Source: Octopus vulgaris (lineage: Eukaryota). From it: a DNA stretch of 64,000 nucleotides. Shown one piece after another: positions 1 to 64,000 of this stretch. The position numbers and the translations under genes were made by a program. Under the pieces are notes generated by a model. That model was given only the letters and a program-made list of their open reading frames with translations, searched no databases and was not told where the DNA came from. How positions within the stretch are numbered: the stretch's first letter is position 1; each line of letters opens with the position of its first letter. The stretch spans positions 7,378,001-7,442,000 of the forward strand of contig OX597827.1 of the NCBI GenBank assembly GCA_951406725.2, in the 5' to 3' direction.

Positions 1-424
1 CTAGAGAACAGAGATAGCTAGGCCAATGTACTGAGGCAGTTTTGTAGCATTAATCATTGATTTATGGAGAGACATTGAAGAAAAATTAAACCTCTTTATC
101 TGAATGGAATTGCGATGCGTTACTCTGCACTGAAGTCAACTTCTTAGACCTCGGTTAGACATTTAAATTACTGATAACTCTTTGGATAAAGTTAATCTTA
201 GCTTGAACCTTGCATTTACTAGAAGGTTTCTTTTGCATTTTATCTGGCTTTGCTTCATATTAAAAATTGTGCTATCTTAAGAATCATACTGACATGATTA
301 CTCTAGAATACACACGTGTGTATGTGTATACACACACACACATATATATGTATACTATAAATCTGTGTGTGTATACATAGTATAATATTGATGTATATAT
401 ATATATATATGCTCTTGTATGTGA

Positions 425-474
<50 letters not shown>

Positions 475-475
475 G

Positions 476-529
<54 letters not shown>

Positions 530-1829
530 CACACAACTATAAAAATTTTATGCAGAGCTAAATTCATACACACACACTTAGAAGTATATAGATACATATG
601 AGTATGTGTGTGTTAATGTTTGTGCATATACATACATATGCACATACACATACATATATGTATATGTGTGTGTGCATGTGTGTATGTGCATATATATGTA
701 CTTTTATATATATATATATATATAGATATATATGTGTATATATATATATATGTATATGTCCATCTGACATAACTCTGTGGATAGTGGCGATATTATTCTT
801 AGTAGTGGTTAATAAATACACACTTCTCCACATTGCTCTTGTCACCTCACATACCTACATACTTATAAACATGCATACATATGTACATAATACATACATG
901 CATGCATACATACATATGCACATGTACATACATACGTACATACATACATACATACATTCATATACACATGCATACATACATACATACATACATACATACA
1001 TACATACATACATACATACATACATACATACATACATACATACATACATACATACGTACATACATACAGGCATACATACATATATATATACAGAAACTGC
1101 AAAGACAGATATGCATTTGGGCCAAAAGCGATGCACAAAATAAGTTCAATACTCTCTGGATTTGTCACAGATATGCTTCAATTTTTCTAAAATTGAATAA
1201 AATAAATAAAAATAATGATGACTACACACATACTTGTCCATGATGAACAAAATGAATAATGATAATAACAATAACCTAACATGTAAAATGGCAAATGTTT
1301 TGGTGCATGACTTTTAGCCCACCTTGCACGTACATACACAATTATTTACGTTTCAATATGTGTGTAGACAGTATATATTTCAGTGTGTGCAAACTGTATA
1401 TACTTGCTTTTACAGTGAAGAATTTTTTTTTTTCCACTCCTAAACTATATTGAAATGCGAAGCTGTAGCAGTATAAAATAAAAGCTGGAGATGTTCACGT
1501 TGAAGAGACCATTCCAAAAGTTATTAAAGCCAAAGCTAAGTGATTCTCGCGGGAGAAAAATATATAAAATTTCACCAAAAACATTACTCAGTGGGAATGC
1601 TTTTTCATCAAATCTAAACACCAGAGACAGTCAGGAACAGAAATTTTACAAACAACTCAAATCATAGGAAATATTTTGAATTATTGTACAACAATTGTAG
1701 CAACTGCATGTTGATGTATTGCTGGTTTCTTACTAAGACAATACAAATATTTATTCAAATATTCAATTTGACTTACTTTAGGATACATTAAATTTAACTG
1801 ATCCTAGATGACTTATAGATATACATATA

Positions 1830-1894
<65 letters not shown>

Positions 1895-1974
1895 ATAATA
1901 ATAATAATAATAATAAATAATAATAATAATAATCATGATTGATGAGGATGATGATGATGATGATAATGAGAATG

Positions 1975-2179
1975 GTTTCAAATTTTGGCCCAAAGTAAGC
2001 AATTCTGGAGAAAGGGGTAAGTTGATTAGATGGACCCCAGTGTTCAACTGGTACTTATTTTATCAATTCTGAAAGGATGAAAGGTAAAGTCAACCCAGCA
2101 GCATTTGAACTCAGAATGTAAAGTTGGAAGAAATGCTGCTAAGCATTTTGTCTGGTAGAATAACAATTCTGCCAGCTCC

Positions 2180-2180
<1 letters not shown>
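1975..2180 (-). mobile_element. Older family-2 SINE (further decayed copies at ~2480-2640, 4855-5085, 9110-9320, 19600-19820, 20480-20690, 22225-22360, 29145-29350)
   Basis: CTGGTACTTATTTTATC...GAAAGGATGAAAGG...ATTTGAACTCAGAA motifs. Confidence 0.75.
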
Positions 2181-2210
<30 letters not shown>

Positions 2211-2396
2211 GACTCTAACTGGGCCCCACCTGCAAGACTATGTGCTGTTTATCTTGATATGAGATCACCATGTTGTGCACATATAGTTATGATGCATGTA
2301 CCTGGTGTACCCTTATCAGATGTGTAGTCATGATGGGTATATTTTATCCCATTGTCAACTTGATGGTATGCACTGCCCTCTCACTCAATAATAATA

Positions 2397-2475
<79 letters not shown>

Positions 2476-2689
2476 TAATAATAGGCAAAGGGTTAATTGA
2501 TAACATTAGCCATAGAATTTGACTGGTACTTTATTTTATCAACCCCAGAAGGATGAAGGATAAATTTGATCTCAGCAGGATTTGATCTTGGAATGTAAAG
2601 AGCAAAGCAATTTTTCTGATGACCAAATGATTCTGTGAATCCATCTCTTTAAATGTTGACAATGATGATGAGGAGGATGATTTGGTAAT

Positions 2690-4432
2690 AAAATAGGTAA
2701 GATTTGAACTAAGCTAGTGAATGGAAATGCCAAATGAGCAAACAATGGAATCGGTTGAGAAAAGGCTGTGGTATAAGTATTTGGGAATACTTCTAGGCAA
2801 GTAAACTGCAGGGAGGGAGTATACAAGGAGAGTGAGGGGAAATATTACGATCAAGGTTGAATTCAAGAAATGTTATTGAAGCAATTAATTCAAGAGCAGT
2901 GCCATCTATCAGGAGCTGGAAATGTGAACTGGACAAAATGCGAAATGGAAATTTAACAGAGAAACTAGAAATCTGCTGATTATGTATGAAGTCCATCACC
3001 TGAAAGCTGATATCAGCTGGTTGTACTTGAAGAGTCACCAGGGTGGAAGAGGTTTAATTGGTGTGGTGGAATATGTGCAAGGGGAATGAAACAGCTTACT
3101 TAATTATTTGCAGAACATCTCAAAAAAGTTACTAAAGGCAGTGAATAAAGAACAGGTGATCAAGACTGGAAAAGGAGAAAAGGACAAAAATGAAATTCAA
3201 AGAATACACATTAAATGGATTGAAGAGAAACCTTTACATGACCAGTTTTGAAAAGCCATCGAGGAGGTATGTGGGACAAAATCTTGGGCCTGGTTGTAAA
3301 AAGGAGCAAATGAAAAAAGAAATGGACAGCCTTATTCTAGCTACTCAAGATCATGCATTGCAAACAAAGAACTTAAAATGCCTCAGGTTATTCCAGGGAG
3401 GCATTCTAAGTTCTTTGTTTGCAGTGCATGATCTTGTTGGTATCAAATTTCTGGCAGGCGGGTGGTCGCTTGATGCTGCTGAGCCGCATCTTGATCTTGG
3501 CAACCAGAAGTTCATGGTCAGATCCACATATTTTGGTCATATTATGCGGAGAAAATCCCTGGAGAAGGACATCATGCTCGGAATGGTCAGTGGCAAGAGA
3601 GGAAGAGGCCGACCAAGAACCCACTGGCTTGACACCATCAAGAGTGACATTATGTAGAGAAAATCCCTGGAGAAGGACATCATGCTTGGAATGGTCAGTG
3701 GCAAGAGAGGAAGAGGCTGACCAAGAACCCACTGGCTTGACACCATCAAGAGTGACATGGGAATGGCCATAGCCAATCTGAAAGAAGCGGCCCAGGATAG
3801 AACTGACTGGAGAACACTGATCCATCGAGTAACTGAGAGTTGACTTTGACTGAGCGGATAGATAGATAGATATACCAAGGAGAATATAACAAATGGGGAT
3901 ATAACCAGATTGTAAATATTTTACACTGGAGGCTGATTCAAAAATGGTGGGCTTGAAGCAATAAGAACATGGTACAATCATTGGGTAGAAAGAGTACTTT
4001 GAGGTAGAAACATGCAAATATTGTGAAATTTTCCCATTTAAATGGATATGAAGATAGAAGATAGCAAGCAAGATATATACAGTAACAGACAAAGAAAACT
4101 AAATTTGCTAACTGATTTATCCATAATCTCCATTTAAAGCTGTGACTGTGCAGAAAGCAGATGAAAGTTGTAAAAACACAACCCCTTAAAATTCGAGATT
4201 GCAATGATTTGGAGCATGAAATTTGTGAAGATTGTTCCCATGGAGACTGTGAATGATGAGGTAGACAAATGGATAAAGGAGAACTAAAGAGAGTGTCCTA
4301 CAAATTTTCTACAGGTTTCCTTCGTAGGAACAGGAAAGACCATCAGAAGGGTTTTAAAGCACTTAATGGATTATTGAAATCATTAGTAACACACATAAAT
4401 TCCATAAGGAATATGAACAACCTTGAGTCAAG
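2690..4432 (+). mobile_element. Degenerate R4/Dong-clade non-LTR retrotransposon (RT thumb to RLE C-terminus), interrupted by an RTE insertion
   Basis: Broken peptides YKYLG, HHLKADISWLYLKSHQGGRGL (cf. HPKADVDRLYLPRKEGGRGL), KKEMDSLILATQDHALQT, FEIAMIWSMKFVKIVP and VGTGKTIRRVL, ending in (TAA)n at ~4433. Confidence 0.75.
3437..3870 (+). mobile_element. RTE/BovB-like LINE insertion: inverted endonuclease fragment plus 3' end with a 108-bp internal duplication
   Basis: Plus strand YFGHIMRRKSLEKDIMLGMVSGKRGRGRPRTHWLD...LKEAAQDRTDWRTLIHRVTES with a (GATA)n tail. Minus strand 3527-3437 reads CGSDHELLVAKIKMRL. The repeat starts at 3541 and 3649. Confidence 0.85.
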
Positions 4433-4503
<71 letters not shown>

Positions 4504-4529
4504 CATGATGGACTCTCTTGAAGATGATG

Positions 4530-4800
4530 TATGAGCATTCAGCTTTTGCCAGATGATCAGCACAAATGATTTGCTTATAGTGATCAAATGTTTGTGATGC
4601 ACATTAGTTCACTCTCTTCATCAAATTGATGTTACCTGAACAGGTGCATTGTGTACCACATGATAAGTTTTGGAGTGATTGCAAAGCAACATGAGATGAA
4701 GTGTTTTGCTCAAGAATGCACCGCATCACCTAGTCTAGGAATTGAAACCATGATGTCGTGACCTTGAGTGCAACACCCTAACCACTAAGCCATGCACCCT
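4530..4800 (-). mobile_element. CORE-type tRNA SINE (tail W)
   Basis: Reverse complement begins GCATGGCTTAGTGGTTAGG and matches 50668-50960 and 36110-36320. Confidence 0.8.
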
Positions 4801-5089
4801 TGTAATGATAATGATAATAACAATGATGATAATATCAATAATAATAATAATAATGGCTTCGAACTTTGGCACAATGCCAGCAATATTTTTCGATAGGGGT
4901 GGAAAAGTCAATTACATCAGTCCCCCCCCACTGCCACCACCAGTACTCCACTGGTACTTATTTTATCAACCCTGAAAGGATGAAAGGCAAAGTGGGCCTC
5001 AACGGAATTTGAACTCAGAATATAAAGAACAAGAAGAAATGCTACTAAGCATTTAATTCAATGCTCTGATGATTTTGCAAGCTCACCAC

Positions 5090-7000
<1,911 letters not shown>

Positions 7001-7083
7001 CATCTTTAGTCATTAGTTGTGTTATGCATTTGTAGTCAGAGACACACATACACACACGTATATACACACACGCACACACGCAT

Positions 7084-7126
<43 letters not shown>

Positions 7127-7562
7127 ATGAAGTTAGCCAGGCAACAAATTAATTGAATTATTGAAAAGAAATGATAGAAACAAAAATAATCATTCAAGCG
7201 TTTTTCGAAGTTTTCATACATTTAGTGTTTTACTTATCATGGGAAGAGTTTCAATGAATTTCAGTGTTAACCTAACAATGCATGGATATGTACATATGTA
7301 TTTGTGTGTATGTGTGCGTGTGTGCATGTGCATGTGTGTGTGCGCATGTGTATGTGTGCATGTGCATGTTCGTGTGTGTGTGCATGTGTGTCTATATATA
7401 CATGTGTATATTTATGTATACATACATGTATGTATATGGATGTACATATATATATGTAGGTGTATATATGTGTATATGTATATGCATATATGTATATACA
7501 TTTATACATACATAAAATACATTATACATATATATGTATATACATACATATTTACATATATA

Positions 7563-7596
<34 letters not shown>

Positions 7597-7793
7597 GATA
7601 TATATATACATATGTGTGTATATGCACATATATCTATGTACATACATATACACACATGTATATATACTTATAAATACGTATATATTATATATATATAAAC
7701 ACACACACATATGATATATATACATATATATAAATATGTACATGACTGTATCTATTAGCTATCTATCTCCTTAATTATCTATCTATCTACCTG

Positions 7794-7882
<89 letters not shown>

Positions 7883-7904
7883 ATATACATACATATATAT
7901 TAGT

Positions 7905-8130
7905 TATTTACTACCCACAAGGGGCTAAACACAGAGGACAAACAAGGACAGACAAATGGATTAAGTCGATTATATCGACTCCAATGCGTAACTGGTACTT
8001 AATTTATCAACCCCGAAAGGATGAAAGCCAAAGTCGACCTCAGTGGAATTTGAACCCAAAACGTAATGGCAGACGAAATACGGCTATGCTTTTCGGCCGG
8101 CATGCTAATGTTTCTACCAGCTCGCCACCT
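7905..8130 (-). mobile_element. Family-2 SINE
   Basis: Reverse complement of 28908-29135. Confidence 0.88.
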
Positions 8131-8171
8131 TATGCATACATACATACATACATACATATATATATATATAT

Positions 8172-8280
8172 ATGGATCAAAACAGTTTGATTCAAAATTC
8201 TTTGGTGCTCTGAGTTTCAAATGTGTTCACACTTGAAACTCTGAATACCAACGAATTTGAATCAAAGTGTTTTGTTCCAT
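8172..8280. repeat. Imperfect ~109-nt palindrome/hairpin
   Basis: ATGGATCAAAACAGTTTGATTCAAAATTCTTTGGTGCTCTGAGTTTCAA pairs with TTGAAACTCTGAATACCAACGAATTTGAATCAAAGTGTTTTGTTCCAT. Confidence 0.85.
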
Positions 8281-8362
8281 TCATATAACTCCCGATAAAT
8301 GTGTTGATTGCTCTTCTTTCATTTGTCCATTCACTTGTGTATGTATGTGTATATATATAATA

Positions 8363-8481
<119 letters not shown>

Positions 8482-8483
8482 AT

Positions 8484-8532
<49 letters not shown>

Positions 8533-9886
8533 AATACACACACACACACATGCACACACTCATAATTTAATGTTTTGCTTTGCTTTCTGTTCCTAATCAA
8601 ACAACCAACAATTGTTATCTGAGTAAACTTATTGTCCAAAATGAAGACTGCATGGCTGAAATCTAAAGCCTGACACAATACGATATGCTTTGCTACTTAT
8701 CTTACAAACTGACACTTGATAAATTAACAGAGTTAAAGGTACAAGTCGAGAGTTGTGGTTATTTTTCTACAGCTTGAAGTCTTCTGTCTTTATGTGAGGC
8801 CAAACGGACATATCTATTTATGATTGATCATCCATCTTTTTTCTTATATGTAACACAGATGTGTCTTCCACTTTGGTTGGTAAAGATACTTACGTATTGA
8901 TAGGATATAAGTCTTCTAATTCTTTCTTTATATAGAATCCTGAATGTTTTTCTCATGACCTGAACTCATGCACATCAATTTTCATCAATTATGTTGTTGT
9001 GACAAAATATCAATGAAGACACAATCTGCCACATAACACCATCAAATAATAATATAATCTATGAACGATATACCATATATGTTTCTTAATATTATTTCTT
9101 TAATTTAGGCACAAGACCAGAAGCTTTTGAGGAGACGGGGGAGCGAAGCTGATATTATCAGCCATAGTACTAGACTGGAATTTTTTTTCTTTTTCACTCC
9201 TGGAGGGATGATAGGTAAAGTTAATCGTGGTAGGATTTGAAACCAGAATGAACAGAGCTGAAAAAAATACTGCAAGGCAAGTTTACCCCATTTCTCTAAC
9301 ACTCTGGTGATCCAGCAACCTTTTTCAGCAATCCTCCATTTATTTTGATATTTTAATTCTAAATAAATGAAACTTTTTTTTTTGGTTAATTGAGCCATGT
9401 AATTATTTTGTAGGAAGGATTAAAAAAGGAATTATCAGGGATGCATTCTGCAAAGAAGCCATACAGTGAAGTTGATGCTTACATACTTATTGTATTGAGG
9501 AATTAAATTTTATTTGATAAAACTTCCACACATAATGAGAAGAAAGAATTATTTCTGTTAATGATAAATTCTGATCAAGAGAGACAGCTTTTAATTAAAC
9601 TTGAATTAATTAAAAATGGAATAAAGACAATTCAGTGGGGTACGAGTTTATAAATCTTTCATGTTATCTTTGTCTAACTGTATTGCTGAGATTATTCACT
9701 GAGGAGGTTTAATAAGATAGAAGCATGTGCAAGTTATTATCATACATCTTTAGATAAAAAAATAACTTCTCAATGCATTTCCTATATTCTATTTTTTAAT
9801 TAATTTTAATCAAAATTCCAGGTTTGTCTCTCTTGTCCTTTTTATAACGAGAATTGTTCATTCAGCTAATGATTAGTTCTCTTCAT

Positions 9887-10216
9887 AGTGAGGGCGCGTG
9901 GCTTAGTGGTTAGGGCATTCGGCTCATGATCGTAAGGTTGTGAGTTCGATTCCCGGCGATGCGTTGTGTCCTTGAGCAAGACACTTTATTTCACGTTGCT
10001 CCAGTCCACTCAGCTGGCAAAAATGAGTTGTACTTGTATTTCAAAGGGTCAGCCTTGTCACTCTCTGTGTCACGCTGATTATCCCCGAGAACTACGTTAA
10101 GGGTACACGTGTCTGTGGAATGCTCAGCCATTTGCACGTTAATTTCACGAGCAAGCTGTTCCGTTGATCGTATCAGCTGGGACCCTCGTCGTCGTAACCG
10201 GCGGAGTCTTTTTTAA
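9887..10216 (+). mobile_element. Young tRNA-derived CORE-type SINE with 12-bp TSD
   Basis: A box TGGCTTAGTGG, B box GTTCGATTCC, CORE-like TGTGTCCTTGAGCAAGACACTT; TSD AGTTCTCTTCAT at 9875-9886 and 10217-10228. Confidence 0.92.
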
Positions 10217-10689
10217 AGTTCTCTTCATCACATGTGATTTTAACTCATTAAAATTCTTTTGTCTATCACAACAAGTATATTAGTATCAACATTACTAACT
10301 ATTTAGTTATCCTAGTATTTTTATCAAGTTTTGCTCAAAAAGGCCCAAAATGAAGCAGTTACTCTTTAAACTATGGTGCTTCTCTTAATATACCAGTGTA
10401 TTTGACATTTTTTTATTTTTAATTTTTAATTTTTACACTGCTTTGTCAGAGGACTAAAAACAGCACCAACTATTTTTACAAGGTCTCCAAGACTTTTGAG
10501 AGAATGAGAAGGAGAAAGAGGGAGAGAGAGCGAGATAGAGAGAGAGAGAGAGAGATGTTATTCTCACTCCACCGATCTGAACTGAATGCTTACAAACAAA
10601 TTGGACTCTATTTAAAGCACTCAAGGACCAGAAACTGGCATTAAATCAGGTGATACATTGAGTCTACCACCCAAGATCAGAAATGATCA

Positions 10690-10855
10690 TTCTGACAGGC
10701 TTCCACACAGTTTCTAATTACTAAATTTCACTCTTGAAGCTTAGGCAAATCCAAGATTATTGTAGAAGGCACTTGCTCAAGGTTGCTGTGTAGTGGATTC
10801 GAACCTGGTATTACAAAGTTGCAAAGCAAACTTTTTAACCAGATGACTATGCATT
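10690..10855 (-). mobile_element. Degenerate family-1 SINE 5' half downstream of the protocadherin donor
   Basis: ACAGGCTTCC...AAATTTCACTC...GTAGAAGGCACTTGCTCAAGG...GGATTCGAACC. Confidence 0.65.
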
Positions 10856-11176
10856 CAACTTTGTTAACCCCTCTGACAAAATTAGTTAATAAATCTTACA
10901 CAATTAAAACCTATATGGAAGAGTGAACATCATGTCTGAGAGGTTTTATAATGTGAATAAGATTTTAGCAGTCCACTCAATATATTTAGATAGATATATC
11001 TTGATCATTAATATAATTGATTTATGCTTTCCGCTGAATTTCTCTGCAAAATCTACCATCTATTTTTGAGATATATTTTATATATTTTCTTTCTTTCTTT
11101 TTTTTTTTTGTATAGAACAATTTGGTTTGGAATATTCTTCAACATCATTTGAACAGAAATTAATGAAAGCTCTTAC

Positions 11177-13546
11177 CTGCTGAGTAACTGGAGTAAGATC
11201 TTGCAGCTGTACACCTGTTTCTAAGCCTTTCCAATTATTTTCAGAAGTTTTCTTTAATAAGGTACCTTCAAAGATTCTATCATTACTAACATCTTGGGCT
11301 GTAGTAAAAGTTGCATCATACTGTGATTGACAGGCATATTCTGATTCTCCCATTTCAGTAATAAACTTGTCATTGACATCAATTAAAGTATCGTTTTGGT
11401 TCCTTCTTATGATGCATGTTGTTACAGAAACTACAATAGCCACGGATACTATCACTGCAGCCACTACTATAATAATCATCAAGTTTATATGTATTCTGTT
11501 GTCTGATTCCGTGTCTTCAGCTGTGTACATTCTGGCTGTTGTATTGCTAACAGTTAGTGACAAAGATAGTGTGGTCGTTGCTGATAAAATTGGTGTACCA
11601 CTGTCTTTGACTGCTAATTTTATGTTATATGATCCAGCATCGTTTTGGTAAACTGTACGAGAGAAAGATAAAATTCCTGTGTAAGGGTTGACTGTGAATA
11701 GCTGTTTGTTATTACCGCCAAGTATTTCATACCTGAGGAAAGAGTTTACATGACTGTCTCTATCAGAGGCTCTTAATGTTGTGATGTCACTCTTACTCTG
11801 TGGATGGTAGTGGACGTCTATATTAAAAGGGTCAAAGCTAGGAAATGTAAAATATGGGGCATTGTCGTTTTTGTCCATAACTTCTATGATAATATTTGCT
11901 GTACTACTGAGAGACGGTACTCCATTGTCTTTAACAATAACTTTCATATTATATATTTCCTGTTTCTCTCGGTCCAACGACTGAGTTGTAGCTATGAATC
12001 CAAAATTGGAAATCTTAAAAGGAAAAAAGTTATTGTCATCTAAAAATGAATATGTTAGTTTACCCCCTGGTCCTAGATCAGGATCTGTTGCATTTATAAG
12101 ACCGACTGGAAAATTTGAGTCTTCATTTTCGTAAGTTAGAAATTTGAAAGTGTTTTTTGTAAAGCTTGGTTGCACATCATTGACATCCATTATTTTTATT
12201 AAGAATTTCTTTTCTGTCTGGAGCGGTGGTGAACCTTTGTCTTCACAAATTATTATAAAGTCTGTGTAGTCTTCAATTTCTCTGTTTACTGTTTTTTGAA
12301 CCACGACTTTGTATTTCTTTCTCCCCATTTTCTGAAGCATGAATTTATTATGTTTGAGTTTACACTCCACCTCACCATTCTGTCCAATGTCATTGTCTGT
12401 GATTTTCACATAAGCTATAAAGCTGCCAACTTCAATATCTTCAGAAATGGTAGCTTTGTTTTCAGCTGTTTTAGAGAAAAATTTTACATTTATTTTTGGT
12501 GGATTATTTTCATGGTTAATCATATTTATAAAAACTATAGCAGTAGCTCGCATTGGAGGATTTCCACCATCTTTAGCATCAATAAACAACTGGTAGTTTT
12601 GTTTCATTTCACTTTGAAAATGTTGACTTAGCAATATTTCACCTGTTTCAGCATTTAATCTGAAATATTTTTTCGAAGGTTCTGTCATCTTAGAGCTAAA
12701 TGAATAGGTAACTTTACCATTTTTACCTTTATCATTGTCAGTTGCCGACAGCTTGACAATTGGATGGCTTCTTTCTTGTGTGTTTCTTAAGGATATATTA
12801 TACAAAGTCTTAGTGAATACTGGAGAATTATCATTCTCATCTGTCACAGATATCTGAACATATAAAACACCATTTTGAGGAGGCGAGCCTTTATCTTTTG
12901 CAACAACTTCAAGGTTATATGTATCTCTAATTTCCCGATTGAGTCTTTTAATTAGAATTATTTCAAGTTTTGAAGCTCCATCAACCGTCTTTAAAACAGA
13001 TAAATTGAATGGGTCATCCAGATCCTTCTTTAGATAATATACAATCTGGGAATTTAAAATACTAACATCTCTGTCAATAGCGTTTGGTATTGATTTTGCC
13101 ATTCCTATAGCATCACCTTCAGAGAACTCAAGATTAATCTTATCATTAGCAAATTCTGGCTGATGGTCATTTATATCTTCTATTAAAACTTTTATTTCTA
13201 ATATTTTCACAAAAGATTTCTTATTTTGCACTGCAATTTCAATGATTTTACTGCACTCTTTATTATATTTACAAAGAGGCTCAGCATCCAATATCTGAGA
13301 TGTGTATAATCTTCCGGTTTTGGAGACATTGAATAACTGTGAATTAACAGCTGTGTTCTCTTGTAGCAAGCTGAAACGGATGAAACTGTGGTCCCTTGGT
13401 GGAATGCTGCGCAGTACTTCAGTATCAGAAGCAATATCACCGATAAAAAGACCAGGGCTCTGACCTTCTTTCACATGGTATGTAAAGTCTATACAGAAAG
13501 AATAATCCCAAAGAAGTAATAGCAATACACATACGTGTAGATACAT
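11177..13546 (-). CDS. Protocadherin (coleoid-type, 6 EC repeats), large coding exon: signal peptide, EC1-6, TM, proximal cytoplasmic tail
   Basis: 824-aa ORF 11078-13552. First ATG is at 13546 (AAAATG), followed by hydrophobic MYLHVCVLLLLLW. Cadherin linkers DINDHQP, DENDNSP, NHENNPP, DVNDVQP, DKNDNAP plus DxD and AxDxG motifs. EC1 has C-X5-C (CKYNKEC). TM is INLMIIIVVAAVIVSVAIVVSVTTCII. A strong phase-0 donor CAG|GTAAGA lies at 11177/11176; unspliced read-through stops at 11078. Confidence 0.95.
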
Positions 13547-13635
13547 TTTCACTGACTTCAGTCGTTGCAGTAAGTTAATGCTGGAGATCTGTGCAAGAGA
13601 TTTTCTTTTCTCTTATTTAAACCACAGTTCACTGG

Positions 13636-13667
13636 CCTGAAAGTAAATTTTATACTCTAGAAACCTG
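13636..13667 (-). other. Candidate 3' splice acceptors upstream of the protocadherin ATG
   Basis: Minus strand aatttactttCAG|G (exon start 13636) and tgtatattCAG|G (exon start 13664), 90 and 118 nt before the ATG. Confidence 0.55.
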
Positions 13668-13704
13668 AATATACAAACATTTGTGCACATGTATCTATAT
13701 AACT

Positions 13705-13817
13705 TTGTATGTATGTATGTATGTATGTATGTATGTATGTATGTATGTATGTATGTATATGTATGTATGTATGTATTTATGTATGTATGTATGTATTTAT
13801 GTATGTATGTATGTATG

Positions 13818-13851
<34 letters not shown>

Positions 13852-13873
13852 TGTATGTATGTATGTATGTATG

Positions 13874-13905
<32 letters not shown>

Positions 13906-14577
13906 TGTATGTATGTATGTATGTATGTATGTATGTATGTATGTATGTATGTATGTATTTATGTATGTATGTATTTATGTATGTATGTATGTATGTATGT
14001 ATGTATGTATGTATGTATGTATGTATGTATGTATGTATGTATGTATGTATGTATGTATGTATGTATGTATGTATGTATGTATGTATTTATGTATGTAAGA
14101 AGAAATGGCTGTATGTATACATGTGTGGTTGTATGCATCATGAATACATGCATATATGTGTGTATATATGCATGTGCATATGTATGAACACATGCATCTA
14201 TATACATTTATGTGTGTATTTATCTATATATATATATGTTTATGTATGTGTGTATATATATGTGTGTGTGTGTGTATCTATCTATCTATCTAGGTATGTG
14301 AGCATATATATATATTATATATATGTATATGTATATGCATATATTTAAATACATATGTGTGTATGTCTGTATATACATGTGTATACATAGACACACACAA
14401 ATGATAATCACAACAACAATAATAATACTAATTTTATTGAAAATATTTTCAAAGTCTTGCCAGTCTGACATGGTCAAATACTGATGGAACTTTGAAATTA
14501 TTGTCAAAATTATTATAAATTTCTGAACCTAGACTTGTAGTGGCCCCATTTTTCAGTTAAAGGTTATAGATTTTGTA

Positions 14578-14646
<69 letters not shown>

Positions 14647-15234
14647 TCACACACACATACATACACACACACACACACACATATATATAAACATATACAT
14701 GTGCATCTATCCACACATCCACACACTCACGCACACACATTGGCACACACATACATTTGTATGTATATGTATATACATATATACATGTATATGTATGTAT
14801 ATATATATATATATATATATACATACATATGTATATATGCATGTGTGACTGTGTGTGCGTACATGCATGCATACACACAGAAAGGCATATACTTTTCACT
14901 CACTCATACGCATGCACACACACACGCACATACACACGCACACACTCACACACACACACACACAAGAACACACACACACAAGCACACACACACACATTTA
15001 CTCTATATATTTCTAATTTTCCATTCTTGGAGATAAAATCTTTGGAAACAAATAGAAATTCAAAATATGTTAGCTGAACATGAAAATTCAATTATTATTT
15101 TTTTTATTATTTTTATTTTCAAGATAGACTCAGTCAATTAGTTCAATCAGCTATAGACTGATTGGATTACCTTGGTTTAAAAAAAAACCTATACATACTT
15201 AGATACACACATATATATATATATGTATATATAT

Positions 15235-15281
<47 letters not shown>

Positions 15282-15507
15282 TAGATAGATAGATAGATAT
15301 AGATATATATATAGTCTTCATCTAGTTGCTCTGTTATAACTGAGTTTAAACTAACGGTATTGATTATTCTGAGCCCCGCCAACCTCTTTCACTGCCACAA
15401 TCAGCCACAACCGAATTGAAAACAATTCAATGCTTAAAGTCATGTATACAACAAACTAATCTGACATTCTCTCAGACCCCCTACGTGTGTGCATACATGT
15501 GCGTGTG

Positions 15508-15541
<34 letters not shown>

Positions 15542-15559
15542 CATATATATATATGTATA

Positions 15560-15591
<32 letters not shown>

Positions 15592-15683
15592 CATACGCAC
15601 ATACATACAAACACACACATATATATGTATATATATATATGCATACATATATCATATATATATGTGTGTGTGTATATATATAC

Positions 15684-15739
<56 letters not shown>

Positions 15740-15851
15740 GTATAGGTATATTTTTGCATCTATCTACATGTGTGTGCATGTGTACATGTACATGCGTGTA
15801 TATATACATGTTTTCATATATATGCATGTGTGTGTGTGTAAATATATACAT

Positions 15852-15882
<31 letters not shown>

Positions 15883-16006
15883 CATAATGTATCATCTAAA
15901 CATTGATGTATGTATGACATTTACATACGTATATGCAAACATGCATACACATACCAACACATATTCATACATACATTCATTCATACATACATACATACAT
16001 ACACAC

Positions 16007-16037
<31 letters not shown>

Positions 16038-16164
16038 CATACATACACACATACATACATACATACATACATACATACATACATGCATGCATACATACAT
16101 ACATACATACATACATACATACATACATACATACATACATACGTGCATGCATGCATGCATACAT

Positions 16165-16260
<96 letters not shown>
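13705..16260. repeat. (TATG)n, (TA)n and (CA)n microsatellite cluster in the putative first intron
   Basis: Directly visible; interspersed with short unique segments. Confidence 0.95.
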
Positions 16261-17950
16261 GCACACATGTTTACTGTGTATCAGAATTCCTGATCAGAAT
16301 CTAAAATGTATTAACTTCAGTGGAAAATAATTACATTTTTCATTGATTTTCTTCCCCCCCCCCCACGTCTTCTTCCTTTCCCTTTTTCTTTTTTTTTTTT
16401 CTCTAACTTCAGTAGTTTTGGGCAGTTGGTGGAACATTAGCATTTCCAAGAGAAAAAAAAAAAAGAAAAAGAAATGGAAAATGTAAGCAAAAAAGTTATT
16501 ATGTTAGATTCCACAGAATTTAGTTTGGTAAATATTTCTATATTCAATGCTAGATATACCGACAAATTAGAAATCTCAAGAATTGAATACAGTGAGAATC
16601 TGAAGTTATGAAGCTGTTATTTTTTTTCTCCAGATACAGTATATTTCTTGGATTTCATTTTTTCTCAAGTATACACCATACAGAAAGTCTTTGCCCATAG
16701 CAGAAAATCTCATTTAGTTTGCTTATTTGAACTCAAATTACATGCACAATAACTTTTTGCATCTGTACCTATTACACATAGATATGCATATACATATATA
16801 TATATGTGTGTGTGTGTTTGGATTTGTATGTATCAGTATGGGAGTTTATGTTTATATCTATATATGTGTGTGTGTGTGTTTGTATGTGTATACATAATAG
16901 ACAGACAGATAGACATTCAGTTATGCACACACACATGTAAGCATACACAAATACATTGAAATGTAATTTCATGTATATGCATCATACATATCTATCCTGT
17001 TATTTGCAAATAGTTTTATCATTACATTTACATCTAAACTATCAATATTTCCAAATATTCAACTGGAAAATTAATTTTCCTTGAAAAACTTTGTATGAAA
17101 ATTGTAATTATACAGAAGACTATCAGAAAACTATTGAAAAAGAATTTTTTTTTTTCAGGTGTTAATTCAAAATTACTAATTGCTTATATTATCTTTTATT
17201 TTATTTCTGTTCTTGTTCTTTGTTTTCATTCCAAAATAAGAAATAGTATCAGTCATTAAAATTTGGTAAAGAAAATAATAAATAAATAAAATAAATATGA
17301 AAAAGGAAAACGACAAGAATCATAAAGAAATATCGTTTTGATGAAGTGCAACACATGTTATTTCTTGATGCCCAAACTATGTGATATCACTGGTGTGATA
17401 TCAATTGTGTGATTGCTGCTCTCATAAACATATTGAATGTAAAACTTTTAGGAATTGTGTAAACATTGGATTTTTAATTCTAGAGTGAGAAGGAAAATAT
17501 ATATATATAATTGATAAATATTTATTGAATAATGGATACATTATTTATCATGTATCTTAGTGTATATATATGTTTAGGTATTAACTGAAAGTTCAAAAGT
17601 GGAAAGTTAAAAAATATTTTAAAGAAAACCAGAAACATTGAAATGTTTCAACTGTTACTGTAAATAGTGTTACTGTAAAAATTTTGGTCCAATTTTCTCT
17701 TTTGATCAAAGCCACATACACACACGTGTTTGTGTGTGTGTGAGTGTGTGTGAATGTGTGTGCGTGTGTGTGAGGGCATGCGTGTGTGTGTGTCTGTGCA
17801 TATATGTGCATGTGTGTGCACACATCTGTATATACGTGTGCATGCACGTGTGTATGTGTGTATGTATGCATGTATATATGTGCATGTTTGTGTGCGTATA
17901 TATATTTATGTATATATGTATATATGTATATATATATATATATATATATC

Positions 17951-18005
<55 letters not shown>

Positions 18006-18032
18006 TTATATCTATATGTATATATATGTATA

Positions 18033-18100
<68 letters not shown>

Positions 18101-18379
18101 CATTTACATATATATATGTGTGTGTGTGTGTGTAATATATATATATATGTATTCACACAGGTACAAAACACCCATAAACACATATACACACATGTATGTA
18201 TGTATATTTATATATATATATATACATGTATATACATATCTATACAAAAATTCATATATGTGTATGCGTATGTTTGTACACATACACAATACAGACATAT
18301 ATATACACATTTATATTAGTTTAAAAGTATGCAGTGGTCAGTAAAAGTAGCAACGTAAGAAGTAAACCTCAGCACTTAC

Positions 18380-18720
18380 CAAAAATTCGAAGAGTTTCCT
18401 GACTTCGCTCTGTGTGCGTGTGTATCCTGCAGTAGAGTTGTTTACTGACTGCTGCTCATGAATGGTAACAGTACTATGTAGCTTGACTGTATTGATGTTT
18501 GTGCAAGGGGATGAGGAAGATATGGAAAAGAGTAAGAGACAGAAGGAGCATGCGAGAGAGAGACTGACGCGTGAGAGAGAGTGGATGTCTAGTCTATGAA
18601 AGTTGAACAGAGATGAATGAAACAGAAAAGTAAAGAGGGGTTTTTGCAACTCCCAGCAAGTAATGTGTGCTGTTCAGCCAATGACAGACTGGTAGAGGTT
18701 TGAAAGAGAGAAGGAGGAGG
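18380..18720 (-). promoter_or_regulatory. Putative non-coding first exon and promoter of the protocadherin
   Basis: Consensus donor TTG|GTAAGT at 18380/18379 on the minus strand. It ends a unique, non-repetitive stretch that is CT-rich on the minus strand and contains AGCCAATGA (~18677) and TGACGCGT (~18565). Inference only. Confidence 0.4.
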
Positions 18721-18934
18721 AGGATGAGAAAAGTGATAGTTAAAATAAAGAGAGACAGAGTGAAAGAATCAAATCCTTCTCCTAATATTGCATCAATGAA
18801 CATTTAAAGAGAGGGGATGAGTCACAATAAAAGTCTTATCTACATTTCTCACTTTATGTATGATGACAGAACAATCACTTTTATAACTTACACTATCAAA
18901 AAAAATCTCTTTCTTGGATTATCCATTGTATATG

Positions 18935-18976
<42 letters not shown>

Positions 18977-19548
18977 TATATACATGTGTATATATATGTA
19001 TGTGTGTGTGAGTGTGTGTATCTATTTATCTATTTATCTATCTATACACACACACACACACACACACACGCATATATGTATTTATACATGTACATACATG
19101 TATATATACTCACACACAAACATATATACATCTATATATACTCACATAAATATCTGTTTGAGTATACACACACACACATCAATTAAACAACTGACTTTGT
19201 CATTTAGTTTTTGTTATAATTTTCAACTTTTTTTTTTTACAATTTATACTGAATGCTTTCTTTCCCAGCAAAGAATTATTATTATTGCCACTACTATTAC
19301 TACTATTACTACTGTTACTACTAATAATGACAATCATAATCATATTATGCAAACCACGAATAATATAGATATCAATGATAAGGAATTCTTTTATTTGCCA
19401 CAGGAGCAATAGATGGAGTGAATATCAGAAAGATAAATTTTTAAAAAAATGAAATATATGTGTGGGATGTGTTACAATGGATATAAAAGGTAAATGACAA
19501 CTGGAAATGAACATAAGAATAAATTGATAACATGATATGGAGAAGTTA

Positions 19549-19581
<33 letters not shown>

Positions 19582-19821
19582 TTGATGATAATGATCCTTT
19601 TTACAATAGGCACAGGACCTGAAATTTTTTGGGGGAGGGAGCTAGTTGATTTCTTTGACCCCCCACCAGTGCTCAAATGGTACTTGTTTCATTGAGATCA
19701 ATAGGATGGGAAAGGTGGAGATGATTTCAGTTTTTCATTTTATTTAAAGTCGGAATGTTAGAGTCAGAAGAAATATTGCTAAGCGTTTTGTTCAGCATGC
19801 TAACGATTCTGCTAAATTGCC

Positions 19822-19914
<93 letters not shown>

Positions 19915-19939
19915 GTGATAGTGATAGTGATGGTGACGG

Positions 19940-19987
<48 letters not shown>

Positions 19988-20055
19988 CGACGACGACGAC
20001 GACGACGATGACGATGATGATTATGATGATGATTATGATGATGATGATGATGATG

Positions 20056-20140
<85 letters not shown>

Positions 20141-20203
20141 TGATGATGATAATAATGATGATGATAATAATGATAATGATGATAATGGTAACAATAACAA
20201 TAA

Positions 20204-20445
20204 TGTGATCCAGAAGGCAGCATTGTTGGGTACAGAAAAACATGTTAAGAATATTGGAGCTGCTGTCAGGCTCGAGGTGATCCAGAGGAGAGCATCGTTG
20301 GGTACAGCTCACATTCTAAAGAGAGTATTGTCTCTTTGAGTCACAGGAGAAGGCAATACTTGAAACCTTTGGTAATTTGTTATTAACTGCTTTCAAGCAA
20401 AGAATAACCGGTAATTAAGAACTATCCAAGAGTCTTTCAGAATAA
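20204..20445 (+). mobile_element. 5'-truncated R4/Dong-like 3' end within (AAT)n
   Basis: VIQKAALLGT...VIQRRASLGTAHILKRVL* resembles the LQKAALLGTARILRRVL C-terminus; flanked by AAT/AAC repeats. Confidence 0.65.
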
Positions 20446-21100
20446 CACCAACAACAACAGCAACAATAATAATAATCCTTTCTAATAAAGGCACAAGGCC
20501 TGAAATTTTGGGGGAGGGGACTATTCGATGTAATCGAACCCAGTGTTTCACTGGTACTTAATTTATCGACCTTGAAAACATGGAAGGCAAAGTCACCCTT
20601 GGCAGAATTTGAACTCAGAACATGAAGACAGATGAAATACTGCTAAGCATTTTGCCCAGCGGGCTAATGTTTCTGCCAGCTTGCCACCACAATAATAATA
20701 ATAATAATAACTGATGGTTCCTGATTTAAGCACCAGGCCAGAAATTTTGAGGGGAGGGGTGTAGTTGACATCAATCCCAGTGCTTGACTGGTGCTTCTTT
20801 TATCAACCTCCAAAAGGATGCAAAGCAAAAATGACCCAGTGAGATTTAAATTCCGACCCATAATATAACAAGCTATATCAAATAATGACAGGTATTTCCT
20901 CCAGCACCCTTATATATCTATGAATCCACAACTCATAATGGTTTTTAAAAAGGGGCAATTGTGCCTGGAATTTTGTTGAAGAGGAGTTAGCCAAATAAAT
21001 TAACCCCAGTGCTCGACTGATACCTTTTTTTTTTACAATTCTATATTGCTGAGATGAGAACTTTATGTAATGTAATACTGTTTATATTACTCAGACTGAT

Positions 21101-21516
21101 ACTCTTTACTCTCTCTTTTACTCTTTTACTTGTTTCAGTCATTTGACTGCGGCCATGCTGGAGCACCGCCCCTAGTCGAGCAAATCGACCCCGGGACTTA
21201 TTCTTTGTAAGCCCAGTACTTATTCTATCGGTCTCTTTTGCCGAACCGCTAAGTGACAGGGACGTAAACACACCAGCATCGGTTGTCAAGCAATGCTAGA
21301 GGGACAAACACAGACACGCAAACATACACACACATACACATATGTATATATACATACGACAGGCTTCTTTCAGTTTCTGTCTACCAAATCCACTCACAAG
21401 GCATTGGTTGGCCCGAGGCTATAGCAGAAGACACTTGCCCAATATGCCACGCAGTGGGACTGAACCCGGAACCATGTGGTTGGTTAGCAAGCTACTTACC
21501 ACACAGCCACTCCTGC
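21101..21516 (-). mobile_element. Family-1 tRNA SINE, young, full length
   Basis: Head GCAGGAGTGGCTGTGTGGTAAG...GGGTTCAGTCCC, central (TA/TG)n, (GAGTAAAA)n tail; near-identical copies elsewhere in the window. Confidence 0.93.
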
Positions 21517-21602
21517 ATCTTGATTGTTGCTTTCACTATGTTTTGGCTGTTGTATGCTCCAGCTTTCTTCAGATGTCTTGTGTTGAACTTGGTTGCAGCA
21601 TC

Positions 21603-22045
21603 AGAACGTGGCTGTGTGGTAAGAAGTTTGCTTCCCAAATAAAGGGTTCTGGATTCAGTCTCATTGCTTGGCACCTTGGGCAAATGTTTTCTACTATAGC
21701 CTCAAGCAGACCAAAGTCTCGTGTGTGGATTTGGTAGACGGAAATTGAAAGGAGCTCATCATATATGTGTGTGTGTGAAAGTATGTATGTGTGTGAGTAT
21801 GTGTGTGTGTGAGTGTGTCTTTGCGTCTGTGTTTGTCCCCCACTACCACTTGACAACCGGTGATGGTGTGTTTATGTCTCCATAATTTAGTGTTTCAGCA
21901 AAAGACACTGATCGAATAAGTACCAGGCTTAAAGAGAAAATAAGTACTGGGGTTGATTAGTTTGACTAAAATTCCTCTAGGTGGTGCCCCAGCATGGTCG
22001 CAGTCTAATGACTGAAATTAGTAAAAGTATAAAAGAATAAAAGAA
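21603..22045 (+). mobile_element. Family-1 SINE, older copy
   Basis: GTGGCTGTGTGGTAAGAAGTTTGCTTCCC head, homologous body and tail. Confidence 0.85.
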
Positions 22046-22617
22046 AAACCTTTTATCTGATCTACAGGGGTGCACTGTTCTCATTCCACTTACTGTTTCC
22101 TGACACTAATTGCTTCAGTAGAATTATATGAATTACCTAAGTGCCTTGCGTGAAGCGTACAACAGCCAAAACATAGTGAAAGTTAAAGCCAAGATGAAGG
22201 CATCTGTCCAACTAATATTACCAGAATACATAATACTTTATTTTATTTTACCAGGAGATATGAAAGGCAAAGTTGTAACCAGGGGGATTTGAACTCAAAA
22301 TATAAAGAGTTGGAACAAATAGCATAAAGTAATTTTTTTCAACACCTTAACGATTCTGCCAATCCACCAGTTGTGGCCTGGGAACGAAATTTGCTTCAGG
22401 GGTGCAAACTCAGGTCCAAATTTTTTACAAACAAAACTGACTTTTTTTCATCTAAATATCAAAACAAAGACTGGTATAATAATATTTATTATTGTTATAT
22501 ATGGAAAAGTAATGCTTCAAATCACTTCAAAATTTTTTCTATGCTTGCTCGTTTTGGTGATGAAGTTTTCCTAGAGGATGTCCAACGTCTTTTCATTGCA
22601 CAAGTTTTTATGTACTT

Positions 22618-22755
22618 TGGCATTAGGAAGGGCATCCAGCTGTAGAAACTCTGCCAGATCAGATTGGTGTCTGGTTCGCCAGACCTCAGTCAAATCGTCC
22701 AACCCATGCTAGCATGTAAAGTGGACATTGAACGATGATGATGATGATGATGATG
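22618..22755 (+). mobile_element. Retroposon 3' end with (GAT)n tail (shorter copies at 24243-24290, 43495-43540 minus, 28510-28650 minus)
   Basis: GGCATTAGGAAGGGCATCCAGCTGTAGAAAC...CCAACCCATGCTAGCATG...AACGATGATG recurs in the window. Confidence 0.7.
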
Positions 22756-22789
22756 CATTACAGCACAGTGTATCAGACGATGTTGATCA

Positions 22790-23800
22790 TTGTGGTACAG
22801 AGTCAGGTCTTCAAACAGCAAAACGTGATGGATATTCTCTTGCTTGATGCAACAGACTCTGGCTTGCAACATGATGACATTTTCATCACAAAGGTTGGTC
22901 CAGCATTCAGAAGAATGGTGCTCTGGTGAATAAAGTTCAATGCATCAGTGACTATGGTAACCATAGATTCAACTTCTTGGAGGACAAAGTCCAAAAAGTG
23001 GTTTCCTAAGCAAACGAAATATGTACCAGGAAACATGTCTTTTAATCTCTTTTGTATTTCTGAAATGTTTCCGCTCATGGTACATGCACCATCAAAGGCA
23101 AAAGCAGCAAAATTTTGCGCTCAGAGAAATGTTTAGGCGACCAAAAACATCCAGAATAACCTTAGTCAGTGTCTCTGAAATGTAGTCAGGAGGATTATAA
23201 AAGCCAAGAAAGTCTTTGTGGAATTCCTGGTTTTCAGAAACATGACAACAATAATTGATTCTTGTTCTATGCCAGAGAAATCACATATAATACCAATAAA
23301 CATGGCATATTCAACTGTTTCTCTGATCTCATGTTGGGTGTTACAAGAATATGCCTTAAGGATTTCATTTTGTATGGTATCAGAGAGGAAATTCACCCTT
23401 TCTTTAAGATGCTCATTTACTTCTGCTCCTCATTCTTCAGCAAGTTCTTTTATAAGATTTACAAAGTTTTCTGTCATATGGTATTAGCTTTCTCTTCAAA
23501 GATGAAACTAGTAACTTCTTTTAGCTTTTACTAAGAATATTCCTTGATTTCTCAATGATAGATCTGCGAACAGCCATTATCTTTCACTAAGGATTTCCTT
23601 AATTCTCTGATCGTGAAAGTGCTAACCTCTGTTATCTTTCACTAAGGATGTTCCTTAATTCATTGATGAACAGGTAACTTCTTATATCCTTTATTAAAGA
23701 TATTCCTTAATTCTTTATCTCTTAAGATGGAATAATTGGCTTACATGGAAAGCTTTGCTCAATGACATATGACCCTCATGCTTAGCTAATCTTGAAACAA
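22790..23800 (-). pseudogene. hAT (Tip100/ZMYM1-like) transposase relic
   Basis: FLSDTIQNEIL...FIGIICD-FSGIEQESIIV and FDGACTMSGNISEIQKRLKDMFPGTYFVCLGNHFLDFVLQ (cf. SPxIQNE and YDGASNMSG...HCxAHxLNL); frameshifted. Confidence 0.8.
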
Positions 23801-24183
23801 CTGCAAGAAATTTACGAATCATTTCTTAATCCTATATTTACTATAACTAGTCTGTAATTATGTTTAAATTATAAATTACATGCTCTAAAGTGATACCACA
23901 TGATTTATTTGTTCATCTCTCTTTCTAATATATATCTACCAGCTCAAGGATGAACCACTTATAGCCATCTTTAGTAGGCGATCTCAACAACACCATTGTT
24001 TCAGATGCTGTTCAAGCTGCAGTTTTAGTGGTAAACCAGCTTAAGCACTTATAGTACATACCTACTACATCATGTCATTAGACAAAGTCTTTTAAATCTA
24101 TACATATATATATAGTTATGCTATATTATGGTATGTTGACACAAATTTTCTCAATTATATATATATATATATATATAATTGAG

Positions 24184-24226
<43 letters not shown>

Positions 24227-24287
24227 GTGTGTATGTATTTATATGCTAGCATGGAAAACGGACGTTAAACGATGATGATGATGATGA

Positions 24288-24326
<39 letters not shown>

Positions 24327-24384
24327 TGGTATATCATGGTATGTTGACACAAATTTTTTCAATTATATATATATGTGCATATGT

Positions 24385-24505
<121 letters not shown>

Positions 24506-24709
24506 AGTATTCATATTTGTGATTGAGGGTGGTCAGAGTTCTGAGTAGCACATAGCATGACATGTACTTCCACATCCAAACTTTGAACTCAGAGAGTAAA
24601 ATGCTACAAACCATTTATTTGTATGTATATATGTACGTATGTATGTATGTATGTATGTATGTATGTATGTATGTATGTATGTATATATGTATGTATGTAT
24701 GTATGTAGA

Positions 24710-24930
24710 AGTCCTAAAGCCATAGAGTCATAAGGCCAGTTTCCTGGATTGAGTGGCATATATGTAAATTGGGAAGCCAGTCTGTTACAGGATTGCTCAT
24801 TACTGCTAGCAGATTGGACTGGAATAATGTGAAATGAAGTGTTTTGCTCAAGAACACTATGCCTCAAAAAAGTGAACCCCCGATCTTACTATCATAAGTG
24901 CAACACCCTCACCACTGAACTATGCACCCT
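24710..24930 (-). mobile_element. Diverged CORE-type tRNA SINE (tail Y)
   Basis: TTCTTGAGCAAAACACTTCATTTCAC core followed by CCTGTAACAGACTGG...GGAAACTGGCCTTATGA, as in 42816-42930. Confidence 0.7.
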
Positions 24931-25062
24931 GCCATATGCTTATATATACATTATATACATACATATACACATATACATACATAGATACTTATATATATAT
25001 ATATGTATGTATGTATGTATATAATGTATATATATACAAGATGTATATATATATAATGTATA

Positions 25063-25146
<84 letters not shown>

Positions 25147-25147
25147 T

Positions 25148-25360
25148 AACTGGAAAGTTTACGAAAATAAGCAAAAGATGAAGGCAGGTGGAGTACAAAC
25201 AAACAAATGTATTAGTATAGCGCTCAGGAATAGAAATAGAAAAAGTCTTTTACGTTTCGAGCCTACGCTCTTCGACAGAAAGATACACAGAAAAAAACAA
25301 AGTGAGAAACAAGGAGAGAAAAAAATGTGTGTAGGAGCTAACGATCTATCATGGTGTCCT
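25148..25360 (-). mobile_element. Penelope-like element terminal fragment containing a minimal hammerhead motif
   Basis: Minus strand TCTTT CTGTCGA A GAGC GTAG GCTC GAAA CG TA AAAGA; the fragment is embedded in (TA)n. Confidence 0.65.
25246..25283 (-). ncRNA. Minimal type-I hammerhead-ribozyme-like motif (variant core)
   Basis: Stem I UCUUU/AAAGA, core CUGUCGA (canonical CUGANGA), stem II GAGC/GCUC, GAAA, palindromic ACGU, predicted GUA cleavage site. Confidence 0.55.
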
Positions 25361-25361
25361 G

Positions 25362-25393
<32 letters not shown>

Positions 25394-25639
25394 TGTATGT
25401 ACATATGTACATACAGATGCACACACATATACACAAACACACACAAATATTCATCCACATATGTGTGCTTATGTGTTTGCATATATGCATATGTATGTGG
25501 TGCGTGTGTGTGCGCGTGTGCGTGTTATTTTGACTCCGGACTTTAAATTTCAGCTGACAGCTAATTCAGTCACTATACTCTTAGTATGAGTAAATATTCT
25601 GCTTTCAGTCTTAAAATTGTTTTAAAAAAATAATCTTAT

Positions 25640-25804
25640 GGCGCAGGAGTGGCTGTGTGGTAAGTAGCTTGCTTACCAGCCACATGGTTCCGGGTTCAGT
25701 CACACTGCGTGGCACCTTGGGCAAGTGTCTTCTACTATAGCCTCGGGCCGACCAAAGCCTTGTGAGTGGATTTGGTAGACGGAAACTGAAAGAAGCCCGT
25801 TGTA

Positions 25805-25841
<37 letters not shown>

Positions 25842-26022
25842 ATGTTTGTGTGTTGTGTTTGTCCCCAACAGCATCGAGCGGTTCGGCAAAAGAGACCGAT
25901 AGAATAAGTACTGGGCTTACAAAGAATAAGTCCTGGGGTCGATTTCTTCGACTAATGGCGGTGCTCCAGCATGGCCACAGTCAAATGACTAAAACAAGTA
26001 AATGAGTAAATGAGTAAATGAG
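25640..26022 (+). mobile_element. Family-1 SINE with internal deletion
   Basis: GGCGCAGGAGTGGCTGTGTGG start; (GAGTAAAT)n tail. Confidence 0.92.
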
Positions 26023-26193
26023 TGACCATACGTAATAGTGGGTCAGTTCCACAAGTCCCACTTGTATTTCTTCACCACACATATGCTTCTAGTATTTGTC
26101 TGTGGGTAAGAGTGCTGTACACCAGCTCTACCAATCTCATCTCATTTTCTGTTTTAAACACCAAGACTATTGCTTCCATAGTCCCTAATTTTT

Positions 26194-26609
26194 ATTTCTT
26201 TATTGCCCACAAGGGGTTAAACCTAGAGAGAACAAACAAGGACAGACAAAGGGATTAAGTCAATTACATCGACGCCAGTGCGTAACTGGCACTTAATTTA
26301 TCGACCCCAAAAGGATGAAAGGCAAAGTCGACTTCGGCAGAATTTGAACTCAGAACGTAGCGGCAGACGAAATACCTATTTCTTTACTACCCACAAGGGG
26401 CTAAACACAGAGAGGACAAACAAGGACAGACAAACAGAATAAGTCGATTATATCGACCCCAGTGCGTAACTGGTACTTATTTAATCGACCGCGAAAGGAT
26501 GAAAGGCAAAGTCGACTTTGGCAGAATTTGAACTCAGAACATAGCGGCAGATGAAATACCACTGAGCATTTCGCCCAGTGTGCTAACGTTTCTGCCGGCT
26601 CGCCGCCTT
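26194..26609 (-). mobile_element. Family-2 SINE tandem dimer (one 5'-truncated, one full)
   Basis: Two consecutive copies starting at ~26194 and ~26377. Confidence 0.88.
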
Positions 26610-27012
26610 TCTTAATTCCATATTCCCTAATTCTTTTACACATCAACCAGAACTGCTTCCTTTTTCATTCTGAAGCCCTATGACAGTCTTTCTTCCTCTC
26701 TTTTTTCTGGTTCTCTTTCTCTGAAGATAGAGATAAATCATCTTTCTCCTTAGCCCATCCTTGATGAATTCTTAAAGTAAACAAGCACTTTTTTGTGCCA
26801 TGCCACTTGCGTGATTCTTCCTTTATCTAGAGTTGACCTTCATTTATCCACATTACTCATATTCACACACATTTTATTTTTCTTGCTAGTATAGATTACA
26901 CGAATGTTTTACACCTGGATGCCCTTTCTGTTACTAATCCTTACCTGTTTTTCAAGTAAGGAATATCTTATTCCACATGACAGCAACATGTTCATGACTG
27001 TAAGTAAACAAG

Positions 27013-27050
<38 letters not shown>

Positions 27051-27847
27051 AACACACATAAACACAAACACACACACAAACACAAACCCAATCACACACA
27101 CACACAAACACAAACACACTCACAAACCCAAACCCAATCACACTCACACACAGGCACATACACGTACATACACACACACACACACACAAACACAAACACA
27201 ATCACACACACACAATCACACACACACACACGCTCACACACGTACATACACACACACACGCACACACACATACACAACAAGCACTTTCAGTTTCTGTTTA
27301 ACAAGTCTAATCCCTTTTGTTCGGCTCAGAGCTGTAGTAGAAGACCAAGCCGGAGCATAGTGGGACCGAACCCCAAAACCATATGTTTAGAAAGCAAACT
27401 TCTCAGTCCCAGACCCATGTTTGTACATTTACTTCTTTTAGCTTTCAATTGATGAGTTAATTGCTTTGCTCTCATTTGCATTGTTTGTACCAACATCATT
27501 GAATTAGCATTTTGCATGTCAAATTGTGATTGACACTGTTTCTAAGTAGGTCCATTTGCTTCCTCGTCAATTTTTTTCCTGTTTATACATTTTATTTTCT
27601 TTTAAATCCATTTTCTTATCTGTTGAAAATTATGGTGGTGGTGTTTGGTGGGGCATATTCACTGTTACCACCTTTATGGTTAGATGGTTAGTACTGCTTT
27701 CCACTACCCCTAGAGTTGGCCATATTGACCCAGTATTAAATAAGCCAAAATGTAATTTTGCAAAGCTACCCTCCTCCTCCTCCTCCTCCTCCTCCTCATC
27801 ATCATCATCATCATCATCACCACCACCACCACCACCACCACCACCAT

Positions 27848-27879
<32 letters not shown>

Positions 27880-28907
27880 TCATCACCACCACCACCATTT
27901 TATTGTCTATTTGCTGTCCATAGATTTGTGATGTTGGTATTTACCTGCTGTCTTGCCATTTTGCTAACTGTAACATATACAGTAAGATGACCACTATAGA
28001 GGAGACCACCCTAACATAAATTAAGTGAATTTACCTGTGTAACTGAGGTGTTGCAGTAACACATGATGCTCTTCAGCACACCTGTGTTCAATGATCTTCC
28101 AGTTGTAGCCATTCCATCTTTTTTTTTTACATCCATGATACTTGTTCTTTCAAAATGGGTGGGATTTGTTGATTTTGGGATTTGTTGATTTTGATATTAA
28201 CTTCACTGCCACACCCTTTTCCAGCACCATCATAATCACTTTAATTTTTTACCATTCTTGACCTTGGTAAGATCATTTACCATGGCCATCACTTGTTTAG
28301 GATTGATTCAAATATGGTAAACTTGGAAGAAAATAATTTCTAAATAGAGACCTGTGAAGACATGTGTGCTTGTGTGTATGCATGCATATGTGTGTGTCCA
28401 TGTGCATGTGTGTGTATATGTGTGACCCCCCATGAGTCTGTTTGTATGCATGTGTACATGTATGTATTTATTTATGTGTCTGTGTGTGACTATACATACA
28501 CATATATCATTACTATCATCATTAATATCTATTTTTCAGGTTGGCATGGGTTGGATGGTTTGACGGGAGCTGGTGAGCCAGAGGAATGTGCCAAGCTCCA
28601 ATGTCTGTTATGGAATGGTTTCTATAGCTGGATACCTTTCCTAATGTCATTGTGTGTGTGAGAAAAATAAGAACTGACTCTAAGGTACACACAAGGCCTG
28701 AAATTCTGGCAGAGTTAGGGTTAGTTAATGAAAAAAACCACAGTAGTAATAATGGAATTTAAGCTCAGAATGTAAAGCCCCAGAACTAAATTTTAGAAGA
28801 AGATAGTTACTCTGATGTTCTAATGATTTAGTCAACCAACAAATTGTTTCTAATTCTTGTACAAGATCAGAAATTTTGAGAAGCAGAGTATGCCTATAAT
28901 ATTGGTT

Positions 28908-29135
28908 GGCGAGCTGGCAGAAACGTTAGCACACCGGGCGAAATGCGTAGCCGTATTTCGACTGCCGTTACGTTCTGGGTTCAAATTCTGCCGAGGTCGA
29001 CTTTGCCTTTCATCCTTTTGGGGTCGGTAAATTAAGTACCAGTTAGGCACTGGGGTCAATGTAATCGACTTAATCCGTTTGTCTGTCCTTATTTGTCCCC
29101 TCTGTGTTTAGCCCTTTGTGGGTAGTAAAGAAATA
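28908..29135 (+). mobile_element. Family-2 SINE (Nin/Deu-like central domain) with 13-bp TSD
   Basis: GGCGAGCTGGCAGAA head; GACTTTGCCTTTCATCCTTTTGGGGTCGGTAAATTAAGTACCAG; TSD TATAATATTGGTT at 28895 and 29136. Confidence 0.9.
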
Positions 29136-29484
29136 TATAATATTGGTTCCAAATTTTAGCACAGAACCAGCAGTTTCAGGGAAAGAGAAAAAGTTGATTA
29201 CACCAATACCAGTGTTCAACTGGTACTTATTTTATCAACCCTGAAAGTAAGAAAGGCTAAGTTGACCTTGGTGGAATTTGAACTAAGAACATAAAGGAGA
29301 ACAAAATGCTGTTAAGCATTTTTTCTGGCATATTAACAATTCTGTCAGTTCCTCTAACATTGACCCCAATAATTGACTGGTAATATACTTTATCTTGCCT
29401 GACTTCAGTGAAACTGACTTTGGTGAGATTCGAACTCAGAATGTGAAGAGTCAGAGGAAATGCTACTGAGAATTTTGTTCAACT

Positions 29485-29888
29485 TACTCTTACTCTTTAC
29501 TCTTTTACTTGTTTCAGTCATTTGACTGTGGCCATGCTGGAGCACCGCCTTTAGTCGAGCAAATCGACTTATTCTTTGTAAGCCCAGTACTTATTCTATT
29601 GGTCTCTTTTGCCGAACCGCTAAGTGATGGGGACATAAACACACCAGCATCAGTTGTCAAGCAATGCTAGGGGGACAAACACAGACACACAAACACACAC
29701 ATACATATATATATATACATATATACGACAGGCTTCTTTCAGTTTCCGTCTACCAAATCCACTCACAAGGCATTGGTCGGCCCAGGGCTATAACAGAAGA
29801 CACTTGCCCAAGATGCCACGCAGTGGGACTGAACCCGGAACCATGTGGCTGGTTAGCAAGCTACTTACCACACAGCCACTCCTGTACC
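29485..29888 (-). mobile_element. Family-1 SINE nested in an older family-2 SINE
   Basis: Full copy; the host sequence resumes as TTGCTAACAATTCTGCC. Confidence 0.92.
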
Positions 29889-30974
29889 TATTGCTAACAA
29901 TTCTGCCGGATAATAAATAAATAAGTGTGAAATATCCCTTGCTCATTTAGGATGTGTTGTATTGTTAAAATCTAAGCATGAAATATAAATTTGTGTATAC
30001 TTTTGAAATGTAATGTTTCAGAATGAGGGTAACTTTAAAAGAAGAAGAAGATGAAGAGGGAAAAAAAGAAGAAAAGGAATGAAGAATTTTTTTAGAAAAT
30101 GGCAAAAAATAACAAATGCATTGTATGCTCTGTATGCATACTTGTATATTAAAATTTGAATTATCAAGTGTTGTTATGGTTTCTCGGAACTATTTCTTCT
30201 TTGTTAAAGAAGCACTGACTGGCTACTGGTATATCTCTTAATAAAAAGATCAAGTAGATTGTAGTGTTGTTTTTATGGACATTTACCTCTTCTGATAAAA
30301 AAGAAAATAAATTATATCATTTCCAAAATATTTCATTAAAAAAAAAAATTAAAGAAAATATAACAAAATGAATAAAAAATGCAAAAAAATAAAACAAATA
30401 ATACAAAGCAAACAAAACTATAAAATAAAAATAATACACGCACACACACACACACACACAAAGATACAAATAAAGAACAATAAAAACTAAAACAAAATTA
30501 CAGCAAAAAATTTGCAAAATATAACAAAGTAAAAATAAATTCCTATTTATTTTATTAATTTGTATTATCATTATTTTTTTTATCTTGAAGATTATAATTT
30601 TTCTCAGTGAGTATAAATGTATAAATATTCTGGAGAAGACAAAAAAAGAAAGAAAGAAAAAAGGAAAGAAAAAATAATAATAACTGACAATTGCTCAGAG
30701 AAAAATTTCAATTTTTAATTCATGCTGATAATTCTAATTTAAACTTGAAATAGGTCTCCTTCACATTGCTAATGAAGAATTAAGCCTGGTTTTCTAATTG
30801 AAATAAAATGATTTATATAACATATAGAAATATGGATCTTTTTTAGCATTTTCAATGAATTTATATTATCATAGAAAAACAATACAGGAGAAGAGCTGAA
30901 ATATTAAGACTGGCTTGTGTGAAAGAGTGTGTGTATATTGTGTGTGTGTGTGTGCGTGTGTGTGAATGCTGCAT

Positions 30975-31106
30975 ACCAACACCACCACCACCACCACCAC
31001 CACTGCCGATACCACAACTAATGCCACCACCTCCGTCATCATCATCATCATCATCATCGACACCGTTGTAATTACAGGCTCCATAAAAATTACGATGAGG
31101 ATGATA

Positions 31107-31152
<46 letters not shown>

Positions 31153-31247
31153 CGATGACAATGACAGCAATGATGTCGAGTATGAAAATGAGGTTGATAA
31201 TGATGATGATGATGATGATGATGATTATGATCATGATGATGGCGACA

Positions 31248-31283
<36 letters not shown>

Positions 31284-31784
31284 TTGATGATGATTATGAT
31301 GATGATGGTGGTGGTGATGATGATGACGGTGATGTTGATGATGATGATGATGAGGAGGAGGAGGAGGAGGATGATGATGATGATGATGATGATCAACATC
31401 ATCATCATCATCTGCAGCTGCAGCATCACCACCAATTCCATCACTACCATCATCATCATCATCATAGTCATCATCTGCAGCAGGAGCACCACCACCACCA
31501 CCACCACCACCACCGCCACCACCACCATCACCACCATCTCCACTACTACCCATCCATTCATCCATTCCCCCCCTTCTCCGTCTGCCTACAACTCATTCAA
31601 AGCAGAAAAAAATTTCTTATTACTTTGGTTATCAATTTTGCTATCAATTAGTTGTTGTAGTTGTTGCTGTTATTACTACTGCTGCTGCTGCTGCTGCTGT
31701 TTGCTGTTGTTATTACTGTTGTTGTTGTTGTTCTTATCCTTTTTACTGTCATTGCTGCAATTGTTGTTTTGTTACTTCCTTTCC

Positions 31785-31866
<82 letters not shown>

Positions 31867-32129
31867 CAACAACAACAACAATAGTTGTAGTTGTAGTTGT
31901 TGTTATCATTAGCATTCTTACTTTACAGCCATTTTTTCAATCATTATTTATTGTTGTAATTATTGTTGTTGTAGAATTGATTATTCTTGTTGTTATTGTT
32001 ATCATCATTATCATTATCATCATCATCGTCATCATCATCATCATCATCATTATGAGCAGCAACAGCACTACCATTATCATCATCACCTGCAACTCTATCA
32101 TAATTTTTAATAATCAGGAGAAAGAAAGT

Positions 32130-32175
<46 letters not shown>

Positions 32176-32200
32176 CCATCCTCATCATCATCATCATTTA
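30975..32200. repeat. Compound trinucleotide microsatellite (GAT/CAT/CAC/AAT)
   Basis: Directly visible; explains the 448-aa low-complexity ORF. Confidence 0.95.
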
Positions 32201-34569
32201 CTTCTTTATTTATTATTTGCATTATTCTTTGATATTTCAAGCTAATTTTCTGACTACTTCTGAAATCAATAGAGAAGCTTCAATAAGCAGAACAGAAGTA
32301 GAAACACGATAAATTTTAGGAAAAGAAAAAAAAAAACCAAAAAATTTATAACAAAAGCAAAAACAAAAAAAAAAATCTCTAAATATGATTTTCAAAGACT
32401 CTCAGAGATAATTACTCTTGGATAATTGGGTTGTTTAATGAAGATGGTTTGTCATATTAGAAAAATCAATTTTGAAAAGGAAGGGGAGCCAACACAACGA
32501 TGAATAGTCCGAATTCTTAGAGTGCACGGTAAGAATTTTCAAGGGAGAAAACTCAGAAATATTTGCATAGGAAAGAAATTCAATTTGGTGTTGAGATTTG
32601 ACATTTTGATAGAACAAATGAGAATAGTTTTTCCTATTAGAGAAAGATTATTCATCAGGTTAACTTCAGAATTTTCGCTCTTGACTTTTTATTTTACCTC
32701 ACTTTTTAAAACTCCTTCTCTGCAGATTATTTTCAGATATTTGCTCTGTATTGAATTTTAAATGGTTACCATTTATGTACAGAATTACAAGATATTTCCA
32801 TTAATATTGTTGCTTTTGTTTGAAAAGAAAATATCTGCCTTTTTCCTCTTTTTACTATTTTTCACTGTTTTTCTTCTTTTCTCGTTTTGCTTAGTAATTA
32901 TTGTGACAAAAAAAAAAACCCCCAAAAATACAAAAACAAAAACGAGAAACTTTCATATCTTTTTGTCAATACGAATCTATTTGTTGTATTTCTGGAAGAT
33001 AGATTTGGATCAGTTTCCAAAGGAAGCAATAAACAGATAACAGAGTAATAAACAGAATGAAATTATCTGTAATTTATGCAAATATATTAGCAAGAACTAA
33101 ATAGGAATGATTTCTTTTTCTCTCTTTCTTTTCCCTTTAATTTTTTATTTTTAACTACAAAGAACAAAAGAAAAAAAAAGAAGAAAAAAGACAGAATAAT
33201 CGACTTCAAAAGTAAATAACAATAAATTCTTAAAAAATAAAGAATATGAATGTATTTTCTATTATCACTTACATACTTCTCAATTTGGAATAATTCCTTT
33301 TCTCTCTATTCCTTTATTTTTTTTTATATTCTCCTTGGAGATTGCCAACTAAAATTTGAGTTAAAAAGATTTAAATACATTTAAAATGGAGCAATGCATT
33401 TCTTTCTATTGTTACTTGTCTTTTAAATGCCAATTATGCTCAAGAATATTTGAGAGGAGATAAAGTAAATTGTGTTTTATTGTCTCACAGAATGAACAAA
33501 ATAAGTCAATATGCAAACTTTTTGATGATAGAATTTATTGGAATTGTGTTCAACAACCATTCTCGTTTCATAGCATAACAGTTGTATTGTAAAATATCTA
33601 TCTATATATCAAATGTGTATACATCAATATGTGCATGTGTGTGAGTGCATGCGTGCATGTGTGTGTATGCATGTGTGTGTGTGTATGTGTGTGTGTAAGT
33701 TCAAAACTCTGGTATATGAAATAGCATCAGAGACTGCTTATATGTGTTGAAATAAAAAAAATTTTTTTCCATGAACAGCCTATACCATCCAAATCTTTAG
33801 AGATAATATCACCCTTTATTCTTTCCTAGACTTCCATGCCCAGTGTCACCCACATACATACTAGACATCTGATGCCAAATTTGCATTGATGACATGAACA
33901 GAAAACCTTGAAAGCATCTTCCAATCTTGTCTGTTTCATCAGTAAAAACACAATCAGTGCTAAAAGAAAAAAAAAATTATTGCATTAAATCCCTCTCCCT
34001 AGAAATGAGCAGTTTACAACAAAAGCCCATTTTATTACTACAAATTCTAAGTGACGCTATTATTTAGAGACTTTTTTGGTGAAAGAACAACTTTAACAAA
34101 GCAAAGGCTGCATCTTGAAGACTGGCACTTCTCTTTGGTGCTGTGTTTCTCAGCCAATTTTTTACCTATGGATCCCTTTGATTATTGTTATATTCTGGTG
34201 GATCCCCACAATCAAGCAATGCTTAAAAATCTAACAGTGTTCAGATTTCAATGACATTATTGTTTACTTTTAGAATGACATTGTAGGGTTGGTGCGAAAG
34301 GCTGGATCTGGCTGATTTGAATATAAAACAGGTAGAACAAATGGGCTAGATATGACTCATTTAAATGCTAAAGAGTTAATACCACTACCTGTTTCTTGAG
34401 TAATTTTATTGCAAGAATATTGCAAGAATTCAGACCAGATTTCCAATTGTGGATAAATTCCTCATGCAAATTTTGATGGCCTGAAAAATTTAAAGGTCAG
34501 AGGCATTGCTTTTCTCTCCTTATCTAAGCTGTAAATACATGCACATACACACATACACAGATGAACACA

Positions 34570-34850
34570 CACAGATTTTTTTCACGCTGAGAGTTGCTGA
34601 AGCATGGAACAAACTGCCGGCATCACTTGTTAGTTGTCGGAGCACTGCATCCTTCAAAACTTCCATGCTTTCTGAGATTCGCCAACACTACACTTGATTT
34701 TCTCCCCTCCATACACACACAGGCATGTATCTGACTCATACATTGTTCGCTTTCCAGACATTTGTACAATACTGCATACACTTTATACGCACTTTCTGAC
34801 AAGTTGTGGTGCACCTGAGCACTGTATGCAATAAGTTCATTATTATTATA
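34570..34850 (+). mobile_element. CR1-clade LINE 3' end
   Basis: FFTLRVAEAWNKLPASLVSCRSTASFK plus 3' UTR and (ATT)n; second copy at 51215-51545. Confidence 0.85.
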
Positions 34851-35098
34851 GATGCACTTACAAGTACACATACACATACCTCACAACAGTTACGTAGCAT
34901 GCCAATCACACCTAACTATTTTTAAAAAAGAGTAGGATGCATATATTGTTTGAATAAAAGATAGGATAGTCATATCCTGAACTCCTTTAATCATAGGTCT
35001 GATTATTGCAAACTTAGTATAAAATAACAATATCTATCTGTCTGTTTGTCTTTCTGTCTTTCTGTCTGTCTGTCTATCTGTCTGTCTGTCTGTCTCTC

Positions 35099-35148
<50 letters not shown>

Positions 35149-35155
35149 CATATAG

Positions 35156-35491
35156 GCGCAGGAGTGGCTGTGTGGTAAGTAGCTTGTTTACCAACCACAT
35201 GGTTCCGGATTCAGTCCCACTGTGTGGTACCTTGGGCAAGTGTCTTCTACTATAGCCTCGGGCCAACCAAAGCCTTGTGAGTGGATTTGGTTGACGGAAA
35301 CTGAAAGAAGCCCGTTGTATATATGTATATATATATATATATGCGTGTGTGTGTTCAGCAAAAGAGACCGATAGAATAAGTACTGGGCTTACAAAAGAAT
35401 AAGTCCCGGGGTCGAGTTGCTCGATTAAAGGCAGTGCTCCAGCATGGCCGCAGTCAAATGACTGAAACAAGTAAAAGAGTAAAAAGAGAGA

Positions 35492-35492
<1 letters not shown>
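35156..35492 (+). mobile_element. Family-1 SINE with internal deletion
   Basis: Head, body and tail match the other copies. Confidence 0.92.
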
Positions 35493-35563
<71 letters not shown>

Positions 35564-36046
35564 TTATATATAATGAGTTGTAAATTACTATCAGGTCAGC
35601 ATCAGTCGAACAGATCTATGCAGATTTCTCTGTAATCTGATACCCTTGGCTACAAATCTCCTCTACACAGACACATTTTATTTCTTTATGATCAGATTCT
35701 TCCTTGGCTTAATTTTACACAGTTGTTGTAGTAGTTCATATTACAATGCTATGATCATGTCAGTATGAATACTGACAATTAATAATGAAACTCTGAAGAT
35801 TTGGCAGTGTAATCACCCTCTAAGATATTTCTTTTAAAACTGATATTTATTTATTATTAATGAAATAATGAGATTATAAAACTAAATATTATTTAAACAG
35901 ACTGTGTATGTATGTTTCTGTCTGTCTCTCTTTCTCTCTCTATATATATTTATACATATATATATACATATATATACATATATATACATATATATATACA
36001 TACATACACATATATATACATACATACATACATACATACATACATG

Positions 36047-36098
<52 letters not shown>

Positions 36099-36109
36099 AG
36101 TGAAGATAC

Positions 36110-36320
36110 ATAGCTTGTGTTCTTGAGCAAAGCACTTCATTTCATGTTGCTCTGTAATCATTTCAACATCTGACATGTGGTACCCAGTTGCACCTGTACA
36201 GGTAATGTTGAAAAGATGGAGGGAGTGACCTTATGTCTGCACATACATTTGATCACTATGAACAAATCATCTGTGTGTTTGTTCAGTAAGAAATTGTTGA
36301 ACCTTCATACAGTGGGAGAG
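36110..36320 (+). mobile_element. CORE-type SINE fragment (tail W)
   Basis: Matches ~50745-50945. Confidence 0.75.
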
Positions 36321-36321
36321 T

Positions 36322-36928
<607 letters not shown>

Positions 36929-37203
36929 TAACTGTCTGACAAACGGGAACATGAAACTCTGAGTAACATCAAATGAAGTGTTTTGCTCAAGAACACAACA
37001 CACTGCCCGGTCTGGGAATCGAGCCTATGATCTCACAACCATCTTGCAGTACTCTAACCACTAAGCCATGCACCTTCTCTGATAATCTTGCAGCTTTAAT
37101 AAAAAAAATGTATTATTCTACCTTGGGAATGCGAGTACTATTTTTCCACTTTGTTTTGGTCTCATGTGTTCACCTATGTGTATATATATACACACACATA
37201 TAT

Positions 37204-37252
<49 letters not shown>

Positions 37253-37257
37253 TATGA

Positions 37258-37366
<109 letters not shown>

Positions 37367-37450
37367 CATATAGATAGATAGAGAGATAGATAGATAGATA
37401 GATAGACAGACAGATAGATAGATAGATAGATAGATAGAGAGACAGACAGG

Positions 37451-37495
<45 letters not shown>

Positions 37496-38540
37496 GGATA
37501 GATAGATAGATAGATAAATAGGTAGATAAGTATAGATATATACACATGTATACATACAGGCATACATATATACATATATATGCATACATATATATGTTGG
37601 TAAGAAAAGTATCTACCTTATGTTCTTGTTTATTGTGTGTAGATGGTTAAAGGGAGAGGTGTGTTGTTTTATAATGTATGTAAATATTTGCCATACAAAG
37701 ACACAGAGTTTGCGATCAGTGTAACAACCAGTAGCTGCTTACATACTCAGAGCTTGTGATCTATTTAAAGACTTTTAGCATTCAGACAGACATAGAGCTT
37801 TTAAGATAAGTAAAGACTGGTGACAAACAGACACAGAGTGTATAATATTTACATTGGAACATTAACAGCATGTAGAAGAAACAGGCAAATGAAGTGCTAA
37901 TAACCAGAGCACTCTAGACATTCTTTGAATATTCACAAATTTTATTTCATCGACAGCGTTGATCATGGCAAATTAAACAGATTACAGTTACTGGAAAGAA
38001 CAAAGTTATGGCAGCCAAATGTGTTCTACTCTTAATTGAGTAGAGAGTATTCTTTGTTGTTGAATTATAAGGAGTATAAAGACAGCTTAATGAGGAATAT
38101 TTCTATTTGAACTGAATGGGCGTAGTCTTTGGTCATAAACCAATTTAGAAATTTTGTTTTTTTTTTTATTTTATTTTTTAAAACTTTTTTATCAAAGTGA
38201 TCATTTATGAAAATACATTTCTGCAAGAAGACAAATTGCTCTGCTGACTTAATTATGTTAATTTTTCACAAGTAGTTCATCGGAACTTGTGTCATAATCT
38301 GCATACCTGTATCATACATAATATGCACCAGTTGTTATTTTGATATCTTATACATTTTACCTCTTCTTCTTCTTCTTCTTCTTCTTGCTCTTCTTGTTCT
38401 TCTTGTTCTTGTTCTTGTTCTTCTTCCTCCTCCTCCTCCTCCTCTTCTTCTTCTTCTTCTTCTTCTTCTTCTTCTTCTCCTTCTCCTTTTTTCTTCTTCT
38501 TCTTCTCCTCCTCCTCCTCCTCCTTCTTCTTCTTCTTCTT

Positions 38541-38571
<31 letters not shown>

Positions 38572-38864
38572 TTATTATTATTATCATTATTTCATTTTTC
38601 TTTATGTATTTTATGGTGTTGATCAAAGGAGGGAAGGCAGTACTCATGACCTTATTGCAGTGTTTTGAATGAGTGAAAGATCAGAGGGGGAATAATCTGT
38701 TTAGGGTATCATAAAAAAAAGAACAAAAACATAAAAAAAGCATCTAAACTGCTCCAATGAGCATCGTCATATGATCTCCATCAACCCAATCCAATTTCAC
38801 TCAGAAGACCTTATGCTGACATGAAGTAATGGTAGACTGCACTTTGATTGAACATAGAATTATA

Positions 38865-39497
38865 TGAGGGGATGCTGGAAGGTTCCTGGTTTTAAGGGTT
38901 TCACAAAAGACCTGGTTGAAGGCCTAACCTTCTAAGTGCTTTTATAGGTCTTAGAGAAACTGCAGGACCACAGCAATGAGTGTGTGAATCTGAGAGGGGG
39001 ATATGTCGTATAAAATCATAATTAATCATGGCGCAGGAGTGGCTGTGTGGTAAGTAGCTTGTTTACCAACCACATGGTTCCGAGTTCAGTCCCACTGCAT
39101 GGCATCATGGACAAGTGTCTTCTACTATAGCCTCGGGCTGACCAAAGCCTTGTGAGTGGATTTGGTAGACGGAAACTGAAAGAAGCCTGTCGTATATATA
39201 TATATATATGCGTGCATGTATGTTTGTGTGTCTGTGTTTGTCCCCCTAGCATTGCTTGACAACCGATGCTGGTGTGTTTATGTCCCCGTTACTTAGCGGT
39301 TCGGCAAAAGAGACCGATAGAATAAGTACTGGGCTTACAAAAGAATAAGTCCCGGGGTCGAGTTGCTCGATTAAAGGCGGTGCTCCAGCATGGCCGCAGT
39401 CAAATGACTGAAACAAGTAAAAGAGAGTAAAAGAGAGTAACTGATCCCCCTGTATTTTCTTTTTACCCAAACCCAGGAACTTTCCAGCCTCTCCTTT
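38865..39497 (+). mobile_element. Mariner-derived non-autonomous element (TIR pair) split by a SINE
   Basis: TA-TGAGGGGATGCTGGAAGGTTCCTGG ... CCAGGAACTTTCCAGCCTCTCCT inverted ends; the internal CVNLRG-DMS/YV remnant resembles a mariner C-terminus. Confidence 0.65.
39030..39440 (+). mobile_element. Family-1 SINE nested in a mariner-derived element
   Basis: Full-length copy. Confidence 0.93.
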
Positions 39498-40764
39498 TAC
39501 ATTTGTGGAAGAAGGAGCAGCCACAGTTCCTTCACATTGGATTCCGTCATATTTATTTTTAAAAGCAACACATCAGTCCTTACTGATATTGTGAAATTTG
39601 ATGGCGGAAAATGTAGATAATCAAATGGAATGATGTGATGTTCATGCATTTCCCAAGTAAATAAAAGCATAAGTGAAGTGAAATGGCATCAAAGAAAGAC
39701 AATAAAATCAAGTTTTAGCTTGGCTCTGTTGCAGGTGCAGGTATTTTGCACAATGCCACTTGTCACTATAATGAAATGTCATTAATTGATTGCTTAATTA
39801 ATACAAACACACACAGTTACACGCACATTACTCATACGCATAGAGCCAAACACAGATAATGTACATTGCTGAACATAGTCTGTAGGATGACGATAATAAC
39901 AACAACTGCAATAAAGGTAGAAATAAGCTTACGAAAGAGCTATCCTATATTTATAATTAAATACCACAATATGATGGACTTTGATGATGAAGAGTATTGT
40001 GTCTTTACTGTTATGGTCATTTACAAAAGCTATTGTTCTTATATCAGACCATGAGGCAAAATAATGCTGAAAGAGGAAACTGAACCTTATTGATTGATTT
40101 CAGTTTTGCCAATATGTTAAGGTAAAAGAAACACAACAAAAGAGATATAGAGAATGGTGGGGGCGAAGAGGGAGAGGAAGGAGAAAAGGAGAAAAATAGA
40201 TCTTTCAATAGTTTTATGAATTTTATGAATAAATAAATGAATAAGAATTTAAAGAAAGAATGAAGAAGAAATGAAAATTCCACCATTAATTAAATTCTTT
40301 GGAAAAGCTCATTAGAGATTAGATATTAATTTCACTGTTTAATTGATGGCTAGGCTAGCCTGCAACATACAGATGTAGTTTTATTTGAAGAATGCATTAA
40401 GCAAGTTTGGATTTCTTAAGAAACTAGTCAACATGAAATATTTCTGAAGCAATTTTAGTTCTTCCTTCTGAAGCAATAATTAAAGAATAAATGCTGTCTT
40501 TTGTCTAATAGGTAATGGTCGAATTAACTGATTCTAACGTTTCTGACAAGGTTTTGTTTCAATTTTTAGAAAGCTTACAGGCTTGAAAGCTGTACTTATT
40601 ATAAAAATATCTTATTGCATAGAAGAAATGGAGTTTATAAATTCAAGTAATAGCATTTTAAAATAAAGCTGTTCAAAAGAAATTATACTGAGTATAGAAT
40701 TAGAAATATTTGGAAAATTATACACAAAATGCTTAGAATTTTCTTTGCATACATACATACATAC

Positions 40765-40795
<31 letters not shown>

Positions 40796-40901
40796 TGTAT
40801 GTATGTATGTATGTATGTATGTATGTATGTATGCATGTATGTATGTATGTATGTATGTATGTATGTATGTATGTATGTATGCATGTATGTATGTATGTAT
40901 G

Positions 40902-40935
<34 letters not shown>

Positions 40936-41453
40936 TGTATGTATGCATGTATGTATGTATATATGTATGTATGTATGTATATATGTATATATGTATATAT
41001 GTATGTATGTATGTATTTGTGTGCGTATGTTTATAAGGCAATAGATATATTTTAAAGGTATTTTTAATTAGTTTTTCAACAGTAAACAATCTGTATTCAA
41101 ATGTAATTATAAACAATTTTGCAGGTAAAGTTTTTTAGGATTTTTGTAAGAGCTATTTGTTGATAATACACTCAACAGATATGTTTGTTTAAGAATCAGA
41201 GCAAGGTTATCTGATAAGCTTTTTATACTGGCTTAAGTCTGTAGAAATATTGATCTAAAGCAGCCCCTGTTATCGACTGGTGTTTTACAAAGACAACCTC
41301 CTTGTGTTTTACGAAAGCAAACAAAATACTCCAAAACGGTAGATTATCTTCATTAATCCCATCCAGCATGTGCTTCTTTTTAGACATTTTGATGGAACAG
41401 AACCCCTATGTTAAATTCTAACTGAAATTCTTAAAAAAGAGGATGGAAATATA

Positions 41454-41686
41454 TATTTCTTTATTGCCCACAAGGGGCTAAACATAGAGGGGACAAACAA
41501 AGACAGACAAAGGGATTAAGTCGATTACATCGATCGCAGTGCATAACTGGTACTTAATTTATCGACCCTGAAAGGATGAAAGGCAAAGTCAACCTCAGCG
41601 GAATTTGAACTCAGAACGTAACGGCAGACGAAATATGGCTACGCATTTCGCCCGGTGTGCTAACGATTCTGCGAGGTCACTGCCTT
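41454..41686 (-). mobile_element. Family-2 SINE with 10-bp TSD
   Basis: TSD TGGAAATATA at 41444 and 41687. Confidence 0.9.
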
Positions 41687-42815
41687 TGGAAATATAAAGT
41701 GAAATTATTATGCTGTAACTTGGCCTGTCACCAGTCATGTTTCTGCTCACTAATAAATACAATATTTTATTCATATTTTAATTCTAACAAGGGTTTTTTT
41801 TAAAAATGCATTTAATATATAAGAATTATACTGAGTTTATATATTTTATTTTGAAGGAAAATCCTGAGCCTTCTAAACACCAAGCAGTCCCTGTGGTAAA
41901 ATCTTGACATATGCTGCCTTCATGTGACCTCACAACATCTCGAAGGAGCACTTCCACCCATGACAAAATGTTACAGATTTACAGTAACAGGAATGATGGG
42001 AAGTTTATGCCCTATTAAAAGCAAAAGCTATAAAACATGATGATGGTGATGATGACGACGATGATGATGATGACAACAATACTGATGATGGCAGTGATTA
42101 GCTCCCAGGTCAACACTGGCCATGATGATCTATGATCCAAAGTATTCTAACTTTGACCATTCCTTTTATTTTATTTACTTATTTATTATTTTTTGCAATA
42201 TGTAAGATTATATTATCCACTGCATCCTTTCCTTATGTAAAATGGTATCATGTGTGATTTGAATGATTTAACTGCTATTTCTAGCAGCTTGAGTGACCAC
42301 ATAGAAACTCAGTTGTTGTCCCCCAAAGTTATTAGTAACATAAATGAAGTGCGATGATTTCCACTGGGAATTGAGGCTTTATCACAGATTTCACTCTCTT
42401 GGAGAATAACATGAATAAAGAATATAAAATAAACTGGCAAAAATAAGTTTATATTTGAAGATTAGAACCAAAAGTTTTAGCAGTTATTTCAGCAGCAATT
42501 TACACCAACATTCATTCATAAATATTTGATACACTGACAGCAGCAACAGAAGTAGCAGTAGTAGCAGTAGTAGCAGCAGTGTTCCAGACACATGCTGCAC
42601 CAGCACTAACACCATTATACTAAAATGCCTACACATTTGAAGAGATTTGTAGATTTAGGAATTATCTTGAATATATCATCATCCTTGCTGGTGTTGGCAA
42701 CAATGATGACGTCATTGTCAGCTATTGGTGTTGTTGGCCATCATCATTGTCATCATCATCATCATCATCATCCTTACATTAACATACTCAGTTGTTAGGG
42801 TACCACATCAGATAT

Positions 42816-43119
42816 ATGTTTGTTCCTTCTCGAGCCATGCTTGGCTCATAAGGGCCGGTTTCCCGGTTTCCGTGGCGTATAGGTTCCCCACCTGGATGGG
42901 ACGCCAGTCCATCGCAGGTGAGCTGCAAGATACAGGAGGAAAGAGTGAGAGAAAGTTGTGGCGAAAGAGTCAGCGGACGTTCGCCATTACCTTCTGCTGG
43001 AGCCGCGTGGAGCTTAGGTGTTTTGCTCATAACACACACATTGTCCAGTCTGAGATTCGAACCCACAATCCCTCGACCACGAGTCCGCTGCTCTAACCAC
43101 TAAGCCATGTGCCTCCACT
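42816..43119 (-). mobile_element. tRNA SINE, body B plus tail Y
   Basis: Reverse complement TGGCTTAGTGGTTAGAGC...GGTTCGAATC; body CTCTTTCGCCACAACTTTCTCTCACTC; tail CTGCGATGGACTGGCGTCCCATCCAGG...GGAAACCGG. Confidence 0.88.
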
Positions 43120-43818
43120 CATTAGATACTCTGGTAATCAGCAATCACTATTGGTTCCTGTCTTCTGTCTGTGACCATGATGTCAAGGGGTAAAGATTTT
43201 TCTGTGTCATTTCTTTTGCCCTCTGTCAACTGTGATCCTGGAGAATGTTTCGGACAGACAGTGGCATCAGAATACATGACAGTATCACAAGAACTGGGTG
43301 AATGATAACATAAAAGTACCCTCATTAGCTGACTAAGAAGTTTGAAAATACTGTGTGAAGACCATTGGTTGGTTTCAGTATCTCAATAATAACTAGGTAG
43401 ATTCTTTCATTTTACTGGCACTAAACATTAGATCTAAGAAAAATTTCTATGTCTAAAATATATTGATTTAGTTTGTGCAATTAAGATCAGAATACATCAT
43501 CGTTTAGCGTCCGTTTTCCATGCTAGCATGGGTTGGACCACCAATACATACTCAAAATTTCAAGCATAGAACTATAGATTATCCAAGGATCCCTATATTT
43601 CAAGGAATTCTAACATGCATTAAAAAATAGATCATTGATTTAACAATGTGCCTAAAGATAAGATTTCAAGCAGGGATCAGCAGATAATCTAGATAGCTCT
43701 CATGTGGATCTACAAACAATCCAAGGATTTTTCCCACATAGATGAATAGATAAGCCAAGGATTTCTCATGTGGGTCAAAATAATCCAAGAATTGTTAATA
43801 TGGTGCTACAAGTAATCC

Positions 43819-44206
43819 GTGGAGGCGCAATGGCCCAGTGGTTAGGGCAGTGAACTCGCGGTCATAGGATCACGGTTTCGATTCCCAGACCAGGCGTTGT
43901 GAGTGTTTATTGAGCGAAATCATCTAAAGCTCCACGAGGCTCCGGCAGGGGGTGGTGGTGATCCCTGCTGTACTCTTTCACCACAACTTTCTCTCACTCT
44001 TACTTCCTGTTTCTGTTGTACCTGTATTTCAAGGGGCCGGCCTTGTCACTCTCTGTGTCACGCTGAATATCCCCGAGAACTACGTTAAGGGTATACGTGT
44101 CTGTAGAGTGCTCAGCCACTTACACTTTAATTTCACAAGCAGGCTGTTCCATTGATTCGGATCAACCGGAACCCTTGTCGTCGTAACCGACGGAGTGCTT
44201 CCATCC
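43819..44206 (+). mobile_element. tRNA SINE, body B plus tail X, ~11-bp TSD
   Basis: TGGCCCAGTGG and TTCGATTCC boxes; 3' half nearly identical to 10028-10208; TSD ACAAG(T/C)AATCC at 43808 and 44207. Confidence 0.9.
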
Positions 44207-44463
44207 ACAAGCAATCCAAAGATTTCTCACATGTGTTTACAGATAATACAAGGATGTTTTACACAGGCCAAACAGTTGATCAAATGATTTCTCATATGAA
44301 TCAAGATAAACCAAGGATTTTTAACACGGTCCTGTTGGTAATCGAAGGATTTCTAAAATGGAACAACAGAAGTTGGAGTTATTTGAAGTCAGGATTGAAA
44401 ATAATCATTGTATGCACGACGCTTAGGGATTTGCTCCATTGCATGCTGACCATATGAGAAGAG

Positions 44464-44859
44464 ACTCTTTACTCTTTTACTCTTTTACTTGTTTCAGTCA
44501 TCCGACTGCGGCCATGCTGGAGCACCACCTTTAGTCGAGCAAATCGACCCCGGAACTTATTCTTTGTAAGCCCAGTACTTATTCTAAACTGAAAGAAGCC
44601 TGTCGTATATATGTATATATATATATATATGTATGTGTGTGTATATGTTTGTGTGTCTGTGTTTGTCCCCCTAGCATTGCTTGACAACCGATGCTGGTGT
44701 GTTTACGTACCCGTCACTTAGCGGTTCGGCAAAAGAGACCGATAGAATAAGTACTGGGCTTACAAAAAGAATAAGTCCCGGGGTCGATTTGCTCGACTAA
44801 AGGCAGTGCTGCAGCATGGCCGCAGTCAAATGACTGAAACAAGTAAAAGAGTAAAAGAG
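44464..44859. mobile_element. Rearranged family-1 SINE with two outward-facing 3' ends and no head
   Basis: 44464-44586 is approximately the reverse complement of 44743-44859. Confidence 0.9.
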
Positions 44860-45289
44860 TTTGGCTGGACTTTTATTCTAACAAAAACCTATGATGAGGC
44901 CAGCAAGAATATCGAAAAAGGCAGAAATTATCTAAAAACTGGATGCTAAGATAGGTGATAATGAATACTATGGATTGAATAGCTTATTAAATATTTATTG
45001 TAAAATCTATCATAATCACTGACAAACGTTGGCATGTTTTTGTAAGCGCTGCCACTTCTTCCATTTTTGCTATTTTTTTTTATAAATAACATCTTGTTTT
45101 TTTTTCTTCTTTGATTCCAATTCAATCCCATCTATTTAAGGACTGTACAGTTCTTCACTTCTCTCCCAAGTCTTATTTACACTCCGTGTGTTTTTGGTTT
45201 ACAAACAATGTTGGAAAATATTGCTTCTTACATGGCAGTTAACCTCTTTCCCAAAGCCTTCTTATGAAAAAAAATCAAGAAATCAGGAC

Positions 45290-45364
45290 TATGATGATGA
45301 TGATCGTTGTGGTGGTGGTGGTGGTGGTGGTTGTGGTGGCAAAGCAGAAACAATGATGATGATG

Positions 45365-45396
<32 letters not shown>

Positions 45397-45509
45397 CATG
45401 ATGATCATGGTGGTTGTGGTGGTGGTGGTGGTGGTGGTGGTGATGATGATGATGATGATGATCATCATGATGATCATGGTGGTTGTGGTGGTGGTGGTGG
45501 TGGTGGTGG

Positions 45510-45555
<46 letters not shown>

Positions 45556-45605
45556 TGTGGTGGTGGTAGTGGTGGTGGCGGTGATGATAACAATGAAAAT
45601 CATGT

Positions 45606-45663
<58 letters not shown>

Positions 45664-45712
45664 TGTGGTGTTGGTGTTGTTGGTGGTGGTGGTGATGATA
45701 ACAATGAAAATC

Positions 45713-45745
<33 letters not shown>

Positions 45746-45746
45746 T

Positions 45747-45829
<83 letters not shown>

Positions 45830-46035
45830 GTGGTTGTGGTGTTGGTGTTGGTGGTGGTGGTGATGATACCGATGAAAATCATGTTGATGATGATGATGAT
45901 GATGATGATGTTGATCAGGATGATGCTCATGATGACGATGAACGATGATCATCATCACCATCCCCCCACCGCCCATCACCACCACCACCACCATCACTGT
46001 CTCTGCTACCTCCACCACCACCGCCACCACCACTA
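45290..46035. repeat. Compound (GAT)n/(GGT)n repeat with recurring GATAACAATGAAAATCATG spacer
   Basis: Directly visible. Confidence 0.95.
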
Positions 46036-46195
46036 TTGTTATCAGGCTTTTAATGTCCATTTCTTCACAGCAGCAGCATAGGTAGGATGCATATGTCATA
46101 TGGACTATCACTACACATCACATGAATAATGGTCAGATTCTAGTTGAAGTTTGCCCCAGGTCAGTCTGAAGTGAGCAGATCTATGATCAAAGACA

Positions 46196-46350
46196 TTCCA
46201 TCCATAACCATCTCATCTTTTCTCTCTTTCTTTCTTTCTTAGCACAATATACCCTGGTATATATTACCTACCACACCAAACTTAATTTTTTTCTTTTCTT
46301 TTCTGAATGATGGTACAATATGATTCCATCCATAACCATCTCTCATCTTT

Positions 46351-46385
<35 letters not shown>

Positions 46386-46497
46386 CTGCACAATCTACCC
46401 TGGTATATATTACCCACCACACCAAACTTAATTTTTTTTCTTTTCTTTTCTGAATGATGGTACAATATGATTCCATCCATAACCATCTCTCATCTTT

Positions 46498-46536
<39 letters not shown>

Positions 46537-46625
46537 CTGCACAATCTACCCTGGTATATATTACCCACCACACCAAACTTAATTTTTTTCTTATTCTTTT
46601 CTTTTCTGAAAGATGGTACATTATG
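46196..46625. repeat. Local triplication, 128-147 bp unit containing (CTTT)n
   Basis: TTCCATCCATAACCATCTC starts at 46196, 46324 and 46471. Confidence 0.9.
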
Positions 46626-47424
46626 ATTTGAAAGTGATTTTTGCTGTTATTTCTAACAAGTTATATGGCTCCATAGAAGAGCTCTCACTAACTCATATTG
46701 TTGCTGTTGTTGTAATATGTGTAGGAATCAATTTTAGGGAATTTGCTGTTTTTAGATAGTGAGATATTGTACTTCCATTGTAGTGTATAATGTTTATGGT
46801 GATTCAGTGTGTGCATTCAGGTGAGTATCTGCTATTCTGTGATGCCTGAGTGTGTATCAGGGAATTTTGTACTGAGAAGCTTCTGTACATCCACTGTTCA
46901 TATTTTGTGCAAAGTCATCACCTTTGAATATTTTCCCCACTTAGTATTGATCTGCATAATATTGATCTGTTTCAACTTCATTATCGTTCAATCAGCATTT
47001 AAGTAGCTACCTTTTCTAGTTTATTGTTTTTGGAATTATATTATTCTTTATCCCTATTTAACATAGAATAATATAGTCTCTGATAAATTTGGATGGAATT
47101 TTTAACAGGACAAGTAACCAACTCAAAGAATTTTCTCCATTCATTGTAGAATTGTTTAATTTCTAACAAAAATATCACCTGTTCTTTAATTTAGCACCTA
47201 TGATTTTTGGTACAGCCACTCACAGTTAGGACCATTTTAGCAGCATTATAGGTCCTTAGACAAATCAATGCTCTGAGGTCTATAGTATTTATTTAATGAC
47301 TGTAAACCACATTATATACAAATCCTAATTGGGCCCTAAAATCTGTAAGGCACCCTAAAAACTGTCAGGTGTGACCATACCTTAATATGGCATTGCACAC
47401 TGCACTAATTAAATCATTAATATT

Positions 47425-47852
47425 ATTCATCTTTTATCTTTTATTTGTTTTGGTCATTTGACTCTGGCCATGCTGGGGCATTGCCTTGAAGGGTTTTAGT
47501 CAAATAAATTGATTCCAGAATTTACTTTTTATGCCTAATACTTATTTCATCAGTCTCTTTTTACCAAATTGCTAGGTTATAGGGACGTAAACACACCAAT
47601 TAGGGTTGTTAGTGGTGGTGGGTGACAAACACAGACACATAGATATATGTAGATCAATGTGTCCCATAGATATATAGACACAAATATGTGCAATGGACTT
47701 TTTTCAGTTCTTGCCTACCAAATTCACTCACAAGGTTTTAGTGAATCTGAGGCTATAGTAGACAGCACTTGCCTAAGATGCCACATAGTGGGACTGAACC
47801 TGGAACCATGAAGTTGTGAAGCAAGCATCTTACCACATAGCCATGCCTGCAC
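47425..47852 (-). mobile_element. Family-1 SINE, old copy
   Basis: Diverged but colinear with the young copies. Confidence 0.8.
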
Positions 47853-48062
47853 CAATATTGTTAATGGATTTCATTCTATGGATGCCACTGCTACTGGCTT
47901 ACTCCTGTACAGCTACAGGATATTCATAAAGTCATGATGCTATTTTAAATGCATGTATCTTCGTAACTGTACATGGTAGAATTAATTTGTAAACAGGATA
48001 GGAAAGAAGAATAACCTGATTTTTTTTATTCATCTTGTTAGTTTTCACCATGTCCACCATCA

Positions 48063-48586
48063 TCTCTCTATATATAAACGGCAGTTTGTCTGTCTGTGTG
48101 TCTGTGTGTCTGTCAGGTTGTACCCTCACCCTGACCACGGCTTTCAACCGATTCTGATGAAACTTGACACACACATAGCCCAATGTCATACTTCAAAACT
48201 AACGCAGAGAAAATTTTAAAAAGTTCCCCCAGTTCTGAAAAAAATCGATAAATTCGACATGGGGGTCAAGAATCTAAGCTTTTTATTTGCAACACATTTT
48301 CTGTTGTAGTTTTCGCAACTTGCAATCGATTTTCACCAAACTCATGGTGAAGCTTAATGTTACCCTAAGAAACTTAATTCTGTCATTAGTTTTCCATGCA
48401 ATACCTTACCATCAGAAAAAATCGATAAAATCCTGCCATTTTGGGAAATCGCGTTCAAATTCAAGATGACATATTTTCGACAATATCTTTCTCAAATTGG
48501 CAGGAATTTTTTCAAAATTCACAGCGAGCATCATGTCTGCTCCTGGGGCTCTTACATACCCGGGCAATGCCGGGCTATGCTGCTAG
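48063..48586 (+). mobile_element. Non-autonomous Helitron
   Basis: A|TCTCTCTATATATAAACGGCAG 5' end; subterminal CCCGGGCAATGCCGGG hairpin; CTAG|T 3' end; no TSD. Confidence 0.85.
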
Positions 48587-48589
48587 TTA

Positions 48590-48960
48590 CTAATACAAAG
48601 AGAGAAACACGATTCCATAGTTCTACAGAAAATATTTTCCAGCTGATTTTCACTAACATTTGCAATTACATTCTTGCTTTCAAATCTTCTAAAGATCGAG
48701 GCTTAGTGGAATAAACAATACTTTTCACATGTACCCATAAAAAGAAATCTAATGGAGTCAAATCTGGTGAATGTGGAGGCCATAATAATGGTCCACCTCT
48801 TCCAATCCATCAGCTAGGAAATTTCTCATTTCAAAACTGCCTAACTTGCAGAGCAAAGTAACAAAGTGCACCACCTTGTTGCAAAACTGTATTCTCTGTT
48901 AGGTCTAATTGTTCATGCTTAGGAATGAAATAATTTTGTAGCATTGCACCATGACTTTAT
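48590..48960 (-). pseudogene. Tc1/mariner transposase relic
   Basis: Minus strand WIGRGGPLLWPPHSPDLTPLDFFLWVHVKSIVYSTKPRSLEDLK (canonical WPPRSPDLTPLDFFLWG). Confidence 0.85.
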
Positions 48961-49258
48961 GGATGCCCTGTATTACGTTTTAAAGTCTTGATATCCTATC
49001 AGTTTATATGATATTTCACCACATCTTTCATTTCTGACCATATACGCTGAGTACACAATGAACAGTAGGACAGTACCTATCCGTGTAACAAGTAAAACCA
49101 ATACTCAGATAGCACTGGAGATTAACAATAAAATTGTTAGTATTTAAAGTGTCGGTGCAGGTATGGCTGTGTGTTAAGACCACATGGTTCTGAGTTCAGT
49201 TCCTCATCATGGCAAGTGTTTTCTACTATAGATAGAATCTGAAAGATACCTGCTGTAG

Positions 49259-49294
<36 letters not shown>

Positions 49295-49297
49295 GTG

Positions 49298-49608
49298 CAG
49301 GTGCAATGGCCCAGTGGTTAGGGCAGCAGACTCGTGGTCGTAGGATCGCAGTTTCGATTCCCAGACCTGGCGTTGTGAGTGTTTATTGAGCAAAAACACC
49401 TAAAAGCTCCACAAGGCTCCAGCAGGGGGTGGTGGCGATCCCTGCTGTGCTCTTTCGCCACAACTTTCTCTCACTCTTTCTTCTGTTGGCCTGCTTGCTT
49501 AGCCAGCGGGGTGGCGTCATTTGAAGGTTAAAACAATGTGAAGCGCATTGTGACCAGCGATATGTGTAACAACATCTGATAGCCTGGTCGGTCACAGTGA
49601 TCACGGGG
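49298..49608 (+). mobile_element. tRNA SINE, body B plus tail Z, nested in an older family-1 SINE
   Basis: Same 5' ~190 bp as 43820; TSD ATATATATACATGTG at 49283-49297 and 49609-49623. The host SINE spans ~49153-49840. Confidence 0.9.
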
Positions 49609-50216
49609 ATATATATACATGTGTGCGTCTTTGTCCCCCCCACAACCACTTGAGAACTATTGTTGATGTGTTTAGATCCCTGTAACTTAGCATTTCTGTA
49701 AAAGAGTTTGATAGAATAAGTATGAAGCATAAAAAAAGTAAGTCCTGTGGTTGATTTGTTCAACTAAAATTCTTCAAGTTGGTGCACCAACATAGCTGAA
49801 GTCAACTAACTGGAAGAAGTAAAGGACAAAGATATAAAGTTTTTGCTTTTTTTTTTTTATTTTCATACACTATTATAGATGAAGAGCACATAGAAAAAAA
49901 AATTTTCCTCCCTGACAAAATTAGAAAATTCTTCCTTCTGTAGTGTACAAAAAAGCGACTTAATATTTTATCAATAAAACAATGAAAATAACAATATACT
50001 GTTATGAGATTTCATGGACTCTGATTTTTTTAAATGTTACGGGTAAAAGCAAACTGTGTATATATCACATGTGACAATAAAACAGCTTGATCAAAATGTT
50101 TATATAATGCAAATTGTAAAGCTACTAGGTCAAAATGTGACATTTACAAAGTGTGTATACATCACATTTTGCAATAAAACCACTAGGTCAAAGAACATGA
50201 CATTTACATATTGCAC

Positions 50217-50315
<99 letters not shown>

Positions 50316-50457
50316 CATATATATACATATTATATGTATATAATACAATTTTACTGAACCTTCAGTTTTTTTTATATGCTAGACCACTGGTGTGAAATCG
50401 TTGTTAATTAAATTAAAATCTAATTTCTCACCCTAATTTTAAATTTATATATATACA

Positions 50458-50488
<31 letters not shown>

Positions 50489-50667
50489 CATATATTGTAA
50501 TAAAGCTACTAGGTAAAAAAATGTTATATTGAAAAACTGTGTGTATATATAAGTGTGTATATCATACATCACAATAAAATGGTGTAACATTTATAAACTG
50601 TGTACATACACATATCACACGAAAAGGGTGCAACATTTCCTTACTGTTTATTGCTTGAAATAGTGAT

Positions 50668-50960
50668 GACACATGGCCTAGTGGTTAGGATGTTGTACTC
50701 AAAATCATGAGATTGTGGTTTCAATTCCTAAACTGGGTGGTGCACTGTGTTCTTGAGCAGAACATTTCATGTCACATTGCTCTGCGATCACTTTGACATC
50801 TGACATGTGGTACACTGAACCTGTTCAGGTAAAAGCAATTTGATGGAGGGAGGGAGGGACGGAGCTAATGTACAGTTCATAGATTTGATCACTATAAACA
50901 AATCATTTGTGCAAGTCGTTTGACAAAAGCTGAACTCTCATACATCTTCGACAGAAGAAT
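50668..50960 (+). mobile_element. CORE-type tRNA SINE (tail W)
   Basis: TGGCCTAGTGG A box, GTTTCAATTCC B-box-like, TGTGTTCTTGAGCAGAACATTTC core. Confidence 0.8.
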
Positions 50961-51214
50961 CCGTCATTGTGTGAAATATCTAAATATCTAATATGTGTTG
51001 TGAACATTAGAACTAATTTTCCAGTCTATTTCACATCGTCTTTTTACACTATATTCTGACTGGTTCAATGTTTGAGTAACTTCAGGAATGATATTTCTGT
51101 ACATTTGTGCACATGGTCCAAGAGTGATTATACCAACTATAAGAACATAACTAACCTTAGTCATAAAACCAAAACCATTTTTTCAAATCTACTATGGAAC
51201 TATGCAGATAACCC

Positions 51215-51545
51215 ACCCATCTAACACCCGTGGACATATTTACAAAGTCAGCACAGCTCGCATGACTTCAGGAAACATTTTTTCAGGCTAAGAGTTGCTG
51301 AAGCATGGAACAAACTGCCAGCATCAGTTGTTAGTTGTCGGAGCACTGCATCCTTCAAAACTTCCATGCTTCCTGAGATTCACCATCACTACACCTGATT
51401 TTCTCCCCTCCATACACACACAAGCATGTATCTGACTCATACATTGTTCGCTTTCCAGACATTTCTACATTACTGCATGTACTTTATATGCACTTTCTGA
51501 CAAGTTGTGGTGCACCTGAGCACTGTATGCAATAATTTCATTATA
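51215..51545 (+). mobile_element. CR1-clade LINE 3' end
   Basis: SNTRGHIYKV...FFRLRVAEAWNKLP; near-identical to 34570-34850. Confidence 0.85.
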
Positions 51546-52074
51546 AAAAATAGGACAGCTGATGGTGATTAAATATAATCGTTTAGTGAAACTGGGTGTC
51601 ATCCTCAACATCCTCATCATTGTTATCATCATTGACATTGATGCCGCACTCATCATTAGCATTGTTGTCATCATCATCGTTGTCATTGTTGCCATCATCA
51701 TCATCATCGTCTTCATCATCATTGTTGTCATCATTTAATGTCTACTTTTCTATGCTTTCAGGGCTCAGAAGGATTCAGCTGAGAGAAATTTTCTATGAAT
51801 GGATACCCTTTTTCTCACAGATTTTCTATGGATGGATACCTCTTTTTGTTACAGGATCACTCATTTACACCTGAGTGAACAGGAGTGACATGGAATGAAG
51901 TGTTTTGTTCAAAAATACATTGTGCTGCTTGCTCTGGGAATTGAACCCATGATGTAGCAATGTTCTTTCCAAGCAACATAATGTTTCTCCATGGCCAGAC
52001 AACATCATTGTATGATGGTGATGCTCATTTACAACCATCACATAATGTTAACACTAAAGTATACAAGGATACAC

Positions 52075-52075
52075 A

Positions 52076-52112
<37 letters not shown>

Positions 52113-52270
52113 TGGGTTTCTTTCAGTTTCCATCTATGAAATCCACCCACAAGTCTTTGGTTGACCTGGGGCTGTCACAGAAGACACTTAACCTTAGGAG
52201 ACATTCTGTGGGATTGAACCTGAAGCCATGAGGCTGGGAAGCAAACTTCATACCACACAGCTGTGCATAC
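52075..52270 (-). mobile_element. Diverged family-1 SINE (parent of the satellite)
   Basis: TTTCTTTCAGTTTCCATCTATGAAATCCACCCACAAG...AGAAGACACTT...GTGGGATTGAACC...ACCACACAGC aligns with young family-1 copies such as 36660-36817. Confidence 0.85.
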
Positions 52271-55200
52271 AACAATATTTGAGCAGTAAAGGAAAACAAA
52301 ATAAAAAAACAAAAAAAAATTTTAGGAGACATTCTGTGGGATTGAACCTGAAGCCATGAGGCTGGGAAGCAAACTTCATACCACACAGCTGTGCATACAA
52401 CAATATTTGAGCAGTAAAGGAAAAAAAAAAAAAAAAAAAAATTTTAGGAGACATTCTGTGGGATTGAGCCTGAAGCCATGGGGCTGGGAAGCAAACTTCA
52501 TACCACACAGCTGTGTATACAACAATATTTGAGCAGTAAAGGAAAACAAAAAAAAAACAAAAAAAAATTTTAGGAGACATTCTGTGGGATTGAGCCTGAA
52601 GCCATGGGGCTGGGAAGCAAACTTCATACCACACAGCTGTGCATACAATAATATTTGAGCAGTAAAGGAAAACAAAAAAAAAACAAAAAAAATTTAGGAG
52701 ACATTCTGTGGGATTGAGCCTGAAGCCATGGGGCTGGGAAGCAAACTTCATACCACACAGCTGTGTATACAACAATATTTGAGCAGTAAAGGAAAACAAA
52801 AAAAAAACAAAAAAAAATTTAGGAGACATTCTGTGGGATTGAGCCTGAAGCCATGGGGCTGGGAAGCAAACTTCATACCACACAGCTGTGCATACAACAA
52901 TATTTGAGCAGTAAAGGAAAACAAAAAAAAAAAACAAAAAAAAAATTTAGGAGACATTCTGTGGGATTGAGCCTGAAGCCATGGGGCTGGGAAGCAAACT
53001 TCATACCACACAGCTGTGCATACAACAATATTTGAGCAGTAAAGGAAAACAAAAAAAAAACAAAAAAAAATTTTAGGAGACATTCTGTGGGATTGAGCCT
53101 GAAGCCATGGGGCTGGGAAGCAAACTTCATACCACACAGCTGTGCATACAACAATATTTGAGCAGTAAAGGAAAACAAAAAAAAAAACAAAAAAAAATTT
53201 AGGAGACATTCTGTGGGATTGAGCCTGAAGCCATGGGGCTGGGAAGCAAACTTCATACCACACAGCTGTGCATACAACAATATTTGAGCAGTAAAGGAAA
53301 ACAAAAAAAAAAACAAAAAAAAAATTTAGGAGACATTCTGTGGGATTGAGCCTGAAGCCATGGGGCTGGGAAGCAAACTTCATACCACACAGCTGTGCAT
53401 ACAACAATATTTGAGCAGTAAAGGAAAACAAAAAAAAAACAAAAAAAAATTTTAGGAGACATTCTGTGGGATTGAGCCTGAAGCCATGGGGCTGGGAAGC
53501 AAACTTCATACCACACAGCTGTGCATACAACAATATTTGAGCAGTAAAGGAAAACAAAAAAAAAAACAAAAAAAAAATTTAGGAGACATTCTGTGGGATT
53601 GAGCCTGAAGCCATGGGGCTGGGAAGCAAACTTCATACCACACAGCTGTGCATACAACAATATTTGAGCAGTAAAGGAAAACAAAAAAAAAAAAAAAAAA
53701 ATTTAGGAGACATTCTGTGGGATTGAGCCTGAAGCCATGGGGCTGGGAAGCAAACTTCATACCACACAGCTGTGCATACAACAATATTTGAGCAGTAAAG
53801 GAAAACAAAAAAAAACAAAAAAAAATTTAGGAGACATTCTGTGGGATTGAGCCTGAAGCCATGGGGCTGGGAAGCAAACTTCATACCACACAGCTGTGCA
53901 TACAACAATATTTGAGCAGTAAAGGAAAAAAAAAAAAAAAAAAAAAAAATTTAGGAGACATTCTGTGGGATTGAGCCTGAAGCCATGGGGCTGGGAAGCA
54001 AACTTCATACCACACAGCTGTGCATACAACAATATTTGAGCAGTAAAGGAAAACAAAAAAAAAAAAAAAAAAAAAATTTAGGAGACATTCTGTGGGATTG
54101 AGCCTGAAGCCATGGGGCTGGGAAGCAAACTTCATACCACACAGCTGTGCATACAACAATATTTGAGCAGTAAAGGAAAACAAAAAAAAAACAAAAAAAA
54201 AATTTAGGAGACATTCTGTGGGATTGAGCCTGAAGCCATGGGGCTGGAAGCAAACTTCATACCACACAGCTGTGCATACAAAATATTTGAGCAGTAAAGG
54301 AAAACAAAAAAAAAAAAAAAAAAAATTTAGGAGACATTCTGTGGGATTGAGCCTGAAGCCATGGGGCTGGGAAGCAAACTTCATACCACACAGCTGTGCA
54401 TACAATAATATTTGAGCAGTAAAGGAAAACAAAAAAAAAACAAAAAAAAATTTAGGAGACATTCTGTGGGATTGAGCCTGAAGCCATGGGGCTGGGAAGC
54501 AAACTTCATACCACACAGCTGTGCATACAAAATATTTGAGCAGTAAAGGAAAAAAAAAAAAACAAAAAAAATTTAGAGACATTCTGTGGATTGAGCCTAT
54601 TTGGCTGGGAAGCAACTCACCACACAGCTGATACAAAATATTTGAGCAAAAAAACAAAAAAAAAAAATTTAGGAGACATTCTGTGGGATTGAACCTGAAG
54701 CCATGGGTCTGGGAAGCAAACTTCATACCACACAGCTGTGCATACAACAATATTTGAGCAGTAAAGGAAAACAAAAAAAAAAAAAAAAAAAATTTAGGAG
54801 ACATTCTGTGGGATTGAGCCTGAAGCCATGGGGCTGGGAAGCAAACTTCATACCACACAGCTGTGCATACAATAATATTTGAGCAGTAAAGGAAAACAAA
54901 AAAAAAACAAAAAAAAATTTAGGAGACATTCTGTGGGATTGAGCCTGAAGCCATGGGGCTGGGAAGCAAACTTCATACCACACAGCTGTGCATACAATAA
55001 TATTTGAGCAGGAAAACAAAAAAAAAAAAAAAAATTTAGGAGACATTCTGTGGGATTGAGCCTGAAGCCATGGGGCTGGGAAGCAAACTTCATACCACAC
55101 AGCTGTGCATACAATAATATTTGAGCAGTAAAGGAAAACAAAAAAAAAACAAAAAAAAAATTTAGGAGACATTCTGTGGGATTGAGCCTGAAGCCATGGG

Positions 55201-58200
55201 GCTGGGAAGCAAACTTCATACCACACAGCTGTGCATACAATAATATTTGAGCAGTAAAGGAAAACAAAAAAAAAACAAAAAAAAATTTAGGAGACATTCT
55301 GTGGGATTGAGCCTGAAGCCATGGGGCTGGGAAGCAAACTTCATACCACACAGCTGTGCATACAACAATATTTGAGCAGTAAAGGAAAACAAAAAAAAAA
55401 AAAAAAAAAAAATTTAGGAGACATTCTGTGGGATTGAGCCTGAAGCCATGGGGCTGGGAAGCAAACTTCATACCACACAGCTGTGCATACAACAATATTT
55501 GAGCAGTAAAGGAAAACAAAAAAAAAAAAAAAAAAATTTAGGAGACATTCTGTGGGATTGAGCCTGAAGCCATGGGGCTGGAAGGCACAACTTCAGTACC
55601 ACACAACAGCTGTGCAACAAGGCAATATTTGAGCAGTAAAGGAAAACAAAAAAAAAAACAAAAAAAAAATTTAGGAGACATTCTGTGGGATTGAGCCTGA
55701 AGCCATGGGGCTGGGAAGCAAACTTCATACCACACAGCTGTGCATACAACAATATTTGAGCAGTAAAGGAAAACAAAAAAAAAAACAAAAAAAAAATTTA
55801 GGAGACATTCTGTGGGATTGAGCCTGAAGCCATGGGGCTGGGAAGCAAACTTCATACCACACAGCTGTGCATACAACAATATTTGAGCAGTAAAGGAAAA
55901 CAAAAAAAAAAAACAAAAAAAAAATTTAGGAGACATTCTGTGGGATTGAGCCTGAAGCCATGGGGCTGGGAAGCAAACTTCATACCACACAGCTGTGCAT
56001 ACAACAATATTTGAGCAGTAAAGGAAAACAAAAAAAAAAACAAAAAAAAATTTAGGAGACATTCTGTGGGATTGAGCCTGAAGCCATGGGGCTGGGAAGC
56101 AAACTTCATACCACACAGCTGTGCATACAACAATATTTGAGCAGTAAAGGAAAACAAAAAAAAAAACAAAAAAAAAATTTAGGAGACATTCTGTGGGATT
56201 GAGCCTGAAGCCATGGGGCTGGGAAGCAAACTTCATACCACACAGCTGTGCATACAACAATATTTGAGCAGTAAAGGAAAACAAAAAAAAAAACAAAAAA
56301 AAAATTTAGGAGACATTCTGTGGGATTGAGCCTGAAGCCATGGGGCTGGGAAGCAAACTTCATACCACACAGCTGTGCATACAACAATATTTGAGCAGTA
56401 AAGGAAAACAAAAAAAAAAACAAAAAAAAAATTTAGGAGACATTCTGTGGGATTGAGCCTGAAGCCATGGGGCTGGGAAGCAAACTTCATACCACACAGC
56501 TGTGCATACAACAATATTTGAGCAGTAAAGGAAAAAAAAAAAAAAAAAAAAAATTTTAGGAGACATTCTGTGGGATTGAGCCTGAAGCCATGGGGCTGGG
56601 AAGCAAACTTCATACCACACAGCTGTGCATACAACAATATTTGAGCAGTAAAGGAAAACAAAAAAAAAACAAAAAAAAAATTTAGGAGACATTCTGTGGG
56701 ATTGAGCCTGAAGCCATGGGGCTGGGAAGCAAACTTCATACCACACAGCTGTGCATACAACAATATTTGAGCAGTAAAGGAAAAAACAAAAAAAAAAAAA
56801 AAAAAAAATTTAGGAGACATTCTGTGGGATTGAGCCTGAAGCCATGGGGCTGGGAAGCAAACTTCATACCACACAGCTGTGCATACAACAATATTTGAGC
56901 AGTAAAGGAAAACAATAAAAAAAAAAAAAAAAAATTTTAGGAGACATTCTGTGGGATTGAACCTGAAGCCATGGGGCTGGGAAGCAAACTTCATACCACA
57001 CAGCTGTGTTTACAACAATATTTGAGCAGTAAAGGAAAACAAAAAAAAAAAAAAAAAAAATTTAGGAGACATTCTGTGGGATTGAGCCTGAAGCCATGTG
57101 GCTGGGAAGCAAACTTCATACCACACAGCTGTGCATACAACAATATTTGAGCAGTAAAGGAAAACAATAAAAAAAAAAAAAAAAAAAAATTTAGGAGACA
57201 TTCTGTGGGATTGAGCCTGAAGCCATGTGGCTGGGAAGCAAACTTCATACCACACAGCTGTGCATACAACAATATTTGAGCAGTAAAGGAAAAAAAAAAA
57301 AAAAAAAAAAAAATTTAGGAGACATTCTGTGGGATTGAGCCTGAAGCCATGGGCTGGGAAGCAAACTTCATACCACACAGCTGTGCATACAACAATATTT
57401 GAGCAGTAAAGGAAAACAAAAAAAAAAAAAAAAAAATTTTAGGAGACATTCTGTGGGATTGAACCTGAAGCCATGGGGCTGGGAAGCAAACTTCATACCA
57501 CACAGCTGTGTTTACAACAATATTTGAGCAGTAAAGGAAAACAATAAAAAAAAAAAAAAAAAAAATTTAGGAGACATTCTGTGGGATTGAGCCTGAAGCC
57601 ATGTGGCTGGGAAGCAAACTTCATACCACACAGCTGTGCATACAACAATATTTGAGCAGTAAAGGAAAACAATAAAAAAAAAAAAAAAAATTTAGGAGAC
57701 ATTCTGTGGGATTGAGCCTGAAGCCATGTGGCTGGGAAGCAAACTTCATACCACACAGCTGTGCATACAACAATATTTGAGCAGTAAAGGAAAAAAAAAA
57801 AAAAAAAAAAAATTTAGGAGACATTCTGTGGGATTGAGCCTGAAGCCATGTGGCTGGGAAGCAAACTTCATACCACACAGCTGTGCATACAACAATATTT
57901 GAGCAGTAAAGGAAAACAAAAAAAAAAAAAAAAAAAATTTTAGGAGACATTCTGTGGGATTGAACCTGAAGCCATGGGGCTGGGAAGCAAACTTCATACC
58001 ACACAGCTGTGTTTACAACAATATTTGAGCAGTAAAGGAAAACAATAAAAAAAAACAAAAAAATTTAGGAGACATTCTGTGGGATTGAGCCTGAAGCCAT
58101 GTGGCTGGGAAGCAAACTTCATACCACACAGCTGTGCATACAACAATATTTGAGCAGTAAAGGAAAACAATAAAAAAAAAAAAAAAAAATTTAGGAGACA

Positions 58201-60348
58201 TTCTGTGGGATTGAGCCTGAAGCCATGTGGCTGGGAAGCAAACTTCATACCACACAGCTGTGCATACAACAATATTTGAGCAGTAAAGGAAAACAATAAA
58301 AAAAAAAAAAAAATTTTAGGAGACATTCTGTGGGATTGAACCTGAAGCCATGGGGCTGGGAAGCAAACTTCATACCACACAGCTGTGTTTACAACAATAT
58401 TTGAGCAGTAAAGGAAAACAATAAAAAAAAAAAAAAAAAATTTTAGGAGACATTCTGTGGGATTGAACATGAAGCCATGGGGCTGGGAAGCAAACTTCAT
58501 ACCACACAGCTGTGTTTACAACAATATTTGAGCAGTAAAGGAAAACAATAAAAAAAACAAAAAAAAAATTTAGGAGACATTCTGTGGGATTGAGCCTGAA
58601 GCCATGTGGCTGGGAAGCAAACTTCATACCACACAGCTGTGCATACAACAATATTTGAGCAGTAAAGGAAAACAATAAAAAAAAAAAAAAAAAAAATTTA
58701 GGAGACATTCTGTGGGATTGAGCCTGAAGCCATGTGGCTGGGAAGCAAACTTCATACCACACAGCTGTGCATACAACAATATTTGAGCAGTAAAGGAAAA
58801 CAATAAAAAAAAAAAAAAAAATTTTAGGAGACATTCTGTGGGATTGAACCTGAAGCCATGGGGCTGGGAAGCAAACTTCATACCACACAGCTGTGTTTAC
58901 AACAATATTTGAGCAGTAAAGGAAAACAATAAAAAAAAAAAAAAAAATTTTAGGAGACATTCTGTGGGATTGAACATGAAGCCATGGGGCTGGGAAGCAA
59001 ACTTCATACCACACAGCTGTGTTTACAACAATATTTGAGCAGTAAAGGAAAACAATAAAAAAAAAAAAAAAAAATTTAGGAGACATTCTGTGGGATTGAG
59101 CCTGAAGCCATGTGGCTGGGAAGCAAACTTCATACCACACAGCTGTGCATACAACAATATTTGAGCAGTAAAGGAAAACAATAAAAAAAAAAAAAAAAAA
59201 ATTTTAGGAGACATTCTGTGGGATTGAACCTGAAGCCATGGGGCTGGGAAGCAAACTTCATACCACACAGCTGTGTTTACAACAATATTTGAGCAGTAAA
59301 GGAAAACAATAAAAAAAAAAAAAAAAAAATTTTAGGAGACATTCTGTGGGATTGAACATGAAGCCATGGGGCTGGGAAGCAAACTTCATACCACACAGCT
59401 GTGTTTACAACAATATTTGAGCAGTAAAGGAAAACAATAAAAAAAAACAAAAAAAAAATTTAGGAGACATTCTGTGGGATTGAGCCTGAAGCCATGTGGC
59501 TGGGAAGCAAACTTCATACCACACAGCTGTGCATACAACAATATTTGAGCAGTAAAGGAAAAAAAAAAAAAAAAAAAAAATTTTAGGAGACATTCTGTGG
59601 GATTGAACATGAAGCCATGGGGCTGGGAAGCAAACTTCATACCACACAGCTGTGCATACAACAATATTTGAGCAGTAAAGGAAAACAATAAAAAAAAAAA
59701 AAAAATTTTAGGAGACATTCTGTGGGATTGAACCTGAAGCCATGGGGCTGGGAAGCAAACTTCATACCACACAGCTGTGTTTACAACAATATTTGAGCAG
59801 TAAAGGAAAACAATAAAAAAAAAAAAAAATTTTAGGAGACATTCTGTGGGATTGAACATGAAGCCATGGGGCTGGGAAGCAAACTTCATACCACACAGCT
59901 GTGTTTACAACAATATTTGAGCAGTAAAGGAAAACAATAAAAAAAAAAAAAAAAAATTTAGGAGACATTCTGTGGGATTGAGCCTGAAGCCATGTGGCTG
60001 GGAAGCAAACTTCATACCACACAGCTGTGCATACAACAATATTTGAGCAGTAAAGGAAAACAATAAAAAAAAAAAAAATTTTAGGAGACATTCTGTGGGA
60101 TTGAACCTGAAGCCATGTGGCTGGGAAGCAAACTTCATACCACACAGCTGTGTTTACAACAATATTTGAGCAGTAAAGGAAAACAATAAAAAAAAAAAAA
60201 AAAATTTTAGGAGACATTCTGTGGGATTGAACATGAAGCCATGGGGCTGGGAAGCAAACTTCATACCACACAGCTGTGCATACAACAATATTTGAGCAGT
60301 AAAGGAAAACAAAATTAAAAAAAAAAACAAAAAAAAAAATTTGAGACA
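52194..60348 (-). repeat. Tandem satellite, 65 units of ~126 bp, derived from the tRNA-like head of a SINE plus its A-rich flank
   Basis: Unit TTAGGAGACATTCTGTGGGATTGA(G/A)CCTGAAGCCATG(G/T)GGCTGGGAAGCAAACTTCATACCACACAGCTGTGCATACAACAATATTTGAGCAGTAAAGGAAAAC-A-tract; 65 counted by eye. It is contiguous with the SINE body at ~52110-52193. Confidence 0.97.
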
Positions 60349-61045
60349 AGGTAGTTATGATTGCAATTCATTTCATAATATCTCTGTTCTATCGGGGTTG
60401 ACTAGTAACGACCAACAACAGTAGCAATAACAACAATAACAACAACATCTTCAATAAACTACCTGAACAACAAAGTTGGTTTATTGAAAATACAACTTTT
60501 AACTATACATAAAAAAAAAATTCAAAGCCAGATTCCAATAAAGATACTGTGTATATAAAGACAAGGAATTTACATCTGTCCATTACACAGATTGTCGGCT
60601 GGAATCTAAAAATCTCTGTAGCAGAGCAGAGCTAATATCTCTTTTTGTTTTTTTTCATGTCAGTTCTCTACAAAGCATTCACCTCGAATCTAGTGACCCA
60701 CAATTCTATCTAAGCAGACGTTTTGATTTCAGGTCTTTTTTATCTGTTATTTGTTTCAGTTTTTGGACTGAAGGGTTTTTTAAGTCAAACAAATTGACAT
60801 TAGTACTTATTCTTTTTTTTTTTTAATGTAATACTTATTCTGTTAGTCTCTATTACCAAACTGCGAAGTAACAAGGATGTAAACAAACCAGCACTGGTTG
60901 TCAAGCAATGGTGGCACACACACAAACACGCACACATGCATGTATATGTGTGTGTGTGTGTGTCTATATATAAATACACGAATACATGCACACATACACA
61001 TATATAAGTATATATATACATTATATATATATATATATATATATA

Positions 61046-61428
61046 CTAGCAGTATCACCCGGCGTTGCTCAGGTTTGTAAGGGAAATAACTATAAAGCAT
61101 TTTTAGAGAGTTATAGCCAAAAAATAGCAAAAAAATGGAAAAAAATGATGGTAAATTTTTTTTGAGAGTTAAAAAAGGTGGAGTTGCGTCCCCTAGACGG
61201 TCTGTGGTTTGGGTTTCTGATTCTCGACCCCATGTCGAATTTATCGATTTTTTTCAGAACTGGAGGAACTTTTAAAAATTTTCGCTGCGTTAGTTTTGAA
61301 TTATGACATTGGGCTATGTGTGTGTCAAGTTTCATCAGAATCGGTTGAAAGCCGTGGTCAGAGTGAGGGTACGAGAAAACAGACACACAGAAAACGCACA
61401 GACAAACTGCCGTTTATATATAGAGAGA
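61046..61428 (-). mobile_element. Non-autonomous Helitron (same family ends)
   Basis: Reverse complement starts A|TCTCTCTATATATAAACGGCAG and ends GCAACGCCGGGTGATACTGCTAG|T. Confidence 0.85.
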
Positions 61429-61443
61429 TATATATATATATAT

Positions 61444-61671
61444 ACTCTCTTTTACTCTCTTTTACTTGTTTCAGTCATTTGACTGTGGCCATGCTGGAGC
61501 ACCGCCTTTAGTCGAGCAAATCGACCCCGGGACTTATTCTTTGTAAGCCCAGTACTTATTCTATCGGTCGCTTTTGCCGAACCGCTAAGTGACGGGGACG
61601 TAAACACACCAGCATCGGTTGTCAAGCAATGCTAGGGGGACAAACACAGGCACACAAACACATACACACTA

Positions 61672-61704
<33 letters not shown>

Positions 61705-61868
61705 CATATATACGACAGGCTTCTTTCAGTTTCCGTCTACCAAATCCACTCACAAGGCATTGGTCGGCCCGGGGCTATAGCACTTGCCCAAGGTGCCACG
61801 CAGTGGGACTGAACCCAGAACCATGTTGTTGGTTAGCAAGCTACTTACCACACAGCCACTCCTGCGCC
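61444..61868 (-). mobile_element. Family-1 SINE, young
   Basis: Full copy ending CTCCTGCGCC. Confidence 0.93.
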
Positions 61869-62019
61869 TATATATATATATATATATGACAAATAAAAGA
61901 CAGAAGGTGGAATATACGAGAATATATTATTAATCACAGCAATTGTATTGACACATCCAGCATCGACTCCTCTTGTGGGACACGCAAAAACTGGTACCAT
62001 ATTGGCCAGATAATTGGAT

Positions 62020-62210
62020 GATATTGACAACACATCGCTGGTCACAATGCACTTCACATTGTTTTAGCCTTAGCATGATGTCAGCCCACTGGAAGGGTGA
62101 GCAGGCTAATATTCCCTCTGACTGGCAAACTATTCCATTGCAGGGTTACTCATTTACAGCTGAGTAAACTGGAGTGACGTGAAATGAAGTGTTTTGCTCA
62201 AGAATACATT
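62020..62210 (-). mobile_element. CORE-type SINE fragment (tail Z)
   Basis: The core is followed by AAAACAATGTGAAGTGCATTGTGACCAGCGATG, shared with 49530-49562. Confidence 0.7.
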
Positions 62211-62289
62211 GAGCAAATATATTGCATCAAGGGCAACTGTCATTTTCTGTAGCCTTGGGTTGATTCATAATTGGTGAGTAATTTATATA

Positions 62290-62432
62290 TGTGAGTGTGT
62301 GTGTGTATGTGTGTGTGTGCACATATACATACATACATATATACATACATACATACATACATACATCATACATACATACATACATCATACATACATACAT
62401 ACATACATACATACATACATTCATACATACAT

Positions 62433-62464
<32 letters not shown>

Positions 62465-63036
62465 CATACATTCATACATACATGCATACATACATACATA
62501 CATACATACATACATACATCATACATACATACATACATACATACATTCATACATACATGCATACATACATACATACATACATACATCATACATACATACA
62601 TACATACATACATACATACATACATACATACATACATACATACATACATACATACATACATACATACATACATACATACATACATACATACATACATACA
62701 TCATACATACATACATACATACATACATACATACATACATACATACATGCATACATACATACATACATACATACATACATACATACATACATACATACAT
62801 ACATACATACATACATACATACATACATACATACATACATACATGCATGCATACATACATACATCATACATACATACATATATACATACATACATCATAC
62901 ATACATACATACATACATACATGCATACATGCATACATACATACATCATACATACATACATACATACATACATACATACATACATACATACATGCATACA
63001 TGCATACATACATACATACAAACATCATACATACAA

Positions 63037-63071
<35 letters not shown>

Positions 63072-63729
63072 TGTGTATGTGTGTGTGTTTGTATGTATAT
63101 ATATTATATAAATTATATATGTTATATATATGTATATAGAATAAAAATGTATATATGCAAATATATATATATATGCATTTTTGTGGTGTGTGTATATATG
63201 TATATGTAAATATATATAGCAGTGATCTAAACAAATTCACAGATTCGATGATAAATAATTGATAAACACTGAAAAGAAAGAAGAGAAATGACAACAGCAA
63301 TTTATTAATTATTATTATGCTATAATTAGCATCATTATTTCCCACTTTCTCTTTCTCTTCCTTCTCCTCCTCCTCCTCATCATCATTACTATCATCATAA
63401 TCATTATCAACACCGTCGTCCTCATCTTCATCATCTACCCTCTTCATCTTAGGGCTATTATAAATAGTGATTACAGCGATAATAATTATCGCAATTTTCA
63501 CTTCTGATTCCTCTGCCGCTGCTGCTGCTGCTGCTGTTGCAATTATCATTACCACCACCTCCACCACCACCACCACCACTAGCTTCATCATCATCACCAC
63601 TATCACTACCATCACCATCATCATCATCATCATCATCATCATTACCACTATCACCACCATCACCATCATCATCATCATCATCATCAACATCATCATCATC
63701 ATCATCATCACCACTATCACCACCATCAC

Positions 63730-63786
<57 letters not shown>

Positions 63787-63801
63787 TAACACTATCACCA
63801 C

Positions 63802-63853
<52 letters not shown>

Positions 63854-63910
63854 GTTACCACTATCACCATCATCATCATCATCATTATCATCATCATCAT
63901 TAACAGCAGC
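62290..63910. repeat. (TACA)n and (CAT/CAC)n microsatellite blocks
   Basis: Directly visible. Confidence 0.95.
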
Positions 63911-64000
63911 AGCAGGAGCAGCAGCAGCAGTAGCTGCATGAAGCTCATAATCATGATTACCATTCCACAAAGACCACCAACACCAACACCAACATCACAA

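Follow-up and report, generated by a model that had tools for sequence, protein, structure and literature searches.

Our analyses have identified a tandem array of 65 units of about 126 bp (52194..60340, minus strand) within the window, by which we mean the whole 64,000-nucleotide stretch of octopus DNA that was analysed. This array is most probably, with a likelihood of about 70%, a single-locus SINE-derived satellite that likely arose by duplication at a short homology, is likely neutral and has at most weak Pol III activity. The copy number of 65 given in the first-pass annotation is confirmed both by TRF (52194-60334, period 126, 65.0 copies, 95% matches) and by a unit-by-unit parse (n = 65, unit sizes 96-134 bp). 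Read on the minus strand, each unit consists of a T-rich flank of about 35 bp, an AT-rich flank and positions 1 to about 80 of a SINE, and the 65 units run head to tail, including the at least four middle monomers by which an sSat is recognised. All 55 exact genome matches of a 25-mer from the unit lie inside the array, and the genome search revealed no dispersed copies of the 126-bp unit.

The units comprise 15 core types, and 23 of the 65 cores are identical. Units 1-27 (56937..60340, minus strand) form a mixed block in which variant patterns recur every 2-4 units and 14 of the 27 units keep GTTCAATCC. They are followed by a homogenised block of units 28-63 (52444..56936, minus strand), where GCTCAATCC is present in 35 of 36 units, and by the two terminal units 64-65 (52194..52443, minus strand), which carry GGTTCAATCC and the last of which corresponds to the founder SINE copy's head. 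The array contains no CpG, so that its silencing by CpG methylation would be impossible. A coding role was considered and rejected, the overlapping open reading frames being frame-drifting repeats.

The proposed origin from a SINE head is borne out by the founder's body and (GT)n tail (52071..52193, minus strand), which are present as a single copy directly after the last unit. Unit 65 (52321-52194) continues straight into this body with no T-tract behind it; the oligo-dT that had been assigned to every unit is thus found at the 64 junctions but not at the last unit. The parent SINE is an abundant, tRNA-headed element of about 160 bp plus a microsatellite tail (76 dispersed matches in 264 kb), and the unit takes about 80 of its 160 bases. 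The tRNA-derived SINEs of octopus, reportedly treated by Ohshima and Okada 1994, resemble the parent element in these features. Named octopus SINE families include OK, OR1 and OR2, to one of which the parent may belong. The founder is 72-78% identical to the other SINE copies of the window and 79-83% identical to its best genome-wide relatives. Against a consensus built from its 23 closest relatives, the founder deviates at 20 of 80 positions in the head and 12 of 77 in the tail, the relatives themselves diverging from their consensus by 13% in the head and 8% in the tail; hence, the founder's head is not better preserved than its tail.

Both breakpoints of the array are visible. The left one, TGTCTCAA (60341..60348, minus strand), lies within unique flank and the right one, TGTCTCCTAA (52194..52203, minus strand), within the SINE, and the homology TGTCTC(CT)AA is common to them. 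The first duplication may have occurred by slippage or microhomology-mediated repair, after which the array would have grown and been homogenised by unequal exchange, possibly aided by the poly(dA:dT) tract. The apparent terminator is the founder's old 5' flank, set behind the B box by an accident of the breakpoints; the earlier claim that tandem duplication placed the flank T-tract behind each B box is upheld.

The promoter signals of the array were compared with the A-box (TRGYnnAnnnG) and B-box (GWTCRAnnC) consensus given in the available part of PMC4333407. The A-box position of unit 65 (52253..52263, minus strand) reads CAGCTGTGTGG, where the SINE family has TGGCTGTGTGG. The A box had already been called imperfect, and indeed two of the six defined consensus positions are off in all units, one of them being a mismatch of the parent family and the other a change of the first base from T to C. 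The B box of unit 65 (52211..52219, minus strand), GTTCAATCC, fits its consensus and the family majority, GTTCAGTCC, does not; among 63 dispersed copies nearby, just one has a consensus B box like the founder's. The reported division of the array into 17 units with GTTCAATCC and 48 with GCTCAATCC proved correct, the former (11 after G and 6 after T) agreeing with the B-box consensus and the latter having C at the W position, with a downstream C also missing in one. The pattern GG(T/C)TCAATCCC describes most units but fails for the six TGTT units. The family A box together with GGTTCAATCC is found in 3,157 dispersed copies, whose promoters are better than those of the array.

The order of A box, B box and oligo-dT is as first described. 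The two 11-nt boxes are separated by a tRNA-like 32 nt, the unit-by-unit parse detected no internal T4 within the array heads, and the distance from the end of the B box to the first T4, previously put at about 17 nt, is 17-18 nt at all but one of the 64 junctions. A T-run of 9-24 is present in every unit, and the first run after the B box measures 7-24, so that a run of eight or more, as formerly described, follows in all but one unit. The RNA predicted on the assumption of a start at the SINE's first base is 85-86 nt long in 60 of 64 units, in place of the approximately 80 nt suggested before. Three predicted unit RNAs fold no better than shuffled sequences (z -0.29 to -0.50), and no stable fold was seen in these or in two young SINE heads (all |z| <=0.5). 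Candidate identities as a tRNA and as a known RNA family were rejected, ARAGORN finding 0 genes in the array and none of 54 Rfam matches (E up to 10) falling within it.

Tandem arrays derived from the SINE head are common in this genome. Other tandem arrays of the parent SINE account for 34 of the 37 loci examined, 13 of them having 10 or more copies. They reach sizes of 462 x 27 bp for a unit with the A box alone, 82 x 30 bp for one with the B box alone and 147 x 65 bp for one that spans the whole SINE head. Sister arrays that hold the A box only, the B box only or the entire head indicate that any part of the SINE amplifies, whether it contains a promoter or not. None of the 34 other arrays examined has an oligo-dT of T5 or longer, one having T4, and the succession of A box, B box and oligo-dT is unique to the present array in comparison with them; among dispersed copies, 13 of 53 have a T5 or longer at an upstream distance of 12-90 nt from the A box.

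The array is also represented in other samples, for which copy numbers estimated from contig depth are rough; one sample, X1, is possibly that from which the assembly itself was made. The related species organism B has two main unit contigs with depths of 2087 and 979, against 39-59 for the flank, and both retain GTTCAATCC as judged by difference counts. The unit contigs of organisms B, C and D show 0-2 differences from window units over 44-60 letters, apart from one minor organism B contig with 3-4, and no fixed unit difference from organism B is visible. Such near-identical unit contigs, whose depth exceeds that of the flank tens of times over in the three organisms, indicate that the array has persisted. 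Unit contigs without flank contigs are present in X6. The contigs of X4, a run that may be RNA but possibly includes DNA, cover units, including the terminal unit and the SINE tail, at a depth of 2.9-10.4, while the unique flank has no long contig; as contigs reveal neither strand nor transcript ends, X4 is not counted as evidence of expression. The consensus-type B box is ancestral in the array, judging from the terminal units and the organism B contigs; the origin of the array would predate the split of several close species, and the GCTC variant would later have spread by drift through 48 units of this lineage. The flanks have diverged unevenly, one side having 3 substitutions and a 3-base insertion in 274 positions and the opposite side 25 substitutions in 356; because of this and of the lag of multi-copy arrays, conservation across species is not counted as evidence for selection.

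It is conceivable, but unlikely, that a chance 126-bp duplication created a promoter-terminator cassette which was kept across octopus species, in tens of copies with a mostly intact B box, for an 85-nt Pol III RNA or for a TFIIIC-bound, nucleosome-free boundary within the protocadherin cluster, in which case a Pol III array born from a known SINE would be seen with its founder still attached. Since the intact B box is ancestral and is dominant in organism B, TFIIIC binding or weak transcription could occur. The damaged promoter signals in most units and the dozens of similar SINE arrays suggest instead that the array is likely neutral, and the original proposal that the array is something special, a de novo gene cluster or a boundary, is not supported, given that SINE-head arrays are common, the promoter is decayed and no fold is favoured.

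Of the two functions, we regard that of a chromatin boundary as quite unlikely. The 17 intact B boxes would bind TFIIIC without transcription, in a manner of the extra-TFIIIC type that the poor A box favours, while a poly(dA:dT) tract recurring at 126-bp intervals would keep 8 kb poor in nucleosomes and so insulate one protocadherin gene from its neighbours. Poly(dA:dT) tracts exclude nucleosomes, and 15.6% of the array consists of A-runs of 5 or more; consensus B boxes, found here in 17 of 65 units, are more frequent in organism B. In flies and mammals TFIIIC occupies Pol III-independent sites together with cohesin or condensin, and the array resembles such ETC sites and tDNA insulators in having B boxes in a cluster but no good A box; ETC sites are defined, in the available part of PMC4226948, by measured TFIIIC occupancy and cohesin/condensin co-binding, while the array is a candidate predicted from sequence. 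The protocadherin coding exon (11078..13546, minus strand; 822 aa from the ATG, with cadherin repeats) has its ATG at 13546, which is 38.6 kb from the array and not about 34 kb as formerly stated; an AG-ended pyrimidine-rich site at 13637 suggests an upstream non-coding exon. No further cadherin ORFs were found in 200 kb beyond the window. The array is situated at 7.43 Mb of a contig of 84.7 Mb, inside a multi-megabase protocadherin cluster for which at least 54 paralogous genes are listed, and its closeness to one protocadherin therefore weighs little. A single locus among at least 54 listed paralogous genes is no cluster-wide device, the W position is lost in 35 of 36 units of the longest homogenised block, and dispersed consensus B boxes number thousands.

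A newly arisen type-2 Pol III gene cluster kept by selection, with genes that each produce an 85-86-nt tRNA-like RNA ending in oligo-U, is very unlikely. Such an RNA would be comparable to snaR or to BC1, a neuronal RNA derived from a tRNA. The tRNA-type box spacing, the heads free of internal T4, the strong T-run 17-18 nt past the B box and an intact B box that is ancestral and common in organism B are consistent with this proposal, as is the existence of tRNA-related Pol III tandem repeats in amphibians (PMC10702118, as far as available). Against it stand the change of the first A-box base in all units in addition to the family mismatch, the alteration of 48 of 65 B boxes, the lack of a stable or tRNA-like fold in the RNAs examined, the greater divergence of the head than of the tail, and the observation that SINE copies are mostly silent in vivo despite good boxes (available part of PMC4333407).

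Two further explanations are extremely improbable. An origin by repeated site-specific retro-insertion, in which the A-tract that ends each plus-strand unit would be a poly(A) tail, is largely refuted, for the A/T-tract, the sequence adjoining it and the AAATTT junction run unbroken into unique flank at 60341 and beyond, TGTCTC..AA is common to the breakpoints, the unit is absent elsewhere in the genome, and variants occur in repeating blocks of 2-4 units that are typical of DNA-level duplication. An assembly artefact or a grossly inflated copy number might be suspected from T-tract lengths of 9-24, from the error-laden appearance of units 38 and 46 and from junction contigs listed for a second sample, X2, that total only about 11x flank depth, but the substitutions are patterned along the array, the head-to-tail junction is present in X2, and unit contigs of X5, X7 and X9 reach tens of times flank depth; the patterning and the X2 junction together show the array to be due neither to chance nor to assembly.

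As a SINE-derived satellite, the array has its closest counterparts in squamates. According to the available part of PMC10702118, sSat1-3 are likewise built head to tail from units that fall short of the SINE's full length, apart from an extended terminal unit reaching the SINE end, range from a few to hundreds of copies, and show high homogeneity and di- or trimeric variant patterns; some of their units carry extra non-SINE sequence, as here, sSat3Gja2 combining a 5' part with about 30 nt. The array differs from them in its mollusc-type genome, in the confinement of the unit to one locus and in its flank-derived oligo-dT, and perhaps also in its location, sSats tending to subtelomeric heterochromatin and the array lying among protocadherin genes, with 7.4 Mb between it and the end of the contig. 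The same part of that study leaves undecided whether sSats are restricted to squamates, and we found no paper on octopus SINE satellites in the literature searched, which did not extend to subscription papers. The amphibian repeats PolIII/TAN (Cynops), OAX/satellite I (Xenopus) and Rana/polIII also consist of tandem units that contain a Pol III promoter region resembling that of a tRNA (PMC10702118, in part); they are abundant families whose parent SINE is unconfirmed, PolIII/TAN being transcribed in vitro, whereas the array is small, single-locus and certain in its parent SINE, with a transcript that is hypothetical. The snaR and Ya5-lm clusters of human chromosome 19 are similarly SINE-derived tandem gene copies with a flank-supplied T4 terminator (available part of PMC4333407), but their transcription is demonstrated, and each of their repeat units is larger and brings its own upstream DNA, as opposed to about 45 bp between consecutive heads and decayed boxes in the array.

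On the neutral reading, SINE-derived satellites extend from squamates to an octopus genome that holds 35 or more independent arrays. The present array is a clean and datable case, with its founder, both breakpoints and cross-species variants, that helps in studying how satellites start and become homogenised, and it is usable as a marker within a species complex. If it were active, the GTTC and GCTC units and the terminator-less sister arrays (such as 147 x 65 bp) would provide natural controls by which a test of activity becomes easy, and the step from a SINE to a tandem Pol III gene array would be shown, the amphibian Pol III satellites having no proven parent SINE.

Our analyses have delineated a single array of 65 copies with a period of 126 bp (52194-60334; 95% matches by TRF in the window). 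Parsed unit by unit on the minus strand, each unit runs 5' to 3' from a T-rich leader through an AT-rich stretch, CAGCTGTGTGG, 32 nt and the B-box position to 16 nt closing with GTCTCCTAA. The four letters preceding CAATCC are GGCT in 48 of the 65 units, GGTT in 11 and TGTT in 6. TRF and this parse bear out, with small corrections, the A-box position, B box and T-run described in the first-pass annotation: its figure of about 17 intact B boxes agrees with our count (GTTCAATCC in 17/65), its GG(T/C) pattern fits the GGCT and GGTT but not the TGTT units, and its T-run, placed ~17 nt behind the B box, indeed starts 17-18 nt past it in 63 of 64 junctions, but the first run 3' of the B box is 7-24 long rather than always at least 8. 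We consider it most likely, with a probability of about 0.7, that the array has no selected function, a reading with which low-level engagement of Pol III or TFIIIC at the intact units is compatible.

The genome comprises 2.80 Gb in 227 contigs, with the window at C14:7378001-7442000. A minus-strand ORF with cadherin repeats occupies 11078-13546, and the best 54 scored of its 1434 candidate relatives are all located on contig C14, most of them in its initial 15 Mb and in minus-strand orientation; no further cadherin ORF was found in the 200 kb past the window. A site resembling a splice acceptor, 90 nt 5' of the ATG, suggests that a non-coding exon lies further upstream. This setting fits the coleoid protocadherin cluster and the SINE-dominated octopus repeats reported in the accessible text of PMC9068888, and points to an octopus genome. 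A 54-bp repeat of 24.6 copies (95% matches; L073, joined coordinate 71243-72574) is present ~7.2 kb past the window end, showing that unrelated arrays also arise nearby. The array lies 38.6 kb from the protocadherin ATG, and not ~34 kb as first estimated. A TFIIIC or nucleosome-free boundary at this location is an unlikely explanation; for TFIIIC, a precedent is cited in the accessible text of PMC4226948.

The consensus A and B boxes are TRGYnnAnnnG and GWTCRAnnC (PMC4333407, text available in part). The parent-family A box, TGGCTGTGTGG in 44 of 63 nearby copies, is one position off this consensus and that of the array two, outside the definition of a type-2 Pol III gene and as imperfect as first noted; 3,157 copies dispersed in the genome that combine the family A box with GGTTCAATCC are all nearer the consensus than any array unit. 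The predominant family B box is GTTCAGTCC, carried by the young abundant form (e.g., window copies 61870-61700, 36821-36634, and 29890-29705), and GGTTCAGTC is the reading in 51 of 63 nearby copies; although GTTCAGTCC departs from the consensus at an A that is usually conserved, this form is widely spread. The B box of the founder, the decayed SINE copy whose head is unit 65, is GTTCAATCC, which matches the consensus and recurs in 1 of 63 nearby copies and 7 of 23 selected relatives. The GCTC variant breaks the W position and probably reduces B-box function, total loss not being proven, because it keeps the TC pair, described as invariant in the available part of PMC4333407. Started at the SINE +1, the predicted transcript would measure 85-86 nt for 60 of the 64 units, against the ~80 nt first proposed. 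A tRNA identity for the unit RNA was rejected, no tRNA having been found, and its folding is not better than that of shuffles. A selected small-RNA cluster is quite improbable.

Unit 65 is followed by the body of a SINE and its (GT)n tail. In the unit, the first ~45 bp correspond to the founder's 5' flank, which runs on into unique DNA at 60341; a flank 25-mer has 55 genome matches, every one inside the array. The parent family has 76 hits in 264 kb. In alignments, the whole founder is 70-78% identical to eight other window copies; it is an old copy, since its nearest genome-wide copies reach 79-83% identity and it differs from the consensus of 23 relatives at 20/80 head and 12/77 tail positions, against means of 13 and 8% for the relatives themselves. 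The left breakpoint is TGTCTCAA and the right TGTCTCCTAA, and the junction fuses both at the A's, which points to short-homology tandem duplication; a stack of retro-insertions is very improbable. On the favoured reading, the array would have originated when a 126-bp duplication occurred at short homology in an old SINE copy adjoining a T-rich flank, would have reached tens of copies ahead of the separation of several close species, and would then have turned over through unequal exchange, with a B-box-damaging variant coming to occupy three quarters of it in this assembly. Tandem duplications of 2-3 copies of 184, 151, and 108 bp, starting material for arrays, are found at 26193-26560, 46219-46628, and 3541-3758.

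Other samples were compared using 7 runs (X5 twice) of 24 listed. In X2 (organism A; sample and study other than those of run X1), two contigs reach 52194 and then the next unit's A-tract, with junction depths of 240 and 40 vs. 26 in the flank. The terminal contig of X5 (organism B) ends at 52223, where 31-letter words become common to units, and unit contigs have depths of 2087, 979, and 179 vs. 39-59 in the flanks; the corresponding depths are 158 and 146 vs. 6.2 in X7 (organism C) and 163 and 153 vs. 4.2 in X9 (organism D). By these rough depth ratios, samples under four species labels carry the array in multiple copies. It is real, with one unusual feature, and an artefact is scarcely credible. 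Organism B diverges from the window by ~7% and ~1% on the two flanks (51700-52042 and 60347-60620 compared). Its 979-depth contig cannot be of GCTC type, as it has 1 mismatch to unit 65 and 2 to unit 1, and its 2087-depth contig, 1 letter from unit 1, is most simply of GGTT type; these intact types indicate an ancestral intact B box, with GCTC probably spreading at a later stage in the lineage of the window. Numbered from the high-coordinate end, units 1-27 combine several types in a pattern that repeats every 2-4 units and have 14 intact B boxes, units 28-63 vary little (1/36 intact) and units 64-65 are intact; a four-A junction is common to 15 of the 16 intact units that have a following junction. 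Such patterning is probably the trace of unequal exchange and local homogenisation.

Genome searches for repeated SINE-head motifs returned 739, 161, 237, 185, 5, and 9 matches; they require exact motifs and periods up to ~160 bp, hence the census is incomplete. Of 37 loci chosen among the matches listed, 34 are tandem arrays of the parent SINE (one without a reported array and two from other repeats were dropped), 13 with at least 10 copies and at least 16 with both boxes. They include A-box-only arrays (462 x 27 bp, C3 ~177.827-177.840 Mb; 45 x 33 bp, C4 ~35.174 Mb; 38 x 37 bp, C17 ~69.551-69.554 Mb) and B-box-only arrays (82 x 30 bp, C3 ~17.389 Mb; 16 x 40 bp), and amplification therefore requires no working promoter. 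Whole-head arrays measure 147 x 65, 24 x 95, and 13 x 71 bp, the last (C21 ~27.512 Mb, L212) lacking T4 and carrying GTTCAATCC, the consensus B box. Three separate arrays on C5 (50.597, 52.991, and 53.131 Mb; L148, L197, and L157), spanning 2.6 Mb, share an identical 117-bp unit and GAGTGG junction, through either repeated use of one breakpoint or local spread. None of these 34 arrays chosen among the matches listed contains T5 or longer, and in this respect the 126-bp array is unique in the set; but 13 of 53 dispersed copies have a run of T5 or longer 12-90 nt upstream, so that a duplication including the flank will often capture one. The array has the structural features of squamate SINE-derived satellites in the accessible portion of PMC10702118, which leaves their occurrence beyond squamates open. 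It is also similar to the tRNA-related Pol III tandem repeats of amphibians, whose parent SINE is unproven according to the same paper. No publication on SINE satellites in octopus emerged from our literature search, which covered few subscription journals. The 147 x 65 bp array (C28 ~11.960-11.970 Mb, L183-L184; 98% matches), an exact young SINE head with A box and family B box, might act as a long template for Pol III read-through and, having no T-run, serves as a natural control.
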